From: a virus
Virus record (IMG/VR): IMGVR_UViG_3300027759_000063
Location: 35,594 to 99,593 of that record
Direction: 5' to 3' (one strand)
DNA: 64,000 nt
Shown here: positions 1-64,000 of the stretch, in pieces
How positions within the stretch are numbered: position 1 is the first letter of the stretch
Layout of the letters: the number at the start of each line of letters is the position of its first letter
The notes under the pieces: model-generated
What the model was told of the DNA's origin: nothing
Databases searched by the model: none
What the model saw: only the letters and a program-made list of their open reading frames with translations
Position numbers and translations under genes: made by a program

Positions 1-2
1 TG

Positions 3-695
3 ATTGATGTAATCTTGCATGCCTGCCAGTTTGGGTCTTAGATCTTGATCATACATGGTTACATTGAAGTCAGCACTGTAGTAACCAAACGGGCGAAACG
101 CATCATCACCTATGTATGTATCATTGTCGTGTGCAAGATGTTCTAGAGTTTTTCCTATTTCACAATAATTGAGATATACAGTGCCAAATTTGATCTCAAG
201 CTCACCATGCTCACGCATGATTTCTGAATTTAACCATTTGGTTTTTGGCATGCCAAACCAAGTACAAACGAATCTAGGACAAGGTGAATTCAGTGCAGTT
301 TCACATCTGTGAACTGCCAAATTCAAATTGGCCAATGCTGTGCGTACTTCGACCGGAGCATCAAGCCAATACTGTGATGTTTGTTGGTCTAGCAAACCGT
401 GATACTGTTCAAAAATATTGTGCAAATAGTTTAAACAATCTTGTGTGTATTCAAATTCGCGATCAACTATTGGCTGGTGTTGATTGATCGTAGCAATGCA
501 TTGTTGAATCATATCAACTGCTCGATCTTGCTCTTGTTGGGCGGTGCCAAATCCATAAAATCTATCCGGATTGTCCATGGGCCAAGCATGTCGTTGGCTC
601 ATGCGCTCAAGCCACAGTTTGGCCAAGGGTGTTTGTCTTATGTTAAAACACAATTCAAAATTGTCGGCCAATGTAATTACAAGATGCTGAGACAT
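3..695 (-). CDS. Hypothetical phage protein, 3'-truncated by the window edge
   Basis: Not in the ORF track because no stop lies in the window. Open frame from ATG 695: MSQHLVITLADNFELCFNIRQTPLAKLW...GTVYLNYCEIGKTLEHLAHDND...QDYIN. A consensus promoter lies 5 nt upstream. Confidence 0.8.
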   Translation of the reverse strand, partial: MSQHLVITLADNFELCFNIRQTPLAKLWLERMSQRHAWPMDNPDRFYGFGTAQQEQDRAVDMIQQCIATINQHQPIVDREFEYTQDCLNYLHNIFEQYHGLLDQQTSQYWLDAPVEVRTALANLNLAVHRCETALNSPCPRFVCTWFGMPKTKWLNSEIMREHGELEIKFGTVYLNYCEIGKTLEHLAHDNDTYIGDDAFRPFGYYSADFNVTMYDQDLRPKLAGMQDYIN

Positions 696-700
696 AACAC

Positions 701-729
701 AGTATATACTCTTGCAAAACAAAAGTCAA
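701..729 (-). promoter_or_regulatory. Sigma70-type promoter giving a leaderless transcript
   Basis: TTGACT-17 nt-TATACT-GTGTT-ATG(695); no SD. Confidence 0.75.
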
Positions 730-754
730 AAAAACAGGCTCCGAAGAGCCTGTT
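728..754 (-). terminator. Rho-independent terminator with UUCG loop
   Basis: Minus strand AACAGGCTC-TTCG-GAGCCTGTT-TTTTT, downstream of the AAA ATPase unit. Confidence 0.85.
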
Positions 755-760
755 GTAAAA

Positions 761-790
761 ACCCGGGGCGGAGCCAACCAATCCCCGGGG
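761..790 (-). ncRNA. Candidate anti-RBS stem-loop (3'-UTR sRNA or cis antisense element)
   Basis: Stem CCCGGGG/CCCCGGG with loop ATTGGTTGGCTCCG, complementary to GGAGCCA(A/G)CAAT at four gene starts. Confidence 0.5.
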
Positions 791-796
791 TAAAAC

Positions 797-889
797 TCAA
801 TCAGTGAATATTAATAGCAGTACAGTTAAGAACAGTGCCCACCACAGTTCACCTAACAGTACTAAGATGAGCACTCCAATCCAAGCCAT
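797..889 (-). CDS. 30-aa hydrophobic membrane peptide
   Basis: MAWIGVLILVLLGELWWALFLTVLLLIFTD*; ATG 1 nt after the ATPase stop (TAAC-ATG), suggesting translational coupling; below the track length cutoff. Confidence 0.65.
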   Translation of the reverse strand: MAWIGVLILVLLGELWWALFLTVLLLIFTD

Positions 890-890
890 G

Positions 891-1919
891 TTAGGCACTC
901 TTCATACAAGTTGTCTCAGCCATGCGCTTCCAATTGCCTGCAAAGCTCTTGCGCAAGTCTGCAATCTTCAGGGCCATGCGCAAGCTCATCTCACGCAAGC
1001 GATTCTGATTTGCTTCCATGAACTCCACAATCTCGTCCTGTACTACAGGCTCAAAATCGTAATCTGAAAACAGCACACCGTCCTTGGCAATCTGCTTGAT
1101 ACGCAACACCTTGTCACGCATGGTGTCAAGTGTCAAGTCCAGGTAGTGACAGCGTGATTGCAGTGCATCCAAGTGATCACGCAACTTTTGCGATTTCATT
1201 GTGTCAAACTTCAAGTTGGTGATAAAAATCACACTGCCTTTGAACTCGAAACGATCTGGGATGCCTTCACGACGCAGAGCACTAGACTCTGACAACCATG
1301 AAATTGTGCGCTTCTTGCCTGAGTCCAAGGCACCCTTCAGCAAGTTCAAGGCTACGTCATCAAGCAAAATGCTGTCACAGTCATCAAACACCAACACACA
1401 ATTGGCATCTGAATACTTGTACAGTGTCTGATACAAGCCAATAGGCGTTGCACTACCTTTCACAACTTCAGCACGGAGGCGCTTGCCTGCCAACTTGTCA
1501 AACAAGGTGGCCTTTTCGATCTCACGCTCGACGCCAAAGCTCTTGCCAACTCCAGGAGGGCCGCTCACAATCATGGCACGGATGTCACCGTTCACACAAG
1601 CCTTTGTCATCTCATTCAAGATGTCAAAACGCTCGCGAATGCGAGTCATAATTTGATCTTCAGTTTCAGTTTCAGTCTGTGCGGCAACAAAGGCCACGGT
1701 GTTGTCATTACTCACTGCTTCTCCATTGACATACTCGATGTCGCTAATGTTGTTGACTTTGATACGAACTACATCAAACTCGGGACCAAAGTAGCCTGCG
1801 CTTTGTACAGTCACAAAGCCACCCTTGGCACCAGTTTGAAATCCTTTTACAAGATTGAATGTTGCATTCTTAACTGGGTTGTTGCGATACACACCATTAA
1901 TCACTCGAATTGCACTCAT
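891..1919 (-). CDS. AAA+/P-loop ATPase
   Basis: Walker A GPPGVGKS, Walker B VLVFDD, sensor FITN, ALQSR arginine finger; AGGAG RBS. Confidence 0.85.
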   Translation of the reverse strand: MSAIRVINGVYRNNPVKNATFNLVKGFQTGAKGGFVTVQSAGYFGPEFDVVRIKVNNISDIEYVNGEAVSNDNTVAFVAAQTETETEDQIMTRIRERFDILNEMTKACVNGDIRAMIVSGPPGVGKSFGVEREIEKATLFDKLAGKRLRAEVVKGSATPIGLYQTLYKYSDANCVLVFDDCDSILLDDVALNLLKGALDSGKKRTISWLSESSALRREGIPDRFEFKGSVIFITNLKFDTMKSQKLRDHLDALQSRCHYLDLTLDTMRDKVLRIKQIAKDGVLFSDYDFEPVVQDEIVEFMEANQNRLREMSLRMALKIADLRKSFAGNWKRMAETTCMKSA

Positions 1920-1964
1920 TGTTGGCTCCTTTGAAATGCGTTGTTGTTTACTGTTTATGTTTCT

Positions 1965-1993
1965 ATTATAGCAAAAGTTGAATTAATGGTCAA
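1965..1993 (-). promoter_or_regulatory. Early promoter repeat, copy 1
   Basis: TTGACC-attaattcaacttttgc(17)-TATAAT with extended -10 TG. Confidence 0.85.
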
Positions 1994-2165
1994 CCGGGGC
2001 AAACAGTTCTTGCCCTTGTTGCACAAAAACAACAAACGCTTCCATTGTGCGTTCACTGTAGATCATGAGACCATGTTGTTTGATGTCTTGTAAAACTTCC
2101 AACAGGCCCATGCCCTGAAAGTCTGCTTCTTTTTGTATTTGTTTGACTGCTGTTGCAATCTGCAT
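1983..2165 (-). CDS. Small early hypothetical protein (60 aa)
   Basis: Start re-called to MQIATAVK, preceded by AGGAGCCAGCA. Confidence 0.75.
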   Translation of the reverse strand: MQIATAVKQIQKEADFQGMGLLEVLQDIKQHGLMIYSERTMEAFVVFVQQGQELFAPVDH

Positions 2166-2195
2166 TGCTGGCTCCTTTTTGCTTTGTATGTGGTT

Positions 2196-2243
2196 ATTAT
2201 AGCATTTTGGCAATTATTGGTCAAGTGCTACAAAAGTGTTACT
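2196..2243 (-). promoter_or_regulatory. Early promoter repeat, copy 2, with degenerate tandem operator boxes
   Basis: TTGACC-aataattgccaaaatgc-TATAAT (2196-2224); upstream boxes at 2224-2243. Confidence 0.85.
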
Positions 2244-2474
2244 TTTTGTTTTCTCAGCGCCAACAATTTCCCAATGACTTCCGTCACACTTGACAAAAAT
2301 CTTACGACCAAAAACCGTCACAAAACCATACTCACCGTCTTGATACACATTGACCGGATCAGGAATAATGGTCACTGTACGGGGCGTCTCACAGTAATCC
2401 CAGCGTCTGGTGGGCAGTTTATTTTTGAAGTACATGTAATTTTGACTACCTGTAACAAAAAGTTTTACCTTCAT
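2214..2474 (-). CDS. Small early hypothetical protein (86 aa)
   Basis: ORF with its own promoter and a GAGGG RBS. Confidence 0.75.
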   Translation of the reverse strand: MKVKLFVTGSQNYMYFKNKLPTRRWDYCETPRTVTIIPDPVNVYQDGEYGFVTVFGRKIFVKCDGSHWEIVGAEKTKSNTFVALDQ

Positions 2475-2504
2475 AATCTGCCCTCTTTTGCGTTGTATGT
2501 CCGT

Positions 2505-2552
2505 ATTATAGCATTTTGGGAATTATTGGTCAAGTACTACTAGAGTGTTACT
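2505..2552 (-). promoter_or_regulatory. Early promoter repeat, copy 3, with tandem operator boxes
   Basis: TTGACC-aataattcccaaaatgc-TATAAT (2505-2533); AGTAACACT-CT-AGTAGTACT overlaps the -35. Confidence 0.85.
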
Positions 2553-2757
2553 TTTTAAAAGCTTCAAAGAAACGAGTATTTATTTCGTCCATTTCTGCTT
2601 GCTCCACATAGAAGTCAGTAGTAGGATCGTAGTACTGGCCCTCTTTGTTGTCATAATACAACACACGGCCACTAAAGTTAAACGGGCCTTCCAGTCCTGC
2701 ACGAGCACTGTATCGGTCACGCATGACGTCTTGGGTGTCAACCACACGATATCCCAT
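2548..2757 (-). CDS. Small early hypothetical protein (69 aa)
   Basis: Start re-called to MGYRVVD after AGGAGCCAGCA; contains GLEGPF..GRVLYYD.KEGQYYDPTTDFYV. Confidence 0.8.
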   Translation of the reverse strand: MGYRVVDTQDVMRDRYSARAGLEGPFNFSGRVLYYDNKEGQYYDPTTDFYVEQAEMDEINTRFFEAFKK

Positions 2758-2786
2758 TGCTGGCTCCTGTTTGTTTGTAAGCCACA

Positions 2787-2834
2787 ATTATAGCATTTTG
2801 AGAATTATTGGTCAAGTACTACTAGAGTATTACT
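2787..2834 (-). promoter_or_regulatory. Early promoter repeat, copy 4, with tandem operator boxes
   Basis: TTGACC-aataattctcaaaatgc-TATAAT (2787-2815); AGTAATACT-CT-AGTAGTACT overlaps the -35. Confidence 0.85.
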
Positions 2835-3570
2835 GCCAAAAATTGGCTATTATGGGGTCATTGATTTCGTGTGGCTTGGGACGACCGTGGAATACTAGTA
2901 CACTGGTGCCTGGATTAAGTTTAGCCCCGGACCCAGGATTGATAGCCTGCCGGCGTTGAAAATTGTATCCACCATCTGCCACTTGCCAACGCCAACTTTG
3001 AATATATTGTTGATCAAAATTTCTTCTCTGCCGGTGATCAATTACTGCACCCAAGTAGTCTTGATCGCCTTGATATCTACGCACAGTGTCATCAATGTTG
3101 AGTCGATCAAAATCTGTCCAAACGTGTGCAAATCGTTCGGTGTTCCAATACATTATGCTTGAATTCATTCCTGAAAAAGAAGCCTGTTGCAAATATCTAA
3201 AATCTCGTATGGTCCAAAAATAATCAAGATGACAGTCTAACATCCAATCCAGTTGATCTATTATAACCACGTCAAGATCCATGTACAACAAATTGCCTGA
3301 ATGATGCTCGGGATTGAACAACTGCATCTTGTACCACCATTCACGTTTGGGTCCTGAAATGCCGGGCCATTCTTTCACCACATGTTTGATCATGTGCGAG
3401 GGCACTGACCTGTCTGCTTCAGTGTACACATGAAAACGTATACCATCTTGCAAATTACGGCTCAGCATGTTGTACAGTTTTTCCACATACTGCCAGTCAT
3501 AACCTGTACCGTGAATAACACAAGCACAGTCAGTTATGCTGTCAGGGCGGGCGCGATTCTTTTTAGCCAT
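2830..3570 (-). CDS. GT-A glycosyltransferase (GT8-like)
   Basis: WWYKMQLF, LYMDLDVVI (DxD), NSSIM, GDQDYL and FHGRPKP motifs. Confidence 0.8.
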   Translation of the reverse strand: MAKKNRARPDSITDCACVIHGTGYDWQYVEKLYNMLSRNLQDGIRFHVYTEADRSVPSHMIKHVVKEWPGISGPKREWWYKMQLFNPEHHSGNLLYMDLDVVIIDQLDWMLDCHLDYFWTIRDFRYLQQASFSGMNSSIMYWNTERFAHVWTDFDRLNIDDTVRRYQGDQDYLGAVIDHRQRRNFDQQYIQSWRWQVADGGYNFQRRQAINPGSGAKLNPGTSVLVFHGRPKPHEINDPIIANFWQ

Positions 3571-4385
3571 AGTCCTTGTCTCAATTCTTCCACAGTGTAT
3601 TCAGTGTGGCATATTTTAGCCAGCCATAATTCTCTATCAATATCATAAGGTTGTTCAATGTCAGGCATGCCCACTGCCACGGGATATGCCAGACTGCTGT
3701 GTGCCACAATGGGCCTGCAGCCTGCAATGCCTGCTTGGATGCCTGGTCCTGAGTTGTGATTTACCACAGCATGACAATTGAAGTGCATGTCAAAACTGTC
3801 GTAGGTGTTGGCCATGGGTTTAGCAACTTCCATTGTAACGTTGTCAGGCAGGTGTGGCATGCGTAATGGTGAACGTGGGTGAGCACGAATGCGTATGGGA
3901 CGGTCAGTGGAGTTGCGTAACTGTTGAATTTGCATCAACACCCATGATTCCATGCTGTCAATGCCAGCAACTTGCAAACTGTTTCGATGTTGTGCGGCAA
4001 TAATAATTTCGGGACCTGGATTCACCTGTTGGGCTAAACTTATTTGCAGATGCCGTGGACGACCTAGATCTAAATTGTGCTCATGACCGTAATAGCCATC
4101 TCTGGTGATGTGATTAACTGCCAGTTTCCAGGTTGTGCCACGATACAGCGCACCAATGTCTATCACAATCACCGGCCGGTTTTGGCTGCGATAATGTTCG
4201 TACACGGCTTGGTTAGGCCGCATTCTGCCATTCCACAGCACTGACCAAATCACTGCGGCATCTGCGGTCATGGAGTTTTCTTGTGTTTGTATGCCTGCGG
4301 CTTGGCAGCAGTCCAAAAACGCCGACATCACAGGTTTACTGTTCAATGCACATTGGGCAGGAAAATAGGCTATGGTTTTGATCAA
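3534..4385 (-). CDS. KpsS/Capsule_synth-like glycosyltransferase, paralog 1
   Basis: IRIRAHPR (HP motif), AVVNHNSGPGIQAGIAG, and the C-terminal W..x..EY/F..E...G signature shared with three paralogs. Confidence 0.6.
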   Translation of the reverse strand: MIKTIAYFPAQCALNSKPVMSAFLDCCQAAGIQTQENSMTADAAVIWSVLWNGRMRPNQAVYEHYRSQNRPVIVIDIGALYRGTTWKLAVNHITRDGYYGHEHNLDLGRPRHLQISLAQQVNPGPEIIIAAQHRNSLQVAGIDSMESWVLMQIQQLRNSTDRPIRIRAHPRSPLRMPHLPDNVTMEVAKPMANTYDSFDMHFNCHAVVNHNSGPGIQAGIAGCRPIVAHSSLAYPVAVGMPDIEQPYDIDRELWLAKICHTEYTVEELRQGLWLKRIAPALTA

Positions 4386-4388
4386 CTG

Positions 4389-4394
4389 TAAATA
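4389..4394 (+). promoter_or_regulatory. T4-like late promoter core (TAAATA), leaderless
   Basis: TAAATA-CTCTT-ATG(4400) at the head of the plus-strand glyco-operon. Confidence 0.65.
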
Positions 4395-4399
4395 CTCTT

Positions 4400-5203
4400 A
4401 TGAAATACACTGTAGTTACCACTTTTAATGCTGATGGATACAAGACCTATGGATCCAGAATGATTGATACTTTTTTGCGCACTTGGCCCAAAGAAGTGCA
4501 ACTACAAGTGTACGCCGAAGGTTGTGTTGTCAATCAGACTGCACCCAATTTACAAGTGTTAAGTTTAGAAGGGTCAAGCCCTAAACTTGTGGCATTTAAA
4601 AATACCTGGCGTGATGTGCCCAAGGCCAATGGTGATGTTTCTGCAGATCTTGTTAGATCAAAAAGAAAAGATGCAGGCAAAGGATTCAAATGGCATGCTG
4701 TGAGATTTGCTCACAAGGTGTATGCTATATTTCATGCCGCCCAGCATGCCACAACAGATTGGTTGATCTGGATGGATGCTGATATGATTTGCCATAGTCC
4801 CATGACAGTGGCAAAACTATCCGAGTTTTTTCCAGACTCCGCAGATCTTTGTTTTGCTGGACGCAGTAGAAAATTCACCGAATGTGGCCTGTACGGCATG
4901 CGCATAACCGAGCCTACAATCAAATCCTGGTTGTCAGATTTCCAACACATGTATGATCATGCTGAATCAGGTATATTTGCCCTGGATGAATGGCATGACA
5001 GTTATGTATTTGACGCCGTAAGAAAACGTCATGCCTTGCGTGAACTCAACTGGACGGCACACCTGCAAATGGGCGAAGGTCATCCACTAATCAATTGCGA
5101 ATGGGGTGCATATATTGATCACCTCAAGGGTGAGAGAAAAAGTCTTGGCCGTAGCCGGTCATCAGACATACGAGTCAAAAGAAACGAAAGTTACTGGAGA
5201 TGA
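4400..5203 (+). CDS. GT-A glycosyltransferase
   Basis: RFAHKVYA, LIWMDAD (DxD), ECG, EWHDSYVFD, DHLKG. Confidence 0.75.
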   Translation: MKYTVVTTFNADGYKTYGSRMIDTFLRTWPKEVQLQVYAEGCVVNQTAPNLQVLSLEGSSPKLVAFKNTWRDVPKANGDVSADLVRSKRKDAGKGFKWHAVRFAHKVYAIFHAAQHATTDWLIWMDADMICHSPMTVAKLSEFFPDSADLCFAGRSRKFTECGLYGMRITEPTIKSWLSDFQHMYDHAESGIFALDEWHDSYVFDAVRKRHALRELNWTAHLQMGEGHPLINCEWGAYIDHLKGERKSLGRSRSSDIRVKRNESYWR

Positions 5204-6003
5204 TATTTCTCAGCAAGAACGGTGATGACGAGTACATTGATATGTATGCACAAGGACTTGGACTTGAGCCCACACCGTTGGAGTCATGGCGTTATGAGGA
5301 CAGCACAGAGCCACTCATGCTACGTGGCATCATGAAACACAAGATCATCAAACAGTGCTGGGCAGATAACCGACCGTTTAGATACATGGATTCAGGTTAC
5401 CTGGGTAATCGTCCCAGTTTTAAAAATCCACATGGCTGGAAGCACTGGCATAGGATTGTGCCCAACAACCTACAACATGATCAAGTGATACCACGACCCA
5501 GTGATCGATGGAATCAACTGGGACTAGAAGCGGCCAATCGCCGACGTGGCAGTGCAATACTGATTGTGGCACCAGATGAAAAGCCTTGCAAGTTTTATGA
5601 CATAGAATTAGACACCTGGCTGGCAGAAACTGTGGCCACTATCAAACAACATACTGATAGACCCATCGTCATACGTGAACGCAACAAGAGTCGTACTGAT
5701 AGAAAAATCAATCGTGTGGAACATGCACTAAATGATGTGCATGCAGTTGTGACCTTTAACAGCATAGCAGGTACTGAAGCCATATTGGCAGGTACCCCAG
5801 TATTTGCCATGGCACCATCAAACGCTGCCAGACCAGTCAGCAACACAGACTTGAGTTGCATAGACAATCCATGGTTTCCAGATCGGGATCAGGTGTTGGC
5901 CTGGGCATATCATTTGGCCTATGCGCAGTTTCACATAGACGAATTCAAGAACGGACGAGCAGAACGTATAATTAAACAAACTGAGGAGATACTGAATGGT
6001 TGA
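5200..6003 (+). CDS. KpsS/Capsule_synth-like glycosyltransferase, paralog 2
   Basis: YMDSGYLG, HTDRPIVIR, AVVTFNSIAGTEAILAGTPVF, LAYAQF..E.KNG. Confidence 0.6.
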   Translation: MIFLSKNGDDEYIDMYAQGLGLEPTPLESWRYEDSTEPLMLRGIMKHKIIKQCWADNRPFRYMDSGYLGNRPSFKNPHGWKHWHRIVPNNLQHDQVIPRPSDRWNQLGLEAANRRRGSAILIVAPDEKPCKFYDIELDTWLAETVATIKQHTDRPIVIRERNKSRTDRKINRVEHALNDVHAVVTFNSIAGTEAILAGTPVFAMAPSNAARPVSNTDLSCIDNPWFPDRDQVLAWAYHLAYAQFHIDEFKNGRAERIIKQTEEILNG

Positions 6004-6643
6004 GCATTATGGATGGAAATTCCCGGACTTTGAAACACACCTTCCGCGAATGTTGAAGAAAAGTGTGGACAAAGGTCTCTCAGCTGAATATCAAGTTGCT
6101 GTGCGACGCCGAAGTATTGAACTGTGTAAAAATCGGGACCTGGCTCTGGACATTGGCGCTAATGTGGGCTTGTGGAGTCGTGACTTTGTTGGCAGTTTTG
6201 CTCGTGTGATAGCATTTGAACCAGTGGCTGTGTTCAGAGAATGTTTAGAACACAATGTGCAAGGCACAAATTTTGAAGTTCAACCAATTGCCTTGGGCGA
6301 TCAAGACACCCAAGGCACCATGATCATCACAGAAGATAATTCTGGTCACAGTCACCTGGACCCTGCTACCATGGGCACAGGCAACGTGCAAGTTGTTCGA
6401 TTGGACACACTGAATTTTCATGATGTCAGTTATATCAAAATTGACTGCGAAGGATATGAGTATCGTATTTTGCAAGGTGCAGAACAAACCATTCGCCGTT
6501 GTAGGCCTGTGATAGTGATAGAGCAAAAACCACATGATGCCTACAGCAAACAATACGGGCAGTTTGCGGCAGTGAAACTGTTGCAAGAATGGGGCATGAT
6601 CAAACTAGATCAAGTACGTGACGACTGGATCATGGGGTGGTAA
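5996..6643 (+). CDS. FkbM-family SAM methyltransferase
   Basis: LDIGANVG, AFEP, IKIDCEGYE, RPVIVIE. Confidence 0.9.
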   Translation: MVEHYGWKFPDFETHLPRMLKKSVDKGLSAEYQVAVRRRSIELCKNRDLALDIGANVGLWSRDFVGSFARVIAFEPVAVFRECLEHNVQGTNFEVQPIALGDQDTQGTMIITEDNSGHSHLDPATMGTGNVQVVRLDTLNFHDVSYIKIDCEGYEYRILQGAEQTIRRCRPVIVIEQKPHDAYSKQYGQFAAVKLLQEWGMIKLDQVRDDWIMGW

Positions 6644-7293
6644 TGACTGCACTTGATCTAGTAGAAATTAAAGAAGGATGGTATTGGCCAAAAGATGATA
6701 CCAATACTTGGAAATTTTTATTAGAAAATTTTGATTTGCCCGGCCGAATATCCAGTTATGTTGATGACAAAAAAGTTGTGGTACAAGCTGGCGGCAACTG
6801 CGGTATGTATCCAAAACAATATTCAAAAATTTTTGATGCTGTTTATACTTTTGAACCAGACTGGCTAAATTTTTATTGTTTAGCAATGAATTGCCCTGAA
6901 GAAAATATAGTTAAATCTCAAGGATGTCTTGGTAGTGATCCTGGATTGGTCGATCTTCATATCAAATCTAAGAGTAGAGGAAAAAGTTTTATCAACGGTG
7001 ATGGTCTTTATCCAATCTATCTGATAGATAATTTGGGACTGACAGCATGTGATTTGATACACTTGGACATAGAAGGCTATGAATATTTTGCTCTTAGCGG
7101 TGCTGTGTCTACTATCAAAAAATTCCAACCAATCATAGCCATCGAAATGTGGGATCCACCTCCAAATAAATATCTAAATAGATTTGGGGACAACATCAAT
7201 CAAAAAACCAAAGACCTACTGGCATCATTGGGGTACTCACATGTTGATACACTGAACGAATCTGATTGGATATACACATGCAAACAAAAATAA
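6643..7293 (+). CDS. FkbM-family SAM methyltransferase
   Basis: VQAGGNCG, TFEP, LIHLDIEGYE; start re-called to the ATG in the TAATG overlap. Confidence 0.85.
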   Translation: MTALDLVEIKEGWYWPKDDTNTWKFLLENFDLPGRISSYVDDKKVVVQAGGNCGMYPKQYSKIFDAVYTFEPDWLNFYCLAMNCPEENIVKSQGCLGSDPGLVDLHIKSKSRGKSFINGDGLYPIYLIDNLGLTACDLIHLDIEGYEYFALSGAVSTIKKFQPIIAIEMWDPPPNKYLNRFGDNINQKTKDLLASLGYSHVDTLNESDWIYTCKQK

Positions 7294-7964
7294 TTGTGTT
7301 ACAAAATAATCAGCTGTCGCAAACAGTGGCACAGGATTGCATAGAACAGGCCGCAAAATTTGGAATCACTGCTGAAGTGTTTGATGCTGTAAACGGATTT
7401 GATGCGCCAAGACATTTGGAATTATTAAACATCAAACCACTGGGAAAATTCAAAAAAGGGCGAGTGGGGATAATTGGCTGTTTTTTAAGTCATTATTACT
7501 TGTGGCTTGATTGTGTCAAACACAATGTTCCGTATCTTGTGCTAGAACACGATGGATATTTAATCAAACCACTGCCAGACAACATTTTAGACTTGTTTGA
7601 TGATGTTATAAAATTAGATTCTGGAAATCCTTACAGCAATTTGTATGAACACTGGTTGGCCACACACTCAAATGATTCATCATCAATTTGGACCATTCGA
7701 GATGGTGAACACGGCAGAGGTAATCACGAAACTGCTGCTGGCTGGAATACCATGGGAGCCTATGCCTACATCATCAAACCACATGCCGCAGTCAAGCTGA
7801 TTGACTGGGTCAAAGACCATGGTTTTCTTCCAACTGACTGGTTGATAGGTACAAAAATTGTGTCGGTGAGCCATCACTGTCCCTCTATTGCAAGATTACA
7901 TCCACTGTATGCAAAAGATGGTAATATTAAAAAATTATCTACAGAAATGAATCTGGAGAAATAA
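7278..7964 (+). CDS. Glycosyltransferase family 25
   Basis: FDAVNG, GCFLSHYYLW, LVLEHD, GAYAYII.P.AA.KL, PTD motifs. Confidence 0.85.
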   Translation: MQTKIIVLQNNQLSQTVAQDCIEQAAKFGITAEVFDAVNGFDAPRHLELLNIKPLGKFKKGRVGIIGCFLSHYYLWLDCVKHNVPYLVLEHDGYLIKPLPDNILDLFDDVIKLDSGNPYSNLYEHWLATHSNDSSSIWTIRDGEHGRGNHETAAGWNTMGAYAYIIKPHAAVKLIDWVKDHGFLPTDWLIGTKIVSVSHHCPSIARLHPLYAKDGNIKKLSTEMNLEK

Positions 7965-7965
7965 A

Positions 7966-8646
7966 ATTACAAGCCCTAGCCAATATTATGAAGAATCAGT
8001 ACGACTGGGTCGTGAGTTTCAACTTAGCAACAAAAATTGGGCTGGATATGATGTTGTAAAATATCAAAAGCTCATCAAGGACCTGGTGACTCGATACAAT
8101 GCTAAAACTCTATTAGACTATGGCTGCGGCAAAGGACAACAATACCAAGACCCACTGCCATATGGCATGTTGTCTGGTGAGGCTATGCCTGAAAGTCAGT
8201 GGCAAACTTTTGATCAATATCTTGGTGTCACTGTGTATCGTTACGATCCTTGTGTGGCAGAATTTGAAACCCCACCGCCTACAGATGCCAAATTTGATGG
8301 TGTGATATGTACACAGGTATTGAACAGCATACCCGATGATGACATGACCTGGGTGCGTGAGAAACTTGAGTATCATGCTGAAAAGTTTTGTTTTGTTGGC
8401 ATAAATTTTCAACGTGCTGCCAAGGGCAAAAAAATCATATACGATTCTGACTATTTTCGTGTGCCACGCACTAGAGAATTTTTCCGCAGCTACTATCAAG
8501 ATTGGACCGGAAGTGACTTGTTTTGGTGGTTCAAAGATCGTCCATACTACGCGGAGTGGGCCGACGATCAATTGAGCGGCACCTGGCATGATGTACCAGA
8601 AACATTTGTTGGTAAGTATGAGTTTGTGGAAGTGAACCATCGATGA
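7966..8646 (+). CDS. Class I SAM methyltransferase, probable non-canonical ATT start
   Basis: LLDYGCGKG, YDP, FDGVICTQVL. The frame is open 40 codons upstream of the GTG 8086 call, and GGAG lies 7 nt before ATT 7966. Confidence 0.75.
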   Translation: MTSPSQYYEESVRLGREFQLSNKNWAGYDVVKYQKLIKDLVTRYNAKTLLDYGCGKGQQYQDPLPYGMLSGEAMPESQWQTFDQYLGVTVYRYDPCVAEFETPPPTDAKFDGVICTQVLNSIPDDDMTWVREKLEYHAEKFCFVGINFQRAAKGKKIIYDSDYFRVPRTREFFRSYYQDWTGSDLFWWFKDRPYYAEWADDQLSGTWHDVPETFVGKYEFVEVNHR

Positions 8647-9200
8647 TAATTGATCCTGAATATCAAGCCCAACTGGCTGACATGCACAGTCAAGGAAAAT
8701 TTACTAACGGCAGTAAAGTTATTAAAAACATAAAGAGATTTCTAAATCAATATAATTTGACTAGTGTGTTAGATTTTGGATGTGGTCATGGTGCCCTGAT
8801 GGCTAGTATCAATCAAGCATATCCCAACATAGCAATAGATGGCTATGACCCCGGCAATCCCAAACACAATCGCATGCCTCAACGATCATTTGATGCAGTG
8901 GTCAGTGCTGATGTATTTGAACACATAGAGCCTGAACACCTAGCCAGCACGTTGCAGTTGATCAGTAGTAAGATACAAGTTGCAGGATGGTTTAGAATTG
9001 CCTGCTATCCTGCAAAAAAACACCTGCCCGACGGACGCAATGCTCACTTGATTGTACAATCACCCACGTGGTGGCGCCAACAACTGTTGGCCAACATGAA
9101 TGTGACCATAGTTGCGGAAGAGATTGCTGTGTTTGACAAAAGCCACAAATGGCCAGGCATTGTGGGCGAAGTTTACGACGTCACTGTAGAAGTCAAGTAA
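8643..9200 (+). CDS. Class I SAM methyltransferase
   Basis: VLDFGCGHG, GYDP, DVFEHIEP, LPDGRNAHL. Confidence 0.85.
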   Translation: MIIDPEYQAQLADMHSQGKFTNGSKVIKNIKRFLNQYNLTSVLDFGCGHGALMASINQAYPNIAIDGYDPGNPKHNRMPQRSFDAVVSADVFEHIEPEHLASTLQLISSKIQVAGWFRIACYPAKKHLPDGRNAHLIVQSPTWWRQQLLANMNVTIVAEEIAVFDKSHKWPGIVGEVYDVTVEVK

Positions 9201-10114
9201 GGCAAAAATTTTTGATAGACACGACCTTGGCTGGCATCTGCATCACTCCAGTGTGCGGCTGCTAGATCATAAATCCACTGTTGCCTTTTAAATTCAACAG
9301 GAGATTCAATAGTTAGAATATCATGATTGGCCACTGCCCATGCCACACAACTGCAATCATCCACAAACACCGGTATGCCAGCACACACCGCTGCCACACT
9401 GGCCGAGCTGTTGAAAAACACCGCTGAGTGTGCATTTTGCAAATTGTCTACTAGTCGGCTGTGGCTGGGATCAATCAATTTGATGTTTTGTCGTTTAGCG
9501 TGTTTTTCAGTATAAGCACTGAATTCCAGCATGTCATACTTGCCTGGATGTGGTCTAACGTGTATGGCACGTTGTGTCACAGTTCTAATTTGATTTATTT
9601 TGTCTCGTAGCCAATCCATGGGATTCAAAGTTTTCATTGCAAATCCACCATCGCGTTGCATGCAAATCAAGATATGCCCATGCTCGTTATGTTGTGTTGG
9701 TTGCAAACTCACGCCTAAATTGTGACTGATCTCTTGCCACTTGGCATCAGTACTGCTGTGATTGGCGTATTCTGCACGATCATAAAATGGTCCGCCAAGG
9801 CTGTATCGCAAGTAGCTGCCGTGGTTGTCAAGATATTTCCAACAACTGGCATCAATACACATGGTGTGATTGCCAAGTCTTCGTTGATCAGCAATGATTT
9901 GTTTGCGCAAGGTGATATTGCGACCACCGGTGTTTGTTGTGGCCCATCCTAACATCACGGCTAGTCGGCTGGGGGTGTATTGATGTTCCCATTCTACCAC
10001 AACCGAATCTCCGGTGGCACGTACACCTTGGGCAAAGCTCTCTAAACACTCAATTTTCCTTGTGTGTTTTCGAGCATTGGCCACACTACTGATGTACACC
10101 ACAACGTCAACCAC
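9173..10114 (-). CDS. KpsS/Capsule_synth-like glycosyltransferase, paralog 3
   Basis: HVRPHPG (HP motif), AVFFNSSASVAAVCAGIPVF; start re-called to a GTG overlapping the upstream stop. Confidence 0.6.
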   Translation of the reverse strand: MVDVVVYISSVANARKHTRKIECLESFAQGVRATGDSVVVEWEHQYTPSRLAVMLGWATTNTGGRNITLRKQIIADQRRLGNHTMCIDASCWKYLDNHGSYLRYSLGGPFYDRAEYANHSSTDAKWQEISHNLGVSLQPTQHNEHGHILICMQRDGGFAMKTLNPMDWLRDKINQIRTVTQRAIHVRPHPGKYDMLEFSAYTEKHAKRQNIKLIDPSHSRLVDNLQNAHSAVFFNSSASVAAVCAGIPVFVDDCSCVAWAVANHDILTIESPVEFKRQQWIYDLAAAHWSDADASQGRVYQKFLPYLTSTVTS

Positions 10115-11069
10115 CTTGCAAGATTCTCCAGGCTGTGCCATCGCGCATTTCTACTTCGGTGAATTGGCAGTAGGCCATATGATGTGCCCAGGCTCTAATT
10201 TCGTCAAGACTGGGTCGTCGAATTTTTTCTATATCTGCAATAGAAGTACTACACACCGCGGCTGCGGCGTTGGGCCCAAGTGTGATGGCTGGTTTGCCAT
10301 GCAGTATGGCTTCGCCGGCAGCAATGCTGGAGTAAGTTATCAAACAATATATGTCTTGATCCAAGGCCATTTCTATTGTGTCGTCATTGATTCGAACACT
10401 GCGCCCTTGTTTGCGACGAATCACCACTTCCCTATCAGTATGAGCACTAATTTCTGCTAATGTCTGTTTCAACCATGTTTCAAGATCTATGTCGTACAGA
10501 TTCAATAGTTTTTGACTGGGTGGTGCCAACAGTATCTTACTGCCATCCGCACGTACTTTTTTAAGTTGAACTCCTGTGCAATCAAATCTATCACTAGGAC
10601 GAGCAATCACGGGCCCAAAGTTTTGTACATCATTTTTTGTAATTCTGTGATAGAGTTTTTTCTTGCCATTGCCAAAGTAACCAGTGTCAATATAGTAAAA
10701 GTCTTTGCCCAGGGCTCGACACGCATCCATTTGTTTACGTTTGGTAATACCACGCAACACCACAGGAGTAGGCGTTGATTCAGTTTTACTCCAGGTAGTT
10801 ATTTGTCCGCCACAACCGCGCACAAAACTTTCTAATGTAGGATCGTACATATATCCTTTTCTTTCATATCTATATTCGCTGTCTATGGCGTGTACTGCCT
10901 GTGTGTCCAACGCACAAATTTTTGCCGACAATGTGTCAAAGTTCATACCATAATAATCGCCTGCAGGATCCACACGATATTTTATTATGTCGTAAAATAT
11001 ATCACGAACTTCGGCTGGCAGTAAATCAAATTCGTGTTGTTCAAATGGTATTAGTTCTTCATCATCCAT
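10107..11069 (-). CDS. KpsS/Capsule_synth-like glycosyltransferase, paralog 4
   Basis: YIDTGYFG, HTDREVVIR, LITYSSIAAGEAILHGKP, MAYCQF..E..DG; start re-called to MDDEEL. Confidence 0.6.
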   Translation of the reverse strand: MDDEELIPFEQHEFDLLPAEVRDIFYDIIKYRVDPAGDYYGMNFDTLSAKICALDTQAVHAIDSEYRYERKGYMYDPTLESFVRGCGGQITTWSKTESTPTPVVLRGITKRKQMDACRALGKDFYYIDTGYFGNGKKKLYHRITKNDVQNFGPVIARPSDRFDCTGVQLKKVRADGSKILLAPPSQKLLNLYDIDLETWLKQTLAEISAHTDREVVIRRKQGRSVRINDDTIEMALDQDIYCLITYSSIAAGEAILHGKPAITLGPNAAAAVCSTSIADIEKIRRPSLDEIRAWAHHMAYCQFTEVEMRDGTAWRILQGG

Positions 11070-11754
11070 TATGTGTTCTTTGCTGACAGTGGTCGGTAAG
11101 TGTGCGTTCGTGATGCCAGTCTGGTGCAAAGTCACCAGCTGTAGCAAATTCATCAAAGCAGGGCGTTCCCAAAGTGTAGTGTACTAATTTTGCTAGAGGA
11201 TTCCATTCATACTCAACATCCAGCCAATTCCACTCAGGCGGTAGTTCACCTATGCGTTCATCTTCTATCCAGGAGAATCTGTGCAGTTCGGCACCTGTTG
11301 ATTTTTGCACAAACTCAGGAGTTAGTTTGCGGTTAGGAAAACTGTTGCAGTTCCACAGTATCACACTTGACCAATTTTTGCGTGGATAGTCTTCGTTTGG
11401 GCTGCCAAGATATTTCACAGGCATGCGAGTTTTGTAGTCGTGTTTGACCACCATGACGTCTTTGGAGACATCGCGCAAGTTCCACAGTTTCACAATGTCG
11501 TCACGCAGGATCATGTCACCGTCAATGAATATGGCCCAGCCCGAATAGCCCATTAGATGCGGCACAAGGAAACGGCTGTAGATAAATTGGTTGCTGCCGT
11601 CAGTGTGCGTTTCGTCATAATCTCGAAACAGGTTCAAGGCCACAGGGATAATGGCCACTGGCTGGCTGGCATGTCTAATAATTGAGTTTACACACACATG
11701 ATAGGCCACTGCTTCTCTAGGATCGTAGCCCACAAAGATTGGTATAGGGGTCAT
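11062..11754 (-). CDS. GT-A glycosyltransferase (GT8-like)
   Basis: IFVGYD.RE, YSRFLVP, FIDGD, YPRKNWSS, EWNWL, HYTLGTP. Confidence 0.85.
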   Translation of the reverse strand: MTPIPIFVGYDPREAVAYHVCVNSIIRHASQPVAIIPVALNLFRDYDETHTDGSNQFIYSRFLVPHLMGYSGWAIFIDGDMILRDDIVKLWNLRDVSKDVMVVKHDYKTRMPVKYLGSPNEDYPRKNWSSVILWNCNSFPNRKLTPEFVQKSTGAELHRFSWIEDERIGELPPEWNWLDVEYEWNPLAKLVHYTLGTPCFDEFATAGDFAPDWHHERTLTDHCQQRTHNG

Positions 11755-12518
11755 GTCTTGCGCTCTATATCTTCCTCAACACAGTGTTCACCGTATTGTA
11801 TTTCAATCAATTTGAGTGGTTGATCACTTTCGTTGCAAAGTTGATGCCATTCATTCACAGCAATAAAAGTGTTCTCATGCACAGTCAAGTGGCATTTGAT
11901 TTCTTGATCAGTGCTGGCTTCGTCCAAGGTGTACACAGTAGCGTCACCTTCGGCCACAAACCAAAACTCTGCACGACTATTATGGCGTTGCATACTCAAG
12001 CATGTGTTAGGCATGACTGTGAGTTCTTTTAGTTTGGTACTTGGTGGCACCTCATGCAACACTCGATAGTAACCCCAGGTGCGTTCAGTCTTGGGTTTTT
12101 TCCAATCTTCAAGTATCCAAGAGCTGGAATTCTTTTTGTTCTTGCCTCCTACCCCAAACGCAAATTCTACATCGGGTTCGGTCATTTCGGGAATGTTGTC
12201 CTGAGTCCTGTCGCCGCCATTGGCAAAGATAAATTTAGAGCCAGGCATGGGATAGTACAACTTGGCCAGGCGGATGGCATCTCGAGCACTGTCATCAGAG
12301 TCGTCAAACTCAATCACTCGATCTACCATGGAGAGATTTTCCACAATGGCTCTACGCTCGGTCATGGGCATGAAAGGTCTGCCCTTTTTGCGTATCAACC
12401 AGTCGTCGGAATTAAGTCCAACAACCAGTCTGTGCCCCAAGGCCTTGGCTGCTTGGAAGTAGGCTATGTGCCCGGAATGTAGTGGGTCAAATCCACCCGT
12501 GACAATTATGATTTTCAT
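11751..12518 (-). CDS. Cytidylyltransferase-like (HxGH) domain fused to a MannoseP-isomerase-type cupin
   Basis: TGGFDPLHSGH, GLNSD, FANGGDR, NSSS; C-terminal R.WGYY..L, LS.Q.H..RAE.W, IEIQYG..C.EEDIER. Start re-called to MKIIIV. Confidence 0.9.
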   Translation of the reverse strand: MKIIIVTGGFDPLHSGHIAYFQAAKALGHRLVVGLNSDDWLIRKKGRPFMPMTERRAIVENLSMVDRVIEFDDSDDSARDAIRLAKLYYPMPGSKFIFANGGDRTQDNIPEMTEPDVEFAFGVGGKNKKNSSSWILEDWKKPKTERTWGYYRVLHEVPPSTKLKELTVMPNTCLSMQRHNSRAEFWFVAEGDATVYTLDEASTDQEIKCHLTVHENTFIAVNEWHQLCNESDQPLKLIEIQYGEHCVEEDIERKT

Positions 12519-12523
12519 GTGGA

Positions 12524-12529
12524 TATTTA
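12524..12529 (-). promoter_or_regulatory. T4-like late promoter core (TAAATA), leaderless
   Basis: TAAATA-TCCAC-ATG(12518) at the head of the minus-strand glyco-operon. Confidence 0.65.
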
Positions 12530-12640
12530 ACTGACATGACTCACACACCACCAAAAAGCTGTCCAGGCCTCAATGAACAATATCAGCAGAAAGAATTCCA
12601 TTTCTGCCAGATCTCTTTGCCAACGTTCTTGATCAGTCAT
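12527..12640 (-). CDS. 37-aa putative membrane peptide
   Basis: MTDQERWQRDLAEMEFFLLILFIEAWTAFWWCVSHVS*; fills the gap after uvsY exactly (TAAC-ATG). Confidence 0.55.
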   Translation of the reverse strand: MTDQERWQRDLAEMEFFLLILFIEAWTAFWWCVSHVS

Positions 12641-12641
12641 G

Positions 12642-13094
12642 TTATACTGTGATGTCTTCCATGCCGGCTGTGCGCAGTCTGACCACGTGACCCATTTGCC
12701 ACTGCTTGGTGTCCAGGCCCTTCATGATGCCTAACCAACGATTACGTAGTAATGCCACTTCGTTGATGATGGTTTCAAAGTCCACAACTTCTTCTTCACC
12801 ATCCACGTACTTTTCAGCATCTCGTGCTGTGAGCGCACGAGCATAGCCTTCAAGATATTTCTTGAAGTGCCGAGTACGTATCTTGCGCAGTTGGATGTTG
12901 AGAAAGTTTAGCACAGCCTCGATCTCTTGTAACTGATTGAATCTGTGCTCGGTTATACCCGGCAAGGCAGTGATGTTCTTTTCTACTAGGCCGCCAATTT
13001 TGCAGTCACGCTTGGCATCAGTCAATTCTGATTCAAAGTGTGCAATGAAATCAGGTATGTTGCCAAGATCAGCGACTACTCGGCTGTACCACAT
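12642..13094 (-). CDS. uvsY: Recombination mediator UvsY-like
   Basis: Helical 150-aa protein with KYLEGY.R.L..RDAEKYVDGE..., downstream of uvsX. Confidence 0.75.
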   Translation of the reverse strand: MWYSRVVADLGNIPDFIAHFESELTDAKRDCKIGGLVEKNITALPGITEHRFNQLQEIEAVLNFLNIQLRKIRTRHFKKYLEGYARALTARDAEKYVDGEEEVVDFETIINEVALLRNRWLGIMKGLDTKQWQMGHVVRLRTAGMEDITV

Positions 13095-13357
13095 CAGTAG
13101 TCATCTTCTTGGTTGTAGTTGTCCTCTTCGTCCAAATCTTCTTCTTCCTCTTCTGCGTAGTCTTTGTCGTTGTCCAAATATGCAGTCAAGGCTTTCTTGA
13201 TGTCCGAATCACCTTTAAATGCGTTTCGAATTTCTTCAACATCATGATCGTGATCAATCAGGATAGACACAATGCTTTCGGCAGCATCTATACGATCCAC
13301 CACATTGACATATCTTTTTAATTCGCCCCAAATTTCGCTTGCTACTTCTGCTGACAT
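13094..13357 (-). CDS. Acidic hypothetical protein
   Basis: 87 aa with a D/E-rich tail; coupled between uvsX and uvsY. Confidence 0.75.
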   Translation of the reverse strand: MSAEVASEIWGELKRYVNVVDRIDAAESIVSILIDHDHDVEEIRNAFKGDSDIKKALTAYLDNDKDYAEEEEEDLDEEDNYNQEDDY

Positions 13358-13358
13358 T

Positions 13359-14414
13359 TTATTCCTCCGTTGTGTCGGCTGTACTTACCTCAGTCTTGAT
13401 ATTCTTGAAGTCAATCATCACCTTGTCCAAGCAACCATCATCATTCTTTTCCCATGCTTTGCGAAACTTCTTGATAACTTCGCCATCACTTGTGGTAAAC
13501 ACCAGACTGTTGCCTTCACGCTTGAGCATTTCTTTTTTCTCAATCAAGTCCACCAGGCCTGAGTAAGGACTCATGCCTGTTGTGTAAGGAATCTTGACCT
13601 GCACACCTTCAAACGGTTTGGCATAGCGTGTTTTCATGACTTTGCAGCCTGCACGAATACCGTTTACGTCACTCACCTTGTTGCCATCCTCGTCCTCTTT
13701 CAGCTTCATCTTCTTCATGGCCACAACAATTGAGCTGGCGTAAATGAAACCTTGACCGCCGGAGATCTTGTCATCTGGATCAAACATATCCTGGCTGGCG
13801 TAGGTGTGGTTGGTACAAACCAAACCTACGTTGTATGAACCAAACATGTTCACACAGTTACGCACCAAGGCAGTGAGAGCTTTGGGTTTACGACCCAAGT
13901 CGCCCTTCATTTCACCTGCATCAAATTGGTTCACGTCTGTGGGAGTTAACAACATGCCCAATGAGTCAATCACAAACATGACCTTGGGACGTTCGCCTTC
14001 GGGCAGAGCTTTGTAGTCGCTCATGAATGTGGAGATGGTCTTGGCCACGTCATCTATCATGGCCATGCTCAACTTCAACAGTTTGTTTTCACTAGTGTCC
14101 ACACCCAAGGCTTTGAGCCAATCTTCGTCTAGTGCGTTCTCCGAATCAATCAACACCACAAAGATGCCTTGCTCTTGTGCGTTCTTGATAATGTTGCCTG
14201 AACAGATGTAGCTTTTGCCTGCACCTGAGTCGCCAGCAAATACTGTGACCTTGCCCAGGGGAATGCCACGATTGAAGTCACCGCTGATCAAATAGTTCAA
14301 AGCGTAGTTGCCTGTTGAGATCCAGTCTGTTGGATCGTTGAAACCGATGCTTAATCCATCGATTGATTTTGTAATTTCTTTACGGAATTTTGAAACGTCA
14401 AAGGGTTTGCCCAT
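13359..14414 (-). CDS. uvsX: RecA-like recombinase UvsX
   Basis: GDSGAGKS, IDSENALD, VIDSLG, NHTY, SGGQG motifs. Confidence 0.95.
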   Translation of the reverse strand: MGKPFDVSKFRKEITKSIDGLSIGFNDPTDWISTGNYALNYLISGDFNRGIPLGKVTVFAGDSGAGKSYICSGNIIKNAQEQGIFVVLIDSENALDEDWLKALGVDTSENKLLKLSMAMIDDVAKTISTFMSDYKALPEGERPKVMFVIDSLGMLLTPTDVNQFDAGEMKGDLGRKPKALTALVRNCVNMFGSYNVGLVCTNHTYASQDMFDPDDKISGGQGFIYASSIVVAMKKMKLKEDEDGNKVSDVNGIRAGCKVMKTRYAKPFEGVQVKIPYTTGMSPYSGLVDLIEKKEMLKREGNSLVFTTSDGEVIKKFRKAWEKNDDGCLDKVMIDFKNIKTEVSTADTTEE

Positions 14415-14439
14415 GAATCACCTATTATTTTTTTAAAGA

Positions 14440-14464
14440 ACACAGAGGGAGAGCCCCTCTGTGT
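14440..14464 (-). terminator. Intergenic hairpin (terminator or processing site) between gp32 and uvsX
   Basis: ACACAGAGGG-5 nt-CCCTCTGTGT with a short U tract. Confidence 0.55.
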
Positions 14465-14475
14465 AGTATTGTCAA

Positions 14476-15468
14476 TTACTTGGCTTGACGGCTACGGATC
14501 ATGGCCAAGATGTCCTGGGCATTTTGTCCACTGGCTGCAGGCCTGGCAACTGGTGCGGCTGCTACCGGAACATCGTCCTCGTCAAAGTCACTTGCTGGCG
14601 CAGGTGTTGTCTTGATCGTGGGCTTGGCTGCTGGTGCAGGTGTGTCCTCATCCACCGGTGCGGCTCCAGCTCCACCCGGTGTTTGAACACCAGCAGGACG
14701 GAAGTACTGACCCCAACGTTCTGTGTCGTAAGGTTGTCCATCCACGCTTGCCTCAAACATCTCTTTGATCACCTTCAACTCAACATCGCCTGGCTTCTTG
14801 GGCAGGAATGTGCTCAAGTCAAATGCGCCATGCGTGGCAACAGCGGCTTGTTCGGCTTCGGTCAATGCGGATTCTTTACGTGCCCACTTTGAAGTGCTGT
14901 AGTCAGCGTAGCCACCTTTGGATGTCTTGGTGATACGGAAGTCCAAGCCACGCAGGGTGTCTGTGGGCATTTCTTCCAGCTCAGGGTCCATCAGTGCCCC
15001 TTTGATGGTGGCAAAGATTTGTGGTCCAATGATGAAACGTCGGATGGGATTCTCTGGAGTCTTGTCTTCACTCAGGGGGTTCTCACGCACAAAGCCTTGA
15101 AAGATGTATGAACGTTTCTTCCAATACTTGCGACCCATTTCTTCAAGGCTCTTGTCCTTGAACCAGGTGCGTACTTCTGCCAAGATGGGACAGGCTTCGC
15201 CCCACATTTCCACACAAGGCACTTGCACGTACACCTGTTTGCTATCGCCTTCGCCCCGGATGCCAGCAAAAGGCAAACGAATCATTGCTCGTTCTTGCCA
15301 GAAAAATGTGTTTTTGGTATTTGCATCGGGAAGGAATCGCAGTGTTGCACTTTGTCCTTCTTCCATGTTCCAGTGAGCGTAAATGGAATTGTCTCCACCT
15401 GTTTGTCCGCCACCTTTGTTGCCTTCTGCTGCCTGTAGTCGTGCTCTGATTTCTGCTAATGATGCCAT
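14476..15468 (-). CDS. 32: Single-stranded DNA-binding protein (gp32-like)
   Basis: LRFLPD, C..CP zinc ligands, YWKKRSY, GGYADYSTSKW, acidic tail; start re-called to MASLAEIR after a TAAGGAG RBS. Confidence 0.9.
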   Translation of the reverse strand: MASLAEIRARLQAAEGNKGGGQTGGDNSIYAHWNMEEGQSATLRFLPDANTKNTFFWQERAMIRLPFAGIRGEGDSKQVYVQVPCVEMWGEACPILAEVRTWFKDKSLEEMGRKYWKKRSYIFQGFVRENPLSEDKTPENPIRRFIIGPQIFATIKGALMDPELEEMPTDTLRGLDFRITKTSKGGYADYSTSKWARKESALTEAEQAAVATHGAFDLSTFLPKKPGDVELKVIKEMFEASVDGQPYDTERWGQYFRPAGVQTPGGAGAAPVDEDTPAPAAKPTIKTTPAPASDFDEDDVPVAAAPVARPAASGQNAQDILAMIRSRQAK

Positions 15469-15486
15469 AGTTTTTCTCCTTAGTAA

Positions 15487-15534
15487 GTTGCCTATGTTAT
15501 GTTGCCTATCTAAATGTTTAGATCTTGGTTGCCT
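15487..15534 (-). repeat. Three AGGCAAC repeats plus a hairpin in the gp32 leader
   Basis: Plus-strand GTTGCCT at 15487, 15501 and 15528; ATCTAAA/TTTAGAT hairpin at 15508-15523. Confidence 0.7.
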
Positions 15535-15545
15535 GTGACTCACAA

Positions 15546-15609
15546 ACAAAAAAGCGCAAACACTGTAGTAGTATATGCGCTTTTTGTCTACGTGTCAAGT
15601 GTATTTATA
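15546..15609 (-). promoter_or_regulatory. Sigma70 promoter inside an inverted repeat, with an upstream late promoter
   Basis: TTGACA(15598-15593)-17-TATACT(15575-15570); arms AAAAAGCGCA/TGCGCTTTTT; TATAAATA at 15602-15609. Confidence 0.75.
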
Positions 15610-18600
15610 TCATCTGAGCAAAGCCAGTGATTTTATTCTTGCCAGAAGCGCATCGCCTTCTTGAATGTCCGTTTCTTTGCCTTCGTAGTATGAACCGGTC
15701 ATTGCACTGTTGCTGTTGATTGGATCATCTACGCCTTCGCCCATGCTGTAGGGCATGCCCACTGCACCACCATCTTCCTGCATCCCTGGCTGCACAGGAC
15801 GAAGTGCTTCTTTATTAACTTTAAGTGGGTCTCTAACACCGCCGCCGCCTGTTTTGGATATTCCATACCACTCTGCGCCACCAAGACCACCATCTGCAGG
15901 AAATGGTTTGGCTTCAAATTTGTTTTGATATTCGCCAGTTCCAACGGTTACATATTCGTGATCAACAGGATCATAGTATATGGTAAACTTATCATAGACC
16001 ATATAAGGTCTTAATTCTCCTGCGGCTTTTTTCTTCTTCTCTGTGCCAAATAACTTTCCAAGGAAACCTTCTTCCATGTAACATTCAGCCAAGCCGTGTT
16101 CCGGGCAGTATTCACCTTCAGCTGTCATATTGCAGGAGCCTTCACTCACAGGTTTTTGCTGTTGTTTTTGTAATTTCTGGCGGGCGTTGTATTCTTTATC
16201 TGGATCACTAAATCCTTGGTCACCTAATTTGTGCCCTGCATAAGCACCAGCAATACCGCCAGCCACAGTGCCTAGGGCAGGAACCACACTGCCCAATCCT
16301 GCACCAGCAAGTCCTCCGGCCAGGGCACCTTTCCAACCTTCGTCAAGACCGATGTCTTGGGCAAAGCGATCACTGATCCATTCATGAGGATCACCATCTC
16401 TGGCTTTCTTTGTGCCATAGGGCATGTCATCAAAGTAGTAGTCATACAGCGCATCATACAGTGCATCACTCATGTCACCGGTTTGAGTGAAGTCTTTGAC
16501 GTCACGTCGGAATGTGTCTTTGATGTGTTCCAGTGTGCTGCCTGTGGAATCTGTCAACACACTTTCTTTCACAGGTACGCCGGCGTATTTCAGCATTTCA
16601 GCCAATTCACGATCTTGCTCAAATGTACTCATGTTGTCGCCTTCTGCCACACCTTTGCCGTCACCTGCACTAGGTATCATTTTCCATTTTTTAGGATTAG
16701 CTACTGCGTTATCGTGTTGCGCTCTAACCCGTGAGTTCTCATCTTCGGGCGCTTTCCATACACCGTCCCAACCAAATGATCCCGATTGAGCTCCTGTTCT
16801 AGGGGTGCCAGACTTACTAAAGTCTTTGTTATCTTTTCTATTCTTTTTTACTGCGGCAGCAAGTTCATCACGTCCAGCTTGGTTATAAGGTCTGCTTAAC
16901 TGAGTTGTAGGAGCACCATATGCACCCTGGCGTTGCGTATGCTTCCAGTCTGGTACTACGTAGCCAGCACGAACAGCTTCATCCATTTCACCTTCTGCCA
17001 TGCCTTGTTGTATATCATGAATATTCACAGTGGTCATATCACCATTTGATGCCTTGACTGTGACAGTGTTGCCTTCTACAGAGACCACAGTCCCGTATTG
17101 AGTTTTCATGCCAGGTTTGATCTGTGAGTCACCGGAGTCTTCTGCTACCCCTTGCTGTTGTGGTCCTTTGATGGCCTGCAACAATGCTCGTGCAACCACA
17201 CGGTCTTTTTCTTTTTCTTCTTCAGGCAACTGAGCATAATTTTGTTTCATCAACTGTGCTCGTTGTTGAAGCTTGGCTTCTAGTTTGCCGGCTGCTGCCA
17301 ACTTTGCTGTGTCATCGAACTGGTCTGGATCTTGCACAAATGCTTGAGCAGTGGTGTTCCAACCTTTGTGAATAGCATCACTGATGGCTTCAATGTCTGT
17401 GACGCCTTGATCAATCATTTGTTTGGCATAGGCTGCTGACTTCAAGTTGGCTTGCCATCCAAATGTGTTGCCTGGTGCGCTACGTCCATAGCCATATGCT
17501 TTGTCCAGTGCTTCATCACTGATGGTAGCCAGTTGTTGAACACTGAGTTGGCCAGCGTTTTCTTTCACAGGGGGTGCTGTGTCTTGTGGCACATCAGCAG
17601 GTTCTGCCTCAGTGCTTTGAGGGGTTTGTACACCCAGTTCGGCCAGTCTGCGTTGCACATCTGAGTCGTCCCAAATGTTGGCACGGCCTTGACTCTTTTC
17701 AGCTAAGTCGTTAAGAATGTCAAACAGTTCATCATCGCCCACAATGTCATACAACAACTCGGTGGCATTGGTGGCATCAGGACCAACGATCAATTCTGCA
17801 CTCATGAGTTGATTGAGTTTTTCCATTTGGTCAGGAGTTTCTGGCAGGGCCCAGGTGCCTTCACTTAGATTGTTGATCCAGCTTTCAAATATTTCGGCTT
17901 CTTTCATGTTGTTTCCTTGTTGTTGTATCTTGGCCAGTGTGGGCAAGGCAGCTTCAATTCTAGCGTCCAAGGTCTGTTCCACAAACAGGTCGCGTAGATT
18001 TTCTACCAGGGCTTCGGCTTCACCAATGTGATCAGGAGCCCAGGTTTCAAAGTATGCTTGATAGCCACGTGGGCTGCCAAGATGCTTCATTGTTTCTTGT
18101 AGATTATGATAGTATTGTCTTGCGTTTTCCACCAGCTCTTGTGTGACACCTTCGTATACACGGCGGTGTTGCGCACGGTTGAATCGACTTAGCACAGCCA
18201 TTTCACGCACAATCTCTGTTATGTGGTTGCCACGTACATCGTATGGTCGACCACCTTGGCGCACATGTTCCAGCATGGCTCTACCGCCTGCTAAACTTTT
18301 GAATCCCAGTCGAAAACGTTCTTGGTCAGCTGTTTCAATAAACAAACTTTCCACATAGCGAAAACGCTTGTCCTCTTCGCCTAGCTGACGATTGTGATTG
18401 ATTACTAGTCGGGCTTGTGTCTGCTCGCCCATGTAGCTGGTCTTGCGATTGCCGTAGTAGCCTTCAAACAGGCCTTCCTTGATGGCAGCAATGCCAGCAA
18501 GTGTGTGCTTGAGTTGATTGATGTCTTTGGGGCTCCAGGTTACACCATTACTGGCCGCATGGTTGCTGAGTTGCTCTAAAAAGTTGTACCATTCTTCTTT

Positions 18601-18837
18601 GTCGTCAGGTTCCATGCCCCGGCCCAAATTGTCGCCATAAAACAACCCCAAATCGTCATCACCGATTACAACAACTGCTGTGCCGTAGTTTTTGCCTGTT
18701 TCGGCCACGTAGTCAAATTTTATAGTTTTGGCGTCGCCGGCTTCGGCAGGTTGCCCTTGCTTGTCAAAGTATTCAGGGTCAAAATTCTTTGTGACCAGGA
18801 AATCTGCTAGATCTTGAGATAATGCTTCTTTTGCCAT
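15610..18837 (-). CDS. Large mosaic acidic protein, probable internal-head polyprotein (RyR-like module, glycine zipper)
   Basis: Repeated GVAE/GMAE/VKE linkers, NYAQLPEEEKEKDR, GALAGGLAGAGLG..GGIAGAYAG; start re-called to MAKEAL after TAAATA. Confidence 0.6.
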   Translation of the reverse strand: MAKEALSQDLADFLVTKNFDPEYFDKQGQPAEAGDAKTIKFDYVAETGKNYGTAVVVIGDDDLGLFYGDNLGRGMEPDDKEEWYNFLEQLSNHAASNGVTWSPKDINQLKHTLAGIAAIKEGLFEGYYGNRKTSYMGEQTQARLVINHNRQLGEEDKRFRYVESLFIETADQERFRLGFKSLAGGRAMLEHVRQGGRPYDVRGNHITEIVREMAVLSRFNRAQHRRVYEGVTQELVENARQYYHNLQETMKHLGSPRGYQAYFETWAPDHIGEAEALVENLRDLFVEQTLDARIEAALPTLAKIQQQGNNMKEAEIFESWINNLSEGTWALPETPDQMEKLNQLMSAELIVGPDATNATELLYDIVGDDELFDILNDLAEKSQGRANIWDDSDVQRRLAELGVQTPQSTEAEPADVPQDTAPPVKENAGQLSVQQLATISDEALDKAYGYGRSAPGNTFGWQANLKSAAYAKQMIDQGVTDIEAISDAIHKGWNTTAQAFVQDPDQFDDTAKLAAAGKLEAKLQQRAQLMKQNYAQLPEEEKEKDRVVARALLQAIKGPQQQGVAEDSGDSQIKPGMKTQYGTVVSVEGNTVTVKASNGDMTTVNIHDIQQGMAEGEMDEAVRAGYVVPDWKHTQRQGAYGAPTTQLSRPYNQAGRDELAAAVKKNRKDNKDFSKSGTPRTGAQSGSFGWDGVWKAPEDENSRVRAQHDNAVANPKKWKMIPSAGDGKGVAEGDNMSTFEQDRELAEMLKYAGVPVKESVLTDSTGSTLEHIKDTFRRDVKDFTQTGDMSDALYDALYDYYFDDMPYGTKKARDGDPHEWISDRFAQDIGLDEGWKGALAGGLAGAGLGSVVPALGTVAGGIAGAYAGHKLGDQGFSDPDKEYNARQKLQKQQQKPVSEGSCNMTAEGEYCPEHGLAECYMEEGFLGKLFGTEKKKKAAGELRPYMVYDKFTIYYDPVDHEYVTVGTGEYQNKFEAKPFPADGGLGGAEWYGISKTGGGGVRDPLKVNKEALRPVQPGMQEDGGAVGMPYSMGEGVDDPINSNSAMTGSYYEGKETDIQEGDALLARIKSLALLR

Positions 18838-18844
18838 AGTGGTG

Positions 18845-18850
18845 TATTTA
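18845..18850 (-). promoter_or_regulatory. T4-like late promoter core
   Basis: TAAATA overlaps the terminase stop, 7 nt before ATG 18837. Confidence 0.6.
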
Positions 18851-20437
18851 GCGCAACATTGATATGAACGGCATTGGTTCAATGATGTTGTCGCCGTGAT
18901 CTTTCATGTGTGTGTCCAGTTCAGCATGATAAGTCTGTAACAGCATGAGCATGCGCACCACCAACAACGAACTCATCACAAGATCATCAGTTTCTCCAGG
19001 TTTGGCAGCATAACTACCGCCAGATGCAACAAAAGTTTTGAGCTCTGAGATCAAGGGTCTGCTGTGCAGTCGCATGCGCCCAGACTCCACAAGGATTTTA
19101 AACTTGTTACAGGCAGTGAGTTTGGCCTTGTTTGTGGTGTTGAATCCTTTGCGGAATCTACGTCCTGTAGTGCCTGTTACTGAGTTGTCGCTTAAAAAGT
19201 AGCCACGGATGTTTTCTTCCCCATATTCGTTTATTGAAATCAAGGCAGCTTCACCAATGGTGTTGTTTTCTACGCTGTAATAAATTTTCTTGTCATCTTT
19301 TACCACATCATATAATTCATTCACAATGTCTACCAATAGCTTGATCTGTGTGGGAATGTCTGTTTTGTTGTGGCGCCATTCAGCCACTTGCTCTGTGGTT
19401 TCTGCTTCAAACACCTGTATGGCAGCAGGATCGCCTCCGGTGCCTAGACTTGGATCCAAGGCCACAATGTATATCTTGTCTTTGGCAGGAGTTTTGTACC
19501 AACGCACTTGTCCTGTGCGGCGGTTGGGTTCTATTCCTTCCAGATCAATCAATTTGGTAGGAGCAATCAGTGTTTCATCATTGATGACGAAATCACAATC
19601 CATTTCTCTGCGGAATCGATCTTCTCCCAGTTGTGCCAGCTGCTCTGCACCCCAGGTATCGTCACGATCGGGGTGTTCACGCCAGTAACTTCTAAACGCA
19701 CGAAATCCATTGATACCTAACTTGGTGGTGTTGCCATGCTCGTCCTGCGTTTTGTTTGCTCCTTTCCACAGCAGTGCAAACTGATCTTCGTCTGAGTTGG
19801 GAGTACTTGTGATAATGGCCTTACCACCTGTGGCCAGGGTGGGTGAGATAGAAGTCCAGAACTCTCGAGCAATGGTGGGTCGCACAAACGCAAATTCGTC
19901 AGCATACAAGAGTGAAATACTCATACCCCGACCAGTTGTTTCAGTAGTGGTCTGCGCCACAATACGTGATCCGTTTTCAAATTCCAAGCTGTTCTTGTTG
20001 TAACTGGTGGCACCGGCTCTGATATGATTGGGGCACAGTTCATATGCATACCGAATACGTTGCATGATCTCTTGTGCGCCTGTGTATTTGTGTGCGGCCA
20101 CAAGGATAGTTGAGTCTGGCACAAACATTGCATACCACAGCAGGTAGCCGGCGGCCGATGTTGATTTGCCGGTTTGTCGAGGCATTAGACTTATTGAATA
20201 TCTGTAGTTGTGATAGGTTTCAATCAGTCGTTTCTGATATTCAAATGGATGATACAACATCTTGCCGCGTGTGGGGTGTTGAATCATAAAGAAGTTGTCC
20301 ATGAAGTACAAGGGACCTGTCACAGGATCTGCGCAGGCAGCAAACTCAACAAGTTCTTGTTCAGTGTAGACTTCTTTGCGGTGTGGTGCCTTGACCAGCA
20401 CCGTTTCTAGATTCTTACTTGGTGTTGGTGAAATCAT
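18848..20437 (-). CDS. 17: Terminase large subunit
   Basis: YQ adenine motif, PRQTGKST, LLYADEFAF, ITSTPN, ALDPSLGTGGD, VENN, DDLVM. Confidence 0.95.
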   Translation of the reverse strand: MISPTPSKNLETVLVKAPHRKEVYTEQELVEFAACADPVTGPLYFMDNFFMIQHPTRGKMLYHPFEYQKRLIETYHNYRYSISLMPRQTGKSTSAAGYLLWYAMFVPDSTILVAAHKYTGAQEIMQRIRYAYELCPNHIRAGATSYNKNSLEFENGSRIVAQTTTETTGRGMSISLLYADEFAFVRPTIAREFWTSISPTLATGGKAIITSTPNSDEDQFALLWKGANKTQDEHGNTTKLGINGFRAFRSYWREHPDRDDTWGAEQLAQLGEDRFRREMDCDFVINDETLIAPTKLIDLEGIEPNRRTGQVRWYKTPAKDKIYIVALDPSLGTGGDPAAIQVFEAETTEQVAEWRHNKTDIPTQIKLLVDIVNELYDVVKDDKKIYYSVENNTIGEAALISINEYGEENIRGYFLSDNSVTGTTGRRFRKGFNTTNKAKLTACNKFKILVESGRMRLHSRPLISELKTFVASGGSYAAKPGETDDLVMSSLLVVRMLMLLQTYHAELDTHMKDHGDNIIEPMPFISMLR

Positions 20438-21170
20438 TTATAATTCTCTCTGCAAATATTGCATGTCCTCGTGGACCAGCATGCATGCGATCCCTGGCAT
20501 ATTCTACTTCTTCACGGCTTTTGGCAAACCAATCATGTGCATTGTAAGTCAAACAACGGATGCCCAGTCTGGTGCACAATCCTTCAACAGCTAAACGGTT
20601 ACGTGCATTATTTAAGTCTGCATTGCGATCATTCAAAAACCAAGTTTTAATATAACCATCTTGATCAGCACCGCCAATTTCACTGCTGGGCATGTAGGTA
20701 TCATGCGTGTGATCAGTTTTTTCTGTTATCAAATCAAATCGATGTTTTGGGGGTGCTGCCATTACCACCAATTTAGGTTGTAGTATTGGCAGCCAATGCT
20801 CTGCTATCATAAAACAAGTATCTGCGCTGGTCCCTCCCCAGGCCAGGTTATAATTTTTCAAGCCCAAGGCCTGTGATACCAAATAACTCCATGTGGCTTG
20901 TTCTGGTAACCCAATACCAATGGTATAACTACACCCCAGTGATACCATGCTAGTCGCTTGCGGATCAAACTCTTCAGATCTAAATCCTGAACTGTTAATA
21001 CGATATGTTATAGCATCTGGTTCGAGCCAGCCTTTGGTGCGAAAATATTCTCGATATTCTTCATTCTGAATCAGTCGCTGAAAACTTTCTTCGGTGTCTG
21101 TGGGCATCCACTGTAATGTTTTTCCAGCTGACTTTGTGCCAAAGTGCCAAAGTGTTTTATTTTTCTTCAT
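20415..21170 (-). CDS. SGNH-hydrolase-like protein
   Basis: LGCSYTIG (block I Ser), NLAWGGTS, RDRMHAG (DxxH). Confidence 0.6.
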   Translation of the reverse strand: MKKNKTLWHFGTKSAGKTLQWMPTDTEESFQRLIQNEEYREYFRTKGWLEPDAITYRINSSGFRSEEFDPQATSMVSLGCSYTIGIGLPEQATWSYLVSQALGLKNYNLAWGGTSADTCFMIAEHWLPILQPKLVVMAAPPKHRFDLITEKTDHTHDTYMPSSEIGGADQDGYIKTWFLNDRNADLNNARNRLAVEGLCTRLGIRCLTYNAHDWFAKSREEVEYARDRMHAGPRGHAIFAERIINDFTNTK

Positions 21171-22326
21171 TATATTCCTTTACGATATTGGGCCACAGGT
21201 CCGCAAACCTTGTGGTTTTCTTTAGTGTTGTTTCCATGTCTGTGTGCCAGGCCAATACATCGGGCACAAAATCCTGGTTGATCAAATAACTGTTGTCTTT
21301 CAATGTTGCACGATATCTGTTAAGCACCTCAACGTTGAGATTTATTTGGTTTTGTTTTTGATATTTTTCAACCACACGATCAATTTCATCTACCGCAAGT
21401 TGCCTTAACCTGGCTGATTGGCGTCTAATATCTAGTGTCCAAGGATTGGTTAACTCGCACCAAAAGATACCCAAATTCTCTTTGGCACAAAAATCGTAGT
21501 ATGCCATGAGATCCAACGCACAATAAACGGAATAAGCCGGATGTGCTTTTATCAACAAATTGTGTTGTTTCATGACGTGAATATTTTTCACAAACTGCGC
21601 CCAGCTTGCACCATGACGTACATATTCAAATTTATCCGCGTCAGCGTTGTCAAAACTGATCATCCACTCCACTTGTGGCCAGGTCCTAAGCCGCTGGTAA
21701 ATGGCATTGGTTTCAAGATCCATGCTAAGATTTGTGGTGATCATAACCCGTGTTGTGGCAGGGTTGATATAGTCAAGAAACTGTTCTAGTCCTTTTTGCA
21801 ACAAGGGTTCACCGCCGCCTAGGCTGAGTCCTTGAATGTTGTGCCCTTGTGTGCGGGCAAGTTCAATCAGGTCTGCGTGTTCATTTTTGACATGATTGAT
21901 GGGAATCTTTTTTATGCTCTGCCAGGCTGTGCTGGTTTCAGGATTGCAGTACACACAGGCAAGATTGCACAGGTTACTCCAGTTTACCACTAAATGCTCT
22001 AGTTTAAAAAAGTCTGGGTCTGAGTCAATGGCTGCCAGGGTTTCCTGAGAAGTATACTTCACTGTGCGGCCACTAGACCCGGTGGTTTCTTCCAGTCGCT
22101 TACACCACAAGCATCCAGGTGCCCACTCGCCTCGTGCCATGGCCTGCTTCATACTTGTGACCACTGGCCCTTTGATAATTTCTTGAATGGAGTTTTTCTT
22201 TGCATTGCCAATCATGTCCACACAATGAAAACATGGGCTAACTTCCCCTGCTTGATCAATATTAAGAGTGGTCCAAGGTGCAGGACAAAATGTAGGGCTT
22301 TGAGATATCATTTTGGGTGTATCCAT
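21157..22326 (-). CDS. Radical SAM protein with N-terminal SPASM/twitch-like domain
   Basis: CPAPW..PC..CLWC, then CNLACVYC, GGEP, TN, SFD. Confidence 0.9.
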   Translation of the reverse strand: MDTPKMISQSPTFCPAPWTTLNIDQAGEVSPCFHCVDMIGNAKKNSIQEIIKGPVVTSMKQAMARGEWAPGCLWCKRLEETTGSSGRTVKYTSQETLAAIDSDPDFFKLEHLVVNWSNLCNLACVYCNPETSTAWQSIKKIPINHVKNEHADLIELARTQGHNIQGLSLGGGEPLLQKGLEQFLDYINPATTRVMITTNLSMDLETNAIYQRLRTWPQVEWMISFDNADADKFEYVRHGASWAQFVKNIHVMKQHNLLIKAHPAYSVYCALDLMAYYDFCAKENLGIFWCELTNPWTLDIRRQSARLRQLAVDEIDRVVEKYQKQNQINLNVEVLNRYRATLKDNSYLINQDFVPDVLAWHTDMETTLKKTTRFADLWPNIVKEYNEEK

Positions 22327-22847
22327 GTGTATGAGGTTACTCTATAAGAGTCTGCGGGTGTAAGCATGGCATGCCATATCAGCGGCCTATATCCTGTGCT
22401 GTCTGCTTGATTGATCATGATATACCCAGCATTGGGCTGTTCTGGTGTTTGATAGCGCAAAGTTTTGGGATCCTTGTACCAGTAAAAGGCAGTGCCAGGA
22501 CCCTGCCAGGTCAGATGCATGCTGCCCGGCATCTCGCCGTCGGTGTGCATGCCACAAGTGAATCCTGGTTCATCTAGCCACCATGCTGTGCCCGAGTAAG
22601 GGTGTAATTTTCTACCCACACCCTGTTCCAGTGTTGACCATTGTTGACCGAGTTCACTGTGCCATTGATCAATCCAAGGTATAGCCGTGTCTGTTATGCG
22701 CCGTCGTGCCCAGTTTTCTTGTCCTTCTTGACGTTGCCAAGGTAGACTGATCCAGTCTGTGGTCAAGACTTGAGCAGCCAGTTCCTTACTCACAGCATGT
22801 GCTACCCTGAACAAATTCATTTCAGAATCTACTGCTGTCACAAGCAT
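22308..22847 (-). CDS. 2OG-Fe(II) oxygenase-like protein
   Basis: HTD...WHAM...RVTS, i.e. HxD..H facial triad plus 2OG-binding Arg; start re-called to MLVTAV. Confidence 0.6.
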   Translation of the reverse strand: MLVTAVDSEMNLFRVAHAVSKELAAQVLTTDWISLPWQRQEGQENWARRRITDTAIPWIDQWHSELGQQWSTLEQGVGRKLHPYSGTAWWLDEPGFTCGMHTDGEMPGSMHLTWQGPGTAFYWYKDPKTLRYQTPEQPNAGYIMINQADSTGYRPLIWHAMLTPADSYRVTSYTWIHPK

Positions 22848-23977
22848 TGTGCAATCTCCGGCCATAGTTGCGCAAACTTACCAGCGGTGTCAGGATGATA
22901 CCGGGTTTCATTATCGTGTATGTGCTGGCGAAACTGCTGTGCAATTCTGCCACGTGCTTGTGCTACTGAATTGTAATTGCCTAATGCTTGATCAAAAAAC
23001 TGATGTTCAGCTGGTGTAGCAATGTTCATGGTATAGAACCGTTCAATCTCTTGTGCAGCCAATTCAGCCACCCGAGGACCATGCAAGAAAGGATCAAGGT
23101 ATTCGGGTTGAAACAAGTTTTGCCATAACACAGTGGCGCCTGCATCTTGCACAAACTGTCTAAACTCACAGATGCGTGTGGCATTGTACATGTTGTACAC
23201 TGCATGAACACCACCCCATTGGCCTTGTGACTTCATTAGGCCTTGTATAGTCTTCAAGTTCTCTTGCAACACAGTCCAGTTGCCGCCGTGACGCACATAT
23301 TCAAAGCGATCCGCAATGTTGTCAAAGCTCATGCTCCAGCCCACTCGCTTGCGTTCGGCCAGCTTGCGGAATATCCGGTTGATCTGCAGATCCACATTCA
23401 AGTTGGTAATCAGGGTCACAATGGCAGTGTCTGGGATCACATCCAGCAGTCGGTTGTTTTCGGGCAACAACAGTGGCTCGCCACCTACCAAGGCAACTTC
23501 ATGTATGTGTTCATAGTGCTGTTCAATAAAGTCACACACCTGTTCATAGTAAGGCCTTGCACCAGACTTAAACGGTATGTTTTTGATTCCTGCCCATTTT
23601 GAACTGCATGCTTCGCCACAATAGTTGCAACTCAGGTTGCATGTGGTGTTCCAACGCACATCTACTATAACAGGATAGTGATACTGATCACCTGCGGCGG
23701 CATAATCAAAATCAGGATTAACATTGTTGTGCCAGGCACGTTCTGAATCTGCACCAAAGCGTTCGGCACGAACACAGTTAGAGCAATAGTCATGCGCTTG
23801 CCCTTGTGAGAGACTGGTGCGTATTTCTGCCATCAAGTCGGAATTGAGTACTTGTTCTATTGACTGTGAGTTGAGGTTGCCCAGCATGTTGGGGTTGCCA
23901 GCACAGCAGGTTTTAACATCGCCACGGGGATTGATATGCAGGCCACGCCAGGGCGCAGCACAGTAGAAATTGCTCAT
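22838..23977 (-). CDS. Radical SAM protein with N-terminal SPASM/twitch-like domain
   Basis: CAAPW..TCC..CSNC, then CNLSCNYC...CSS, GGEP, SFD. Confidence 0.9.
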   Translation of the reverse strand: MSNFYCAAPWRGLHINPRGDVKTCCAGNPNMLGNLNSQSIEQVLNSDLMAEIRTSLSQGQAHDYCSNCVRAERFGADSERAWHNNVNPDFDYAAAGDQYHYPVIVDVRWNTTCNLSCNYCGEACSSKWAGIKNIPFKSGARPYYEQVCDFIEQHYEHIHEVALVGGEPLLLPENNRLLDVIPDTAIVTLITNLNVDLQINRIFRKLAERKRVGWSMSFDNIADRFEYVRHGGNWTVLQENLKTIQGLMKSQGQWGGVHAVYNMYNATRICEFRQFVQDAGATVLWQNLFQPEYLDPFLHGPRVAELAAQEIERFYTMNIATPAEHQFFDQALGNYNSVAQARGRIAQQFRQHIHDNETRYHPDTAGKFAQLWPEIAQCL

Positions 23978-23981
23978 GCCT

Positions 23982-23987
23982 TATTTA
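23982..23987 (-). promoter_or_regulatory. T4-like late promoter core, leaderless
   Basis: TAAATA-AGGC-ATG(23977). Confidence 0.65.
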
Positions 23988-23995
23988 CGGCAGTG

Positions 23996-24433
23996 TTATT
24001 GACACCAACTTGTTTTGGCTTCGCCGTAGTATTCTCTGGCATAGCCATTGGCAATCAACATTTGACGCAGGCTTTGCCCGTTGAGTATGACATCGCCCAA
24101 CACACGCCCGCCATACTTGTCCCAGTCCATGAGCACAATTTGGCGTTGTGTGGCTTGTGCAATAGCATTTTTAGTAAATGCTGTGGCTGCTTGACCACGC
24201 TCATTTTCACTCTCGCACTGTGCTCGGTGCCCTTTTTCAGGAGTGTCCACACCAAACACACGGATGCTGAGTTCTTTCTTCAGTGGGTCTGGCAGGAACG
24301 GTGCGTGGAATGCCACTGTGTCCCCATCAATCACCCGAGTGATTTGTGCGTCATATGTGACACCAGGCTTTTGTTTGCCTTGGGCTATGGCCAACGCAGG
24401 AACAATGAGTAAGAGTAGGATGAGTTTTTTCAT
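23996..24433 (-). CDS. Thermonuclease (SNase-like) with signal peptide
   Basis: RVIDGDT, IRVFGVDTPE, DKYGGRVLG; N-terminal MKKLILLLLIVPALAIA. Confidence 0.9.
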   Translation of the reverse strand: MKKLILLLLIVPALAIAQGKQKPGVTYDAQITRVIDGDTVAFHAPFLPDPLKKELSIRVFGVDTPEKGHRAQCESENERGQAATAFTKNAIAQATQRQIVLMDWDKYGGRVLGDVILNGQSLRQMLIANGYAREYYGEAKTSWCQ

Positions 24434-24442
24434 GTTGAAATT

Positions 24443-25441
24443 TTAAGTTGTTATAACAATAATCTCACCTGTGGTGGGATTGTAGTACATGGGTGAGAAT
24501 CCTGCAGGTATTGAGCCTGCAGTTGGCGCGGCAAAAGTCACACTGGTCACTGCTCGCACAGGTTTCACTGTGAATGTGTTGGCAGTGGTTTGATTCAAGT
24601 TGGCGTTTGTAGCGTTTATAATGATTGAATTGTTGGCTTGTGAGGTGCGACCAGCAAGGTAGCCAACAGCTACTGAATAGTTACCTTGTCCTGTTTCGGC
24701 TGCACCTGTTCCAATGGCCACTGCTTGAGTACCTTGTGAAGTTAAGCCGGCATTTTGACCAATAGCCACTGATTGAGTACCTTGTAACGCGGCTCCGGCC
24801 TGCGTACCAATGGCTATTGTGTTGTTTCCTTGTCCCCCGGCACCATAGCCTACGGCCACTGCATTGATACCTTGATTGGTTAATCCAGCAATTGCACCAA
24901 TAGCCACTGCATTTTCACCCTGAAGGGTTTCACCAGCCCGACTGCCAACGGCTACTGAATTTATACCTTGGGTGCTATATCCGGCATTATTTCCAACTGC
25001 TACCGCGCCAACACCTTGTGAGGTTACAGCAGAACGCACACCAACAGCCACTGCATTATTGCCTTGTGACGCGGCTCCAGCCTGCGTACCAATGGCCACT
25101 GTATCTATGCCTTGTGCGTTGCCGGCCGCGTAGCCAATGGCCACTGAGAAGTTACCTTGAACAATGCCAGCATTGGTTCCCAGGGCTATCTTACTAGGAC
25201 CACTGGCATTGTTTTTATCGCCCAATGTAGCCCAGGTTGTTGCAACAGCTGATGCCACCAGGGTCAATTGACCAACGTTGTTACCTACATATAACAACGG
25301 CGGATCTGTTTCAAGATTTACTACAAGTTCGCCTGGTCTAGCATTGCCGTCATAGTTGACCAGCGTTACTTGAGCATTGTCCTTCATTGCGGCACGGCTA
25401 ATGCCTGTGATGTTGTCGTATGGTGGGGGTGGATTGGCCAT
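24443..25441 (-). CDS. Fibre/adhesin with YadA-head-like 14-aa repeats
   Basis: About a dozen QGxxAVA(I/V)GxxAG repeats; late promoter TAAATA at 25465-25470. Confidence 0.75.
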   Translation of the reverse strand: MANPPPPYDNITGISRAAMKDNAQVTLVNYDGNARPGELVVNLETDPPLLYVGNNVGQLTLVASAVATTWATLGDKNNASGPSKIALGTNAGIVQGNFSVAIGYAAGNAQGIDTVAIGTQAGAASQGNNAVAVGVRSAVTSQGVGAVAVGNNAGYSTQGINSVAVGSRAGETLQGENAVAIGAIAGLTNQGINAVAVGYGAGGQGNNTIAIGTQAGAALQGTQSVAIGQNAGLTSQGTQAVAIGTGAAETGQGNYSVAVGYLAGRTSQANNSIIINATNANLNQTTANTFTVKPVRAVTSVTFAAPTAGSIPAGFSPMYYNPTTGEIIVITT

Positions 25442-25503
25442 GTTCTAAATATTCCTAGTTAGAGTATTTAGCAAAAACGCACTGTTGTTAAACTGCGGAA
25501 GAT

Positions 25504-25890
25504 TTAACGAGGGTATCCAGCAAATGCCCGTACAGGACTTTGTTTCTGCACAGATGCAGGTTCCAGGCTGTTTGGTGTGCTGATTTGTACTTTTTTAACA
25601 GGCAAACCAGCCATTTTCAATGCTTGATCAATTATGGGTTCAACACTGGCATTGAATCCACCAACCACTGCTTCTTCCCCAAACGCAGCCTTGGGCGACC
25701 AAGCCGGCAACTTAGCAGTGATGCCATCTGTGCCGGCGTCACTTCTGGCACGGGCCATGGCCACACCCAGTCGATAGATCTGATATGGATCGCTGGACTG
25801 TACTCCGGGCAATGTGAACACATGGTTCATGGGATCTGCTTGCTCAGGAGGCAGTGTTGTTTCTTCAGTGATAAACTCTCTGGCTCTCAT
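25504..25890 (-). CDS. Small virion/internal protein, paralog A
   Basis: CTS-like MRAREFITE N-terminus; C-terminus SPVRAFAGYPR. Confidence 0.6.
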   Translation of the reverse strand: MRAREFITEETTLPPEQADPMNHVFTLPGVQSSDPYQIYRLGVAMARARSDAGTDGITAKLPAWSPKAAFGEEAVVGGFNASVEPIIDQALKMAGLPVKKVQISTPNSLEPASVQKQSPVRAFAGYPR

Positions 25891-26258
25891 CTGGGATAGC
25901 CCGCAAATGCTTTTACAGGACTGCTTGTGTTCACAGCAGGATGTTCTTGACTGCGGAGGTCACCGTGATTTAAATCTTCATGATGACTGCCCACAGCCTT
26001 GTAGGCCATTTTCATCATGTCTTGTTCTTCAGGGGTATACGGTGCGGCAATGTTGTTGCGTCCTGCCCAACTCTCGCCATCTATTTCAGGTACAAATGTG
26101 CCATCTGTTGAGGCCACAGCCATCATGATACGATTGAGTTCATACACACGGTCAGCAAATTGCGCATCACGAAACTTGTTCAAGCCCACTGTGCCTATGT
26201 CAAGTCGTTTGCTAATTTTGCCAACTTTGTCTTCAGCAACAAACTCTGTGGCTCTCAC
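25887..26258 (-). CDS. Small virion/internal protein, paralog B
   Basis: MRATEFVAE N-terminus; C-terminus SPVKAFAGYPR. Confidence 0.6.
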   Translation of the reverse strand: MRATEFVAEDKVGKISKRLDIGTVGLNKFRDAQFADRVYELNRIMMAVASTDGTFVPEIDGESWAGRNNIAAPYTPEEQDMMKMAYKAVGSHHEDLNHGDLRSQEHPAVNTSSPVKAFAGYPR

Positions 26259-26260
26259 TG

Positions 26261-26587
26261 TTAAATTCCGTTGCTGCCTGCTGTGGCACTTGTGGCTGTG
26301 CCCAATGCGACGGCTGAAAAATTCGTGCCGGTTATGATCAAATAGTTGCCTGCGCCCACATAAATCTCTGTAGTAGTTCCGTTGGGCACACTTACTGCAT
26401 TGGCATATAGATTGCCAACTGCGCCAGCGCCCATGCTGGCATTGGCAGGTGTGCCATTTGCCTGTTGATAAGTCAACTGCACAGCTTGAACTTGATAGGT
26501 AACATTGTTACTTTCAGAATTGATCTGTGCTTTGTCTGTGGTCCACAACACATTGCCTGCTGTGTCTTTGACTACTTGAACAGCCAT
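26261..26587 (-). CDS. Hypothetical beta-rich virion protein
   Basis: 108 aa, A/T/G/N-rich, translationally coupled in a late operon. Confidence 0.65.
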   Translation of the reverse strand: MAVQVVKDTAGNVLWTTDKAQINSESNNVTYQVQAVQLTYQQANGTPANASMGAGAVGNLYANAVSVPNGTTTEIYVGAGNYLIITGTNFSAVALGTATSATAGSNGI

Positions 26588-26775
26588 TATTGATCACCTT
26601 CAGGGTTGGAGACTATGGGTTGAAATATTTCTCGTGCTTGGTACATTACACCTGGAATTTCCACAGGTGTTTGTTTCACGCTGGGCACAGCAGGTGGCAC
26701 ATAATTGTTGGCATTGCGCTGAGAAATTTCTGCTGCTACTTCACTGTAGGGTCTCATCATGTTGTTTGAACTCAT
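26587..26775 (-). CDS. Hypothetical protein (62 aa)
   Basis: Start re-called to MSSNNMMRP after AAGGA; fills the gap exactly. Confidence 0.6.
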   Translation of the reverse strand: MSSNNMMRPYSEVAAEISQRNANNYVPPAVPSVKQTPVEIPGVMYQAREIFQPIVSNPEGDQ

Positions 26776-26779
26776 GTTA

Positions 26780-29152
26780 TTATCCTTTGTATGCTTGCCA
26801 CTGGTTGGTGAGAGCAAAAATGCTTTCATCAATATCTTTTTTCTTGATTGCATTTGTTCCTGGAATGGTGTCACCAATTTTTACATCATCGTCTTTGAGT
26901 CCTTTGGTGAACAAGTTGCCTTCTTCAGTTTTTTGTTCGTCCATGGGCTTTTTCTTTACGCCTGCAATTTCCATCATTCTGCGAATGCTTTCTTTTACTG
27001 TGTCTTCTTCTTCGTCGGCATCAGCAGCAGCGTCTTTCATGGACTCTTCTTTGTCGCCGTCCTTGTCAAGATCAATGTAATCAGGCTTGGCTGCTTCTGC
27101 AAGTCCGGCCATTTCCATCATTCTACGCAAGGCATCTTCATCTTGTGTGTGCGCAGCCACAACAGGCACAGTGGTTTGTCCATCACCTGCAACGTCTGTC
27201 TTGGGCCTGTTCAAGCCACCTGCATAGCCAAAGTTGTTGTCAGCCTGTTCAGTGTTGGTGGGATAGTCTGGAGCATTGTCGTCCACTGCTTCTTGTACAT
27301 CGCCGCAACCACAGTCTGGCATGCCGCATGTGGCACATGGCTCTTCACCATGTGAGTGCATGTCGCCACCGTGTGCATCTCCGCTGCCAAGCCCGGCGTT
27401 CTTCAGCATTATGCCCAGTTTCAGTGCGTCTTCATCTGTGGCAGTTATGGTCAAACTTTTTCCACCTTCGGTTGAGTCACTCATGTTGATGGTCATTGAT
27501 TCGGCAATCATGTTTTCTAATTCACGATTCATTGAATCGTAAATGCCTTTGCCAACCATGCCGGCGCCGCCGCTTTTGGCAGCAGAACTTGTGGCAACTG
27601 AACCACTAGTGGTTGACTCTTCAACATCTTCCTCTTTCTTTTTGCTCTTGGCCTTGTCAGGCAAGCCTTTGTGTTTGGTCTTGGCAAAATCTTCAACGTC
27701 TTTTGGCTTCATGGTGCTGGCAACTTTTTTAAGTTCTTTGCTGGCGCCCTTGACCTTTTCACCTTTTTGCATGGCATGTGCCATGCCCATGAACTTTTGT
27801 TGTTGCTTGCTTACTGCTTTTTCAGCAATGGGTTCTTCTTCATCATCTTCTTCTTGATTCTGCATGTACTCGTCGATAGAGATCATCATGCCTTCGATCT
27901 TGGACAACTTTGATTGTACCCATTCTGGCAAGTTGTCGTTGTCACCCAACACTTTGCTCAAGGCCTGCGCATGACGCACAATGGTCTTGATGTCATCTTT
28001 GGCCATGTCGCCTTCTTGATCGTATTCGCCTTGATCACGGATGTCTACTTCGCCTTCTTTGGTCATCAACTTGGAACGACCGCTGGGTCCTTTGGCACCA
28101 ATGGCGCCTTTGGTACCTTTTGGACGTCCACGTCCACGCGGTCCTGCTTGTGTGTCAGAATCATCATCTGCGCCAACACTATTGCCTTGGTCGTCTACTC
28201 TGCGTGTTACCATACGGCCTGTGGCAGTATGTTTGATGTCGTGTTTGTGACCGCGTTCAATGCTGCCAACTTTAGGAGCAGCAGCTCTTGGTGTGCTCAT
28301 GTCAAATGCAGTGCCTTTGGATTTTTCTTCATCCATCTCAGCATTACGACCTTTGCCGCCGCCCAGGGCTTTACGCATGGCTTCAGCGGCCACGTCACCC
28401 AGCATTTCGTCAACTTCTTTTTTGGCATTGGCAATTTTGTCAGCAAAGTTAGGCTTCTTGCCTGTTGGTGGCACGCCTGCTTTGCGTTGTACATCCTTAC
28501 GCATGTCTTCGTCCGAGCCATGGCCAACCAGTCGGTTGACGCCGCCGGCAACTTTCTTGCCAATCTTTTTGACTGTGTCCATTGGACCTTCTTCCATCTG
28601 TCCACGATAATCGTATTTTGCACTCTCTTCACCAGATATGTTAGAAGCCACTGCCTTGCGGTCGTATGTGTGATGTTTCACTGGAATCGCAGGCTTGGTA
28701 CCAGTACCTGACACTTTTGGTGGGTTGGCAGCGTTTATAGCATCAACCTTGGCGTCGTCATGATAAGGGTCGCCCCACATTTCATTAACTTCTTCATTGT
28801 CATACTGATTTAATTCTTTGCGGGTCTTCCGCATTGTTTCTGGGCTGGCACCTGCTGCCTTTTTCTGTCGTAGCTTTGCCAAGCCGTCATCGCCAAACTT
28901 TTTGCGGGCCGCCTGAATCCTTGGAAAGCCTTCTTCTTCCAACTTGCCTTGGTCTCCAAGTTTGTTGCGCACAGCACCAGCCACACGCTCGCCAGCAGCC
29001 TTGCTGCCATAGCGTTCGCCAGCATCCTTGGCAATCTTGGCAAAGTTCTTGCCTGGCTTGCCTTCGTCACGCTCGTTCAACTGCTTGTGTGTGACTTCAG
29101 GAGTGGCACGGATGCTGTCTAGTTTTTTGTTTAAATCGTAAAAGAAACTCAT
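26780..29152 (-). CDS. Large low-complexity K/E-rich mosaic protein, probable head core/internal polyprotein
   Basis: AT-hook PRGRGRPKG, A.SKQQQKFMG..TKHKGLP module, DLDKDGDKEE Ca-loop, many (L/V/M)xE linkers. Confidence 0.6.
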   Translation of the reverse strand: MSFFYDLNKKLDSIRATPEVTHKQLNERDEGKPGKNFAKIAKDAGERYGSKAAGERVAGAVRNKLGDQGKLEEEGFPRIQAARKKFGDDGLAKLRQKKAAGASPETMRKTRKELNQYDNEEVNEMWGDPYHDDAKVDAINAANPPKVSGTGTKPAIPVKHHTYDRKAVASNISGEESAKYDYRGQMEEGPMDTVKKIGKKVAGGVNRLVGHGSDEDMRKDVQRKAGVPPTGKKPNFADKIANAKKEVDEMLGDVAAEAMRKALGGGKGRNAEMDEEKSKGTAFDMSTPRAAAPKVGSIERGHKHDIKHTATGRMVTRRVDDQGNSVGADDDSDTQAGPRGRGRPKGTKGAIGAKGPSGRSKLMTKEGEVDIRDQGEYDQEGDMAKDDIKTIVRHAQALSKVLGDNDNLPEWVQSKLSKIEGMMISIDEYMQNQEEDDEEEPIAEKAVSKQQQKFMGMAHAMQKGEKVKGASKELKKVASTMKPKDVEDFAKTKHKGLPDKAKSKKKEEDVEESTTSGSVATSSAAKSGGAGMVGKGIYDSMNRELENMIAESMTINMSDSTEGGKSLTITATDEDALKLGIMLKNAGLGSGDAHGGDMHSHGEEPCATCGMPDCGCGDVQEAVDDNAPDYPTNTEQADNNFGYAGGLNRPKTDVAGDGQTTVPVVAAHTQDEDALRRMMEMAGLAEAAKPDYIDLDKDGDKEESMKDAAADADEEEDTVKESIRRMMEIAGVKKKPMDEQKTEEGNLFTKGLKDDDVKIGDTIPGTNAIKKKDIDESIFALTNQWQAYKG

Positions 29153-29157
29153 TTGTA

Positions 29158-29766
29158 TTATCCTCGGGGTTGTGCGCCAGTGGCTGGCTTGGGTGGACGA
29201 TTGATCTTGGTCATTGGGCTAGTATCGCCCGTAGCAATATCATTTGTGGTTTTGGCTGCGGGTGTTTTGCCCCCAGCCACGGTGAAGTCTGAACGATAAG
29301 CATTTTTCAACACAGCATGATCATAAGGACCAGTTGCGTAGTCTTTCTTCAATGCACGTTGTTCTGCATCAGGTGCAGGGTAGTCTGTGTCACCCAACAA
29401 GTCTTTGTTTTCAGCATCAATCTTTTCATACTCATCTACCAGCCCATCCACATAAGGTGTGGTCTGCATGATGATGTGATTGGGATCAAAGCCCAACAAC
29501 TGTGCCAATTGTTTGATTTGTGGCTCAATGGCTGGATACCGGAAACTGACATCAAACATGGTGACTGAGTCATTTTTGTTGTTGGGGAAGTCCGTGGGGA
29601 TCACTTGTATAGGGGTGGTCCGGGGATCACCCATCTTTACAGGATCAAATTGATCCAGCTTTTTCTTCAACTGTGACACCAAATCGCCGGGTGGTTTGCC
29701 CAGCAGTTTGATACGATAGTTGTATGTACGTTCGCTTTCAGCGAGGTAATGGGCAAAATTTTTCAT
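29158..29766 (-). CDS. Virion protein with CTS-like N-terminus
   Basis: Start re-called to MKNFAHYLAES; TAAATA at 29784-29789 and an AGGA RBS. Confidence 0.6.
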   Translation of the reverse strand: MKNFAHYLAESERTYNYRIKLLGKPPGDLVSQLKKKLDQFDPVKMGDPRTTPIQVIPTDFPNNKNDSVTMFDVSFRYPAIEPQIKQLAQLLGFDPNHIIMQTTPYVDGLVDEYEKIDAENKDLLGDTDYPAPDAEQRALKKDYATGPYDHAVLKNAYRSDFTVAGGKTPAAKTTNDIATGDTSPMTKINRPPKPATGAQPRG

Positions 29767-29786
29767 ATCAGGTTCCTGTAACATAT

Positions 29787-30308
29787 TTATTCTTTTTTAT
29801 CTTTTTGATTGTTGCCGGCCAGCAGTCGATCCAGCAGATCATTACGGCTCAACACCATGCCCTGTGCTGTTTGCATGGTTTCTGGATCACCAACGGTGGC
29901 GGCTTTGGCATCTATAACTTGTTGTTGTTGATCTAATCGCATCTTTTTCATCTGCAGATCAATCATCTTCAGCTTCTTGTCCAACTTGGCTGTTTTGGCT
30001 GTGATTGCATGCCCCAGCATGTTGCTGGCCACTGAGAAGATTTCGCTGGCAAATCTTGAATCAACTTGCATGCCCAGATCCATGAGATCTTTGTAGCTGT
30101 CTTTGGCCAGTTCGGCCAAGCCGTCCATTTCCTCATCACTGCTTTCAAGTCCACGCACACCAGGCAAGGCAGCATCTACTTTGTCTATGTTTTCGTCTAG
30201 GATTTGCAGTTGGCTACGCAGGTCTTCCACAGGGAGTGATCCAGCATCCGCCTCAGGGGCATCTTCAGCAGGGAGTAGTTCAAAAAGTTCTTCGAGTTTA
30301 CGAGTCAT
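29787..30308 (-). CDS. Helical protein, possible terminase small subunit
   Basis: Coiled-coil acidic protein with SRFASEIFSVA and a C-terminal SRNDLL; TATAAATA at 30313-30320. Function is a guess. Confidence 0.4.
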   Translation of the reverse strand: MTRKLEELFELLPAEDAPEADAGSLPVEDLRSQLQILDENIDKVDAALPGVRGLESSDEEMDGLAELAKDSYKDLMDLGMQVDSRFASEIFSVASNMLGHAITAKTAKLDKKLKMIDLQMKKMRLDQQQQVIDAKAATVGDPETMQTAQGMVLSRNDLLDRLLAGNNQKDKKE

Positions 30309-30322
30309 GCCCTATTTATAGG

Positions 30323-30754
30323 TCACGCCCGACCGTTGTGAAACATATCGTTCTCGGTAATAACCCTAAAAGTTAGGCCGTTGTTTCTGGCCCACTTGGT
30401 TGCAGCGTCCCATTTGGCATAGTTAATGGCCACAACGGCACGATCTCGGTTGCTCATTTTTGATTCGATCACACTCTGCTTTTTGGGTTTGATTTCGATC
30501 AACTCAGCCTTTACGGTGTTGTTACGGGTTCGATAAGTGATCAAGAAATCTGGAATGTACTGTGTGATCTTGCCTGTGAGTGGATGACGATAGGGAATAG
30601 CAATGCTTTCTGACGCCCACTGCAACACATTGTCATTGGTGTCGCAAAACTTCATAAAGCTCAGTTCCCAGCCAGATCTGTAACGCGGTGTGCCGTTGCC
30701 CGCATATTTCTCACGGTTGATCACAGTATAAGGACCTTGTGCCCAGTGGCTCAT
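30323..30754 (-). CDS. 4: Head completion nuclease (T4 gp4 / TnsA-like)
   Basis: YRSGWE..FM..CD, WASE...IPY, YIPDF, IEIKP..Q, N.AKW.AA, F.VITE. Confidence 0.9.
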   Translation of the reverse strand: MSHWAQGPYTVINREKYAGNGTPRYRSGWELSFMKFCDTNDNVLQWASESIAIPYRHPLTGKITQYIPDFLITYRTRNNTVKAELIEIKPKKQSVIESKMSNRDRAVVAINYAKWDAATKWARNNGLTFRVITENDMFHNGRA

Positions 30755-31110
30755 GGCAAAGCGTTTCTGGCCTGATAAAAGTTGGGTGTCACAGTGGCGC
30801 CCACACCCAACAGTGTGGCTCTTGATCGTATGGCGTTGAGATAGTACGCCAAGTTGACATTTATATTCATGCCATTATTGGTTTTCAACTCTTCCAGCAG
30901 TGTCAACACTGGTATACCAGTATCTTCGGCTACTCTAAACAAACTCACTGTGAAATTACCAGCTGCCTGTCGAGTGGTCATGATACTTAAAAAATAACTG
31001 TGTACAATATCATACTCGGCAGCAGGTACGTTGACGTCATAATCATAAAATTGATCGTACACACGCACGGTTAGATCTAGGTTGGGGTTGGTGTAATTAA
31101 CAGTACTCAC
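30751..31110 (-). CDS. Hypothetical tail/baseplate-region protein
   Basis: 119-aa ORF coupled within the tail operon. Confidence 0.7.
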   Translation of the reverse strand: MSTVNYTNPNLDLTVRVYDQFYDYDVNVPAAEYDIVHSYFLSIMTTRQAAGNFTVSLFRVAEDTGIPVLTLLEELKTNNGMNINVNLAYYLNAIRSRATLLGVGATVTPNFYQARNALP

Positions 31111-31113
31111 AAA

Positions 31114-32295
31114 TTATGCTCCAGGATTTGGATTGTTTCTACCTGCGGTCTGTGCCTGACGTGCTGCTTGTTGTTGTGGAAATATCCAACCATCAGCTTT
31201 GTTGGTCACTGCTCGAGTGGCACCAGGCAGTGACCCAATTACAACATTTTTGCCCAGGGATGTGGCCTCACTCTTGGTGATGGCTGCAAGATTTTTACCT
31301 TTAAAGGTTTGGTTGACTCTGACTGCTTTTTGCGCGGCACCAATAAGACCCAACACACTTCCGCTTTGCAAATCACCAAGAATACCAGCACCAGCATCCA
31401 GCAAACCACCCTGGCCAAACACTGTGGCAGTTGACCCAGGTCTAGAAAGCGGACTTGTTGTTGTGTCATAATGGGAAACATCAGCGAACCCTTGAATATT
31501 TTGATCGCCGCCACGCTTGCTGTCGCCCACAGCGCCGGCATAGTACTTTACAGTTTCATAAGCAATGGTCATTGAGTTTTGCATGACACCACCACCTTCT
31601 GCGTAACTGTATTGATCATGACTCCAGTTTGTGATCAAAGGATTGATCAAGATGTACTCGGCAAACTTGTGTTGATCCATGCCGTAGATTCTAATGTCAC
31701 GAAAGAATGGTGGTTTGCCAGACGTTGCACTACTGCCGCCGTCATTGTAGGCCTCACCAATGTAGCCCCAGTCGTTGACATTGCCTATTCGTTGTTTGGC
31801 GTATATGTCTCTTGAGTTGTATCCAAATCCAGCCTGACGATTGGCGCTGGCACCATTTTCACCATTGTTGTTGTTGGCTTCAAGATACTGCTGGGCAGGA
31901 TCTTTATAGTAATAGCTCATGTAGTAGTACCACATTTTTCTCACTAGATCGCCACTGGTGTCGTGCAGAGTCACTGACACTGGTTCGTAATTGATTTTCT
32001 TTTGTATTATACGTTTGCGGTTGTACTGGTTCAGTGTTTCAGTATCAATATTGTACTTGGGCAAGTCAATGGTTTTTACCGCAAGACTCAACATACTGAT
32101 TTCATCATTGCCCAGCGCACCTCGTAGAAAAGGAATCTCTTGTATGTTAAGCGTGAAGCTCACATGAAAGAGAAACTTGTATCGGGGCTTTAGTTCGTAG
32201 GCGTTGGTGGTAAAAGTTTTGCTTGCGTGAGTGTAATCACGCAAGCTGTTGTTGCCTACGAACCCTTTTAAGAAGTCCTGGCCAAATGTTGGCAT
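31114..32295 (-). CDS. Tail-tube-fold baseplate/tube initiator (gp54/gp48-like)
   Basis: VKTIDLPKY..ETLNQYNRKR...YEPVSVTLHD, MTIAYE; directly follows the tail tube gene. Confidence 0.65.
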   Translation of the reverse strand: MPTFGQDFLKGFVGNNSLRDYTHASKTFTTNAYELKPRYKFLFHVSFTLNIQEIPFLRGALGNDEISMLSLAVKTIDLPKYNIDTETLNQYNRKRIIQKKINYEPVSVTLHDTSGDLVRKMWYYYMSYYYKDPAQQYLEANNNNGENGASANRQAGFGYNSRDIYAKQRIGNVNDWGYIGEAYNDGGSSATSGKPPFFRDIRIYGMDQHKFAEYILINPLITNWSHDQYSYAEGGGVMQNSMTIAYETVKYYAGAVGDSKRGGDQNIQGFADVSHYDTTTSPLSRPGSTATVFGQGGLLDAGAGILGDLQSGSVLGLIGAAQKAVRVNQTFKGKNLAAITKSEATSLGKNVVIGSLPGATRAVTNKADGWIFPQQQAARQAQTAGRNNPNPGA

Positions 32296-32298
32296 TTG

Positions 32299-32925
32299 TT
32301 AGATACCAGCGCCGGTTACCACATCGCCTAAAGTTCTACCAACTTCAGTGCCCACACCAGTACCTTCAGGTGTTTGATTGGCGTTATCGTAAGCAATGCT
32401 CATTTCAATTGTGACTGCTTCGTTCGTGCCGTAGTTGAGGTCTTGATAGTTAGCACCTTTGAGGTAGCAGCCATACAGTTCCCAAGTTTCTAACACAACT
32501 GGTTCATTGGCACCATTGCCACCATCAAGGATTTCAATCTTGGTTAAAAATTTGTAATCAATACCTGACGCCGCAGAACTCATTTCCAAGAAGTCCATTT
32601 GTTTCTGCAATTGCTCGCCAATCAATCTACTCACCGCACCGCTGGCGTCATCTCTAACGCTGCAAGTAATATCTGCCCAGGTATGACGACCAGCCAATTT
32701 CAATGTTGAGTTGTAGATCGGCAATGCAATTTCTTCAAAAGTCAAATTGGGACGAGCCACACTGATCACTTGTTTGGTCAATTCTGTTCTGGGTGTACTT
32801 ACACCAAAATTTTCAAACATCACTCTAAAGCGATATTTGAGCTTGGGCATCAACAGGCCTTGGGTTGGTGAGCTTTGGCCACTTGCCAAGGGTACTGTCA
32901 TTCTCTGTAATGATGAAACTGCCAT
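32299..32925 (-). CDS. 19: Tail tube protein
   Basis: YRFRV.F, RP.L.FEEI, AGRHTW.DIT..VRDD, WELYGC, I.YD; follows the sheath gene; TAAATA at 32948-32953. Confidence 0.85.
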   Translation of the reverse strand: MAVSSLQRMTVPLASGQSSPTQGLLMPKLKYRFRVMFENFGVSTPRTELTKQVISVARPNLTFEEIALPIYNSTLKLAGRHTWADITCSVRDDASGAVSRLIGEQLQKQMDFLEMSSAASGIDYKFLTKIEILDGGNGANEPVVLETWELYGCYLKGANYQDLNYGTNEAVTIEMSIAYDNANQTPEGTGVGTEVGRTLGDVVTGAGI

Positions 32926-32956
32926 TTGTTATATCTCCTGTTGTGTTTATTTACCT

Positions 32957-32989
32957 GAAATGGAGGCCCGGTAAAAGGCCCCCTGTTTC
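32957..32989 (-). terminator. Imperfect hairpin after the sheath gene
   Basis: GAAACAGGGGGCC-loop-GGCCTCCATTTC. Confidence 0.4.
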
Positions 32990-32990
32990 A

Positions 32991-35900
32991 TCACCCTGCT
33001 GTGCCGCCTGCGATTTCACCAGTGTTCTTGATACGCAATGGAATGTAGATAAACTCCACAGCCTTCACAGGCTCAATAGCAACATCCATCCACAGTTCGT
33101 TGGCGTCAATACGTGCTGGTGTGTTATTGCTTAGGTCACACACAACCAAGTAGTCATAGATGGCACGTTTGGCCACAAGGTCAATCATCAAACTGTTGGC
33201 GGTGTTGGCAATTTCATTACGAGTAATTTGATCATTGGGTTCAAACAAATACAGTTTACCAATTTCTTCTAGTCGTCCACGCAAGAAGCAAATCAGTCGA
33301 GCAACGTTGATACGGTCCAGGGCTGTTGTGGCACCTTGACGTGTTTTGTTACCAAAGTTTGTGATGCCAACACCTGGAATGAATGTGATTGGATTGATAT
33401 TGTTTGAATACAACACGTCACGCAACCCTTGTCCAATAGCAGTTTGTACAAATTCACCAGTGGTGGCTTCAATGTAACCAATAGCTGTGGCATTGTCAAT
33501 CACACCACGGCGGGTACCAGCGGGTGCCAACCATGGATAGCTCACAGCATCGCTGCGCAGGATAGTGCGCATCATCATGTGGCTTGGAGGTGCCACCACT
33601 GTGTTACCACTCAAGTCTGTGGTTTGACAGCTGGGGTAGAACACCGCAGCATAAGCACTTCCAATAGTGAGTCCGTCACCAGTTGGCAATCCAAGTCCAC
33701 CGTTGTCTGTAGCATAAGTCACAAGATCTGTGCCATTGGCAGCCAGTCGCATGGGAGTATCGCCCACAACAAACAGTGTGTTGGCACGTTCGTTGCTGAG
33801 TGCAACCATGTTTGTGGCCAACTCAGGGTATGCAGGAGCAGCAATCAAGTTGAATTGATTTTGTTCTTCTCTAGCTGCCAAGCTGGTGTCAATACCGGCT
33901 TTCATGGCCTTGACCACCAAGGCACGTTGAGCTTGGCGTCCAGCATACATACTGCCGTTGGCTTTGTTGCCACTGGTGGTTACCCAAGTAAAACTGTATT
34001 CAGGCAAGTTGGCAGTGTTTGTGGGTGCTGCAGGATTGTATGCCCCGGCATCTGGATAGTTGTTTGCAGTAAAGTAGTTGGTGGTGAATGCCTTGACATT
34101 GTATCCTGAACGACGTGTGTTGAACAGCAACATGCCTTGTGGATACAGTGCAGGATCAGGTGCATCCAGATCCAAGTAATCACTGGTCAGCAAACTTTCA
34201 ATTGTGGGTATGGTATCGCTTACTGGATTGATAGCGCCGCTTGTGCCCCAACGTGCATCTGTAAACAGTATACCATTTTGTGTGACCTGATCTGTGGTGT
34301 CAACTGCCACCCATTGTTCAGTACCGTTGACTTGTTCCCAACGATACAATTTGGGATAATTTTCCAAGTCGCTGGTGTCGACCCACAAATCGCCCAATTC
34401 CAGCGCAGATTCTGCTGTGTTGGTTTGAGTAGTGGGTGCGGTCGCCGCTATGATTGGTCCAGCAGCATTGGTCAAACTCAGATCAAAACCGCGAACATCG
34501 TTGGTGACATTCTGATAACCTTGCCAAGTGCCGTTGTCTTGAATCATGATATCCACATCACTTACTGAGCTGTAGTACCACAGGCGTCCATCTGCTGGAT
34601 TCTGATCTGGACTGGTAGCACTGGCAGTGTAGGTAAATGTTGGATCACTAACCCAATTTGACAAGTCCAAGTACCCGCCACCGTTGCTGTTGGCGCTGAC
34701 ATAAGTGGTGGCAGTTGTGAAACCAGCCGTGGTCAAAGGTGTGCCCACATTTGGCCCAACTGTGATGGTACCACCTTGTGAATGAGACAGCACAATATTA
34801 CCAGCACTGCTGACACTGGCGCTGACATAAGGAATGTTGGCCAAGCTCACTGCTGTGATAAAATCTGACACAGTACCTGTACCACCAATGGTCACAGTGT
34901 ATTGATCTCCAACTGCGGCTGTTCCTGCCTGAGTTGAGTATGCATAAAAACTGTTGCCAGGAACAAATGCAGCACCAGTTGGGGTGGTTGTTCCTGTTAC
35001 TATTGTGGCCCCCAGTACAGCTCGTTCAAAAATTTTAAATGTACTGTTGCTATTAGGAGCAGTGGTTGATATGGCAGCATTGTATTGCACATAAGTGGTG
35101 CCAACTGGAATATTTTTGCCGCCACCTGTGGGATCTAAAGCGTACAAGGCTGCTGCGTCATTGAGATAAACTCCAGATGTTTGTGACACAAAGGTATCCA
35201 ATGCGGCACTGTATACCTTGACTTTCAAACTCATGCCATCATTGGCTGAACTGAGATTTTGCCACACTGATCCTGTGGGTTCTGGAGCAGTGTCTGTGCT
35301 TCTCCAACGTGGGGCTTGATAACTGTATCCTGGGAAATAATTTGGTGCACGATATTCATCGTTGGCAATACCAAGCGCAGTCAACAAAGCTGTGCCGGCA
35401 TTGGGTCCAGGCAAAACAGAAACCACACCACCACTGGCAGTTGATCCATCATTTGTGGCCAAGGAGCTGACAAACAATGCCAAGCTGCCGCCTACATTGG
35501 CAGCAGTCACACCAGTCACAGCGGCAGTGTTAATTGCTGCTGCAAATCCAGTGACAGTGTTGTTGGGGCTGGCAGGAACTGTTACTAAAGTACCATTAAG
35601 AAATAAAGTGCTGCCAACAGTCAAACTTGCAGGGGTTGTGGTTCCGACCACTGCAGGCCATGATGTTTTCCAGGCGTCGCTGCCAAGAAACACCCAGGTA
35701 TTGCTGGAATTTTTATAATAACCTGGATTGGTCAATGCCACTGCACTCACCGCATAGTCGCCGATGCTGCCCACAGTTGACAATGGAGTATAATTGCCAC
35801 CTGCATAGTTAACTACCAAACTGGTGTCAGTAATCACAATTGGGGTAATTGTGGTAAAAGTTGCAGAAGTTTGGTTCCATTCTTGAATTCCCCACACAGA

Positions 35901-36323
35901 TGTTGAAGTATCCAACCAGTATGTGCCGTTGTTGGGATTGCCTGTAGGGCGGCTCAAACTGGCTGTGAGCTCAGTCAAGTCAATGTCCGCACGTTGAATA
36001 TAAGCGCGGTTTGTAACACCCAGTGACGAATACGCTGCCAACAAGCCGTACTCGTTGAGTTCATATCCGTTGATGGGAGTGCCAGTTGTGGTGTTGTAAA
36101 AGAATGGCACACCAAATGTGGCTGCCAAATCTCGCTGACTGGTGATAAGATACGTTTTATTTGCATTGGCAGCGGTGGTACCAGCTGCAACGCCAACGCC
36201 AGCTGCATCAGCTTTGTTCTGTGCTGTGGCAATTAAAAAATAGGGTACTGTGTTGACAGCGGAAGGGATATATTGACTCTCGTCAATTACTTGTACTTCT
36301 ACGCCTGGTGATGCTAGTGCCAT
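32991..36323 (-). CDS. 18: Tail sheath protein (expanded, 1110 aa)
   Basis: ALASPGVEV..IDES, PWLAPAGTRRG, INPI, GNKT, ALDRINVARL, FEPND, NNTP.RID, PVKAVEFIYI; TAAATA at 36349-36354. Confidence 0.95.
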   Translation of the reverse strand: MALASPGVEVQVIDESQYIPSAVNTVPYFLIATAQNKADAAGVGVAAGTTAANANKTYLITSQRDLAATFGVPFFYNTTTGTPINGYELNEYGLLAAYSSLGVTNRAYIQRADIDLTELTASLSRPTGNPNNGTYWLDTSTSVWGIQEWNQTSATFTTITPIVITDTSLVVNYAGGNYTPLSTVGSIGDYAVSAVALTNPGYYKNSSNTWVFLGSDAWKTSWPAVVGTTTPASLTVGSTLFLNGTLVTVPASPNNTVTGFAAAINTAAVTGVTAANVGGSLALFVSSLATNDGSTASGGVVSVLPGPNAGTALLTALGIANDEYRAPNYFPGYSYQAPRWRSTDTAPEPTGSVWQNLSSANDGMSLKVKVYSAALDTFVSQTSGVYLNDAAALYALDPTGGGKNIPVGTTYVQYNAAISTTAPNSNSTFKIFERAVLGATIVTGTTTPTGAAFVPGNSFYAYSTQAGTAAVGDQYTVTIGGTGTVSDFITAVSLANIPYVSASVSSAGNIVLSHSQGGTITVGPNVGTPLTTAGFTTATTYVSANSNGGGYLDLSNWVSDPTFTYTASATSPDQNPADGRLWYYSSVSDVDIMIQDNGTWQGYQNVTNDVRGFDLSLTNAAGPIIAATAPTTQTNTAESALELGDLWVDTSDLENYPKLYRWEQVNGTEQWVAVDTTDQVTQNGILFTDARWGTSGAINPVSDTIPTIESLLTSDYLDLDAPDPALYPQGMLLFNTRRSGYNVKAFTTNYFTANNYPDAGAYNPAAPTNTANLPEYSFTWVTTSGNKANGSMYAGRQAQRALVVKAMKAGIDTSLAAREEQNQFNLIAAPAYPELATNMVALSNERANTLFVVGDTPMRLAANGTDLVTYATDNGGLGLPTGDGLTIGSAYAAVFYPSCQTTDLSGNTVVAPPSHMMMRTILRSDAVSYPWLAPAGTRRGVIDNATAIGYIEATTGEFVQTAIGQGLRDVLYSNNINPITFIPGVGITNFGNKTRQGATTALDRINVARLICFLRGRLEEIGKLYLFEPNDQITRNEIANTANSLMIDLVAKRAIYDYLVVCDLSNNTPARIDANELWMDVAIEPVKAVEFIYIPLRIKNTGEIAGGTAG

Positions 36324-36419
36324 GATTGGTTCCTTTTCAAGTTATTGATATTTATTGGTATACCTAAAAAAACCCAGTTTACAGCGCCCTTTGGCAAAGG
36401 TCCAGGTGCTAAATACCCC

Positions 36420-36764
36420 ATGAGACCCGTATGTAAAGCCTGCAATCAACGGCCTTGTGCTGTGAATTATATTCGTGAAGACGTCACACACTATCGCAGT
36501 AAATGCGAAACTTGTCAGCGTCGAGGACGTGGAATCAAACCCAGGGAACCGCGTTGGAAATCCTCAGGGTACAAGAAAAAACCCGCATGTGATAGGTGCG
36601 GGTTTCGAGCAAGATTTGCCAGTCAGTTGTTGGTGTATCACATTGACGGAGATCTCAACAACACCACACTAAAAAACCTAAAAACAATTTGTAGGAATTG
36701 TGTGGAAGAGATTGCTCGCACAGAAGTTACTTGGCGGGCGGGCGATCTTGAACCAGACGCTTGA
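36420..36764 (+). CDS. Zinc-finger/HNH-like protein
   Basis: CxxC pairs, HIDGDLNN...NLKTICRNC; start re-called to MRPVCK after TAAATA-CCCC (36410). Confidence 0.7.
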   Translation: MRPVCKACNQRPCAVNYIREDVTHYRSKCETCQRRGRGIKPREPRWKSSGYKKKPACDRCGFRARFASQLLVYHIDGDLNNTTLKNLKTICRNCVEEIARTEVTWRAGDLEPDA

Positions 36765-37377
36765 CTTGTTGATACAAGTCATCTAGTGTGCCATTGTTGT
36801 CCAGCACTGAGTTGAATTTCGTTCCAACCCAAGAAGTTTCTGATGCATGTACGCCCAGTTGTTCTAGTCGGCGTCCGCTCAATGCCCAGGTTGAGTTGCC
36901 GTTGGGCCCACGATTTACACTCACAGCCGCATCATACCACTCGGGTTCAGGACCACGTACCACACGCACCACAATACCACCTGCTTGTTTGATGGCTTTA
37001 ATTTCGTTGGGAAATCTGCAATCGCTTATGACAACATCATCTTTTGAATTGCGCAGTTTGTTTTCCAAGCTGGCAATCCAAATATCATCGTGAAAGTTTT
37101 TGCGACAAACTTCTGTGCCCCATTGTTGTAAAATAAAACGTGGGGTCAAGTGCGGTATGCCCAGTCGTTGAGCCCACCAAGGATCCACTTGCTCGCGCCA
37201 TTCACGGGCTTGTTTAGTACGCCCTTCCAGCATCATTCTGTCCCAACCAAACACCTGTGCCACAGCATCTTTCAGTGTGTTGGCAAAACTTTCTCTGCGA
37301 AAATGATGCAGATTCACAAGATAGTCTGCAATGGTATCTTTACCTGATCCAATAAATCCGCAAACGCCAATGATCAT
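36727..37377 (-). CDS. 1: Deoxynucleoside monophosphate kinase
   Basis: GFIGSGKDT, SFA..LKD, TPR..LQ.WGTE, ISDCRFPNE, HASE. Confidence 0.9.
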   Translation of the reverse strand: MIIGVCGFIGSGKDTIADYLVNLHHFRRESFANTLKDAVAQVFGWDRMMLEGRTKQAREWREQVDPWWAQRLGIPHLTPRFILQQWGTEVCRKNFHDDIWIASLENKLRNSKDDVVISDCRFPNEIKAIKQAGGIVVRVVRGPEPEWYDAAVSVNRGPNGNSTWALSGRRLEQLGVHASETSWVGTKFNSVLDNNGTLDDLYQQVKRLVQDRPPAK

Positions 37378-37892
37378 GACAGTTCCTTGATATCTAAGTG
37401 TTTCAAGGTTGCTTGCAACATGTCAATTTGTCTGCGACAGTCTTCCAGCGCATGATGGCTGGTCGGCGGCCTAGGCAACCCTGGATACAAACTGTATATT
37501 GTTCGAGCATCACGAATCTTGTAATACTGCCAGGGCAAGGGTTTGTTGTAGCTTTTGTAGGCATGCTCCAAGATATTAGCATCGTATGTGGGACCGTTCA
37601 TCCAGATGCGGTTGCACTTCCAGCATAACTTATGAAGTTCGTCTAGTGCTTGGTCTAGTGGTATACGCCCATCTTCTGCGAAGGCTTCGTCCTGTGCAGC
37701 ACCTTGAAGAGCCCACCAGTTGATGGTGCCTTGTTCAATGGTACGAGTCTCTTGACTCTCTAGATCAACTCGAGCATAGTATTGTTGCTGGTAGTAGCCT
37801 GTGCCAAGAGGATCAAATGCCTGAGCTGCAATGGTTAAAATTGTTGCTTCAGGGCCTGTTGCCAAACCTTCAATGTCGATCATCAAGTCCAT
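37374..37892 (-). CDS. DEDDh 3'-5' exonuclease (DexA/Rv2179c-like)
   Basis: MIDIE, TINWW, W.NGPTYD..IL, RD.RT, HHALED. Confidence 0.85.
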   Translation of the reverse strand: MDLMIDIEGLATGPEATILTIAAQAFDPLGTGYYQQQYYARVDLESQETRTIEQGTINWWALQGAAQDEAFAEDGRIPLDQALDELHKLCWKCNRIWMNGPTYDANILEHAYKSYNKPLPWQYYKIRDARTIYSLYPGLPRPPTSHHALEDCRRQIDMLQATLKHLDIKELS

Positions 37893-37897
37893 GCTTG

Positions 37898-37906
37898 ATT
37901 ATAGCA
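37898..37906 (-). promoter_or_regulatory. Extended -10 promoter, leaderless
   Basis: TGCTATAAT-CAAGC-ATG(37892). Confidence 0.6.
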
Positions 37907-37932
37907 CAATTTTAGATAAAAGTACAAGTAGT

Positions 37933-38703
37933 TTAGCCAATAACAAATGTAAGAGGCTGTGAGCCGTCCACATACATTTTGAGTTGTTCAATCAGGCCAT
38001 CCATTTGTGTCTGTGCTTCGGATTTCATGGCAGTGCCATTTAGGCTGCCGCCGCCCTGCGGTCCAGCAATGGTGCCAAATTTCTCACGTGCTTCGCCAAT
38101 GATCATTTTGCAGTTGGCCACCATGTAATCGCGGATCCACTGCGATATCTGATAATCATTCAGCAGATTGAATTCAGGTTTTAGATTGTAACTCCACAAC
38201 AACACAGTTTCACCCGAGCCCTTGGGATCACGGATCAGTTGCAATTTTTTGGTAACTGGATTCCAGGTGTAGTTCATGTAGGCACCGAACATACGCCCAG
38301 CCAGTTCAATATACTGACTGTAGAAGTCGTAGGTGGCCAGGCCACCTGCCACGTTGAAGTTCATCAGGTACACGTTGATACTTGCCTGTGCAAACGGATC
38401 AAAGTTTGAGGCAAATGGTCCCGAACTGTCACCAAATGTTCTGCGGAATATTTGACGTACACTCACCACTTCCTGGGGCAGTTCGTATATATTGACATCT
38501 GCTACCAACTGCATGAAGCTGTAGCTTTCTTCATAGGCATTGTTGGCTCGTTGGCGGTATGTGCCAATGGTCTTTTGATAAGCCGCTTCGTAGTGTGAGG
38601 GGTCTAGTTCTAGGTCAATGATGTCACCGCCTAACTGAAGCTTGACATACTCTATCAAGTTTTGCTTCAGTGTGGGCAGTGATTGTTGTTGCTGTTCTGG
38701 CAT
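37933..38703 (-). CDS. 13: Neck protein (gp13-like)
   Basis: L.EYVKLQLG..IIDLEL, WIRDY..A.CK..IGEAREKF..IAGPQGG.SLNG, P..FVIG; start re-called to MPEQQ. Confidence 0.85.
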   Translation of the reverse strand: MPEQQQQSLPTLKQNLIEYVKLQLGGDIIDLELDPSHYEAAYQKTIGTYRQRANNAYEESYSFMQLVADVNIYELPQEVVSVRQIFRRTFGDSSGPFASNFDPFAQASINVYLMNFNVAGGLATYDFYSQYIELAGRMFGAYMNYTWNPVTKKLQLIRDPKGSGETVLLWSYNLKPEFNLLNDYQISQWIRDYMVANCKMIIGEAREKFGTIAGPQGGGSLNGTAMKSEAQTQMDGLIEQLKMYVDGSQPLTFVIG

Positions 38704-38705
38704 GT

Positions 38706-38728
38706 GGGACTCCAAGTCCCTGTATTTA
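38706..38728 (-). promoter_or_regulatory. Late promoter plus RBS-sequestering hairpin
   Basis: TAAATA-CA-GGGACT-TGG-AGTCCC-AC-ATG; the GGAG lies in the loop/3' arm. Confidence 0.65.
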
Positions 38729-39865
38729 CCAGGCCTTGAGTATGACCAAGTTCTCAGTTCCGCGTCCGTTGAACGGTGTTTCTGTTGTGGTAAGATCCTT
38801 GTAGATCTTACGTGCTGCCGGCTTGCCTGCGGCCTGCACAGCCTTTACAACATCTGCTGGCTTGCGCACAGTTTTTTGCATGGTCTCAACAGTGCTGAAA
38901 CCAATGATGCTGTTGCTTTTGACAGTGAATGCCTGTGTGTGGCTGTCAGCCACAAGATGGATCAACTTGCGCTTTTTGGTGTCGTATAACCAGGCTTCGG
39001 CTTTGTCCACTAGACTTGCGGCTGGCAAGCCCTTGAGCTTGAGTTCGGCAAATTCCATTAGCACCTTGAACTTTGCCGCACGTTTTTCAGGGCTCACTGC
39101 CTTGACCTTGCGTGGTTTGCGTTCCACTTTTTTAATTTGCACATATGCGCCACAGTCATTTATGACCGCTTCGCAAAACTTCACAAGATTGCGCATTTGA
39201 ATTTTGGTGAGATGACTGTAGCCCTCAACCAGTTGTGCATCTTTGCCTTCAATTACAGTTTCAAACTCTGCAAGTTTGTGTTTCCAGATGTCGGCAATGT
39301 TGGAGATCATTTGCGGAGCCACATTCATGCCACGGATAACTGTGATGGGCTTGTAGTCTGCTGACATTTTAGCACCGTTAACCAGGAACTCGTCAAACAT
39401 GCCGTCCAGTTCGCCTGCACACTCTGATACCTTTTCACGCAGGCGATCTTGGATATTGGGTCGTGCAGGTTCGTCTTCTGCAACCGCTTCCACCACGGCT
39501 TGTTGTTTTAGAGCCAGCAATTCTGAAATCAATGTTTGTAATTTGATTTCTTCTTGTGCTGTCAAGTCCAGGCCCATCATCTGCATGCGGCACAACCAGC
39601 CTGTGGTGAGTCGCATTTGTGAGTCTGGTAGGGTGCGGATTTGTCGGGCCTCTTTTGTGCGATTGTGTGCATCCAAATATGCCGCCACCATGTCCTTGGC
39701 TTCTTTCTTGCCGTAGAAGTAATTATACCAGCCAAACGCATAACTCATTGTGCTAACACGATTATCCTCTGTGGGCTGAGTTTTCCATGCAGGCTCAAGC
39801 CCAACATACTTGGTGTCGGCGCTTTTGGGATTCATGGGTCGTAATGCTGTGCGGGTTGCATTCAT
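38726..39865 (-). CDS. Early hypothetical protein (379 aa)
   Basis: Start re-called to MNATRT after AGGAGCCCAC; basic C-terminal domain. Confidence 0.8.
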   Translation of the reverse strand: MNATRTALRPMNPKSADTKYVGLEPAWKTQPTEDNRVSTMSYAFGWYNYFYGKKEAKDMVAAYLDAHNRTKEARQIRTLPDSQMRLTTGWLCRMQMMGLDLTAQEEIKLQTLISELLALKQQAVVEAVAEDEPARPNIQDRLREKVSECAGELDGMFDEFLVNGAKMSADYKPITVIRGMNVAPQMISNIADIWKHKLAEFETVIEGKDAQLVEGYSHLTKIQMRNLVKFCEAVINDCGAYVQIKKVERKPRKVKAVSPEKRAAKFKVLMEFAELKLKGLPAASLVDKAEAWLYDTKKRKLIHLVADSHTQAFTVKSNSIIGFSTVETMQKTVRKPADVVKAVQAAGKPAARKIYKDLTTTETPFNGRGTENLVILKAW

Positions 39866-39890
39866 GTGGGCTCCTGGTAAATTATAGTTA

Positions 39891-39919
39891 ATTATAGCAG
39901 AAACAGAATTATTGGGCAA
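39891..39919 (-). promoter_or_regulatory. Early promoter repeat, copy 5
   Basis: TTGCCC-aataattctgtttctgc(17)-TATAAT. Confidence 0.8.
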
Positions 39920-39924
39920 GCCCA

Positions 39925-39940
39925 AAGCCCTTTCGGGCTC
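39925..39940 (-). terminator. Short GC hairpin with GAAA loop
   Basis: GAGCCC-GAAA-GGGCTTT after the 39947 stop. Confidence 0.5.
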
Positions 39941-39946
39941 AGGGTT

Positions 39947-40216
39947 TTAGAACACATGCCCTTTAAATTGCTCGTAATCATAAAATGCAACCAAAGTACT
40001 ACCACGGAAAAATACTGTGAGCCCACCCAAGTCCTCACGCACATCTGCCCCAGTCGTCTCTGCAATAAAGTCCGTAGCACGAGTCTCAAGTGCTTCCATC
40101 AAGTCATCACCGGTGGCGTTGTAACTGGCAAGAGCCTCTGCTTCATAGTTAATACTATAGTTTGGCGCTACGCTGTTGATCATCTCATCATGCAAATCGG
40201 TAACTAAATCACTCAT
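39947..40216 (-). CDS. Small acidic early hypothetical protein (89 aa)
   Basis: Start re-called to MSDLVT after AGGAGCCAGCA. Confidence 0.75.
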   Translation of the reverse strand: MSDLVTDLHDEMINSVAPNYSINYEAEALASYNATGDDLMEALETRATDFIAETTGADVREDLGGLTVFFRGSTLVAFYDYEQFKGHVF

Positions 40217-40243
40217 TGCTGGCTCCTTTGTTGTTAAGTCCAT

Positions 40244-40272
40244 ATTATAGCATTTTGGGCATTATTGGTCAA
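40244..40272 (-). promoter_or_regulatory. Early promoter repeat, copy 6
   Basis: TTGACC-aataatgcccaaaatgc(17)-TATAAT. Confidence 0.85.
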
Positions 40273-40296
40273 CCGGACACAACCCATCAATTCTGC

Positions 40297-40304
40297 TATA
40301 AATA
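40297..40304 (+). promoter_or_regulatory. T4 late promoter consensus, leaderless
   Basis: TATAAATA-CGCT-ATG(40309). Confidence 0.75.
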
Positions 40305-40308
40305 CGCT

Positions 40309-41649
40309 ATGCCAAGATTATCACTCTATAGACCCAATCGAACTCGCGATTACCAATTCCTGGACCGCACCATACGCGAAATGTACACTGTGGGTGGTCT
40401 TGACATTTATATTCATCGCTATCTGGGCCCACAGGCAGGTGGCAATGATTCGGCATTTAGTGGCAACTTTGATGCCACACAACCCACCTATGCAGATGTG
40501 GATGTGCTGAACATTCAAGACTTGCTGTTGTTGGAAAACCGTGATAGAATTTATGACCCCGACGTATATGTCATGCGAGGTGTGTACAACACACAGGACG
40601 TGGATTTTGATCTAACACAATTTGGCCTGTTCCTAAACAATGACACCATATTCATGACCTTTCACTACAACACCATGATTGACACATTTGGGCGCAAGCT
40701 CATGAACGGTGATGTAATAGAGATTCCCAACCTAACAGATTACCATCCTCTCAACAAAGAAATTTCGCGAGCACTGCCCAGATATTATGTAATCCAAGAT
40801 GCTGACTTTGCGTCAGAAGGTTTCTCACAAACTTGGTTGCCTCACTTGTGGCGTGTGAAATGCACCCCAATGAAGGATCAACAGGAGTTCAACCAGATTA
40901 CCAACAAACCGTTTGTGGCAGAAAACATCTGGGATCCAGGCAACTTCTACCCCACAGGTAGCATTGTTAACTACGGTGATACCTATTATCAAGCACAAAG
41001 CAATGTGCCTGCTGATACTGCCATTACCAATACCAACTTTTGGGCTCCGTACACACCGCCTACCATCAGTGATGTACAAGGCACACGTGAAAAAGATTAC
41101 GAAATCAATGATGCTATCTTGGCACAAGCAGATGCAGAAGTGCCTCTGTCGGGCTACGACAACACCACGTTCTACATTGAGCCCACCACAACCACAGGTG
41201 GCCCTGCCAATCCTACCAGTTTGACTGCTGACGAAGGTCTCACAGTGGATGGCACCCAAGGTGGCATGAACGTTACCCCGTCTGGAGAAGGCTATGCTGC
41301 CGGCTATCTCACTGGCGGTGGCGCAGCACCCAATGGCTTGCCAGTTACTCCTGCTGTGAACTTCCCGCCAAACCCGGTGGCAGGTGCTTATGTGTTACGC
41401 TTGGACTACAAACCCAATCGCTTGTTCCGCTATGATGGCGCACGTTGGGTCAAGGTTGATGACAAGGTACGTACCAATCTCAACAACGACCCAACAAATA
41501 AAACATTGCGCAGCGGCTTCGTAAATAACACTGCTACTGTCAATACCAAAGACTTGGGCAATATTCCAAGTCGTCAAAGTTTGAGCGAAATTCTTCGTCC
41601 CCGAGCAGACAATGGTGATCAAGGTGGCTTCTTACCGCCAGGAACATAA
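40309..41649 (+). CDS. Neck/head-closure protein (gp14-like) with CBM5/12-like insert
   Basis: DLTQFGLFL.ND, G.KLM.GDVIEIP; insert W.PGNFYPTGSIVNYGDTYYQA...W; precedes the gp15-like gene. Start re-called to MPRLSL. Confidence 0.65.
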   Translation: MPRLSLYRPNRTRDYQFLDRTIREMYTVGGLDIYIHRYLGPQAGGNDSAFSGNFDATQPTYADVDVLNIQDLLLLENRDRIYDPDVYVMRGVYNTQDVDFDLTQFGLFLNNDTIFMTFHYNTMIDTFGRKLMNGDVIEIPNLTDYHPLNKEISRALPRYYVIQDADFASEGFSQTWLPHLWRVKCTPMKDQQEFNQITNKPFVAENIWDPGNFYPTGSIVNYGDTYYQAQSNVPADTAITNTNFWAPYTPPTISDVQGTREKDYEINDAILAQADAEVPLSGYDNTTFYIEPTTTTGGPANPTSLTADEGLTVDGTQGGMNVTPSGEGYAAGYLTGGGAAPNGLPVTPAVNFPPNPVAGAYVLRLDYKPNRLFRYDGARWVKVDDKVRTNLNNDPTNKTLRSGFVNNTATVNTKDLGNIPSRQSLSEILRPRADNGDQGGFLPPGT

Positions 41650-43049
41650 TGCAACAATTTTTTTATGACGAACAGATACGCAGATTCTTGTTGCAGTTCA
41701 CAAGAATCTTTTCAGGTTTTCAAGTGGAATATGCCAACGAAAACGACGGAGTAAATGCTGCCGCATTGTTGAGGGTTCCTGTGCGCTATGGTGACGCTAG
41801 TCGTAATGCACAAACCATCATACAAGAAAACTCACGCAACAGTTTGCCGTCAACTCCGTTGATGACTTTTTACATAACTGGCTTGGACTATGAACAAAGT
41901 CGCATGCAAGATCCTTACTTTGTGAGCAAGATCAATGTGCGTCAACAAACTTACGATCCTGCCACAGAAACTTATGAATCTACACAGGGCAATGCATTCA
42001 CCATTGCACGATTGATGCCTGTGCCATTCAAACTCACCATTAACTTGGACATATGGACGTCCAACACCAATCAAAAGTTGCAGTTGTTAGAACAAGTTCT
42101 CACACTGTTCAATCCCAGTTTGGAAATTCAAAGCACAGACAACTACATTGACTGGACCAGTTTGAGTGTGATGTACTTGGATCGTACATCGTGGACCAGT
42201 CGTACTATTCCCATTGGCACAGACAATCCTATTGATGTAGCTACCTTGACATTCAGCATGCCTATCTGGATATCACCGCCTGCCAAGGTGTTGAAACTGG
42301 GTGTGGTTGAACGTGTGATTGCTTCAATGTATGATTCTCAAGGCGACTTGAACAACGCCATTGACAATGAAGACCTGCTAATGGGCACTAGACAAGTTAT
42401 CACACCATTCAACTGGGCTGTTGTGTTGATTGGCAACAAACTACAGTGCTTGCAACAACAATATCTAGCACAAGAACCCAGTAATGACAGCATCGCAGCC
42501 ACAGAAATTGTGCCTGACAGCAACCTGTTGTGGCCAACAGTGATCGATTTGTACGGATCATTACGTCCAGGTATCAGTCAAATACGTTTGATACAGCCCG
42601 ACGAAACTGAAGTTGTGGGCACTGTTGCATTAGATCCCAACGATGACAGATTCTTGTTGTTTGATGTGGACATTGATTCCACTCCGCAAAACACCTTGTC
42701 TCCTATTGACGCTGTGATCAATCCTCTAACTGCTGGTCCACAGGATGGCCTGGACTCGGCCATTGAAGGACAACGATACTTGTTGACCGAAGACACAGGA
42801 TCCTTGGACAATTCCAATCCTGCCAGTTCTTGGGTTGGTGCCAATGGTCGTGGACTTGTGGCAAAGGCCAACGATATTATTCAATACTCAAACAACTACT
42901 GGCGTGTGGTCTTTATTTCCTCTACACAACCAGCTGATCAATATGTCACCAACATCACCACAGGATTACAGTATCGATGGACCGGTGAGGCCTGGGTCAA
43001 GAGTTATCAAGGTGCGTATCCAGGAGGTACCTGGAGAATTGTGCTGTGA
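41649..43049 (+). CDS. 15: Tail terminator / sheath stabiliser (gp15-like)
   Basis: FFYDEQIRR...F..IFS, VPVRYG, MPVPF.L...L.IW......Q..EQ...LFNP, LTF.MPIWI.PP. Confidence 0.85.
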   Translation: MQQFFYDEQIRRFLLQFTRIFSGFQVEYANENDGVNAAALLRVPVRYGDASRNAQTIIQENSRNSLPSTPLMTFYITGLDYEQSRMQDPYFVSKINVRQQTYDPATETYESTQGNAFTIARLMPVPFKLTINLDIWTSNTNQKLQLLEQVLTLFNPSLEIQSTDNYIDWTSLSVMYLDRTSWTSRTIPIGTDNPIDVATLTFSMPIWISPPAKVLKLGVVERVIASMYDSQGDLNNAIDNEDLLMGTRQVITPFNWAVVLIGNKLQCLQQQYLAQEPSNDSIAATEIVPDSNLLWPTVIDLYGSLRPGISQIRLIQPDETEVVGTVALDPNDDRFLLFDVDIDSTPQNTLSPIDAVINPLTAGPQDGLDSAIEGQRYLLTEDTGSLDNSNPASSWVGANGRGLVAKANDIIQYSNNYWRVVFISSTQPADQYVTNITTGLQYRWTGEAWVKSYQGAYPGGTWRIVL

Positions 43050-43471
43050 AAGCTGTGGGAGTTTGGTTTCGTAGCAGTGCCACAGGACGCTACCTGTACT
43101 TGCTACGCAACGACACACGACATCCAGGATCCTGGGGACTGCCTGGTGGCAAAGTAGAAACAGGTGAAACCTTGCTGGGTGCCATGGAACGTGAGTGCAT
43201 CGAAGAACTGGGTAACATGCCCGAGTATCAACGCCTGGTTCCACTAGAAAAATTTACATCATCCGACGCACAATTTGAATACAACACCTGGGTGTGTGTT
43301 GTCACAGATGAATTTGTGCCGGTGCTGAACGATGAACACATGGGCTATGCCTGGATTGATCGTGGTCAATGGCCCAGACCCATGCATCCTGGCTTGTGGT
43401 CAACTGTGAACATTGAGGCAGTACAAAGCAAGATAGACACTGTGGAGCGGTATCTTGCTGCTGGCGTTTAA
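43046..43471 (+). CDS. NUDIX hydrolase
   Basis: Canonical box GGKVETGETLLGAMERECIEELG. Confidence 0.9.
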   Translation: MKAVGVWFRSSATGRYLYLLRNDTRHPGSWGLPGGKVETGETLLGAMERECIEELGNMPEYQRLVPLEKFTSSDAQFEYNTWVCVVTDEFVPVLNDEHMGYAWIDRGQWPRPMHPGLWSTVNIEAVQSKIDTVERYLAAGV

Positions 43472-46400
43472 GCCTGGCTTTCTTGGAAACTCAACTGAAT
43501 CTCACCCACTGGTGCTGACTGTGTGCTCAGCGCAGTGATCACTACGGCCAACACTTCTGGTCCATTGGGGTAGGTGCCTGTGCCCGGAATTGAACTTTGG
43601 CCAATCTGTTTGATGTTGGTCAAGTTCAAATTGTTCACACCTGTGGCCTGAATTGGGATACTAAACAATCGTTCACCACCGGTGATGTCTGCTGACACAG
43701 CAGCCACTGTCAAGAACAAATCATTTGCAGTGGTACTTCCGCCTATAAGATTGCCAAGAATCTTCACAGTGTCGCCCACAGCATAACCTGTGCCGGGGTT
43801 TTGAATAGTGATTGCAGTTGTGGTATCACTATAGGCAGTTTTCAATGCTTGCAATGTCACAGTAACGTTGGCACCTGATCCTGAACTTGATATATTGGTC
43901 AGGCTCAGTCCAGCAAACGTTCTAATAGCACCTGATGACGTCATGGTTCCTGAACGTGTGAAACCACCTGTGGTATTGAGTGGTGCAGCCTGTACGCCAC
44001 CTGTGGTTTCGTTATTGTATCGAGGCGCAACTGCAAATTGTGTAAAACTGGGTTGAAAGCCGCCACCAGCATTGTTCAGGCCAGCCCACACAGTGTTGGC
44101 CGAGTCAATGTTGTTGGGATTTAAAATACCTGTCACAATGTATCGTCCCGCGCTAACATTCACAGTGAGTGTTTCTAGTGTCAACTGCGCACGATTGATA
44201 AGATCACGTTGACCCAAGTCACCAATCACACTGTTTGAAACACTGGGAGCCAGTCGCATCAAAAATGCAGTCTGGCTGGCGCCTGTTGTGGCGGGTAAAC
44301 CGTAGTTGCTTCTGTTGTATGTAAAAGAGAAGCCCTCGTCACCGTTGAAGTTACCGTCCATGATAACCGCTGAACCCCAGTGACTTACTAGGGGTACACA
44401 AGTGTTAGAGATCAGTATTACACCTGCATTGTCCAGGTGACTGGTGGCTGCCGAACTGGTGTAACTGCGGCTTTGTCCTTCAGCCCACTGTGTAAATGTT
44501 GCGGCACGTGTACAACCAGTCAAGTCGTTACCAGCCTTGCCTGAATACTTGATGACCTCACTATCAATCATCACATACGAAGGATATGTCACACTGGCTG
44601 GTGGATAGTCTGTGGCATCTCTCAATGAGATAGTGGTTTGACTATTTGTAATGGCACCGTTCAATGAATTCACCGGAGTCTCATTAATGGCTTCATAACG
44701 TGCAGGCAAGTTACCTGAACGCATGTATGCTTCATTGCTCACGTTGTTGTTGGGACGTCTGTGTGCCCAATTGAACTTGCCATCTTGACCGCGCAACATC
44801 CAAATAACTGTACCAGCACCGTACCAGGAATATTCCAAGGCATACATCTGCATCTTGCTGGCGTCAAGATTGAAGCCCGATGCGCCTGTGCCGTTGAGTG
44901 GATCAATGTTGAAATCTTGTTGGCGCACACGAATTTCATTTCGCAGGGCCATTTTCACTCGAGTTTGATTGGCCACGCCACGGAATGTGGGCACCACTGT
45001 CATTCTGTTGTTGTTGATGATACTTGCAACGCTGTGTGTCATACCACGGATCACAACCACGTCGCCCACATTCAGTTGATCTTGGAATCGACAATTGCCA
45101 TCGCCTGTGACCAAGTTGGAGCCAACGCTGACGTTGACCAAGCCTGCTGTTTGAAATGTGCTGGTACGTTGTACTGCATTCACAGTGATACCGTTGTTTT
45201 CCCAGAACAAGCCATTTTGATCATCAAACAGGCCTGCACGAATACATGACCCGCTCCAACCAGTGACATTGATACGAGGTTGTTGCCCCAGCACAGGAGT
45301 TGCACTACCCAATGTGCCTTGTGCTTGAACTACAAACGCTGTGTCACTGGTAATATTTGTAACAATGTATCCCGAAGCATCGTAGCCCGATGTGGTAATA
45401 CCACTCAATCTGATGGTGGCACCAGCATTGAGCCCGTGTTCAAGATCTGTAGTGATTGTGATATTGCTGTTGACTGTGGTTCCATCTGCAGAGACATTGC
45501 TTACATCCAAAGTGGGAGCCAACACAGTACCTGTGCTGAACAAAATGCCTTTACCAGATTGGTAGCGGAAGTATTTTTTGGTCACACGGGTCGCACTTGC
45601 TCCGCGTGTGGGAGTTCCTGGTCCCATGAGCACACCGCCATCAAACGGTCTTGACTGGAACACAGCATTACTTCGCACGTTGATCACGGCTGCTAAACTG
45701 CCACTTACCACAGCACCTGTCTTGGCTTGGAATTGAAATGTGGTAGTGCTGGGAATGGCATTTATAATAAACGAACCTTCAGCATAACTGGCGTTGGTAC
45801 CTGAGGTCATGTCCACTGTGATTGGACACCCTGGGAACAAGCCATGCGCATACAGTGTGGTCACAGTGATAATACTGGGATTGCCGCCATCGCTGACCAC
45901 GCTCACAATGTCAAAGTCAGCACCGGTGTAGGGAAATGCTTGACGTACCGAAGTGTCAGTTTGATTGACTGGGTATCCAGGCGCCACCCCAAGTGATCTG
46001 CGTGGGTAGTAGGCAAAGTTGTTGGTTTCGCCCAAGAACACAATGTTGATACCTTCACCATTGGTTGCTGAAGTATTTTGTAAACTCACATATTCGTTGG
46101 CATCCAGTGGAGTATCTGTTACGTTGACTGTGACTGTGGGAATGGTGTTTGAACCACCATAGAATACACCGGTCATGCGGATTAGCGGTGATCCAATGCC
46201 TGCAGTTGTGAGTGCTGTGGTGTTGAACTGTGTGCGGCTGATGGTTTGTGTGCCGTTGACTGCGGTACTGACGCCAGTCATTTTTACCAATTCTACGTTA
46301 GAACTTAGTTTCTGGAACACTGAGCCTGTGACAAATACATTGGCTGCTGAAATGTTGTACCAACCACGATTGAGTTGTAGTGTTGTGCCGTCAGTAACTT

Positions 46401-47424
46401 CTTGTACTTGTGCAACTTCAATGGTGCTGGCAACAAATATATTGGCACCAATGTTGATGTTTGCGGAACTGGGATTGGTACCATTGCTTTGACGCACCAC
46501 AGTGAGTGCATTGGTTGACACTGAAGTTACTGCCATGACTTCATAAACGTTGGCAGTGGCAGTTTGAGCAATAACATAAGTACCAGCCACAATACCAGCA
46601 CCTGCTGCTGATGTCACGTTGACTGTGGTTGTGGCATTACTGGTAATATTTGCCACTGCAACAGTGGTTCCACCTGCGGTGGGCAATCCAATCAACATAA
46701 TGTTGTCTAGTGCAGACAGACCTGTGGTTGATGCCACAGTGAATGTACGTTCTGCTGAACTATTGACATTGGCAGTGAGATAACTTGATACAAACGGAGT
46801 GACGTTGCCTTGTGTTTGGCTGATCAACAGTGCATAGTCATTGGCAATCCAAGGTGGTGTTCCTGCATCGGCTGAGTTGACTGACGTGTCAACGTTGCTG
46901 GTCAACAAGTTGGTACTGCTCAACAATGTGGCATAGCCGTTGGTGTTGTACACCAAGTCAGCACCAACATCTTCATAGAATGAAGGAATGTTGTTGATGG
47001 TACTAACGTTCTGCCATTTGGTATTTTGCAGGCCGTATTCAAAGTCAGCGTCGATCAATGACTCTGGATTGCTGGTTCTTGCACGACCAATGGCATCTAG
47101 TCCAAACTCCCAGGGTTGTGTGCTGATGTTGCGATCTTCCACATAGATGGCCAGTTTATCACTGGCACTCAATGTTGAGGTATCCAAGTCCAAGTTTAGT
47201 GTGGTGACTCCGGCATAGGCTGTGGGCAAACCAGCAATGGTACCTGTGCTAAAACTCACTGTGCCACCTTGTGTGGGTGCTCCAAAGTTGTAGATTGACG
47301 TGTTGGTGGTGGTATCGTATATGGCCAAAAAGTCCTCCAGATTGATACGATCCTGGACTTGTACAGTGCCTAGACCTGCTGTGCCTGGTGTGAATACGTA
47401 CTCGTATATTCTTTTTCTTGCCAT
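43468..47424 (-). CDS. Large virion structural / fibre-associated protein (1318 aa)
   Basis: T/S/G/N-rich beta repeats; SLIDADFEYGLQ.TKW, TKKYFRYQSGKG, YSWYGAG and AYMRSGNLPARY motifs. Confidence 0.7.
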   Translation of the reverse strand: MARKRIYEYVFTPGTAGLGTVQVQDRINLEDFLAIYDTTTNTSIYNFGAPTQGGTVSFSTGTIAGLPTAYAGVTTLNLDLDTSTLSASDKLAIYVEDRNISTQPWEFGLDAIGRARTSNPESLIDADFEYGLQNTKWQNVSTINNIPSFYEDVGADLVYNTNGYATLLSSTNLLTSNVDTSVNSADAGTPPWIANDYALLISQTQGNVTPFVSSYLTANVNSSAERTFTVASTTGLSALDNIMLIGLPTAGGTTVAVANITSNATTTVNVTSAAGAGIVAGTYVIAQTATANVYEVMAVTSVSTNALTVVRQSNGTNPSSANINIGANIFVASTIEVAQVQEVTDGTTLQLNRGWYNISAANVFVTGSVFQKLSSNVELVKMTGVSTAVNGTQTISRTQFNTTALTTAGIGSPLIRMTGVFYGGSNTIPTVTVNVTDTPLDANEYVSLQNTSATNGEGINIVFLGETNNFAYYPRRSLGVAPGYPVNQTDTSVRQAFPYTGADFDIVSVVSDGGNPSIITVTTLYAHGLFPGCPITVDMTSGTNASYAEGSFIINAIPSTTTFQFQAKTGAVVSGSLAAVINVRSNAVFQSRPFDGGVLMGPGTPTRGASATRVTKKYFRYQSGKGILFSTGTVLAPTLDVSNVSADGTTVNSNITITTDLEHGLNAGATIRLSGITTSGYDASGYIVTNITSDTAFVVQAQGTLGSATPVLGQQPRINVTGWSGSCIRAGLFDDQNGLFWENNGITVNAVQRTSTFQTAGLVNVSVGSNLVTGDGNCRFQDQLNVGDVVVIRGMTHSVASIINNNRMTVVPTFRGVANQTRVKMALRNEIRVRQQDFNIDPLNGTGASGFNLDASKMQMYALEYSWYGAGTVIWMLRGQDGKFNWAHRRPNNNVSNEAYMRSGNLPARYEAINETPVNSLNGAITNSQTTISLRDATDYPPASVTYPSYVMIDSEVIKYSGKAGNDLTGCTRAATFTQWAEGQSRSYTSSAATSHLDNAGVILISNTCVPLVSHWGSAVIMDGNFNGDEGFSFTYNRSNYGLPATTGASQTAFLMRLAPSVSNSVIGDLGQRDLINRAQLTLETLTVNVSAGRYIVTGILNPNNIDSANTVWAGLNNAGGGFQPSFTQFAVAPRYNNETTGGVQAAPLNTTGGFTRSGTMTSSGAIRTFAGLSLTNISSSGSGANVTVTLQALKTAYSDTTTAITIQNPGTGYAVGDTVKILGNLIGGSTTANDLFLTVAAVSADITGGERLFSIPIQATGVNNLNLTNIKQIGQSSIPGTGTYPNGPEVLAVVITALSTQSAPVGEIQLSFQESQA

Positions 47425-47427
47425 TTC

Positions 47428-47820
47428 TTAAACTCCAAATATAATTTGATTTGCTGTCAACGTTGCTTGAGTGTTGACACTGAACCGGTCGTAATTGATT
47501 GTACCTGCTGCGATTTTGCTGTTTGTGACAGTGGCATCGCTGGGTGTACCTGTATATAGCGTATCTCCAAAGATGAGTCCAAAGAACGGTGTCAGTGCGG
47601 CAGGTGGTGTTGCAAAACTGATCTGTGATCCTGATATGGAAAAACTAACACCAGGGTTCAGTACCACATTGTTTAGACTCACCATCATGGCATACGCGGT
47701 GGGCGGGTTGAACGGCACTCCACTGATGTTGATGTCAAATGTTTGTTGTACTCCATCAAATACCAAGTTGTCCATTTTACGATACTGACCAATTTGCGGT
47801 GTGTTACCTAAATAACTCAT
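47428..47820 (-). CDS. Small fibre adaptor protein
   Basis: MSYLGN.P N-terminus shared with the adjacent 1078-aa gene. Confidence 0.65.
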   Translation of the reverse strand: MSYLGNTPQIGQYRKMDNLVFDGVQQTFDINISGVPFNPPTAYAMMVSLNNVVLNPGVSFSISGSQISFATPPAALTPFFGLIFGDTLYTGTPSDATVTNSKIAAGTINYDRFSVNTQATLTANQIIFGV

Positions 47821-50800
47821 TATAATCTTCCCACAACAATTTCAATTGTGCCCTGACCACCTGAGTGATCTTGCACTGCCTTGCCAATCACAGTGCCAAG
47901 AATAGGCGTGGCACAGGCTTTGGCTCTGCCGCCTCCGGCACTGACCATCATGTCGCCTTTGGCCACTGCACCAACCACTAGGGTAGGTACTCGTCCTGTC
48001 AGGGCCAGGGCCACTGAGTGAGCAGCTTCAATGGCAGTGTTCATGGCATAGGCAGGAGTAGTAGAAACCACTCCTGCCACACGCACATCATTTATGCCTG
48101 TGGTCATGGTGACTTCTTGGTCACCACCAAAACTCAATACAGTACCTGGCGCATAATCAGCATCTGCTGAGTAATATTCTGCCAAGTCAGCGTATTGTGC
48201 TGATGTTGCTTTGGCAAACACAGTGTTAAAGTAAGTTGTTGCTGATCCAATATTGCCCACACCATTGCCATTGGCATTGACAATGCTGCCCAGTGTAACT
48301 GCGCCAGTTGATACTGTCAAACTAGCACCTGTTATTGCGCCAGTGACTGATACGGTGGTACCGGTGTGTGTGGTGGCATTGACATTGGCGCCACCCAAGA
48401 TATTACCACCTGTGATGTTGCCTGTGGCACTGATTGTTCCACCTGTGGTAACAGCGCCAAAATTGCCAGTGCCATTTGTACTAACAATGCCTGTTCCAGT
48501 AAGCAGTAAGTTACCGCCAGTGACATTGCCTACGGCTGACACAATACCAGTTGTAATTAAATTACCACCGGTGATATTAGCAGTTGTGCTAATACCTGAA
48601 ATTACATTGCCTGACAGGCTAATACCAGTGCCCAAAAAGTATGCACCGCTGACATTGGCTGTGGCAAACACATTGGCTGTTGCACTGAGTATGCCACCTT
48701 GCACCAAATTGGCAGTGAGTATGTTGCCACCTGACACATTACCCACTGCTTGAACATTGCCTGTCACAGTTATCAATCCGGCTGTGTTGATATTACCACC
48801 AGTGACATTGCCGGTTCCTGATATCAATCCACCAGTGAGTATGTTACCACCAGTGATGTTGCCCACACCAATAACTGTAGAACTAGCACTTACTGAAGCA
48901 GCACTAAATGCACCTGCTGTGATAATATTGCCACCTGTGACGTTGCCTGTTGCGGTAATCAATCCTGCTGTGGCCACGTTACCGCCAACAATATTTCCTG
49001 TAGCGGTAGCACTACCGCCAGTGAGTATGTTTGCACCAGTAATGTTACCAGCCACGCTGAGTGCCGTTGCACTAGTATTAGCAATGGCCACTCTGGTGGC
49101 TGTGTTGAATGTTACCAAGCCAGCGGCTGTGGTTGCTGTGACAGGACCAACATCAATCAGTGTAGTTGATCCAGCAGCACCGTTTTCACCAATCTGAATG
49201 GTTTTTGTAGTACCTGACCCTGCCACACCATGACCGATGTTTATGGTTTGACTGGCCGTTGACACACCAATTTCAATAAGTCCAGTTTGACTTGTTCCAC
49301 CTACATTAACATTACCTGTAGTTTGACTAGTACCAATGTTGATGTTTTGTGTGGTTCCTGTAAATGCAATGTTACCACCAGCATTCAAGTTGCCAGTTGC
49401 GCCAATCCAGCCAGTGACATTGGCACCCAGTGTACTGAACACTGCTACGTTTGCTGTGCCGGCAATGCCAACTGCAACATTGCCACTTGAACTCACAACT
49501 CGCACATTGCTGTTGCCGCTTTGAATACCTGCGGCATCAATACCTGTGAGTGCAGCACCGTTGCCAATAAAATAACTGCCAGTTATGTTGGCTGTGGCCG
49601 ATATCAATCCACCAGTGAGCACATTTCCACCAATCACATTGCCAGCTGCGCTGACATCAACTGAAGCTGTGACATTGGTTGTGGCATTGAAGTTATTGCC
49701 ATAGACATCACCTGTGGCTGACATCAGTCCAGCAGTTTTTATGTTTCCACCTGTGACATTACCACCTGTACTGACAGCAGTGGTGCCAAATATATTACCT
49801 CCTGTGACATTGCCTGACGCAACAACTGCGCCGCCTGTTGTCAAATTACCAGCTGATACATTGGCAGCCGAAGTTATATTGCCGGTAGCACTGAATATAC
49901 CGGCAGTTTGAATATTACCACCAATGATATTGGCTGTGGCGCTGAGTGTGGTGCTGGCTGCTACTGCACCAACCACACTTATTCCGCCCGACCACACATT
50001 GGCAATTTGCGCACTGTTGACCACTATGTTTACATTGGCATTGACTGCGGCAATGGCCACTGATGTGTTGGCATTAAAAATATTGCTAGTGACAGTTGAA
50101 ATGCCAGTAAGAGCAGCGCCATTGCCAACAAAGTATGTGCCTGTGACATTGCCTGTTGCGCTCAAATTGGCCAAGATCAAATCAGTGTATTGAAAACTGG
50201 GGTCTGTGGTGTCAACTGTGGTGGTGGGCTGTGTCAACAAATTGGTGAACAACTTGTACTTGGCATCTGTGATGTCACGGAAATATCCACTGTAACGAAT
50301 GTTGGCGCCATCATAAAACTGTGTTATCACACCTGAGTCGTAGGTGTCGCCTGGATTGTTATTGGCCAAGAAGATAAACGGGTCTGTCACTGCCAAGCTG
50401 TCTGTGCCTGTAGTGGTAAATGTTCCGTTGACCGTGAAATCGCCCACACAGGTGATATCACCGCCCACATTTAAATTACCAACAATTCCTGCGCCGCCGG
50501 CTGTTTTGAAGCTGCCGGTAGAAACACTGGTGCTTTCAGTCGTGTCAGCTATTGCAACTCTTCCGCCAATGTTGACATTGCCGTCAACACCCAGCCCGCC
50601 GTCCACAATCAACGCACCTGTATCAGTGCTGACACTGGTAGCATTGGCCATGAATGTGGCACGGTTGGTACCACTCACTGTCACACTCATTGATGATGCA
50701 TTGGCCCAGTACAGGCCACTGTTGTTTGCAGCCAGGCTCACCACACTGGGGTTGGCCACGGTGCCTGCATTGAATACTGACGCTGATAAATTCAAACTGT

Positions 50801-51056
50801 TCAGTGCACCAGCACGATAGGTGACTGTGATGTTGTTGGCGCCAGTGGCAGGAGCACTGGTAAACTGCAAAACTATGTTGCCAGCAATGTAATCTGTAAA
50901 TGGTCTTTGTAGTGTGCTGCCAATCATGACGTCTAGGTCAGACGCTGATGCTACTGATCTAGCCAGATTGAACTGTGTGGCCACACTGTTGCCACTGAAC
51001 GTTTCAGTGCTGGTATTCAGCAGTGGCGTGTTGGGTTGAAGACCAAGATAGCTCAT
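47820..51056 (-). CDS. Fibre protein with GN(I/V)TGGN repeats and a chaperone-like C-terminus
   Basis: YFIGNGAALTG motifs; C-terminal ATSAQYADLAEYY...GRVP..V.G.V.KGD...IGKA. Confidence 0.8.
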   Translation of the reverse strand: MSYLGLQPNTPLLNTSTETFSGNSVATQFNLARSVASASDLDVMIGSTLQRPFTDYIAGNIVLQFTSAPATGANNITVTYRAGALNSLNLSASVFNAGTVANPSVVSLAANNSGLYWANASSMSVTVSGTNRATFMANATSVSTDTGALIVDGGLGVDGNVNIGGRVAIADTTESTSVSTGSFKTAGGAGIVGNLNVGGDITCVGDFTVNGTFTTTGTDSLAVTDPFIFLANNNPGDTYDSGVITQFYDGANIRYSGYFRDITDAKYKLFTNLLTQPTTTVDTTDPSFQYTDLILANLSATGNVTGTYFVGNGAALTGISTVTSNIFNANTSVAIAAVNANVNIVVNSAQIANVWSGGISVVGAVAASTTLSATANIIGGNIQTAGIFSATGNITSAANVSAGNLTTGGAVVASGNVTGGNIFGTTAVSTGGNVTGGNIKTAGLMSATGDVYGNNFNATTNVTASVDVSAAGNVIGGNVLTGGLISATANITGSYFIGNGAALTGIDAAGIQSGNSNVRVVSSSGNVAVGIAGTANVAVFSTLGANVTGWIGATGNLNAGGNIAFTGTTQNINIGTSQTTGNVNVGGTSQTGLIEIGVSTASQTINIGHGVAGSGTTKTIQIGENGAAGSTTLIDVGPVTATTAAGLVTFNTATRVAIANTSATALSVAGNITGANILTGGSATATGNIVGGNVATAGLITATGNVTGGNIITAGAFSAASVSASSTVIGVGNITGGNILTGGLISGTGNVTGGNINTAGLITVTGNVQAVGNVSGGNILTANLVQGGILSATANVFATANVSGAYFLGTGISLSGNVISGISTTANITGGNLITTGIVSAVGNVTGGNLLLTGTGIVSTNGTGNFGAVTTGGTISATGNITGGNILGGANVNATTHTGTTVSVTGAITGASLTVSTGAVTLGSIVNANGNGVGNIGSATTYFNTVFAKATSAQYADLAEYYSADADYAPGTVLSFGGDQEVTMTTGINDVRVAGVVSTTPAYAMNTAIEAAHSVALALTGRVPTLVVGAVAKGDMMVSAGGGRAKACATPILGTVIGKAVQDHSGGQGTIEIVVGRL

Positions 51057-51388
51057 TAGGTGATTTCCATTATGCTCAAAATTGCATCAATGCTGGTGGC
51101 AGCACTGCTTTGCACGTATATTTTGTCCCCGGTGATCATCACAATCTTTTGATCTCCACCAATGGGAATCAACGAAGCTCCAGAACTAATGGGTGCGTTG
51201 GCCACAATGTAGGTGTTGGCTGTAGCATTGGCCAAGAACACATTGGCTGTGATTGCACTGCCAGTGGTATTGGTACAAGTTAAGCCAATCACAATAGTGG
51301 TTGTACTTGCCGGCACTGTGTAATTGCCAATTATGCCAGGGCTTGCGCCAACATTTTGTGAAGTTTTTCGTGTGAAAGTATTTGCCAT
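51056..51388 (-). CDS. Small virion fibre-associated protein
   Basis: MANTF..., YTVPA.TT.IVIGL...N, KIV...GDKI.V.S....DA.LS.MEIT; coupled between fibre genes. Confidence 0.7.
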   Translation of the reverse strand: MANTFTRKTSQNVGASPGIIGNYTVPASTTTIVIGLTCTNTTGSAITANVFLANATANTYIVANAPISSGASLIPIGGDQKIVMITGDKIYVQSSAATSIDAILSIMEIT

Positions 51389-51391
51389 TTG

Positions 51392-54300
51392 TTATCCTAA
51401 TGCTATTGCCAGTGCAGCCGCGTCATCTATTGTGGCTACTCTAGCGTTGTTGATATTTATCGTGCTAGTAGCGTTGATGTTGTTGGCGTTGACATTGGCT
51501 GTTGTTGTGATGTTTGCGGTCATGTTGATTGCGCTGATCACATTGCCACTCAGGCTCAATCCTGCTGCATTCAGATTGCCACCAGTGATGTTGCCTGTGG
51601 CAAACACAAATCCACTATTGGTTATCAAATTGCCACCAACCACGTTGCCGGTCACGGCCAAACTGCCCAGCGTACCCACGCTGGTAATATTGGTTTGTGC
51701 GGCTGTGGTCAATGTGCCCACAATACTAATACCGCTCAAGTTGCCACCAATGATGTTGCCTGCTGCAGAGATCAAGCCACCTGTGTTGATGTTGCCGCCA
51801 CTGACATTGCCAGTTGCTATAACTTGAGCACCGGTGATAAAATTAGCAGCGTTAACATTACCAGTGGCTGTGATTAGCCCTGCTGTGCTGACATTGCCAC
51901 CTATGACATTGGCTGTGGCACTGACTGTGAGCCCTTGCACCAATGCGGCTGTGACAATGTTGCCACCTGTGACGTTGCCTGTGGCAGTGATTAGTCCTGC
52001 TGTGACTACATTACCACCAGTTATGTTGCCTGTGACGCTGACCAATCCTGCGGTGTTGATATTGCCGCCAATCACATTGCCTGTTGAGCTGACTACACCG
52101 CCTGTGTTGATGTTGGCGCCAATCACGTTGCCTGCAGAGCTCAGCAGTGTTGTGGCCAGTACGTTGCCGCCACCAATGTTACCAATTGTGGTTGAGATAT
52201 TGCCTGTAATTGTGGCTTTTCCGCCCACAGTCAAGTCGCCACCGTTTGTGGTTACTAATGCTCCGCCCACTGTGAGTGCGTTGGCTGTGTAATCAAATAT
52301 CAATCCTGAATCGCCAACCAACAATCCATCACTGTTGAACAGCACTTGACTGTTGCTAGAATTGGTCAATGCAATATTACCAAGTAAATTACCAATGAAA
52401 TTTTGACCTTGAACGTTGCCTGCGGCAATGACGTTACCTGCGGCTGAAATCAATGCACCTGACACAATGTTACCAGTGGCTGTGACCAATCCTGCTGTGC
52501 TGATATTGCCACCAATCACGTTGCCTGTGACACTGGTCAAACCGCCAGTGATCAAGTTACCGCCAGTGACGTTGCCAGTTGCGCTGGTCAATCCGCCAGT
52601 GATCAAGTTACCACCAGTGACATTGCCAGTAACAGTGGCCAGTCCTGCTGTGGCCAAGTTACCGCCAGTGACATTGCCGCCGGCACTGACTAGACCAGAA
52701 ATATTGACATTACCGCCAACCACGTTGGCTGTGGCACTTACAGTGAGACCTTGTACCAATGCGGCTGTAATTATGTTGCCACCAACCACGTTGGCTGTTG
52801 ATACAATCTGTCCCACTGCTGTGATCAATCCTGCTGTGACGATATTGCCACCTGTTACATTACCACTTGCACTGACAGATGCTGCTGATACTGCACCAGT
52901 TGTGATTACATTGCCGCCGGTGACATTACCAGTTGCAGTGATTAGCCCTGCTGTGGCTACATTGCCACTTGTGACGTTGCCTGTGATATTGAGTGGACTA
53001 ACAACATTGCCGCTCAGGCTCAATGCCACAGCGTTCAAATTACCACTTGTGACGTTGCCTGTGATATTGAGTGGGCTGATGACGTTGCCACTCAGGCTCA
53101 ATTCTACTGCATTTAGACTGTTAGCAAATATATTTCCCACTGCTGATATCAGTCCAGCAGTGAGTAAGTTGCCACCTGTGATGTTGGCACTGGCACTGAC
53201 TGAGGCAGCACTCACAGCGGCTGCTGTGACAAGATTACCACCAGTGACGTTGCCTGTGGCAGTGATTAGCCCTGCTGTGCTGACATTGCCACCTATGACA
53301 TTGGCTGTGGCGCTGACCTGGCCAGCACTGTTGATATTGGCGCCAGTGATGTTGGATGTGACATTTAGTGCGCTAACCACATTACCATTTAGGCTCATTC
53401 CTGTGGCATTCAAATTAGCACCGGTGATGTTGCCACTTGCATTGACACTAGCGCCCGATATTGCTGCAGGTGATATAATATTGCCGCCTACAACATTGCC
53501 TGTGGCATTGAGTTGTTCTATTGCACTCAAATTGCCTGTCACAATGTTGCCTGTAACACTCAAACTTGGCAGTGTACCAATGCTGGTGGCCACAACACCA
53601 GTCAACAGACTACCATTACCAATGTAGTAATTGCCAGCAACGTTGCCAGTGACACTTACTGTGGCACCTTGCAAATTGCCAACTACAAAACTTCCATAAC
53701 TGTTGACTGTAACTATTTCGTTGGCAATACTGACATCAGTAGCCGCAAACATCTTTTTAGATGTGTCGTTGAAACCCACAAACGCTTGTTTTTCTGTGGT
53801 ATCAAAATACCATAAATCAGTACCACGGTCTTTGCCGTCATCAACAGTCAACGGTGTGTTGTTGGCACCACGGCCTAATCCAATAATTGGATCTTCAACA
53901 TTGAAACTGCTTACATTGTTATACGTTATGTCGCCATTGACTGTTAAGTTGCCGCCTACCAGAACATTACCAGTTGTGGTTATTGAGGCTGCTGACATAG
54001 CCGCCGCACTGATGATGTTGCCACCAGTTATATTGCCTGTGACATTGAGTGGGCTAACAACATTGCCGCTCAAACTCAATGCCACGGCATTCAAATTACC
54101 ACCTGTGATGTTGCCTGTTACGTTCAGTGGGCTAACAACATTGCCACTCAGACTCAATGCCACGGCATTTAAATTGCCGCCAGTGACGTTGCCTGTAGCA
54201 GTGATTAATCCAGCGGTGCGTAAGTTGCCACCATCAATATTGGCAGTCACAGCCATTGAGGCTGCACTTACTACCCCTGCAGTGATCATATTGCCACCAG

Positions 54301-57300
54301 TGATGTTGCCAGCGGCTGACAGAGTGGTACTACTGATTACATTAGCACCTGTGATGTTGCCGCTTGCTCCTGAAATGGAAATATTGCTTGCTATCACATT
54401 GCCAGTGACACTTACAAAATCGGTGTTGACGTTGCCACTGGTTATGTTACCTGTAGCACTGATCAATCCTGCTGTGGTGATGTTGCCACCAGTGATGTTG
54501 CCAGTTACTGCGGCATTGCTGGTGACGCTTAAATTACCACCAGCTATGTTGGCAGTGGTTGTGATATTAGCGGCACTGGTCAATGCGCTGACCACGTTGC
54601 CACTCAAACTCAATCCAACTGAATTTATGTTACCACCAAAGATATTGCCAGTGGCACTGACTTGACCTGCTGTGCGTATATTGCCGCCTGTGACATTGCC
54701 GGCACCAGAAACAATACCACCTGTGACAATGTTACCACCAGCTACGTTGGCTGTGGCACTGATTTGACCTGTGGCCAGCACAGCACCACCAGTTAATATG
54801 TTACCACCTGTGATGTTGGCAGTGACGCTGACTACACCACCAGTCAATATGTTACCACCAGTGATGTTGGCGGTTGTGATTACATTGCCTGTGAGTGCAA
54901 TCAAGTTGCCCGTATAGGTGGGCAAGTATGCAGCCACATTGGCATTGCCATATGTGGCTGGCAGCCCGGTCAATTGCGATCCATTGCCAATGAAAAACGA
55001 ACCAGCAATGTTGCCCACAGCTGAAATGTTGGCAGTGGCATTGACGTTGGCGCCAACAATGTTGGCAGTGGCACTGAGTGTGGTTGACGTTATCACGTTG
55101 GCGCCTGTGATGTTACCACCCGAACCTGCTGTGATCAAATTACCAGCAAGTACGTTGCCCACAGCACTGACATTACCTGCTGTGGAAACCAAGCCTGCAG
55201 TGTTGATATTGCCGCCAGCAACATTACCAGTGACATTTAGCGCACTTACAACGTTTGAACTCAAACTCAGCCCAGCAGCGTTCAAGTTCCCGCCAGTGAT
55301 GTTGCCAGTTACCGAAACAGTGGCACCTGTGTGTGTTGTGGCATTGACATTGGCTCCACCCAGTATATTACCACCAGTGATGTTGCCAGTTGCTGACACT
55401 TGACCAGCAGTACGCAAATTGCCTGTATCAATGTTGCCTGTCACGCTCAAACTTGGCAACGTTCCAATACTAGTAGCTGTGACACCGGTCAGTAGTGAGC
55501 CATTACCAATGTAATAATTGCCAGTGATGTTGCCAGTTGCTGATACTTGTCCTGCAGTGGTCAAGTTGCCACCAGCAATGTTGGCTGTCACCGCCAAACT
55601 GCCCAATGTACCTACTGAAGTAATATTGGTTTGTGCGGCTGTGATCAATGTACCTGCAATGCTAGTACCCGATAAGTTGCCACCAATGATGTTGCCTATG
55701 GCGCTGACTACGCCAGCAGTGTTTATGTTTCCGCCAGTGACATTGGCGCTGGCGCTGACTGAAGCAGCACTTACAGCAGCCGCTGTACTCAAATTACCAC
55801 CAGTTACATTTCCTGACGCACTGATCGTGACCGCACTTACTGCGGCAGAACTAATTACATTGCCACCAATCACATTGCCTGTGGCCGACACATTGCCTGT
55901 GGCACTTACGGCACCTGTTGTAACAACGTTACCTGCATTGACGTTGCCGGCAGCAGAAACCAGTCCTGTGGTTCTCAAGTTGCCTGACTGTGTATTACCT
56001 GCCACTGTGAGCAAGTTTGGTCCAGCGGTGTCAAAAGTCAATCCTGCTGTGGCACCAGCGTTGCCGTTGTTGTTGAATATGACTTGTGTGTTTGATCCAG
56101 GCACAGTCAAGTTGCCTGTTACGTTGCCTGAGAAGTTACCAACAAAGTATCCAGCAGTTGTGATGTTGCCTGCTGATGATATCTGACCAGCAGTGGTCAA
56201 ATTTCCACCAGCCACATTGCCTGTAGCAGTGAGTGTACTAGGAGCAAATGCTCCTGTGATGCTTAGATTACCACCAGCAATGTTGGCTGTGGTTGTGATG
56301 TTGCCTGTGGCAGTGATCTGACCAGCAGTTGAAATATTTCCACCAATCACATTACCAGTTGACGATAATAGACCACCAGTGTTGATATTTCCGCCAGTGA
56401 TGTTGGCTGTGGTGGTAATTGCAGATGTTGAGTTAATTGCGCTGACCACGTTGCCGCTCAAACTCAAGCCTACACCATTTAATGTATTGGCACTGGTAAT
56501 ATTACCCAGCGCACTTATGGTGCCACCAGTTATGCCTGGGCCAACTCTAATGTCTTGAGCTATGACATTGCCCGCGGTAGAAACATTTCCACCTGTGTTG
56601 ATGTTGCCACCAATCACATTGCCTGTGGCCGACACTGTGTTGGTAGATAGCAACACACCTGATACAATTACGTTACCGCCAGTGATGTTGCCGGTGCCCG
56701 ACACTGTACCAATACCAAATGCCACGTTACCATTGAATACTGCGCCGTTGACGTTGCCACCAGTGCTGATCACACCTGATCCGGCCAATATGTTGCCGCC
56801 AGTGATGTTGCCAGTTGTGACAATAACACCTGATCCAGCCAGCAAGTTACCGCCCGTGACATTGGCAGTGGCGCTGATGTTACCGCCAGTTATGATATTG
56901 CCCGTTGCACTTATAATATTACCAACAACAAGATTGCCAACGCCTGGACCATTACTAACAGTTAAATTACCAACTTGTGCATCGCCATTACCTAGTAATT
57001 TGAATATGCCAAACAGAATGTTACCGCCAGTGATGTTACCAGTTGCACTGATTACACCTGTGACATATTCACCTGTTGTGGCAAACACTGCCACGTTACC
57101 GGTTCCGCCTACTCCAACTGATACATTGCCCCCTGAATTCACAATAGTAACATTACTTGTACCATTGTTGATATTGGCCACACTGGTGATCACACCAGTC
57201 AACAATGCACCGTTGCCTAAAATGTATCCGCCAGTGATATTGCCGGCTGTGGATATGGGGTTGGTGCCAAACGCAGCTAAGTTGGCAGCCACATTGGCAT

Positions 57301-58951
57301 TGCCATAACTGGCAGCGACACCAGTCAAGAACGCACCATTGCCCAAAACATAATTGCCTTGAACATTGGCCGTTGTGATAACATTGCCTGTAAGTGCTGC
57401 CAAATTGCCAGTGTATATAGGCAAGTATGCAGCCACGTTGGCATTGCCATAACTGGCAGCAATGCCTGTGAGTTGACTGCCGTTACCAATAAAATAGTTA
57501 CCAGTCACGTTGCCAATGGCACTGACCACACCACCAGTTATGACATTTCCAATCTGCGCATTGCCACTCAAGGTCAGTAAATTGGCAGTGTAGTCAAATG
57601 TCAATCCTGCTGACGCACCTGCATTACCAAAGTCGTTGTACAGTACCTGTGTGTTAACACCTGGTACGACAATGTTACCAGTGACGTTGCCTGAGAAATT
57701 ACCAATAAAGAATCCAGTTGTGGTAATATTGCCTGTGGAACTTATTTGTCCAGCTGTAGTAATGTTGCCACCACGCACGTTGCCAATGGCACTAACCACA
57801 CCTGCGGTATTTAAATTGCCGCCAGTGACATTACCGGTTGATGATACCACGCCAGAAGTGTTGACATTACCACCAGTGATGTTTCCACTTGCAACAACTG
57901 ACACTGCTGACACAGCAGCAGTAGCTATTAAATTGCCGCCAGTTACGTTACCAGCAGTAATCACAGCACCAGCTACTAAGTTTCCAGTGCTGGAAACAAT
58001 ACCAGAAATAACTATATTGCCACCAGCAATATTGCCAGAGTACACTGGCAAATATGCGGCTACATTGGCATTGCTGTAAGTTTCAGGCAAACCACTGAGC
58101 AAGGCACCATTACCAAGAATGTATCCACCAGATATGTTTGCAACAGTGACAATGTTTCCTGTTGTGTTTACTTGCCCAGCAACAGACAGCCCAGCGGTGG
58201 AAAATGTGCCACGTGTGGTGTTGTTTACTGCAACTACAACATTGCCCCCGGCCACTGCTATGGCAACATTGCTGTTGCCGTTGCTGATTGTGTTGGCACC
58301 TGCAGATCCTGAGCCGGCAACAACAAATGTTCCGCCAGCTTGATTGGTGAATACCAAAGCAGTGGCGTTGGAAGAAATTGTGGCATTGTTGAGATAGATT
58401 GTGTTGCCACTGAGGTATAAATCATTCCAGGCCTGTGTGGCACTACCTAGGTCATAAGTTACGTTGGCTGCTGGCAGTACATTCCCAGCAAATGCAGTGG
58501 CAAATTTTGTGAACACCACTGTATTGGAACTGTTTTGAACGCCAACAGTGATGTTGCCGCCTGGAGTTACTGTGACATTGCTGGTGCCCAAAGAAATACT
58601 TGGAGAGGCCGAGGCCTGCACTCCAGTTAATTGACTGCCATTACCTACAAAATATTGGGCATATACTGTGTCTATGCGTTGTGTTGATGCACCAATATCA
58701 TACACAGCGTCAATACTGGGTATGATTGTAGAATTGGCTTGAATGTTGCCAATGCCGTTAGCTCGCAACACCAGATTGTTGTTGACCCCAGTAACAGTGA
58801 TGGTATTGCCGGAGATAACGACATTGCTGCCAACAGGGCCAGCGGTATAAATCTCAGTAAAATTTTCGTTTACCGCGGTGAATGCATCGCGTAACGGTTC
58901 ACCAGTGCCGTCATTTGCGGCAGCACCTGTGTCAATAATCTGTTGTGCCAT
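51392..58951 (-). CDS. Giant fibre protein (2519 aa): gp9/gp10-like N-terminus plus GN(I/V)TGGN and YFIGNGSQLTG repeats
   Basis: N-terminal IDTG.AANDGTGEPLR.AF..VNENF.EIY resembles the T4 gp9/gp10 N-terminus; TAAATA at 58974-58979. Confidence 0.8.
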   Translation of the reverse strand: MAQQIIDTGAAANDGTGEPLRDAFTAVNENFTEIYTAGPVGSNVVISGNTITVTGVNNNLVLRANGIGNIQANSTIIPSIDAVYDIGASTQRIDTVYAQYFVGNGSQLTGVQASASPSISLGTSNVTVTPGGNITVGVQNSSNTVVFTKFATAFAGNVLPAANVTYDLGSATQAWNDLYLSGNTIYLNNATISSNATALVFTNQAGGTFVVAGSGSAGANTISNGNSNVAIAVAGGNVVVAVNNTTRGTFSTAGLSVAGQVNTTGNIVTVANISGGYILGNGALLSGLPETYSNANVAAYLPVYSGNIAGGNIVISGIVSSTGNLVAGAVITAGNVTGGNLIATAAVSAVSVVASGNITGGNVNTSGVVSSTGNVTGGNLNTAGVVSAIGNVRGGNITTAGQISSTGNITTTGFFIGNFSGNVTGNIVVPGVNTQVLYNDFGNAGASAGLTFDYTANLLTLSGNAQIGNVITGGVVSAIGNVTGNYFIGNGSQLTGIAASYGNANVAAYLPIYTGNLAALTGNVITTANVQGNYVLGNGAFLTGVAASYGNANVAANLAAFGTNPISTAGNITGGYILGNGALLTGVITSVANINNGTSNVTIVNSGGNVSVGVGGTGNVAVFATTGEYVTGVISATGNITGGNILFGIFKLLGNGDAQVGNLTVSNGPGVGNLVVGNIISATGNIITGGNISATANVTGGNLLAGSGVIVTTGNITGGNILAGSGVISTGGNVNGAVFNGNVAFGIGTVSGTGNITGGNVIVSGVLLSTNTVSATGNVIGGNINTGGNVSTAGNVIAQDIRVGPGITGGTISALGNITSANTLNGVGLSLSGNVVSAINSTSAITTTANITGGNINTGGLLSSTGNVIGGNISTAGQITATGNITTTANIAGGNLSITGAFAPSTLTATGNVAGGNLTTAGQISSAGNITTAGYFVGNFSGNVTGNLTVPGSNTQVIFNNNGNAGATAGLTFDTAGPNLLTVAGNTQSGNLRTTGLVSAAGNVNAGNVVTTGAVSATGNVSATGNVIGGNVISSAAVSAVTISASGNVTGGNLSTAAAVSAASVSASANVTGGNINTAGVVSAIGNIIGGNLSGTSIAGTLITAAQTNITSVGTLGSLAVTANIAGGNLTTAGQVSATGNITGNYYIGNGSLLTGVTATSIGTLPSLSVTGNIDTGNLRTAGQVSATGNITGGNILGGANVNATTHTGATVSVTGNITGGNLNAAGLSLSSNVVSALNVTGNVAGGNINTAGLVSTAGNVSAVGNVLAGNLITAGSGGNITGANVITSTTLSATANIVGANVNATANISAVGNIAGSFFIGNGSQLTGLPATYGNANVAAYLPTYTGNLIALTGNVITTANITGGNILTGGVVSVTANITGGNILTGGAVLATGQISATANVAGGNIVTGGIVSGAGNVTGGNIRTAGQVSATGNIFGGNINSVGLSLSGNVVSALTSAANITTTANIAGGNLSVTSNAAVTGNITGGNITTAGLISATGNITSGNVNTDFVSVTGNVIASNISISGASGNITGANVISSTTLSAAGNITGGNMITAGVVSAASMAVTANIDGGNLRTAGLITATGNVTGGNLNAVALSLSGNVVSPLNVTGNITGGNLNAVALSLSGNVVSPLNVTGNITGGNIISAAAMSAASITTTGNVLVGGNLTVNGDITYNNVSSFNVEDPIIGLGRGANNTPLTVDDGKDRGTDLWYFDTTEKQAFVGFNDTSKKMFAATDVSIANEIVTVNSYGSFVVGNLQGATVSVTGNVAGNYYIGNGSLLTGVVATSIGTLPSLSVTGNIVTGNLSAIEQLNATGNVVGGNIISPAAISGASVNASGNITGANLNATGMSLNGNVVSALNVTSNITGANINSAGQVSATANVIGGNVSTAGLITATGNVTGGNLVTAAAVSAASVSASANITGGNLLTAGLISAVGNIFANSLNAVELSLSGNVISPLNITGNVTSGNLNAVALSLSGNVVSPLNITGNVTSGNVATAGLITATGNVTGGNVITTGAVSAASVSASGNVTGGNIVTAGLITAVGQIVSTANVVGGNIITAALVQGLTVSATANVVGGNVNISGLVSAGGNVTGGNLATAGLATVTGNVTGGNLITGGLTSATGNVTGGNLITGGLTSVTGNVIGGNISTAGLVTATGNIVSGALISAAGNVIAAGNVQGQNFIGNLLGNIALTNSSNSQVLFNSDGLLVGDSGLIFDYTANALTVGGALVTTNGGDLTVGGKATITGNISTTIGNIGGGNVLATTLLSSAGNVIGANINTGGVVSSTGNVIGGNINTAGLVSVTGNITGGNVVTAGLITATGNVTGGNIVTAALVQGLTVSATANVIGGNVSTAGLITATGNVNAANFITGAQVIATGNVSGGNINTGGLISAAGNIIGGNLSGISIVGTLTTAAQTNITSVGTLGSLAVTGNVVGGNLITNSGFVFATGNITGGNLNAAGLSLSGNVISAINMTANITTTANVNANNINATSTININNARVATIDDAAALAIALG

Positions 58952-59001
58952 AGATCTACAATGTCCTCTGATGTATTTACCAAAAGGACTTGTTTGCTAT
59001 T

Positions 59002-60507
59002 TTAGGATAATCTGGTGTAGGTTAAATAACTGCCACTCTGTATGTTGATGTTTGCCGCACTGGTTTGTGCTTGAATTGCAACATTGGCGTTGCCAGCACT
59101 GTAGATGGTGCCGGTTATTCTGGCTGTTCTGGGTGTGGTTCCAGTCATGGCCTGAGTGGCAGCGGCGGTGGCTGACACATTGGAAGTTGATGTGCTAAAT
59201 GCTGAAGTTTGTGTGGTTTGCGCTTCCACAGTGTAGTAACAGGTTCCTGCGTCAAAATATGTGCTGAATCCAGTGGTGGTACCACCAGCAGGCAATATAG
59301 GCATGTATGCTTCAAACTTGTAGGTGTATCCGCCCAGCATGAAGAATCCCAAACTGCCAATGTTGGCCATTGATGCACTGGCAAAAGCCACAGTGGTGGG
59401 TTGCCAAACTACATTTTCTACCCCAATGCCCGTGCCCGAACTGTTGCCAGAGATGCTGATATTAGCACCAACAATATTACCCGACGCAGTGACAGTACCA
59501 CTGCGCACGTTGCCTGTTGTGCTGAAATTTTGAGTAGCATTGAAGTTGGCAGCATTCACATTGCCAGTTACTGAAACTTGGTCATCACTGTTGATGTTGC
59601 CGCCACGAATGTTGCCTGTGGCAGTTATGCCAGCAGCACCTGCACTGATCGCGCCCAAACTGATGATGTTACCACCTGTGATGTTACCGGTCACTGTGGC
59701 CAGTCCTCCAGTGATCAAGTTACCACCAGTGACGTTGCCAGTGGTACTGGTCAGTCCTGAATTTAAGATATTGCCAGAGCTGACGTTGCCAATCACACTG
59801 GCATTGCCACTTATGTAAGCATTACCAGTCACAGCAAAAGTGTGCAAAGGTGCAGCATTGGCAATGCCCACATTGCCCGAACTGCCAATCACAGTGATTC
59901 TTGTTGTGGGTGTGGCACCACTGCCTGTTTGAATTTGAATGTTGGCGTTGCCATTGGTGTCTTCATATACAGCTTGAATTCTGGCTGTGATTCTAGGGCC
60001 AGCCCCTGTTAAGTCCCCTGTGAACCATTCTATGGCACCAATGTTGCCTGCTACACCAACTGTGGTATTAGCGTCTTGAAATCTAATCATCTGACTGGTT
60101 GTAGCGCCAGTTGTTTGTGTCAACACAATGTTGCCTGTGGCAACAGTTAAATTACCACCATTAACATTGCCTGTGGCCGAAACTTGCCCTGCGGTGTTGA
60201 TATTACCGCCAGTGACATTGCCAGTGACACTTTGTAATCCAGTAATGAATTGACCAGTGGTGGCAAAAACTGCTACATTGCTCACAGCACCAATTGTGAT
60301 GTTGGCGTTGCCGTTGACCACAGGGATTTCCATGCTGGTGGTGCCATTAAATATCTTGTCAGCGTTGATATTACCTGTCAACACAGCATTACCTGTAACT
60401 GTGAGATTGCCCACAATATTAACATTGGTGCTTTGTAAGGTGACTAAATCACCTGCATTTATGGTTTCTATGGTGTAATCGCCACTGACACGTTTGACTG
60501 TTGACAT
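59002..60507 (-). CDS. Fibre protein (501 aa) with GNxT repeats
   Basis: Same repeat family, with a distinct C-terminal beta domain. Confidence 0.75.
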   Translation of the reverse strand: MSTVKRVSGDYTIETINAGDLVTLQSTNVNIVGNLTVTGNAVLTGNINADKIFNGTTSMEIPVVNGNANITIGAVSNVAVFATTGQFITGLQSVTGNVTGGNINTAGQVSATGNVNGGNLTVATGNIVLTQTTGATTSQMIRFQDANTTVGVAGNIGAIEWFTGDLTGAGPRITARIQAVYEDTNGNANIQIQTGSGATPTTRITVIGSSGNVGIANAAPLHTFAVTGNAYISGNASVIGNVSSGNILNSGLTSTTGNVTGGNLITGGLATVTGNITGGNIISLGAISAGAAGITATGNIRGGNINSDDQVSVTGNVNAANFNATQNFSTTGNVRSGTVTASGNIVGANISISGNSSGTGIGVENVVWQPTTVAFASASMANIGSLGFFMLGGYTYKFEAYMPILPAGGTTTGFSTYFDAGTCYYTVEAQTTQTSAFSTSTSNVSATAAATQAMTGTTPRTARITGTIYSAGNANVAIQAQTSAANINIQSGSYLTYTRLS

Positions 60508-61095
60508 TTAAAAGTCCTTTGTGTTATTTATACGGTTTAGGAAGTCTGCAATAGGCATATGCCTTAGATTAGGCAATCCATTGAGTTCGGCAACGGTGGC
60601 TGTGGTTTCCCCTTGAACTCGATAAAAACTAATTTTTGGAAAATCTTTTACCACTGTGACTATTTGTCTAGACCAGTTTCCAGTGTATGTGGGAGGTGAT
60701 GAGCTTTTTTTATAAAATTCCGTATCAGCGTACACATTGTTGAATCGATTGCCAGCAGTAGGACCCATGTCAAATCCTATGAGATACACTGCAACATTAC
60801 GATCCAGTGCTGCCACTGACACTGCAATGGGTCCAGAGCTGTAGCCAAAATACTTTTGAGGCACATTTTTGGCACCCAGTCCCGGCAGGGGTTTTCGGGT
60901 GTACATCAAGTTTTTTTCAGCATATCCAGAATGCTGAATTTCATGGGCAATGCCTTTGTCTGTGCTGACCAGTACATCTGGTACAAATTCTCTGTACAAG
61001 GCATTGCAACCGTAAACACGCCCACACGATTTTAATACCAGCAGATCCACTGCCAATCTGCTGACTCCGTTACCCAAAACAAATGCTGCACTCAT
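60508..61095 (-). CDS. Maf/Cst-like (MAF_flag10-type) putative glycosyltransferase
   Basis: VLGNGVSR, GCNALYR...PDVLVSTD, YSSGP.A, YLIGFD. Confidence 0.55.
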   Translation of the reverse strand: MSAAFVLGNGVSRLAVDLLVLKSCGRVYGCNALYREFVPDVLVSTDKGIAHEIQHSGYAEKNLMYTRKPLPGLGAKNVPQKYFGYSSGPIAVSVAALDRNVAVYLIGFDMGPTAGNRFNNVYADTEFYKKSSSPPTYTGNWSRQIVTVVKDFPKISFYRVQGETTATVAELNGLPNLRHMPIADFLNRINNTKDF

Positions 61096-61101
61096 AGAAA
61101 A

Positions 61102-61126
61102 TCCTCCCAGTATGTAGCTGGGAGGA
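61102..61126 (-). promoter_or_regulatory. Hairpin occluding a GGAGG RBS (possibly also a terminator)
   Basis: TCCTCCCAG-CTACATA-CTGGGAGGA-TTTTCT-ATG(61095). Confidence 0.6.
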
Positions 61127-61143
61127 CCAGGTTGTGTTACAAA

Positions 61144-61929
61144 TTAAGAAGTAACGTTGTCTACAATGGCTAGATCTAACAAGTTTTGTTGACCAGCGGC
61201 CACAGTGCCAGTGTTGGCAGCGCCAGTGGTTCCTGACTTGATCACTGTGCCTTCGTCAGTGAAGAAGTTGGTGGCATATCGTTTGTCTGCAATCACCGAA
61301 GTGGCTGCGTAAGTTGATCCGCCAGTCCAATCCAACAAGAATTTGTTGGTCAGCTTGCTGACAGTGGTAGCAGTTGAATCGCCTGTGGTAAAAGTAATGG
61401 CCATGAGTCCTGCAGCAGGAGTCACATCATCATCCAGCACACACACGCCTACACTGAAGGCTGCGCCGTTGCCGGATCCTCCAACAGAAGTTGCTGTGAA
61501 AATTGTGCCTAACCCAAAGTTGGTAGGAGCACCGGCAGCAGTCCAGTTGGTGGTTGTGCCCACAGTGCTGATTTGATAGGCTTGACCCACCACAAACGAG
61601 CCGTCGTTGACGCCGGTGGCATCGCCCACTAGATATTTGTGACTGCCTTTTTGGCGGATGATATAGCCCGTGGCCACACCAATGCCTGTGCCTGACGGAT
61701 TGGCAATGTTCACAGTGACATCAACTCTGGGGTTGGTTGCACTAGGGGTATCAGTTGGTGCTGCACCGCCTACAACACCTAGATATTCAGTGGTGTTGAG
61801 TGTGTCAGCAGTATTGACCACCGGTGCGGTCAATGACCCAAAGTTGGGAAAGCCAAGATCCACACTGACGCTTGCGCCGCCATTGCCAGATCCTGTGCTT
61901 GATTTTTGTATTTTAAGAGGACGTCCCAT
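61144..61929 (-). CDS. Virion structural protein (261 aa)
   Basis: MGRPLKI start, GYIIRQKGSHKYLV, T/G/A-rich; strong TAAGGAG RBS; late promoter at 62018-62023. Confidence 0.7.
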   Translation of the reverse strand: MGRPLKIQKSSTGSGNGGASVSVDLGFPNFGSLTAPVVNTADTLNTTEYLGVVGGAAPTDTPSATNPRVDVTVNIANPSGTGIGVATGYIIRQKGSHKYLVGDATGVNDGSFVVGQAYQISTVGTTTNWTAAGAPTNFGLGTIFTATSVGGSGNGAAFSVGVCVLDDDVTPAAGLMAITFTTGDSTATTVSKLTNKFLLDWTGGSTYAATSVIADKRYATNFFTDEGTVIKSGTTGAANTGTVAAGQQNLLDLAIVDNVTS

Positions 61930-61937
61930 TTTTGTTT

Positions 61938-62017
61938 CTCCTTAAAGAAGTCCGATCGGAGTTCTAGTCCGTACGCGGCGGGTTAAACCGCATAAAACGC
62001 CGTATTGCGTTGACTTT
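61938..62017 (-). ncRNA. Candidate structured cis-regulatory leader (four-way junction)
   Basis: P1 AAGTC/GACTT enclosing AACGC/GCGTT, TATGCGG/CCGCGTA and CGGA/TCCG hairpins; ends beside the RBS. Confidence 0.5.
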
Positions 62018-62061
62018 TATTTATGGATCTGTTAAAATAATAAACCACACTGTATAACCTG

Positions 62062-62067
62062 TAAATA
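62062..62067 (+). promoter_or_regulatory. T4-like late promoter core, leaderless
   Basis: TAAATA-TTGCC-ATG(62073). Confidence 0.65.
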
Positions 62068-62072
62068 TTGCC

Positions 62073-63242
62073 ATGAGCACAACTGAACAAATTGTAGACC
62101 CTGCCAAACTTATTGAAGAAGGCAACCGACTGCGCGGTGAGAATCGCCCAGACCAAGCACTGAAATGTTACATGCTGGCCATGTGTCATGATCCTGACTC
62201 GTCGGCAGCATTCAACAACTATGGCAATGTATTACGTGAGTGTGGACATCCCAAACGAGGCATTCCGTTCTTGGAACATGCTACCATACTCGACCCCACC
62301 AGTGTCACAGCCCAATTTAACCTGGCAGTGAGTCATCTCATCATGGGCGATTATGCCCGTGGTTGGCCGGCATACGAAGCACGTTGGCAATACGAACATC
62401 TTGCCGGCACCGAGCCACAGCACAAACAACCGCGTTGGACTGGTGAAGATCTGAAAGACAAAACTATTCTTGTGGTAGGCGAGCAAGGACACGGGGACAA
62501 CATACAGTTTTGTAGATTCTTGTTTAACTTGCATGCTGCCGGTGCTAATGTGTTGTTTCAAGTCACAGATGGCATGATTCCATTGTTGACCAATACCAGC
62601 GTGATCAACTGGGTTGGTAGGTACACAGACCAACCTCCTGAATTTGACTACTGGATTCCTATCATGAGCATCCCCGGAGTGCTGGGTATTACGTTGGACA
62701 ATCTTCCCCGTCCCATCAATTACATTACTGCACAAGAAACACAAGTGAAAGAATGGTTAAGACTCATGGGTCCTAAAACACGCATGCGAGTGGGTTTTTC
62801 TTGGTCAGGACGCAGAGATGCCTGGCTGAACCAACACAAAGGTATGCCGTTTGAAAACATGTTGGAGTTGATCAAAAAAAATCCAGAGTATGAATGGATT
62901 AACTTGCAAGTAGATGCCACTGACGAAGAAACTCAAGCCCTGACTGCGGCTGGAGTAACAATGTATCCAGGAACTATTGCTAGTTTTGCCGACACTGCAG
63001 CCTTGATCATGTGCTTGGACGTTGTGATTTCAGTAGATACTGCCATTACACATCTAGCAGGAGCACTGGGCAGGCCCACCTGGCTGATGTTGCAGTGGTT
63101 TGCCACAGACTGGCGTTGGATGTTGGATCGCGACTCAAGTCCTTGGTACAGCACTGTTCGTATATTCCGCCAACCCGGCATGGGTGACTGGGCGTCAGTA
63201 ACTAAAAAGATAGCACAGTATCTCTCTTGGTTCAAAGTATAA
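62073..63242 (+). CDS. TPR-repeat glycosyltransferase (GT9-like C-terminal domain)
   Basis: TPRs (AFNNYGNVL, AQFNLA), EQGHGDNIQF, VG.SWSG, D.VISVDTAITHLAGALG.P, WRW...SPWY. Confidence 0.85.
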   Translation: MSTTEQIVDPAKLIEEGNRLRGENRPDQALKCYMLAMCHDPDSSAAFNNYGNVLRECGHPKRGIPFLEHATILDPTSVTAQFNLAVSHLIMGDYARGWPAYEARWQYEHLAGTEPQHKQPRWTGEDLKDKTILVVGEQGHGDNIQFCRFLFNLHAAGANVLFQVTDGMIPLLTNTSVINWVGRYTDQPPEFDYWIPIMSIPGVLGITLDNLPRPINYITAQETQVKEWLRLMGPKTRMRVGFSWSGRRDAWLNQHKGMPFENMLELIKKNPEYEWINLQVDATDEETQALTAAGVTMYPGTIASFADTAALIMCLDVVISVDTAITHLAGALGRPTWLMLQWFATDWRWMLDRDSSPWYSTVRIFRQPGMGDWASVTKKIAQYLSWFKV

Positions 63243-63259
63243 ACAAAATTGCAGCCAAC

Positions 63260-63284
63260 AAAAAAGCCCCTTTCGGGGCTTTTT
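63260..63284. terminator. Bidirectional rho-independent terminator
   Basis: AAAAAAGCCCC-TTTC-GGGGCTTTTT between convergent genes. Confidence 0.9.
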
Positions 63285-63316
63285 CGTCCTTCCCATCCCT
63301 GGAAAAGATTCTCTGA

Positions 63317-64000
63317 TTAGGAGAATGACAAGTTGGAAACTGCGATCTCGCCAACATAGTCACCAGCATTGCCGAATGAACTAGCTGTGTTGGTCAATTC
63401 GATGTAACCATAACGTGTCATAAATGACACGACTGGTTCGAATGTTGAAGGATCAAGCACAACACCGCTGCTCATCAAAGGAATGTATGGGCAGTAGAAT
63501 GCTGGTGCATCAGCTTCTGAAGAGCCTTTGTAACCGACCAACACGCTTTGTGTGTCAGCAGCATAGCTGTCAACGAACACACGCATAGAGCCGTTCAGGG
63601 TACCAACAAACTTGGTGTTGGTAGGTGCTTCGAATGTACCTTCTGTAGTGCGAGCAAAAGCAGAAGTTGTTGCAGATTGCAACACTGTCAGTGCAGCTGA
63701 AGAAACTACAGCGTAGTTACCAGCGCCACGACGTGTGCGTTGAGCAATCAAGTTAGCAACGCGGTTAACCAACACAGCCAGTGCGGCGTGTTCGTCACCA
63801 ACGAATGTTGCTGTACCAGAAACGGTAGCTTGGTTGTATGTGAACTCAGTAGCTGCCAGTGAACGCAAGCTCAAGAGAATCTCTTGGTCGATTTCAGCTG
63901 TAATCTCTTGAGCCAATGCTGCCATGATTTCTGCTTCAACGTCAATACCATGCATGGCTTGTGCGTCTTGTGCAGATTCAAATGTCCAGCGAGCTTGCAA
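63317..64000 (-). CDS. 23: Major capsid protein (gp23-like), C-terminal part; 5' end lies outside the window
   Basis: W..E.AQD..A.HG.D.EAE...EI..EI, TRRGAGN, GYKG..E.DA..FYCPYIPL, DP.TF.P...F.TRYG. Confidence 0.95.
   Translation of the reverse strand: MQARWTFESAQDAQAMHGIDVEAEIMAALAQEITAEIDQEILLSLRSLAATEFTYNQATVSGTATFVGDEHAALAVLVNRVANLIAQRTRRGAGNYAVVSSAALTVLQSATTSAFARTTEGTFEAPTNTKFVGTLNGSMRVFVDSYAADTQSVLVGYKGSSEADAPAFYCPYIPLMSSGVVLDPSTFEPVVSFMTRYGYIELTNTASSFGNAGDYVGEIAVSNLSFS

What the first reader, a model, noticed from the sequence alone, without database searches (positions are those of the whole stretch)
761..790. 3'-UTR stem-loop whose loop is antisense to the shared RBS and start codon of the early genes: candidate phage anti-SD sRNA regulon
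Seen in sequence: on the minus-strand transcript, between the AAA-ATPase/peptide stop (797) and the UUCG terminator (728-754), a 7-bp GC stem displays the loop 5'-AUUGGUUGGCUCCG-3'. The loop pairs (12 bp, one bulged G) with 5'-GGAGCCAACAAU(G)-3' at the ATPase start (1917-1930) and with 5'-GGAGCCAGCAAU(G)-3' at three other starts (2163-2176, 2755-2768, 40214-40227). The single variable target position (A/G) faces a loop U that pairs with either base. A fifth start (39865, GGAGCC) matches 6 nt. All of these genes sit behind the same sigma70-type promoter repeat. The SD-to-AUG spacer is normally free to vary, so its conservation suggests selection as a binding site. Inference: a stable 3'-end RNA fragment accumulates and shuts off translation of a dispersed early-gene set, including its own operon, acting as a negative-feedback timer.
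Basis: partly seen in the sequence, partly recalled or inferred. Interest (0 to 1): 0.9.

Follow-up and report, generated by a model that had tools for sequence, protein, structure and literature searches.

The report
Phage mRNA tail masks its own RBS
In a family of uncultured giant phages, a hairpin at the end of one early operon carries the antisense of the ribosome-binding site of that operon's first gene (an AAA ATPase); the two sites have changed together many times, so they almost certainly pair as RNA to restrain the gene's translation.

Summary
Hairpin 762-790 (minus strand) has a 7-bp GC stem and the loop AUUGGUUGGCUCCG. This loop is complementary to GGAGCCAACAAUG at the start of the NrdC.10-like ATPase and to GGAGCCAGCAAUG at three other early starts.

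About 100 related jumbo-phage contigs have the same operon-end hairpin, and its loop matches that phage's ATPase RBS through about 10 different sequence classes. Examples are GGAGCCAACC/GGUUGGCUCC, GGGCUAGAAA/UUUCUAGCCC, GGGCUAGUAA/UUACUAGCCC, GGAGUUGGC/GCCAACUCC, CAGGAGUUAAA/UUUAACUCCUG and AGGAGCUAGA/UCUAGCUCCU. The stem also changes, by compensation.

In variant lineages the motif occurs exactly twice per contig, once at the RBS and once in the loop. The conserved target is therefore the operon's own first gene, not a dispersed regulon. The extra GGAGCC starts in this window are early-promoter cassette (PeSL-like) RBSs. They drift in close relatives without any loop change.

Best reading: an autoregulatory 3'-UTR anti-RBS element, acting either in cis (icaR-like) or as a processed 3' fragment (CarZ-like). 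Which of the two cannot be told without RNA data.

The scan found this before in another genome of this phage family (e1-5883170) and reached the same reading.

The parts
1965..1993 (-). Early sigma70-type promoter of the ATPase operon (TTGACC-17-TATAAT)
   Evidence: the same promoter type precedes the ATPase gene in relatives
1917..1929 (-). SD, spacer and start codon GGAGCCAACAAUG of the ATPase gene: the conserved target of the loop
   Evidence: the RBS core GGAGCCAA is kept in all 65 class-1 loci, GGAGCCAAC in 64; mean predicted unpaired probability 0.71
891..1919 (-). NrdC.10-like AAA ATPase, 342 aa, first gene of the operon
   Evidence: phrog_1250 at 3e-84; Pfam AAA; tblastn hits annotated nrdC.10 in T4-like phages; 43% identity to PA5oct gp126
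797..889 (-). 30-aa hydrophobic peptide ORF (stop and start overlap as TAACATG); present in many relatives, absent in others
   Evidence: the ATPase stop is followed directly by the element in L012, L081, L026/27, L051, L064, L192/193/204 and L154/158
762..790 (-). Hairpin 1: 7-bp GC stem (783-789 with 762-768) and 14-nt loop (769-782). The anti-RBS core GUUGGCUCC lies at 770-778, at the 3' end of the loop; AUUG at 779-782 adds 3 bp across a bulged G
   Evidence: 29 or more distinct paired stems and 24 or more loops in relatives, with the anti-RBS always at the 3' end of the loop
728..753 (-). Hairpin 2: canonical intrinsic terminator (UUCG tetraloop, U7); its U-tract overlaps the next promoter's -35
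   Evidence: compensatory changes in 6 of 10 pairs across 49 relatives
693..729 (-). Next promoter (TTGACT 724-729, TATACT 701-706) and the ATG at 693-695, only 5 nt after the -10: a leaderless or near-leaderless downstream gene. Not a target of the loop
   Evidence: the same layout is seen in relatives
2163..2175 (-). GGAGCCAGCAAUG start of a 60-aa early gene: a possible secondary (trans) target
   Evidence: the RBS drifts in close relatives
2755..2767 (-). GGAGCCAGCAAUG start of a 69-aa early gene: a possible secondary target
40214..40226 (-). GGAGCCAGCAAUG start of an 89-aa early gene: a possible secondary target

Best explanation
Hairpin 1 is a dedicated anti-RBS element in the 3' UTR of the early NrdC.10-like ATPase operon.

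Proposed mechanism. The operon is transcribed from its sigma70-type promoter. The SD and start region of the ATPase lies in an A/C-rich, largely unstructured 45-nt leader. Once the 3' end of the operon has been made, the 3' half of the hairpin-1 loop (GUUGGCUCC, displayed on a GC stem) pairs with GGAGCCAAC(AAU) at the ATPase start. This forms a 9-12 bp helix that can stack on the hairpin stem. It occludes the SD and AUG and so limits further initiation. The effect is negative autoregulation, or a cap on yield per transcript.

The pairing partner may be the same molecule (a cis 5'-3' closure, as in icaR), or another copy of the mRNA, or a processed fragment made of hairpin 1 plus the terminator (as for CarZ).

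What is shown: the complementarity, its position, its conservation, covariation in about 10 sequence classes, stem covariation, and its exclusivity to the ATPase RBS in several lineages. What is inferred: that the pairing occurs as RNA, that it represses translation, and whether it acts in cis or in trans.
For: 1. Nearly every related locus with enough downstream sequence has the element just 5' of the U7 terminator, 36-1757 nt after the ATPase stop. That is about 75 of 78 loci in the first set and about 22 of 26 new ones in the second.

2. Matched RBS/loop classes: GGAGCCAAC(C)(A)/(U)(G)GUUGGCUCC; GGAGCUAG or GGAGCUAA/UUAGCUCC; (CA)GGAGUUAAA/UUUAACUCC(UG); GGGCUAGAAA/UUUCUAGCCC; GGGCUAGUAA/UUACUAGCCC; GGAGUUGGC/GCCAACUCC; AGGAGCUAGA/UCUAGCUCCU; CGGAGCCA/UGGCUCCG; AGGAGCCAACC/GGUUGGCUCCU.

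3. Single-position compensations: class 4 against class 5 (A/U becomes U/A); L177 against L143 (A-U becomes G-C); L194 against L192 (C-G becomes A-U, 5' of GGAG).

4. Permutation of seven class representatives: the true pairing ranks in the top 2 of 5040 by longest Watson-Crick match and the top 4 of 5040 by duplex energy. The best derangement sums to 45 against 64 observed.

5. On the ATPase tree the variant classes sit at five or more separate places within the class-1 background.

6. Hairpin 1 has 29 or more different well-paired stems (CCCGGGG, CCTGGGC/GCCCAGG, GTTCGGG/CCCGAAC, AGAGTCGC/GCGACTCT, GGATTGCC/GGCAATCC and others). The anti-RBS always abuts the 3' arm.

7. Exclusivity. The variant 9- or 10-mers occur exactly once forward (the RBS) and once reverse (the loop) in contigs of 8-74 kb. 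GGAGCCAAC does the same in a 143-kb contig.

8. In the 97%-complete 349-kb relative, only one of 21 strict terminators is preceded by a large-loop GC hairpin. It is this one, and its best RBS complement within 4.5 kb upstream is the ATPase RBS.

9. The U-run after hairpin 1 is not conserved (CUUUA, UUUUA). Its conserved role is therefore not termination.

10. Precedents for the mechanism: icaR (PMC3868564) and CarZ/OppZ (PMC7398697).
Against: RNAfold predicts two G-C pairs inside the loop of this window, leaving G778/G779 and C770/C771 with an unpaired probability of 0.05 or less. The loop would have to open them.

The partners are 1.1-2.1 kb apart, and the loop pairing is a pseudoknot that no tool here can score.

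Some loci are imperfect or lack the element. L154/158 have 1-2 mismatches. L148 and L041/42 pair over only about 6-7 bp. L034 has no element within 4 kb.

Most class switches change many positions at once. They may therefore be module swaps by recombination rather than stepwise compensation. That still implies selection for matched pairs, but it means fewer independent events.

T4 nrdC.10 shows no such pairing.
Confidence: 0.75

Rival explanations
1. The fragment made of hairpin 1 plus the terminator accumulates as a 3'-derived sRNA of about 65-70 nt. It represses in trans a dispersed set of early mRNAs that share the GGAGCCA RBS, acting as an early shut-off timer. This could coexist with autoregulation.
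For: Three other early starts in the contig carry GGAGCCAGCAAUG. GGAGCC RBSs are concentrated behind early promoters: 6/6 against 1/14 here, and 8/15 against 2/66 in the 349-kb relative. In a class-3 genome, two other early genes carry ACAGGAGUU/ACAGGAGUG, which fits that genome's loop over 7-8 nt. The two-hairpin, U-tailed 3' end resembles known 3'-UTR sRNAs (PMC7398697).
Against: In class-4, class-5 and class-9 lineages no other gene carries the target. A 143-kb class-1 contig has only the ATPase RBS. A 99%-complete genome has no perfect target at all. In relatives at 88-97% identity with an unchanged loop, the neighbours' RBSs drift to 6-7 nt matches. Shared SD and spacer among early genes is also what homologous PeSL-type cassettes would give (PMC4122927). 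No internal promoter or conserved processing site was seen upstream of hairpin 1.
Confidence: 0.2
2. The 5'-3' pairing is real, but its main role is mRNA stability or processing. It might close the mRNA to protect the 5' end or the SD from an endonuclease (hbs-like), or it might create a stacked helix that RNase III cleaves. Translational repression as such would not be the main role.
For: The same covariation evidence applies. The anti-RBS always abuts the 3' arm, so the RBS helix could stack on the stem to give about 17-19 bp. Precedents: hbs (PMC5737220) and RNase III cleavage of icaR (PMC3868564).
Against: The paired segment always covers the SD itself, which is the obvious way to block initiation. 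No RegB or RegA homologue was found in the 97%-complete relative, although the control genomes did not ring either, so that result is weak.
Confidence: 0.12
3. Hairpin 1 is only the first of two tandem terminators, and its complementarity to the RBS is chance.
For: In this window it is followed by U5. Matches of 9 nt or more between RBS windows and downstream sequence are common genome-wide.
Against: The U-run is not conserved in relatives, whereas the loop is. The loop tracks the RBS through about 10 classes. Loops of 11-20 nt are atypical for intrinsic terminators.
Confidence: 0.03
4. The feature acts at the DNA level. A short inverted repeat flanking the ATPase cassette would serve as a protein-binding or recombination site (PeSL-style module shuffling). 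Alternatively, it is a hok-like fold-back that controls the small membrane peptide.
For: The region is built of PeSL-like promoter/terminator cassettes.
Against: One copy always covers the SD. The other always lies in a hairpin loop or in a single-stranded 3' UTR on the transcribed strand. G-U wobble is tolerated (L026/27, and GGAGCCAACU loci), which fits RNA and not DNA. The peptide ORF is absent from many loci that keep the pair, and the pairing involves the ATPase SD, not the peptide's. No antisense promoter was found.
Confidence: 0.04

Closest known systems
icaR mRNA 5'UTR-3'UTR interaction, Staphylococcus aureus (PMC3868564)
   Same: An anti-SD motif in the 3' UTR of an mRNA pairs with the SD of the same mRNA. 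The reported outcomes are translational repression and RNase III cleavage.
   Different: Here the motif sits in a lytic jumbo-phage early operon of 1-4 genes. It is displayed in the loop of a GC hairpin directly before the terminator, and the 3' UTR is very short. Pairing extends 5-7 nt beyond the SD into the spacer, which gives lineage-specific 'addresses'. Support here comes from natural covariation, not from experiments.
CarZ and OppZ, autoregulatory 3'-UTR-derived sRNAs of Vibrio cholerae (PMC7398697)
   Same: An RNA element at the 3' end of an operon shares the operon's terminator and base-pairs with an RBS of its own operon (CarZ with the first gene, carA). This gives negative feedback at 1:1 stoichiometry.
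   Different: For those sRNAs, RNase E processing, Hfq binding and Rho-dependent termination were shown; nothing is known here. The seed here lies in a hairpin loop in most classes, and is 5' single-stranded only in classes 2 and 3.
PeSL composite terminator/early-promoter/SD cassettes of T4-like phages (PMC2839356, PMC4122927)
   Same: Both have a stem-loop followed by a sigma70-like early promoter, repeated cassettes heading small early genes, and a shared SD region.
   Different: PeSLs are described as recombination and regulatory modules. The passages I searched in PMC4122927 report no complementarity between a stem-loop's loop and an upstream RBS. Here the cassette downstream of the hairpins heads a leaderless gene, and the loop matches the RBS of the upstream operon.
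Phage precedents recalled from my own knowledge, not checked here: the P1/P7 c4 antisense RNA acting on the icd/ant RBS in its own operon; MS2 maturation-gene SD masking by long-distance pairing (a kinetic window); the hok mRNA fbi-tac fold-back; lambda sib retroregulation
   Same: In each, a same-transcript RNA element controls an RBS or the fate of the mRNA. P1 and P7 differ by covarying loop/target specificities, much like the classes seen here.
   Different: c4 lies 5' of its target and is released by RNase P. The MS2 partner lies upstream. hok controls a toxin and has an antisense partner. sib acts through RNase III and not through the SD.

Membership tests
icaR-type 3'UTR-5'UTR anti-SD interaction | An anti-SD sequence in the 3' UTR of the same transcript as the target SD | tested here: met
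   There is no strict terminator and no promoter-like site between the ATPase RBS and hairpin 1. The element lies 7 nt after the last stop codon.
icaR-type 3'UTR-5'UTR anti-SD interaction | Base pairing between the two UTRs that is under selection | tested here: met
   Covariation in about 10 classes; permutation rank 2 of 5040.
icaR-type 3'UTR-5'UTR anti-SD interaction | The pairing lowers translation and/or triggers RNase III cleavage | not testable with these tools
   Needs reporters, toeprinting or RNase assays.
Autoregulatory 3'-UTR-derived sRNA (CarZ/OppZ type) | Located at the operon's 3' end, sharing the mRNA's intrinsic terminator | tested here: met
   Hairpin 1 is followed within 9 nt by the U7 terminator.
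Autoregulatory 3'-UTR-derived sRNA (CarZ/OppZ type) | Complementary to an RBS in its own operon | tested here: met
Autoregulatory 3'-UTR-derived sRNA (CarZ/OppZ type) | Released as a stable small RNA by RNase E; Hfq-dependent | not testable with these tools
Trans-acting sRNA with a multi-gene regulon | Several unlinked targets whose complementarity is conserved along with the seed | tested here: not met
   Other GGAGCC starts exist in class-1 genomes but drift while the loop stays unchanged. Variant lineages have no second target.
Intrinsic (rho-independent) terminator | A GC-rich hairpin with a short loop, followed by a U-tract | tested here: inconclusive
   Hairpin 1 has U5 in this window but CUUUA or UUUUA in most relatives, and its loop is 11-20 nt. 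Hairpin 2 meets the definition fully.
PeSL cassette | Stem-loop, then a sigma70-like early promoter, then SD and start | tested here: inconclusive
   Hairpin 2 plus TTGACT-17-TATACT fits the first two parts, but the downstream gene has no SD (ATG 5 nt after the -10). The upstream cassettes at 1965-2834 fit better.
hok/Sok-type type I toxin fold-back | The fold-back controls a small toxin ORF and has a cis-antisense RNA partner | tested here: not met
   The peptide ORF is absent from many loci that keep the pair. The pairing is with the ATPase SD. No antisense promoter was seen.
Any Rfam family | A covariance-model match | tested here: not met
   Window 1-3000 at E up to 1 gave only a spurious snoRNA hit inside the ATPase CDS.

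The most novel reading that the evidence does not exclude
The element works as a transcription-length timer with a lineage-specific address. The ATPase RBS is open only while RNA polymerase is still transcribing the 1.1-2.1 kb operon. Once hairpin 1 emerges, its loop closes the RBS, or the released 3' fragment does so in trans and, in class-1 phages, also damps other early mRNAs with a GGAGCCA RBS. The roughly 10 RBS/loop address classes would then be orthogonal specificities that keep co-infecting relatives from cross-silencing each other, as in P1/P7 c4 heteroimmunity.
Probability: 0.2. Interest if true: 0.85.

Novelty: new variant of a known kind. Interest (0 to 1): 0.68.

Why it matters
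Control of an RBS from the 3' UTR is known from only a few bacterial mRNAs. My searches of the paper library found no example in a lytic phage.

Here nature supplies the compensatory-mutation experiment. About 100 environmental genomes carry about 10 orthogonal RBS/loop pairs on one conserved scaffold. This gives three things:
- a strong, sequence-only case that a long-range mRNA 5'-3' interaction is under selection;
- a ready set of orthogonal parts for testing cis against trans action in reporters;
- a hint that the dose of the widespread but uncharacterised NrdC.10-type AAA ATPase must be tightly limited early in infection.

Tried and rejected
- RNAalifold on a MAFFT alignment of 49 elements recovered only the terminator hairpin, because the variable loop lengths misalign hairpin 1. 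I tabulated stems and loops by script instead.
- A genome-wide search for complements of 9 nt or more between RBS windows and the next 4 kb did not discriminate: 76 hits against 60 for a reversed control.
- A megablast search of the phage collection found nothing.
- T4 nrdC.10 shows no RBS/3' complementarity. Aeromonas phage 25 and Acinetobacter ZZ1 show nothing significant. PA5oct gp126 has an 8-nt complement in the 3' arm of the hairpin 20 nt after its stop, p roughly 0.02, with no covariation data available.
- RegB (PF10715) and RegA (PF01818) were not found in G000, G010 or G011. The control genomes did not ring either, so this is weak.
- Rfam gave no family.
- The hok-like and DNA-repeat readings were rejected for the reasons given under the rival explanations.
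- No hairpin with this loop occurs elsewhere in the contig or in the 349-kb relative.
- No complex prediction or structure jobs were run, because they were not relevant.

Full report
**Context**

The window is bases 35594-99593 of a 99.6-kb IMG/VR fragment. CheckV puts it at 29% complete, so the phage genome is about 340 kb. The gene at 891-1919 (minus strand) is a 342-aa AAA ATPase. It matches phrog_1250 at 3e-84 and Pfam AAA. Its tblastn hits are annotated nrdC.10 in T4-like phages, and it is 43% identical to PA5oct gp126.

The gene is headed by TTGACC-17-TATAAT and a 45-nt A/C-rich leader. After it come four features:
- a 30-aa hydrophobic ORF (797-889);
- hairpin 1 (762-790);
- a canonical terminator (728-753);
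- the promoter of a leaderless downstream gene, which overlaps the terminator's U-tract.

**The observation**

GGAGCCARCAATG occurs four times in the whole contig, always at an early-promoter start. The contiguous core with the ATPase RBS is 9 bp. Three further pairs follow across a bulged G, and the duplex energy is -18.4 kcal/mol.

RNAfold narrows the loop with UGG/CCG inner pairs. This is a mild point against free accessibility. Within this genome alone the match would not be compelling, because a crude survey of RBS windows against downstream sequence gives similar counts for a reversed control.

**Relatives**

A scan of IMG/VR with the ATPase returned 80 loci at 77-97% amino-acid identity. 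A second scan, seeded with a divergent member, added 26 new contigs.

In nearly all loci with enough downstream sequence, the operon ends in the same way. The operon is the ATPase plus 0-3 small ORFs. The ending is a GC hairpin with an 11-20 nt loop, then a U-rich linker, then a U7 terminator, then TTGACT. In two classes a single-stranded stretch followed by a small hairpin replaces the GC hairpin.

The 3' end of the loop is always the reverse complement of that phage's ATPase SD plus the following 4-7 nt:

| RBS | Loop |
|---|---|
| GGAGCCAAC(C)(A) | (U)(G)GUUGGCUCC |
| GGAGCUAG or GGAGCUAA | UUAGCUCC |
| (CA)GGAGUUAAA | UUUAACUCC(UG) |
| GGGCUAGAAA | UUUCUAGCCC |
| GGGCUAGUAA | UUACUAGCCC |
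| GGAGUUGGC | GCCAACUCC |
| AGGAGCUAGA | UCUAGCUCCU |
| CGGAGCCA | UGGCUCCG |
| AGGAGCCAACC | GGUUGGCUCCU |

Several differences between classes are clean single-pair compensations, and G-U wobble is tolerated.

Further tests:
- I permuted seven class representatives. The true assignment ranks in the top 2 of 5040 by longest Watson-Crick match and the top 4 of 5040 by duplex energy.
- On an ATPase tree the variant classes are nested at five or more separate places within the GGAGCCAAC background.
- Hairpin 1 itself shows 29 or more different well-paired stems.
- The terminator shows compensatory change in 6 of 10 pairs.
- The U-run after hairpin 1 is not conserved. The selected feature is therefore the displayed loop, not termination.

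Exceptions exist. L154/158 have one or two mismatches. L148 and L041/42 pair over only 6-7 bp. L034 has no element within 4 kb.

**Own operon or regulon?**

The variant 9- or 10-mers occur exactly twice per record, once at the ATPase RBS and once inverted in the loop, in contigs of up to 74 kb. In a 143-kb class-1 contig GGAGCCAAC occurs only at those two places. In the 349-kb, 97%-complete relative most GGAGCCAAC copies are Gly-Ala-Asn codons inside genes. Only the ATPase and its upstream neighbour use it as an RBS. A 99%-complete genome has no perfect target for its loop.

In that same 349-kb genome only one of 21 strict terminators is preceded by a large-loop GC hairpin. It is this one, and its best RBS match within 4.5 kb upstream is the ATPase RBS.

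On the other side, GGAGCC RBSs are clearly a hallmark of early-promoter genes in class-1 genomes (Fisher p = 1.8e-4 and 7.5e-6). A class-3 genome has similarly flavoured early RBSs of its own. Two observations weaken this as evidence for a regulon:
- These cassettes resemble PeSL modules, which carry promoter and SD together.
- In close relatives with an identical loop, the neighbours' RBSs drift while the ATPase RBS does not.

I conclude that the selected partner is the ATPase RBS. Trans effects on other early genes of this window are possible but secondary and unproven.

**Mechanism**

The most economical reading is occlusion of the SD and AUG by the 3' loop. This is negative autoregulation, or a cap on yield per transcript.

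The anti-RBS always abuts the 3' arm, so the intermolecular helix could stack on the stem. The hairpin starts 0-26 nt after the last stop codon in most loci, so terminating ribosomes may modulate it; this last point is speculative.

No tool here can decide between cis action (icaR-like, PMC3868564) and action through a released 3' fragment (CarZ-like, PMC7398697).

**Other points**

There is no Rfam family for the element. No RegA or RegB homologue was found. T4 nrdC.10 has no equivalent pairing, and PA5oct gives only a weak hint. My literature searches found no described phage example.

An earlier follow-up in this scan, on another genome of the same phage family (e1-5883170), reached the same reading. 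I treat that as agreement, not as independent evidence. Every claim above rests on calls made here.

Noticed in passing
window 693-729 (minus strand): The gene downstream of the terminator appears leaderless. TTGACT-17-TATACT is followed after only 5 nt by ATG (693-695), with no SD. Relatives show the same layout, with 2-11 nt between the -10 and the ATG.
   Followed up: partly
window 1965-2834 and 40244-40272 (minus strand): Repeated modules of early promoter, A/C-rich leader and SD head small genes of 60-89 aa. They resemble the PeSL cassettes of T4-like phages (PMC4122927). GGAGCC after the SD is nearly diagnostic of early-promoter genes.
   Followed up: partly
L105:2640-2700 (Pseudomonas phage PA5oct, downstream of gp126): The hairpin AAAGUAGCA-AGG-AUGCUACUUU lies 20 nt after the stop of the ATPase homologue. 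Its 3' arm is an 8-nt complement of that gene's RBS spacer (GGAGUAGCAUUUAUG). It may be a distant echo of the same principle in a cultured phage.
   Followed up: partly
L048, L060, L062, L063, L072, L075 (about 20 nt 5' of hairpin 1): A second anti-SD stretch, CUCCUUUUU, lies just upstream of hairpin 1. It is complementary to AAAAAGGAG of the same ATPase leader.
   Followed up: no
L058:3817-3940, L069:2918-3041, L064:3850-3942: An extra early-type promoter lies about 90-120 nt upstream of the ATPase promoter, with no ORF behind it. This could be tandem promoters or a short non-coding transcript.
   Followed up: no
window 39510-39522 (plus-strand coordinates; read on the minus-strand transcript): An 11-nt perfect complement (AUUGCUGGCUC) of the GGAGCCAGCAAU start at 40214-40226 lies 695 nt downstream, inside the next gene's coding region. 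This is probably chance.
   Followed up: no
G000:C1:~32960-33954 (outside the window, minus strand): A 14-nt perfect complement (CCUGCCUUGGUAUU) to a GTG-start RBS-like site lies 991 nt upstream of it on the same transcript. This is unexpected by chance (about 0.05 expected genome-wide), but the start itself is doubtful.
   Followed up: no
L109-L126 (G010, 89-130 kb): GGAGCCAAC is over-represented in the 349-kb relative because it encodes Gly-Ala-Asn in repetitive fibre-like proteins, not because it serves as an RBS.
   Followed up: yes

Follow-up and report, generated by a model that had tools for sequence, protein, structure and literature searches.

What could a phage gain from stringing many small, unrelated domains into a single protein? 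The question is raised by an ATG-initiated open reading frame of 1075 aa (P0001) on the minus strand of the 64,000-nucleotide stretch of viral DNA analyzed here (the window), at positions 15610–18837 with its stop codon at 15610–15612 and a start position that is common to its orthologues. All coordinates below refer to the window, and every part of the gene is read from the minus strand. A 420-aa conserved N-terminal domain is followed by a series of cassettes (49–140 aa) and by a conserved C-terminal helix; the modules are indeed mutually unrelated, as the initial annotation had stated, the best pairwise E-value between them being 0.23. We propose, with a probability of roughly 60%, that P0001 is a cargo polyprotein targeted to the head of an uncultured, T4-like jumbo phage of roughly 350 kb from a lake. 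In this proposal, the gene would probably bring a variable assortment of mini-proteins into the capsid, since the Glu-ending linkers between its modules fit the cutting rule of the head protease.

Cassettes are swapped at the linkers. The orthologues, which are ~90% identical over aa 1–422 and 617–1088 aa long, are not colinear, and their modular indels and swaps map to the linkers; 150 non-identical proteins display 100 different architectures, with 59 families of accessory cassettes. As many as 520 of the 1049 alignment breakpoints lie within 5 aa of one of the 11 linkers fixed a priori by the initial annotation, versus 178 ± 70 at random (0/5000) and 138 ± 49 in a control on other Glu residues (none of 5000 trials reaches 520), which bears out the claim of a swappable array; the claim thus survives the colinearity check that the initial annotation had set for it. 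Linker 1 (APPVKE/N; aa 422–426; 17560–17574), which breakpoints and the ends of DNA HSPs designate as the main insertion hotspot behind the N-domain, has 92 breakpoints within 5 aa of E426 and 49 DNA HSP ends at aa 422–427, and the KGVAE linker has 101 breakpoints within 5 aa of E732; the PVKE inside the conserved core module is never a breakpoint. The best DNA match differs for each segment of the gene, and among the 150 orthologues the same cassette recurs in different slots, cassette 12 for instance being found in several slots and neighbor contexts. Cassette 17 is also present in other array genes, in copies that are 87–97% identical and whose homology runs from linker to linker.

These joints could serve recombination and nothing else. 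Under such an alternative, to which we assign a low probability, the linker would be only a recombination joint and a flexible hinge in an intact beads-on-a-string virion protein, for example one displayed on the particle. The DNA homology blocks, whose limits at the linkers also testify to cassette exchange, are in line with this reading, and so is the codon usage of the linkers, which is strongly biased without being fixed across 43 distinct linker contexts: Ala is encoded by GCG in 21 of them, versus a background of 6% (p 6e-15), Val by GTG in 17/19, and Gly at −1 never by GGA or GGG. A LysM stretch in one relative and the glycine zippers, which match tail proteins in PHROGs, point in the same direction. 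The three DNA strings singled out initially are present at 16640, 16991, and 17139, where they encode G-V/M-A-E-G within the linker KGVAE/G (aa 728–732; 16642–16656), the double linker QGMAE/GEMDE/A (aa 611–620; 16978–17007), and the linker QQGVAE/D (aa 562–566; 17140–17154), respectively. Their description as DNA micro-repeats is borne out in part: the codon bias is strong, and only 7–8 bases are identical among the three linkers of the window. Within the gene, the linker repeat (16637–16655 vs 16988–17006) reaches 84% identity and, in a set of 31 short repeats of comparable quality, does not stand out by itself. What speaks against a mere hinge is that linkers diverging in both DNA and residues (VKE, LDE, VSE, MEE, MQE, MGE, and IQE) keep a hydrophobic P3 and a Glu P1, and that the same rule is found at the maturation site of the clade's capsid protein.

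At the peptide level, all ten linkers listed initially are located in the protein, with their Glu at positions 426 and 758 (PVKE), 566 (QGVAE), 615 (QGMAEG), 620 (MDE), 732 (GVAEG), 833 (LDEG), 899 (VSEG), 923 (MEEG), 1021 (MQE), and 1034 (MGEG). Among 101 sequences, Glu 732, 758, 833, 899, and 918 are nearly invariant. Residues 421–1075 contain three G[VM]AE motifs for 0.05 expected and 12 occurrences of hxE followed by a small residue for 2.9 expected, numbers reached in none of 2000 shuffles; the bare hxE tripeptide, being frequent in the N-domain as well, is not specific. No second open reading frame with at least two strict motifs was found among those of ≥60 aa in the 99.6-kb contig. In the extensions of distant relatives (120 representatives clustered at 50% identity), G[VM]AE occurs 78 times for 2.7 expected, a 29-fold enrichment, when the D, Q, and reversed control motifs show none in the same extensions, which again disfavors a hinge. 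By sequence, [VMLI]-x-E is found at 11/11 of the a priori linkers and at 474/474 segmented junctions, the latter figure being partly circular since the motif itself was used for segmentation; P4 is Gly in 186 and Pro in 116 of these 474 distinct junctions. The low specificity of bare hxE counts against the cargo model, as do two further observations: the strict site is absent from the extension in 14/117 long representatives, and P3 is mostly V/M in the linkers versus L in the clade's own capsid-protein site.

T4-type proteases cleave after Glu, according to the available portions of two reports (PMC5694885, PMC9026906), and the linkers fit the rule of these enzymes (Glu at P1, hydrophobic residue at P3), so that calling them prohead-protease-like was justified. 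A T4-type S77 prohead protease (PF03420) is encoded in the related contigs G001 (E 3e-25; a protein of 212 aa) and G002 (E 5.5e-25), within a module of portal, protease, scaffold, and capsid-protein genes; G001 is the contig of locus L014, whose orthologue matches P0001 at 90% in its best segment. The protease gene was not found in P0001's own 99.6-kb contig, which is ~29% complete and ends inside the capsid-protein gene, and the protease is accordingly known in relatives only. As for the capsid protein, an L-x-E/N/S/T/A site located ~19 aa before VILPVIRRV is kept in 43/43 distinct pre-sequences among those listed from 80 related loci, and parallels LTE/A of T4 gp23. From these sequence features, we infer that the linker is a prohead-protease cut site.

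With regard to the carrier, the conserved N-domain (aa 1–421; 17575–18837) corresponds to virion structural proteins that stand alone in cultured jumbo phages; its invariant residues include E125, H148, H191, D200, and R221. When the whole protein was compared by tblastn with 50,697 phage records, 27 of them matched, all from jumbo phages such as PA5oct, Serratia BF, and Yersinia, Erwinia, and Vibrio phages, and over aa 117–321 only, which means that cultured phages yield no cassette at E ≤ 1e-5. Serratia phage BF keeps the order TerL, N-domain protein, SSB, UvsX, and the counterpart there, gp274, is a stand-alone protein of 429 aa annotated as a virion structural protein. The AF2 model (pLDDT 83.6) has no clear solved fold: Foldseek returned nothing from the PDB at E ≤ 0.001 (best 0.077), and the best VIA-align Z among 48,161 chains, 6.8, is within noise. 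BFVD yielded uncharacterized phage proteins only, one of which is named "Large polyvalent protein-associated domain-containing", and the ESM Atlas only unnamed viral clusters (score 0.75) for aa 1–420 and aa 733–923. A portal identity was rejected, given the lack of any portal family match in Pfam and PHROG and the existence of a separate 595-aa portal gene in the clade. MuF (PF04233) gave no Pfam match at E up to 1, and the TerL-adjacent position is analogous to that of a MuF/SPP1 gp7-type carrier.

This neighborhood also bears on whether the protein belongs to the virion at all. Its downstream neighbors, SSB, UvsX, and UvsY, are replication/recombination genes, and the window shows no TATAAATA motif upstream of P0001, as might be expected of a cytoplasmic multidomain protein merely placed between TerL and recombination genes. 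We hold this reading to be highly improbable: the start codon lies 10 nt behind the TerL stop, PHROG 13484 ("virion structural protein") matches the protein at E 7e-10, and annotations name the homologues virion or structural proteins in the Yersinia and Erwinia phages as well as in BF and PA5oct, the record of PA5oct gp278 carrying an ESI-MS/MS note. Rfam gave no match on 15000–19500.

The other end of the protein may hold the signal that directs it to the head. Behind a conserved tail (aa 1022–1060; 15658–15774) that reads DGGAVGMPYSMGE/G..DDPINSNSAMTGSYYEGKETDIQE/G and offers an extra insertion slot behind SMGE, alignment and scaffold likeness delimit a C-terminal amphipathic helix, GDALLARIKSLALLR (aa 1061–1075; 15613–15657), whose residues 1065–1072 show no variation among 101 sequences. 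Of the 149 family C-termini listed, most end in h-x-R/K-h-K-x-L-A/S-G/L-h, and the scaffold C-termini listed from 80 related loci all end in ..N[VLIM]..[KR][KR]LAG[LI]. The helix therefore bears a moderate resemblance to the invariant ..KRLAGL end of the clade's gp22-like scaffold, a likeness that is new here; T4 gp22 itself is devoid of this motif. When scored with a 9-mer matrix built with heavier pseudocounts from scaffold C-termini, 72/141 family C-termini, which are not mutually independent, score higher than 95% of internal windows and 30/141 higher than 99% of them, and the helix of P0001 is outscored by 40 of 2820 internal windows. An 11-mer matrix was dropped as too narrow, with 8/141 family C-termini scoring ≥8 versus 0/2820 and 0/255 controls. 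A C-terminus that copies that of an internal scaffold speaks against the linkers being hinges only.

A second type of candidate signal, also new here, is found on the stand-alone forms of cassette 17, which are about 147 aa long and begin with a leader resembling the T4 CTS. In 54 of 57 stand-alone homologues, this leader ends in [LIVM]xE, as in MTTELFRKYIDIINE/S, to be compared with MKTYQEFIAE/A in the T4 record of IPII/IPIII; a putatively cleavable leader on such forms likewise argues against the hinge. Counting against the cargo model, no N-terminal leader of the M[ILV][ILV][DNQE]E[FL][FWL] type is present in P0001 or its contig. Taking together the virion annotation of the N-domain (ESI-MS/MS in PA5oct), the scaffold-like helix, and the CTS-like leaders, we infer that P0001 enters the head and is cleaved inside it.

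The cassettes themselves bear few recognizable labels. The modules named initially are present, and their RyR, SH3/KOW, and Gly-zipper labels are weaker than claimed, all being below threshold in Pfam. Cassette 17 (aa 427–561; 17155–17559) is only weakly RyR-like: PF02026 reaches E 0.19 and 12.4 bits versus a cut-off of 27.4, and PDB RyR chains match at E 0.09–2 over the 19 residues around the LPEEEKEKDR stretch only. Cassette 12 (aa 567–610; 17008–17139), a small SH3/KOW-like beta module, scores 20.9 bits versus a cut-off of 28.9. Behind cassette 35 (aa 621–727; 16657–16977), which has no family match, come the conserved core module a+b (aa 733–833; 16339–16641; terminating in GLDE/G) and a glycine-zipper module (aa 834–899; 16141–16338; terminating in PVSE/G) that occupies a variable slot with alternative versions. 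When isolated, the latter scores 22.3 bits versus a cut-off of 25 for PF13488, and the family is above the cut-off in relatives (31.4 bits in P0163, 26.4 bits in P0178). The Cys/His knuckle GSCNMT..CPEHGLAEC (aa 900–923; 16069–16140; terminating in YMEE/G) has its C902, C911, H914, and C919 nearly invariant in 101 sequences, and is followed by cassette 29 (aa 924–1021; 15775–16068; terminating in GMQE/D). Pfam gave only sub-threshold matches on eight pieces of the protein, and the Gly-zipper was the sole PHROGs match on seven; among 59 family representatives, 56 had no Pfam match, the matches being Gly-zippers in two and the LysM stretch in one, with no enzyme domain. That the cassettes have no recognizable effector domains counts against the cargo model, as does the finding that cassette 35 has no stand-alone form among proteins of 61–195 aa. 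Cassettes 35 and 29 are found in 3/150 and 4/150 orthologues, respectively. As to composition, two modules had been described as AT-richer: this stands for 15775–16068 (GC 0.432, GC3 0.306), when 16642–16977 has an ordinary overall GC (0.476) and only a low GC3 (0.312), the GC3 of the N-domain being 0.453.

The lack of known enzymatic domains could also mean that the array is a sacrificial accessory of the core or scaffold, which would be packaged and cut like gp22, with its fragments expelled at maturation and playing no role after injection. The C-terminal motif common to the scaffold, and the richness of the clade's scaffold in hxE sites, are consistent with such a fate, which we nevertheless regard as unlikely. 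Indeed, the cassettes are under purifying selection (dN/dS 0.12–0.17, with 0.12 for cassette 17 and 0.17 for cassette 12, against 0.10 for the N-domain and 0.11 for the core module), and a diversity of presence, absence, and swaps as large as that of the 150 proteins would be needless for filler. Moreover, record annotations place N-domain homologues in virions, and the stand-alone forms resemble the T4 internal proteins, which stay in the head until injection, as stated in the part of PMC9026906 available to us.

On the basis of the cargo reading, the following scenario can be proposed. The carrier would be the ~420-aa N-domain, with the C-terminal amphipathic helix behind it; between them, small independent cassettes would have been inserted during evolution, each flanked by a short linker that would be exposed and would usually read (G/P)-(V/M/L/I)-x-E with G/D/N/S as the next residue. 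The polyprotein would co-assemble into the prohead, possibly directed by its scaffold-copying helix; the activated protease would then cleave behind each linker Glu and remove the targeting helix at IQE/G, thereby releasing about eight small proteins (5–15 kDa) plus the N-domain. As with T4 internal proteins, the head would retain these fragments, which would enter the cell along with the DNA. The linker has a second role as an in-frame joint for the gain, loss, movement, and exchange of cassettes among related phages, a pattern that is observed here and whose mechanism is our interpretation; the partners in these exchanges are arrays, different array genes, and stand-alone genes with a T4 CTS-like N-terminal leader.

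More broadly, and with slightly less than an even chance in our estimation, these genes might form a combinatorial cargo system, in which one linker is both prohead-protease cut site and in-frame recombination joint, cassettes circulate among CTS-leader stand-alone genes, mini-arrays, and long arrays, and a second signal, C-terminal and copied from the scaffold, serves to load the long arrays, such that one gene could deliver a strain-specific cocktail of injected mini-proteins. We found no description of such a cassette-array cargo protein in the literature searched. Should the model hold, it would widen the T4 internal-protein paradigm beyond single genes, to polyproteins whose content changes at a defined joint, provide a rule for reading hundreds of uncharacterized proteins of environmental giant phages, and point to a rich reservoir of small proteins of unknown nature (59 accessory families in this orthologue set alone), the cassettes then being candidates for early host takeover or counter-defense. 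The T4 CTS has already been used for loading foreign proteins into phage heads; the two candidate capsid-loading signals (CTS-like leader and scaffold-like C-terminal helix), together with one protease linker, could be put to the same use.

Among known systems, the closest parallels are T4 IPI, IPII, IPIII, and Alt, which combine a capsid-targeting sequence (CTS), an N-terminal stretch of about 10 residues that the protease removes, with processing by gp21, and whose cargo is likewise small, diverse, and non-essential-looking, as far as the available text of PMC9026906 describes it. As with T4 internal proteins, the clade has an S77 prohead protease, the predicted cut falls after hydrophobic-x-E, and stand-alone forms of one cassette have an MKTYQEFIAE/A-like leader. 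Unlike T4 internal proteins, the array fuses many putative cargos in a single frame downstream of the 420-aa carrier, the signal proposed to target it is a scaffold-like helix at the C-terminus rather than an N-terminal CTS, and its linker doubles as a cassette-exchange point. In turn, the gp22-like scaffold of Rak2/121Q/PA5oct/Atu_ph07-type jumbo phages shares with P0001 the amphipathic C-terminus in (K/R)(K/R)LAG(L/I) and an abundance of hxE sites, but has no other sequence similarity to it, and is a coiled-coil protein that is conserved and devoid of exchangeable cassettes.

In phiKZ, 201phi2-1, and SPN3US, head, inner-body, and ejection proteins undergo multiple cuts after Glu by a gp21-related protease (accessible portion of PMC5694885), and many head proteins of giant phages of this type are ejected into the cell, according to excerpts of three papers (PMC5694885, PMC7411985, PMC10052503). 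However, their motif is S/A/G-x-E, they shed propeptides instead of being chains of unrelated exchangeable cassettes, and tblastn against the 50,697 phage records revealed no sequence relation between them and P0001. Polyvalent proteins (Iyer et al. 2017, PMC5512222) are similarly large and multidomain, and are predicted to travel with DNA and to release their domains by proteolysis, but they carry recognizable conflict enzymes and usually an embedded peptidase, whereas P0001 has no such domains by Pfam and would be cut in trans by the prohead protease. Finally, cassette exchange recalls the modular shuffling mediated by PeSLs in T4-type genomes, where, in the available part of the study, short conserved DNA elements on the flanks of accessory units serve as preferred sites of recombination and carry these units from one context to another (Arbiol et al. 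2010, PMC2839356). PeSLs are there described as intergenic promoter–terminator cassettes of ~100 bp, whereas the joint of P0001 is a coding one, ~12–15 nt long, in frame, and partially conserved in its DNA.

The gene of P0001, the cassette-array protein under study, is one uninterrupted 1075-aa ORF (window 15610-18837, minus strand) whose ATG follows the large terminase stop codon (gene at 18848-20437) by 10 nt, and it is followed downstream by genes for a gp32-like SSB, UvsX, and UvsY. The window is the terminal part of a 99.6-kb IMG/VR fragment of 29% completeness (CheckV), which also encodes a 1110-aa tail sheath, tube and neck proteins, and a gp23-like capsid protein. Together with orthologues of P0001 encoded on contigs of 347-364 kb, these structural genes identify the virus as a T4-like jumbo phage of ~350 kb. 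Immediately past the P0001 stop, upstream of the SSB gene, lies the T4 late-promoter-like TATAAATA (15602-15609, minus strand), found in four copies in the window when 1.0 were expected (four were reached in 2 of 100 shuffles).

The initial annotation had described P0001 as an array of swappable modules, and its orthologues are indeed not colinear. The 119 close homologues share ~90% identity over aa 1-422 and their last ~40 residues, for total lengths of 617-1088 aa. In alignments of 155 non-identical proteins, 520 of 1049 breakpoints fell at most 5 aa from eleven linker glutamates defined a priori, against 178±70 under random placement and 138±49 for other glutamates, 520 being reached in none of the 5000 trials of either control. 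The breakpoints were contributed notably by E923 (108), E732 (101), E426 (92), E1021 (76), E899 (69), and E833 (43), and PVKE at E758, within the conserved core, had none. Off-linker clusters were found at aa 446-450, 846-880, and 981-985, the last two lying within low-complexity glycine stretches. Motif-based segmentation of 150 proteins, six without an anchor being excluded, distinguished 100 architectures; the accessory cassettes (at least 25 aa) fall into 59 families, 40 of which occur in at least two proteins. Insertions take place in four slots (past the N-domain, past core b, past the Cys/His knuckle, and past SMGE), and cassettes 12 (SH3/KOW-like), 13, and 36 and the glycine zipper each occupy different slots.

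The same pattern is visible in DNA: among 77 related loci, the best match differs segment by segment along the P0001 gene, with homology blocks beginning or ending at aa 422-427, 566-567, 617, 728-732, 826-834, 896-899, 919-924, and 1016-1023. Copies of the RyR-like cassette 17 (aa 427-566), 87-97% identical in protein, sit in further genes of related phages, including a family starting MIIDELFEAPQ..CPECGG and a 1167-aa array, where the homologous DNA starts at aa 423-432 and stops at aa 555-567, with a linker bounding it on either side. Purifying selection acts on the cassettes: dN/dS is 0.12 in cassette 17 and 0.17 in cassette 12, compared with 0.10 in the N-domain. Overall, our observations show a conserved carrier with exchangeable cassettes whose breakpoints are bound to the linkers.

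At least two more array gene families with G[VM]AE linkers exist in related phages (loci L038, L039, L041, and L061, ~5400-7000 each; L052:3145-6648). One starts MIIDELFE/A..CPECGG (slashes mark cut or candidate cut positions) and carries ..MVARVKKLAGLG close to its C-terminus; the other is the 1167-aa chain, starting MILDEFF. A 72-aa protein past the portal (L081:3608-3826), starting MLLNEFF, has a leader similar to array leaders.

With regard to the linkers themselves, the ten peptides and three DNA strings initially annotated in P0001 are all in place, and the modules between them are mutually unrelated, the best pairwise E being 0.23. Within residues 421-1075, G[VM]AE occurs three times (0.05 expected) and hydrophobic-x-Glu followed by a small residue 12 times (2.9 expected), counts that none of 2000 shuffles reached; a scan of all frames found two or more strict motifs in no other contig ORF of at least 60 aa. 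The module labels proved weaker than initially annotated: RyR, SH3/KOW, and glycine zipper are below the Pfam cut-off in P0001. The Cys/His cluster is nearly invariant. GC3 is 0.31-0.39 in the accessory cassettes (window 15775-17559) versus 0.45-0.48 in the N-domain and core modules, which hints at cassettes circulating in a pool of other base composition.

The proposal that the linkers are also DNA micro-repeats holds only in part: codon choice is biased, a signal at the DNA level, yet the sequence varies and little of it is shared in the window. Indeed, the three G[VM]AE linkers of the window have only GCAGAAG(G) in common, and the longest linker repeat pair (19 nt, 84% identical) does not stand out among the 31 comparable short repeats of the gene. 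Across 43 distinct linker contexts, Ala is encoded by GCG in 21 of 43 cases against a 6% gene background (p 6e-15), Val by GTG in 17 of 19 (39% background), and Glu by GAA in 42 of 43, and the Gly preceding Val or Met never uses GGA or GGG. A gene-level analogue of such linker-bounded exchange is the PeSL-mediated shuffling described for T4-type phages in passages of PMC2839356.

The linker motif is clade-wide. The N-domain (aa 1-421) retrieved 1708 representatives of 50% identity clusters, 513 of them at E <= 1e-30, with lengths of ~400-1442 aa. In the extensions of 120 representatives, G[VM]AE was found 78 times against 2.7 expected (29-fold) and G-hydrophobic-x-Glu-small 164 times against 26, when Asp or Gln versions and the reversed motif showed no enrichment there. 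Since the helical N-domain, too, is rich in the bare hydrophobic-x-Glu tripeptide, specificity is confined to the extended motif. The strict site is absent from 14 of 117 long representatives, and 56 of 59 representatives had no Pfam match. Within the N-domain (window 17575-18837), E125, H148, H191, G195, G196, P198, D200, and R221 are invariant across 50 diverse homologues, with H205, E168, and E173 nearly so; these residues may bind a metal or take part in catalysis, and the fold has no solved relative.

A T4 gp21-type protease (Peptidase_S77, E 3e-25) is encoded by relatives, on contigs G001, which carries an orthologue with a 90% best-segment match to P0001 (L014), and G002. There, genes are ordered portal, small protein, acidic protein, protease, gp22-like scaffold, and capsid protein; the protease gene is absent from P0001's own 99.6-kb contig, 29% complete. 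In each of the 43 distinct capsid-protein pre-sequences listed from 80 related loci, L-x-E followed by N/S/T/A stands ~19 residues upstream of VILPVIRRV; phages 121Q, Ettore, and Atu_ph07 share this arrangement, which parallels LTE/AEIGG of T4 gp23. According to passages of PMC5694885 and PMC9026906, the T4, phiKZ, and SPN3US proteases recognise a short x-X-E motif and cleave behind its Glu, and several such sites are often present in propeptides. In the arrays, Gly or Pro occupies P4 at 302 of 474 distinct junctions. We infer from these motifs that the linkers are prohead-protease sites at which P0001 would be cut.

Two other proteins carry comparable sites. A very acidic 275-285-aa protein between portal and protease (L081:3936-4763, L082:8752-9609) has ..P-MAE/A or ..GMME/A before its basic C-terminal part and is likely one more head-core protein processed by the protease. 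A large pre-portal protein, tape-measure or lysin-like (L081:2-1795, G001), presents KKVAE/G and then a glycine zipper like that of P0001, so that linker and zipper may be used in tail proteins too.

The scaffold-like C-terminus of the family is a new observation. In P0001, L1065-A1072 are invariant across 101 sequences, and most of 149 listed family representatives, short 474-506-aa forms included, end in a similar amphipathic motif (..ARIKSLALLR, ..DRLKELSGM, ..RIKFLAGIT, ..QLKRLAGLK), which suggests that the terminal helix was there first and that cassettes came in between it and the N-domain. All gp22-like scaffolds listed from 80 related loci end in ..N[VLIM]..[KR][KR]LAG[LI], with ..LKRLAGIKK in Atu_ph07 and ..LRRLAGIK in Ettore; T4 gp22 lacks this motif. 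Scored with a 9-mer matrix built from scaffold ends, 72 of 141 family C-termini, which are not mutually independent, lie above 95% of internal windows, and 30 lie above 99%; the P0001 C-terminus scores 7.71, a value that 40 of 2820 internal windows and one of 255 other ORF ends surpass. The resemblance thus scored is real but moderate. Just upstream of the helix, both proteins present a candidate cut (VSE/D.. in the scaffold, IQE/G.. in P0001).

As to head location, the N-domain finds PHROG 13484 ("virion structural protein") and, among jumbo phages, proteins of PA5oct, of Serratia BF, and of phages of Yersinia, Erwinia, and Vibrio. In Serratia BF, the order TerL, a 429-aa stand-alone N-domain homologue, SSB, and recombinase is that found at P0001. 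The record of the PA5oct homologue gp278 bears an ESI-MS/MS note, and the searched text passages of the PA5oct paper do not mention gp278. P0001 would accordingly be expected among the proteins packaged in the head; its fragments may then be injected and may counter host defences, both hypothetical roles.

Cassettes also exist outside arrays. The RyR-like cassette retrieved 464 proteins of 77-245 aa, and 54 of 57 stand-alone forms of at most 165 aa begin with a leader such as MTTELFRKYIDIINE/S, comparable to MKTYQEFIAE/A of T4 IPII/IPIII (T4 record). These stand-alone forms, resembling proteins with the T4 capsid-targeting sequence (CTS), are a new observation. A 303-kb contig carries both such a gene (L177) and a clade capsid-protein locus (L138), and mini-arrays exist in which MKITDIITE/N..VQE/G..QGIRE/G is joined to the RyR-like cassette; cassette 35, of no family, had no stand-alone form among proteins of 61-195 aa. 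Full-text literature searches returned no description of cassette polyproteins with prohead-protease linkers, and the P0001 array can be placed beside the T4 internal proteins and their CTS as a variant of that system.

What the first reader, a model, noticed from the sequence alone, without database searches (positions are those of the whole stretch)
61938..62023. Cloverleaf-like 5' leader with a competing anti-SD hairpin: candidate new cis-regulatory RNA
The ~85-nt leader between TAAATA and the ATG is GC-rich and almost fully pairable: P1 AAGUC/GACUU closes three hairpins (AACGC/GCGUU, UAUGCGG/CCGCGUA, CGGA/UCCG). The P1 3' strand can instead form CUUCU-UUA-AGGAG over the SD, and UCCGAUCGGA offers another alternative pairing. 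This is switch-like architecture, whereas other late leaders here are short or absent. It may be an autoregulatory binding site for the basic MGRPLKIQK N-terminus of the product. The exact TSS decides whether P1 can form.
Basis: partly seen in the sequence, partly recalled or inferred. Interest (0 to 1): 0.7.

Follow-up and report, generated by a model that had tools for sequence, protein, structure and literature searches.

The report
Known freshwater-2 phage leader RNA
The folded leader is real, but it is a full-length copy of an RNA motif already in Rfam (freshwater-2, function unknown), and here it heads a late message next to the capsid gene of an uncultured giant T4-type phage.

Summary
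The three hairpins at 61957-62011 (- strand) are real and covary. They are not new: the stretch 61927-62012 matches Rfam RF02980 (freshwater-2 RNA, Cis-reg) end to end at 68.8 bits against a cut-off of 49.9.

This scan has met the same motif on several other genomes, with the same verdict.

- **Closing stem P1 (AAGUC/GACUU):** its outer two pairs are broken in 34-36 of 48 close relatives. They lie upstream of any plausible start of transcription. Across the family, pairing of this kind is no commoner than in a null.
- **Anti-SD hairpin:** it is weak (-2.2 kcal/mol), never varies, and the family does not hide its SD more than shuffled linkers do.
- **UCCGAUCGGA alternative:** not kept in relatives.

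What I can add:
- The motif starts at the predicted 5' end of a T4-type late transcript (CATAAATA).
- It occurs once per genome.
- In most relatives it follows gp23, a terminator and a late promoter.
- It always precedes a Pfam-less protein family that begins M-G-R-P.

One feature lies outside the span of the Rfam model, which ends at the AUG. The H2 loop (CCCG) is complementary to UGGG of the start codon and codon 2. Relatives with Gly-to-Ala at codon 2 often carry the matching loop change. This suggests a pseudoknot that covers the start codon. It is moderately supported and untested.

The parts
61927..62012 (-). Full-length match to Rfam RF02980 freshwater-2 RNA (model positions 1-84 of 84)
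   Evidence: 68.8 bits against a gathering score of 49.9, E 6.7e-10. It is the only Rfam hit in the 64-kb window and in the 99.6-kb record.
62018..62025 (-). CATAAATA, a T4-type late-promoter-like box. The predicted 5' end of the RNA is at 62012-62014.
   Evidence: A TAAATA box is conserved upstream of the motif in nearly all relatives. Most of the 29 TAAATA boxes in the window lie just upstream of ORF starts, seven of them 4-5 nt before the ATG. A gp55 late-sigma homologue is present in a complete 364-kb relative. The TSS itself is inferred, not measured.
61996..62011 (-). H1 hairpin (AACGC, 6-nt loop, GCGUU)
   Evidence: MFE fold. G-C to A-U compensatory change in 15 of 48 relatives. Its length and sequence vary across the family, and 112 of 120 5' segments fold at -2 kcal/mol or better.
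61972..61994 (-). H2 hairpin (UAUGCGG, loop UUUAACCCG, CCGCGUA), with a conserved U-G wobble at pair 3
   Evidence: 100% paired in 91 distinct protein-ascertained leaders. Pairs 5 and 6 show compensatory changes. The U-G wobble is kept in 90 of 91.
61957..61971 (-). H3 hairpin (CGGA, loop CUAGAAC, UCCG)
   Evidence: 99.1% paired, and all four pairs show compensatory changes. The loop YUAGAAC is nearly invariant.
61946..61953 (-). GGACUUCU box in the linker. It is specific to this lineage.
   Evidence: Invariant in the window's clade and absent from other clades of the family. Nine or more lineages carry the box with no 5' partner.
61938..61943 (-). Shine-Dalgarno AAGGAG
   Evidence: Part of the Rfam consensus. 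Invariant in relatives.
61979..61982 (-). CCCG in the H2 loop, candidate 5' strand of a pseudoknot
   Evidence: Complementary to UGGG at 61925-61928. 91 of 101 family members with a GGN second codon have a loop-start helix of 4 bp or more.
61925..61928 (-). UG of the start codon plus GG of codon 2, candidate 3' strand of the pseudoknot
   Evidence: Loop changes track the change of codon 2 from GGN to GCN.
61144..61929 (-). Downstream gene, 261 aa, MGRPLKIQK..., with no Pfam or PHROG family
   Evidence: 141 cluster representatives at E<=1e-3. Conserved features are the M-G-R-P N-terminus, a GYI(I/V)RQKG..K(F/Y) motif and a C-terminal strand.

Best explanation
**What it is (near certain).** The stretch is a copy of the catalogued freshwater-2 RNA motif (Rfam RF02980). 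It forms the 5' untranslated leader of a single-gene late message in an uncultured giant T4-type phage.

**Layout.** A T4-type late promoter box (CATAAATA) puts the 5' end of the RNA at or within two bases of the foot of hairpin H1. Three adjacent hairpins follow, then a 13-nt linker, a strong Shine-Dalgarno (AAGGAG) and the start codon of a Pfam-less protein that begins M-G-R-P.

**How it most likely works (inferred, about even odds).**
- The hairpins are a recognition module, not a thermodynamic switch on the SD.
- The CCCG of the H2 loop pairs with UGGG, that is UG of the AUG plus GG of codon 2, to form a pseudoknot that covers the start codon.
- The pseudoknot thereby sets the rate of initiation.
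- A protein probably stabilises it. The gene's own product while still unassembled is the obvious candidate.
- The 5'-terminal hairpin H1 may also protect the message from 5'-end-dependent decay.

**Shown:** family membership, covariation of the three hairpins, the promoter box, the gene association and the loop-to-start complementarity with its covariation.

**Inferred:** the TSS, the formation of the pseudoknot, any binding protein and the direction of the effect.
For: **Identity**
- Full model match at 68.8 bits against a cut-off of 49.9.

**Structure**
- 48 protein-ascertained close leaders: 99.6% paired, 6 compensatory pairs.
- 91 distinct leaders from three protein groups: H2 100% and H3 99.1% paired, covariation score 0.432 against 0.121 in shuffles.
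- The conserved U-G wobble in H2 argues for RNA of this strand.

**Cis-acting leader**
- My own model R1 finds the motif in 92 of 95 loci fetched through the downstream protein alone.
- One copy per genome, in 5 of 5 large relatives.
- The motif stays with the MGRP gene even where a divergent TPR-glycosyltransferase gene separates that gene from gp23, as in this window.

**Late promoter and 5' end**
- TAAATA is conserved upstream.
- In the window TAAATA sits 4-5 nt before seven ATGs, so transcription must start about 5-6 nt downstream of the box.
- A gp55 homologue is present in complete relative G001.

**Recognition module rather than plain stability**
- Most of the H2 stem and the H3 loop keep their sequence, while H1 and the H3 stem covary freely.

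**Pseudoknot**
- 91 of 101 GGN members have a loop-start helix of 4 bp or more. Only 2 would if base 5 were C.
- 102 of 133 observed, against 81.5 +/- 3.1 (maximum 92) when loops are permuted among members.
- A loop that fits C5 occurs in 21 of 45 GCN members and in 0 of 196 GGN members.
- In one tight sub-lineage the loop triplet pairs with codon 2 in 94.4% of cells, with U-A to A-U in 6 rows and C-G to G-C in 7 rows.
Against: - No experiment exists: no mapped 5' end, no probing, no reporter.
- The pseudoknot helix is only 3-4 bp.
- About half of the GCN members are not compensated, 24 of 45.
- The phylogenetically controlled test has only 4 well-supported independent contrasts. Two or three go the predicted way and none the other way. 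That is not significant.
- CCC in the loop and GGG at the start could each be conserved for separate reasons.
- In the window's own clade the pseudoknot bases do not vary, so support comes from other clades.
- The pattern-based samples fix parts of H2 and H3 by construction.
- The fold of the product gave no clear RNA-binding relative. The best matches are SH3/Tudor/KOW-like barrels at Z of 3.9 or less.
Confidence: 0.75

Rival explanations
1. Structure-only leader. The three hairpins merely cap the 5' end of an abundant late message. They protect it from 5'-end-dependent RNases and keep the SD region free, with no pseudoknot and no binding protein.
For: - H1 begins 0-4 nt from the predicted 5' end in most members.
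- Native linkers leave the SD slightly more open than composition-matched shuffled linkers, 0.43 against 0.50 paired.
- The linkers are AU- or U-rich.
- Most other late genes of this phage have almost no leader, so this gene may simply need a stable message with a strong SD.
Against: - A generic stabiliser does not need an almost invariant H2 stem with a fixed U-G wobble, nor an invariant H3 loop YUAGAAC, across clades in which the neighbouring stems covary freely.
- It does not explain the loop-to-codon-2 covariation.
- H1 is missing or replaced in some members while H2 and H3 stay.
Confidence: 0.3
2. A new cloverleaf riboregulator in which P1 (AAGUC/GACUU) closes three hairpins and competes with an anti-SD hairpin (CUUCU/AGGAG) to switch translation.
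For: - In the window the MFE of a transcript that includes the upstream bases does form P1.
- With a start at G62014 a 3-bp GUC/GAC remains.
- GUC and GAC are each at least 90% conserved in the close clade.
- Two sister lineages could form a 6-7 bp P1 with one double change.
- CUUCU/AGGAG can pair in all 48 close relatives.
Against: - It matches a described Rfam family.
- The outer P1 pairs are broken in 34-36 of 48 relatives and show no compensatory change.
- They lie at the 2nd and 3rd bases after TAAATA, upstream of the start inferred from the leaderless genes.
- The distribution of P1-type helix lengths equals a null built with unrelated 5' tails.
- At least nine lineages keep the 3' box without a 5' partner.
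- The anti-SD hairpin is -2.2 kcal/mol, no better than shuffles.
- The family shows no excess of SD pairing.
- ARAGORN sees no tRNA-like gene.
Confidence: 0.05
3. A small-molecule riboswitch, or a separately acting small RNA made of H1-H3.
For: - The sequence is highly conserved in a stem and a loop.
- Rfam lists the function as unknown.
Against: - Three short independent hairpins give no conserved junction or internal loop to form a pocket.
- The motif is always joined to the SD and AUG of one gene family.
- No terminator follows H3.
- There is one copy per genome.
Confidence: 0.04

Closest known systems
freshwater-2 RNA motif (Rfam RF02980, type Cis-reg). From memory it comes from the 224-motif comparative screen of Weinberg et al. 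2017 (PMC5737381). The main text does not name it and the supplement is not held.
   Same: - Full-length match to the model: three hairpins, the conserved H2 stem, the CUAGAAC loop, AAGGAG and AUG.
- It sits upstream of a protein gene with no Pfam family.
- It is found only in uncultured environmental virus contigs.
   Different: Nothing that affects membership.
- The carriers are giant T4-type phages whose capsid protein is nearest to the PA5oct/GAP32/Phosso group.
- A late promoter box lies directly upstream.
- The usual position is right after gp23.
- The GGACUUCU linker box is lineage-specific.
- There is a candidate pseudoknot reaching into codon 2, beyond the span of the Rfam model, which ends at the AUG.
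E. coli rpsO (ribosomal protein S15) translational operator, cited from textbook knowledge. A hairpin loop pairs with the start-codon region to form a pseudoknot, which S15 stabilises so that the 30S subunit is trapped.
   Same: - Candidate hairpin-loop to start-codon pseudoknot, with the SD left in the connecting loop.
- It precedes a gene whose product has a basic N-terminus.
   Different: - No sequence or Rfam relation.
- Binding by the product is untested.
- The candidate helix is 3-4 bp.
- An extra hairpin (H3) lies in the connecting loop.
- This is a comparison of how it might work, not of membership.
Leaders of T4 late genes and the translational operators of T4 genes 32 and 43, cited from textbook knowledge
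   Same: - TATAAATA-type box directly upstream.
- gp55 homologue in a complete relative.
- A structured leader next to the initiation region of a phage gene.
   Different: - No sequence similarity to any T4 operator in Rfam.
- The known T4 late hairpins (e, soc, 49) work by hiding the start site in early read-through RNA. Here the structure lies inside the late transcript itself.

Membership tests
freshwater-2 RNA (Rfam RF02980) | Score at or above the curated gathering threshold over the whole covariance model | tested here: met
   68.8 bits against 49.9, model positions 1-84 of 84, not truncated.
freshwater-2 RNA (Rfam RF02980) | Three consecutive hairpins supported by covariation | tested here: met
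   (48 leaders, 99.6% paired, 6 compensatory pairs). (91 leaders, 11 pairs with changes on both sides).
freshwater-2 RNA (Rfam RF02980) | Conserved H2 stem UAUGCNG/CNGCGUA and H3 loop CUAGAAC | tested here: met
   Alignment to the consensus. Coordinates checked.
freshwater-2 RNA (Rfam RF02980) | Lies directly upstream of the SD and start codon of a protein gene (Cis-reg type) | tested here: met
   The model includes AAGGAG and AUG. The ORF starts at 61929.
freshwater-2 RNA (Rfam RF02980) | Freshwater or aquatic metagenomic origin, no cultured carrier (as I recall the family description) | tested here: inconclusive
   - All carriers are IMG/VR contigs.
- None is among 50,697 GenBank phage records.
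- Only two real hits among 185,579 species genomes, both in one MAG.
- The habitat of the samples is not shown by the tools.
tRNA or tRNA-like cloverleaf | Acceptor-type closing stem plus D, anticodon and T arms recognisable to a tRNA finder | tested here: not met
   - ARAGORN finds nothing in the window.
- The closing stem is not conserved.
- No tRNA clan hit in Rfam.
SD-sequestering switch (anti-SD hairpin competing with another helix) | Conserved, covarying anti-SD pairing, or SD occlusion above background | tested here: not met
   - No variation in the close clade.
- -2.2 kcal/mol, and 29 of 200 shuffles fold as well.
- The family mean probability of SD pairing is 0.43, against 0.50 for shuffled linkers.
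Pseudoknot translational operator (rpsO-like in how it works) | Hairpin loop pairs with the start-codon region, with covariation | tested here: inconclusive
   - The raw association is strong: 21 of 45 against 0 of 196, Fisher p 4e-18, but the rows are not independent.
- Sub-lineage count: 94.4% paired, 2 of 3 pairs compensatory.
- Only 4 well-supported independent contrasts.
Pseudoknot translational operator (rpsO-like in how it works) | A protein, classically the gene's own product, binds and stabilises the pseudoknot | not testable with these tools
   No RNA-protein tool is offered. The fold search of the product gave only weak SH3/Tudor/KOW-like matches.
T4-type late transcription unit | TATAAATA-like box about 6 nt before the start, and a gp55 late sigma in the genome | tested here: inconclusive
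   - CATAAATA at 62018-62025.
- TAAATA boxes cluster at gene starts.
- gp55 homologue in relatives G001 and G002 (E 2.6e-7 and 1.6e-7), but not in the 29%-complete record of the window.
- No 5'-end mapping.

The most novel reading that the evidence does not exclude
freshwater-2 is a translational operator. Its H2 loop clamps the start codon and codon 2 in a pseudoknot. The still-unassembled product of the gene, through its conserved basic M-G-R-P N-terminus or its SH3-like core, binds the H2/H3 module and holds the pseudoknot shut. Synthesis of this capsid-region protein is thereby matched to virion assembly. That would give an orphan Rfam motif both a mechanism and a partner.
Probability: 0.2. 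Interest if true: 0.55.

Novelty: already known. Interest (0 to 1): 0.25.

Why it matters
As a discovery it does not matter much. The RNA is already catalogued, and this scan has met it repeatedly.

Its modest value is as context for an orphan motif:
- It belongs to the late transcription programme of uncultured giant T4-type phages.
- It is tied to one hypervariable gene family, which in most relatives lies directly after the major capsid gene.
- It may control translation through a loop-to-start-codon pseudoknot, which could be tested with a handful of reporter constructs.

Tried and rejected
- **P1 cloverleaf stem.** Rejected.
- **UCCGAUCGGA alternative pairing.** Rejected.
- **Anti-SD switch.** No support.
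- **A fourth helix, GGAC.UCUU with GGGA.GUCC, enclosing SD and AUG.** It is predicted in the MFE of the window's clade. It is no better than shuffles (z +0.33), and members that use AGA for Arg pair in a different register. I do not claim it.
- **tRNA-like reading.** ARAGORN finds nothing.
- **Published description.** The main text of PMC5737381 does not name the motif and no supplement is held. A full-text search for 'freshwater-2' gave only unrelated papers.
- **Identity of the product.**
  - No Pfam or PHROG family.
  - No PDB sequence match.
  - The protein atlas gave only unnamed viral clusters at 0.82.
  - An AlphaFold model (pLDDT 78) had no Foldseek match at E<=0.001. VIA-align gave only SH3/Tudor/KOW-like barrels at Z of 3.9 or less, which is within noise.
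- **Cultured carriers.** Three family proteins and the leader DNA found nothing in GenBank phages. The nearest cultured phages by capsid protein, Phosso and PA5oct, lack both the motif and the gene after their capsid gene.
- **PA5oct paper.** It gave no late-promoter data usable here.
- **My recollection that relatives of the protein occur in cultured cyanophages.** It could not be confirmed, and I do not assert it.

Full report
**What is there.** The finding lies on the minus strand, in the 143-nt gap between two divergent genes. These are a 261-aa ORF (61144-61929, -) that begins MGRPLKIQK, and a TPR-glycosyltransferase gene (62073-63242, +). Read 5' to 3' on the minus strand, the leader holds:
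- CATAAATA (62025-62018)
- six bases, AAAGUC
- hairpin H1, AACGC/GCGUU
- hairpin H2, UAUGCGG/CCGCGUA, with a 9-nt loop UUUAACCCG
- hairpin H3, CGGA/UCCG, with the loop CUAGAAC
- a 13-nt linker containing GGACUUCU
- AAGGAG
- an 8-nt A-rich spacer
- AUG

**It is a known family.** A scan of the region against Rfam 15 gives a full-length, untruncated match of 61927-62012 (-) to RF02980, freshwater-2 RNA (type Cis-reg). The score is 68.8 bits against a gathering score of 49.9, with E 6.7e-10. The model's three hairpins coincide with H1, H2 and H3, and its unpaired 3' part coincides with the SD and AUG. It is the only Rfam family to reach threshold in the window and in the whole 99.6-kb virus record. 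It does.

I could not read the original description. The main text of the 224-motif paper (PMC5737381) does not name the motif, and its supplement is not held. What I say about the family beyond Rfam's own fields is therefore from memory.

**The three hairpins are real.** I fetched 80 loci from IMG/VR through the downstream protein alone, at 72-98% identity. Their 48 distinct leaders pair in 99.6% of cells. Six pairs have compensatory changes, all four pairs of H3 among them. No shuffle out of 500 reaches these values, and slid controls collapse to 21-60%.

I then fetched two more protein groups that share little beyond the N-terminus and built a covariance model. The motif is present in 92 of 95 such loci. 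In the 91 distinct rows:
- H2 is 100% paired and H3 is 99.1% paired.
- Eleven pairs show changes on both sides.
- The covariation score is 0.432, against 0.121 for shuffles.
- H1 varies in length and is poorly aligned by the model. Taken alone, 112 of 120 5' segments fold into a hairpin.
- The U-G wobble at the third pair of H2 is kept in 90 of 91 rows. This fits an RNA of this strand, not a DNA feature.

Folding energy alone is unremarkable, with z of -1.2 to -2.15. The leader is not GC-rich: 46.5% against 46.6% for the window.

*P1 (AAGUC 62016-62012 with GACUU 61952-61948).*
- The two outer pairs are unpaired in 34 and 36 of 48 close relatives, because the 5' strand reads CUUGUC in most. 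There is no compensatory change.
- The inner GUC/GAC is conserved but never varies.
- Across the family I compared the 5' tail with the linker box in 25 distinct combinations. The longest helices are 2-3 bp in 21 of them, the same distribution as with tails borrowed from members that lack the box.
- Two sister lineages could form 6-7 bp. At least nine lineages keep the AUYGGRCUUCU box with no 5' partner at all.

*The UCCGAUCGGA alternative* is kept no better than slid controls.

*The anti-SD hairpin (CUUCU/AGGAG).*
- It can form in all 48 close relatives but never varies, so it says nothing either way.
- It is worth -2.2 kcal/mol, which 29 of 200 shuffles reach.
- Over 104 distinct family members the SD is paired with mean probability 0.43. 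Leaders whose linker was shuffled give 0.50 (nominal p 0.012, rows not independent). If anything the linkers keep the SD open.

**Where the RNA starts.** TAAATA is conserved upstream of the motif in nearly every relative, usually as (C/G)ATAAATA or CTAAATA.
- Most of the 29 TAAATA boxes in the window lie just upstream of ORF starts on the same strand. Seven lie only 4-5 nt before the ATG. Transcripts from those boxes must begin about the 5th or 6th base after the box.
- This matches the textbook T4 late promoter, TATAAATA centred near -10.
- A complete 364-kb relative carries the same motif and a product about 89% identical. It encodes a homologue of the T4 late sigma factor gp55 (E 2.6e-7).
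- Applied here, the 5' end falls at 62012-62014, at the foot of H1 and at position 1 of the Rfam model.
- The outer bases of P1 would then not be transcribed.
- This is inference.

**Genomic setting.**
- The window is part of a virus record that CheckV rates 29% complete. Its gp23-type capsid protein is closest (68-76%) to giant phages such as Sinorhizobium phage Phosso, Pseudomonas phage PA5oct and Cronobacter phage GAP32.
- Those cultured phages have neither the motif nor the gene after their capsid gene.
- In 65 of 115 motif-bearing loci the capsid gene lies just upstream on the same strand. Many of them show a terminator hairpin, then the TAAATA box, then the motif.
- In the window's clade a divergent TPR-glycosyltransferase gene is inserted between the capsid gene and the motif. 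The motif has stayed with the MGRP gene.
- There is one copy per genome in five large relatives.
- Pattern scans found the motif only in uncultured virus contigs. Among 185,579 species genomes the only real hits are two contigs of one MAG labelled Haliscomenobacter.

**The downstream protein.**
- It has no Pfam or PHROG family and no solved relative by sequence. It has 141 cluster representatives among 1.84 billion.
- Proteins behind the motif range from 117 to 512 aa. They share three things: the start M-G-R-P-(L/I/V)-(K/N), a GYI(I/V)RQKG..K(F/Y) motif at varying distance from the N-terminus, and a C-terminal strand.
- Synonymous variation in codons 2-4 shows that the N-terminus is conserved as protein.
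- An AlphaFold model (pLDDT 78, N-terminal 25 residues disordered) finds only weak SH3/Tudor/KOW-like barrels, at Z of 3.9 or less. I cannot name its function. Its position suggests a capsid-associated protein.

**A pairing outside the span of the Rfam model.** The 3' part of the H2 loop is CCCG here (61982-61979), and CCCA, CCCC or UCC in relatives. It is complementary to UGGG (61928-61925), that is UG of the start codon plus GG of codon 2. The Rfam model ends at the AUG.
- Of 101 distinct members with a GGN second codon, 91 can form a contiguous loop-start helix of 4 bp or more that includes base +5. Only 2 could if that base were C.
- Over all 133 members, 102 have such a helix. When loops are permuted among members the figure is 81.5 +/- 3.1, with a maximum of 92.
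- Some lineages have Ala (GCN) at codon 2. In about half of their members the loop carries the matching G: UCC to UGC with GCA, UCC to AGC with GCU, and CCCC to AGCC or GCCR with GCA.
- A loop that fits C at +5 occurs in 21 of 45 GCN rows and in 0 of 196 GGN rows.
- In one tight sub-lineage, about 90% identical elsewhere, the loop triplet pairs with codon 2 in 94.4% of cells. U-A changes to A-U in 6 rows and C-G to G-C in 7 rows, with 3 unpaired rows at each pair.

The caveats are real:
- The rows are related.
- A tree built from the short leader gives only four well-supported independent contrasts. Two or three go the predicted way and none the other.
- About half of the Ala variants are uncompensated.
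- The helix is short.
- In the window's own clade the bases do not vary.

I put the pseudoknot at about even odds. I noted this pairing, before I looked up the scan's earlier reports. Several earlier reports on other genomes describe the same pairing. That is agreement between similar analyses, not independent evidence.

**Mechanism.** The safest statement is that this is the cis-acting leader of a late, single-gene message.
- Two features point to recognition by a partner or a tertiary fold rather than mere stability. These are the nearly fixed sequence of the H2 stem, wobble included, and of the H3 loop, set beside freely covarying neighbours.
- A pseudoknot over the start codon would lower or gate initiation. 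The closest working analogy is the rpsO operator, where a protein stabilises such a pseudoknot and traps the ribosome.
- The gene's own product is a candidate because leader and N-terminus are inherited together. But the N-terminus may be conserved for assembly instead.
- The rival is a structure-only cap that stabilises an abundant SD-led message. This phage's other late messages have almost no leader. The rival remains plausible, at about 0.3.

**Verdict.** The RNA is already catalogued, and this scan has reported it on other genomes before. Interest is low.

Noticed in passing
window 4389(+), 12529(-), 23987(-), 30318(-), 36410(+), 40299(+), 62062(+): Seven TAAATA boxes lie only 4-5 nt upstream of the ATG of sizeable ORFs (114-446 aa). 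Their late transcripts would be leaderless or nearly so. Other late genes here use a normal SD 17-25 nt after the box.
   Followed up: partly
window 62018-62067: Two late-promoter-like boxes stand back to back in one 143-nt gap. CATAAATA (-) serves the MGRP gene and GTAAATA (+) lies 5 nt before the ATG of the TPR-glycosyltransferase gene.
   Followed up: no
window 62073-63242 (+): The TPR plus GT9-like gene is an insertion specific to this clade. In most relatives the MGRP gene follows gp23 directly, after a terminator and a TAAATA box.
   Followed up: partly
L212 and L214 (genome contigs NZ_JBBAKG010000001.1 and ...003.1): The only real copies of the motif among 185,579 species genomes are on two long contigs (183 and 148 kb) of one MAG labelled Haliscomenobacter sp. 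EUL_031. Both have MGRP/MGRA genes behind the motif. They are probably giant-phage contigs binned with a bacterium, and at best a weak hint at the host.
   Followed up: no
window 61144-61929 (-), residues about 103-160 of the product: A segment of about 55 aa (G.Y.I...G.T.W...GA....G.IFTAT..G.G) recurs up to 11 times in very long proteins (up to 2856 aa) of the metagenomic library. It is an unnamed repeat domain, probably of surface or fibre proteins.
   Followed up: no
L216 3690-3800 (Sinorhizobium phage Phosso, after its capsid gene): The nearest cultured relative by capsid protein has a strong terminator hairpin and then GTAAATA before the next gene. The arrangement of terminator plus late box after the capsid gene is therefore shared, although the freshwater-2 motif is absent.
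   Followed up: partly
G001:C1:147317-147375 (L087): A weak second match to RF02980 (23 bits, below threshold) in the complete 364-kb relative. Nothing was listed for it at E<=1 in a later scan.
   Followed up: partly
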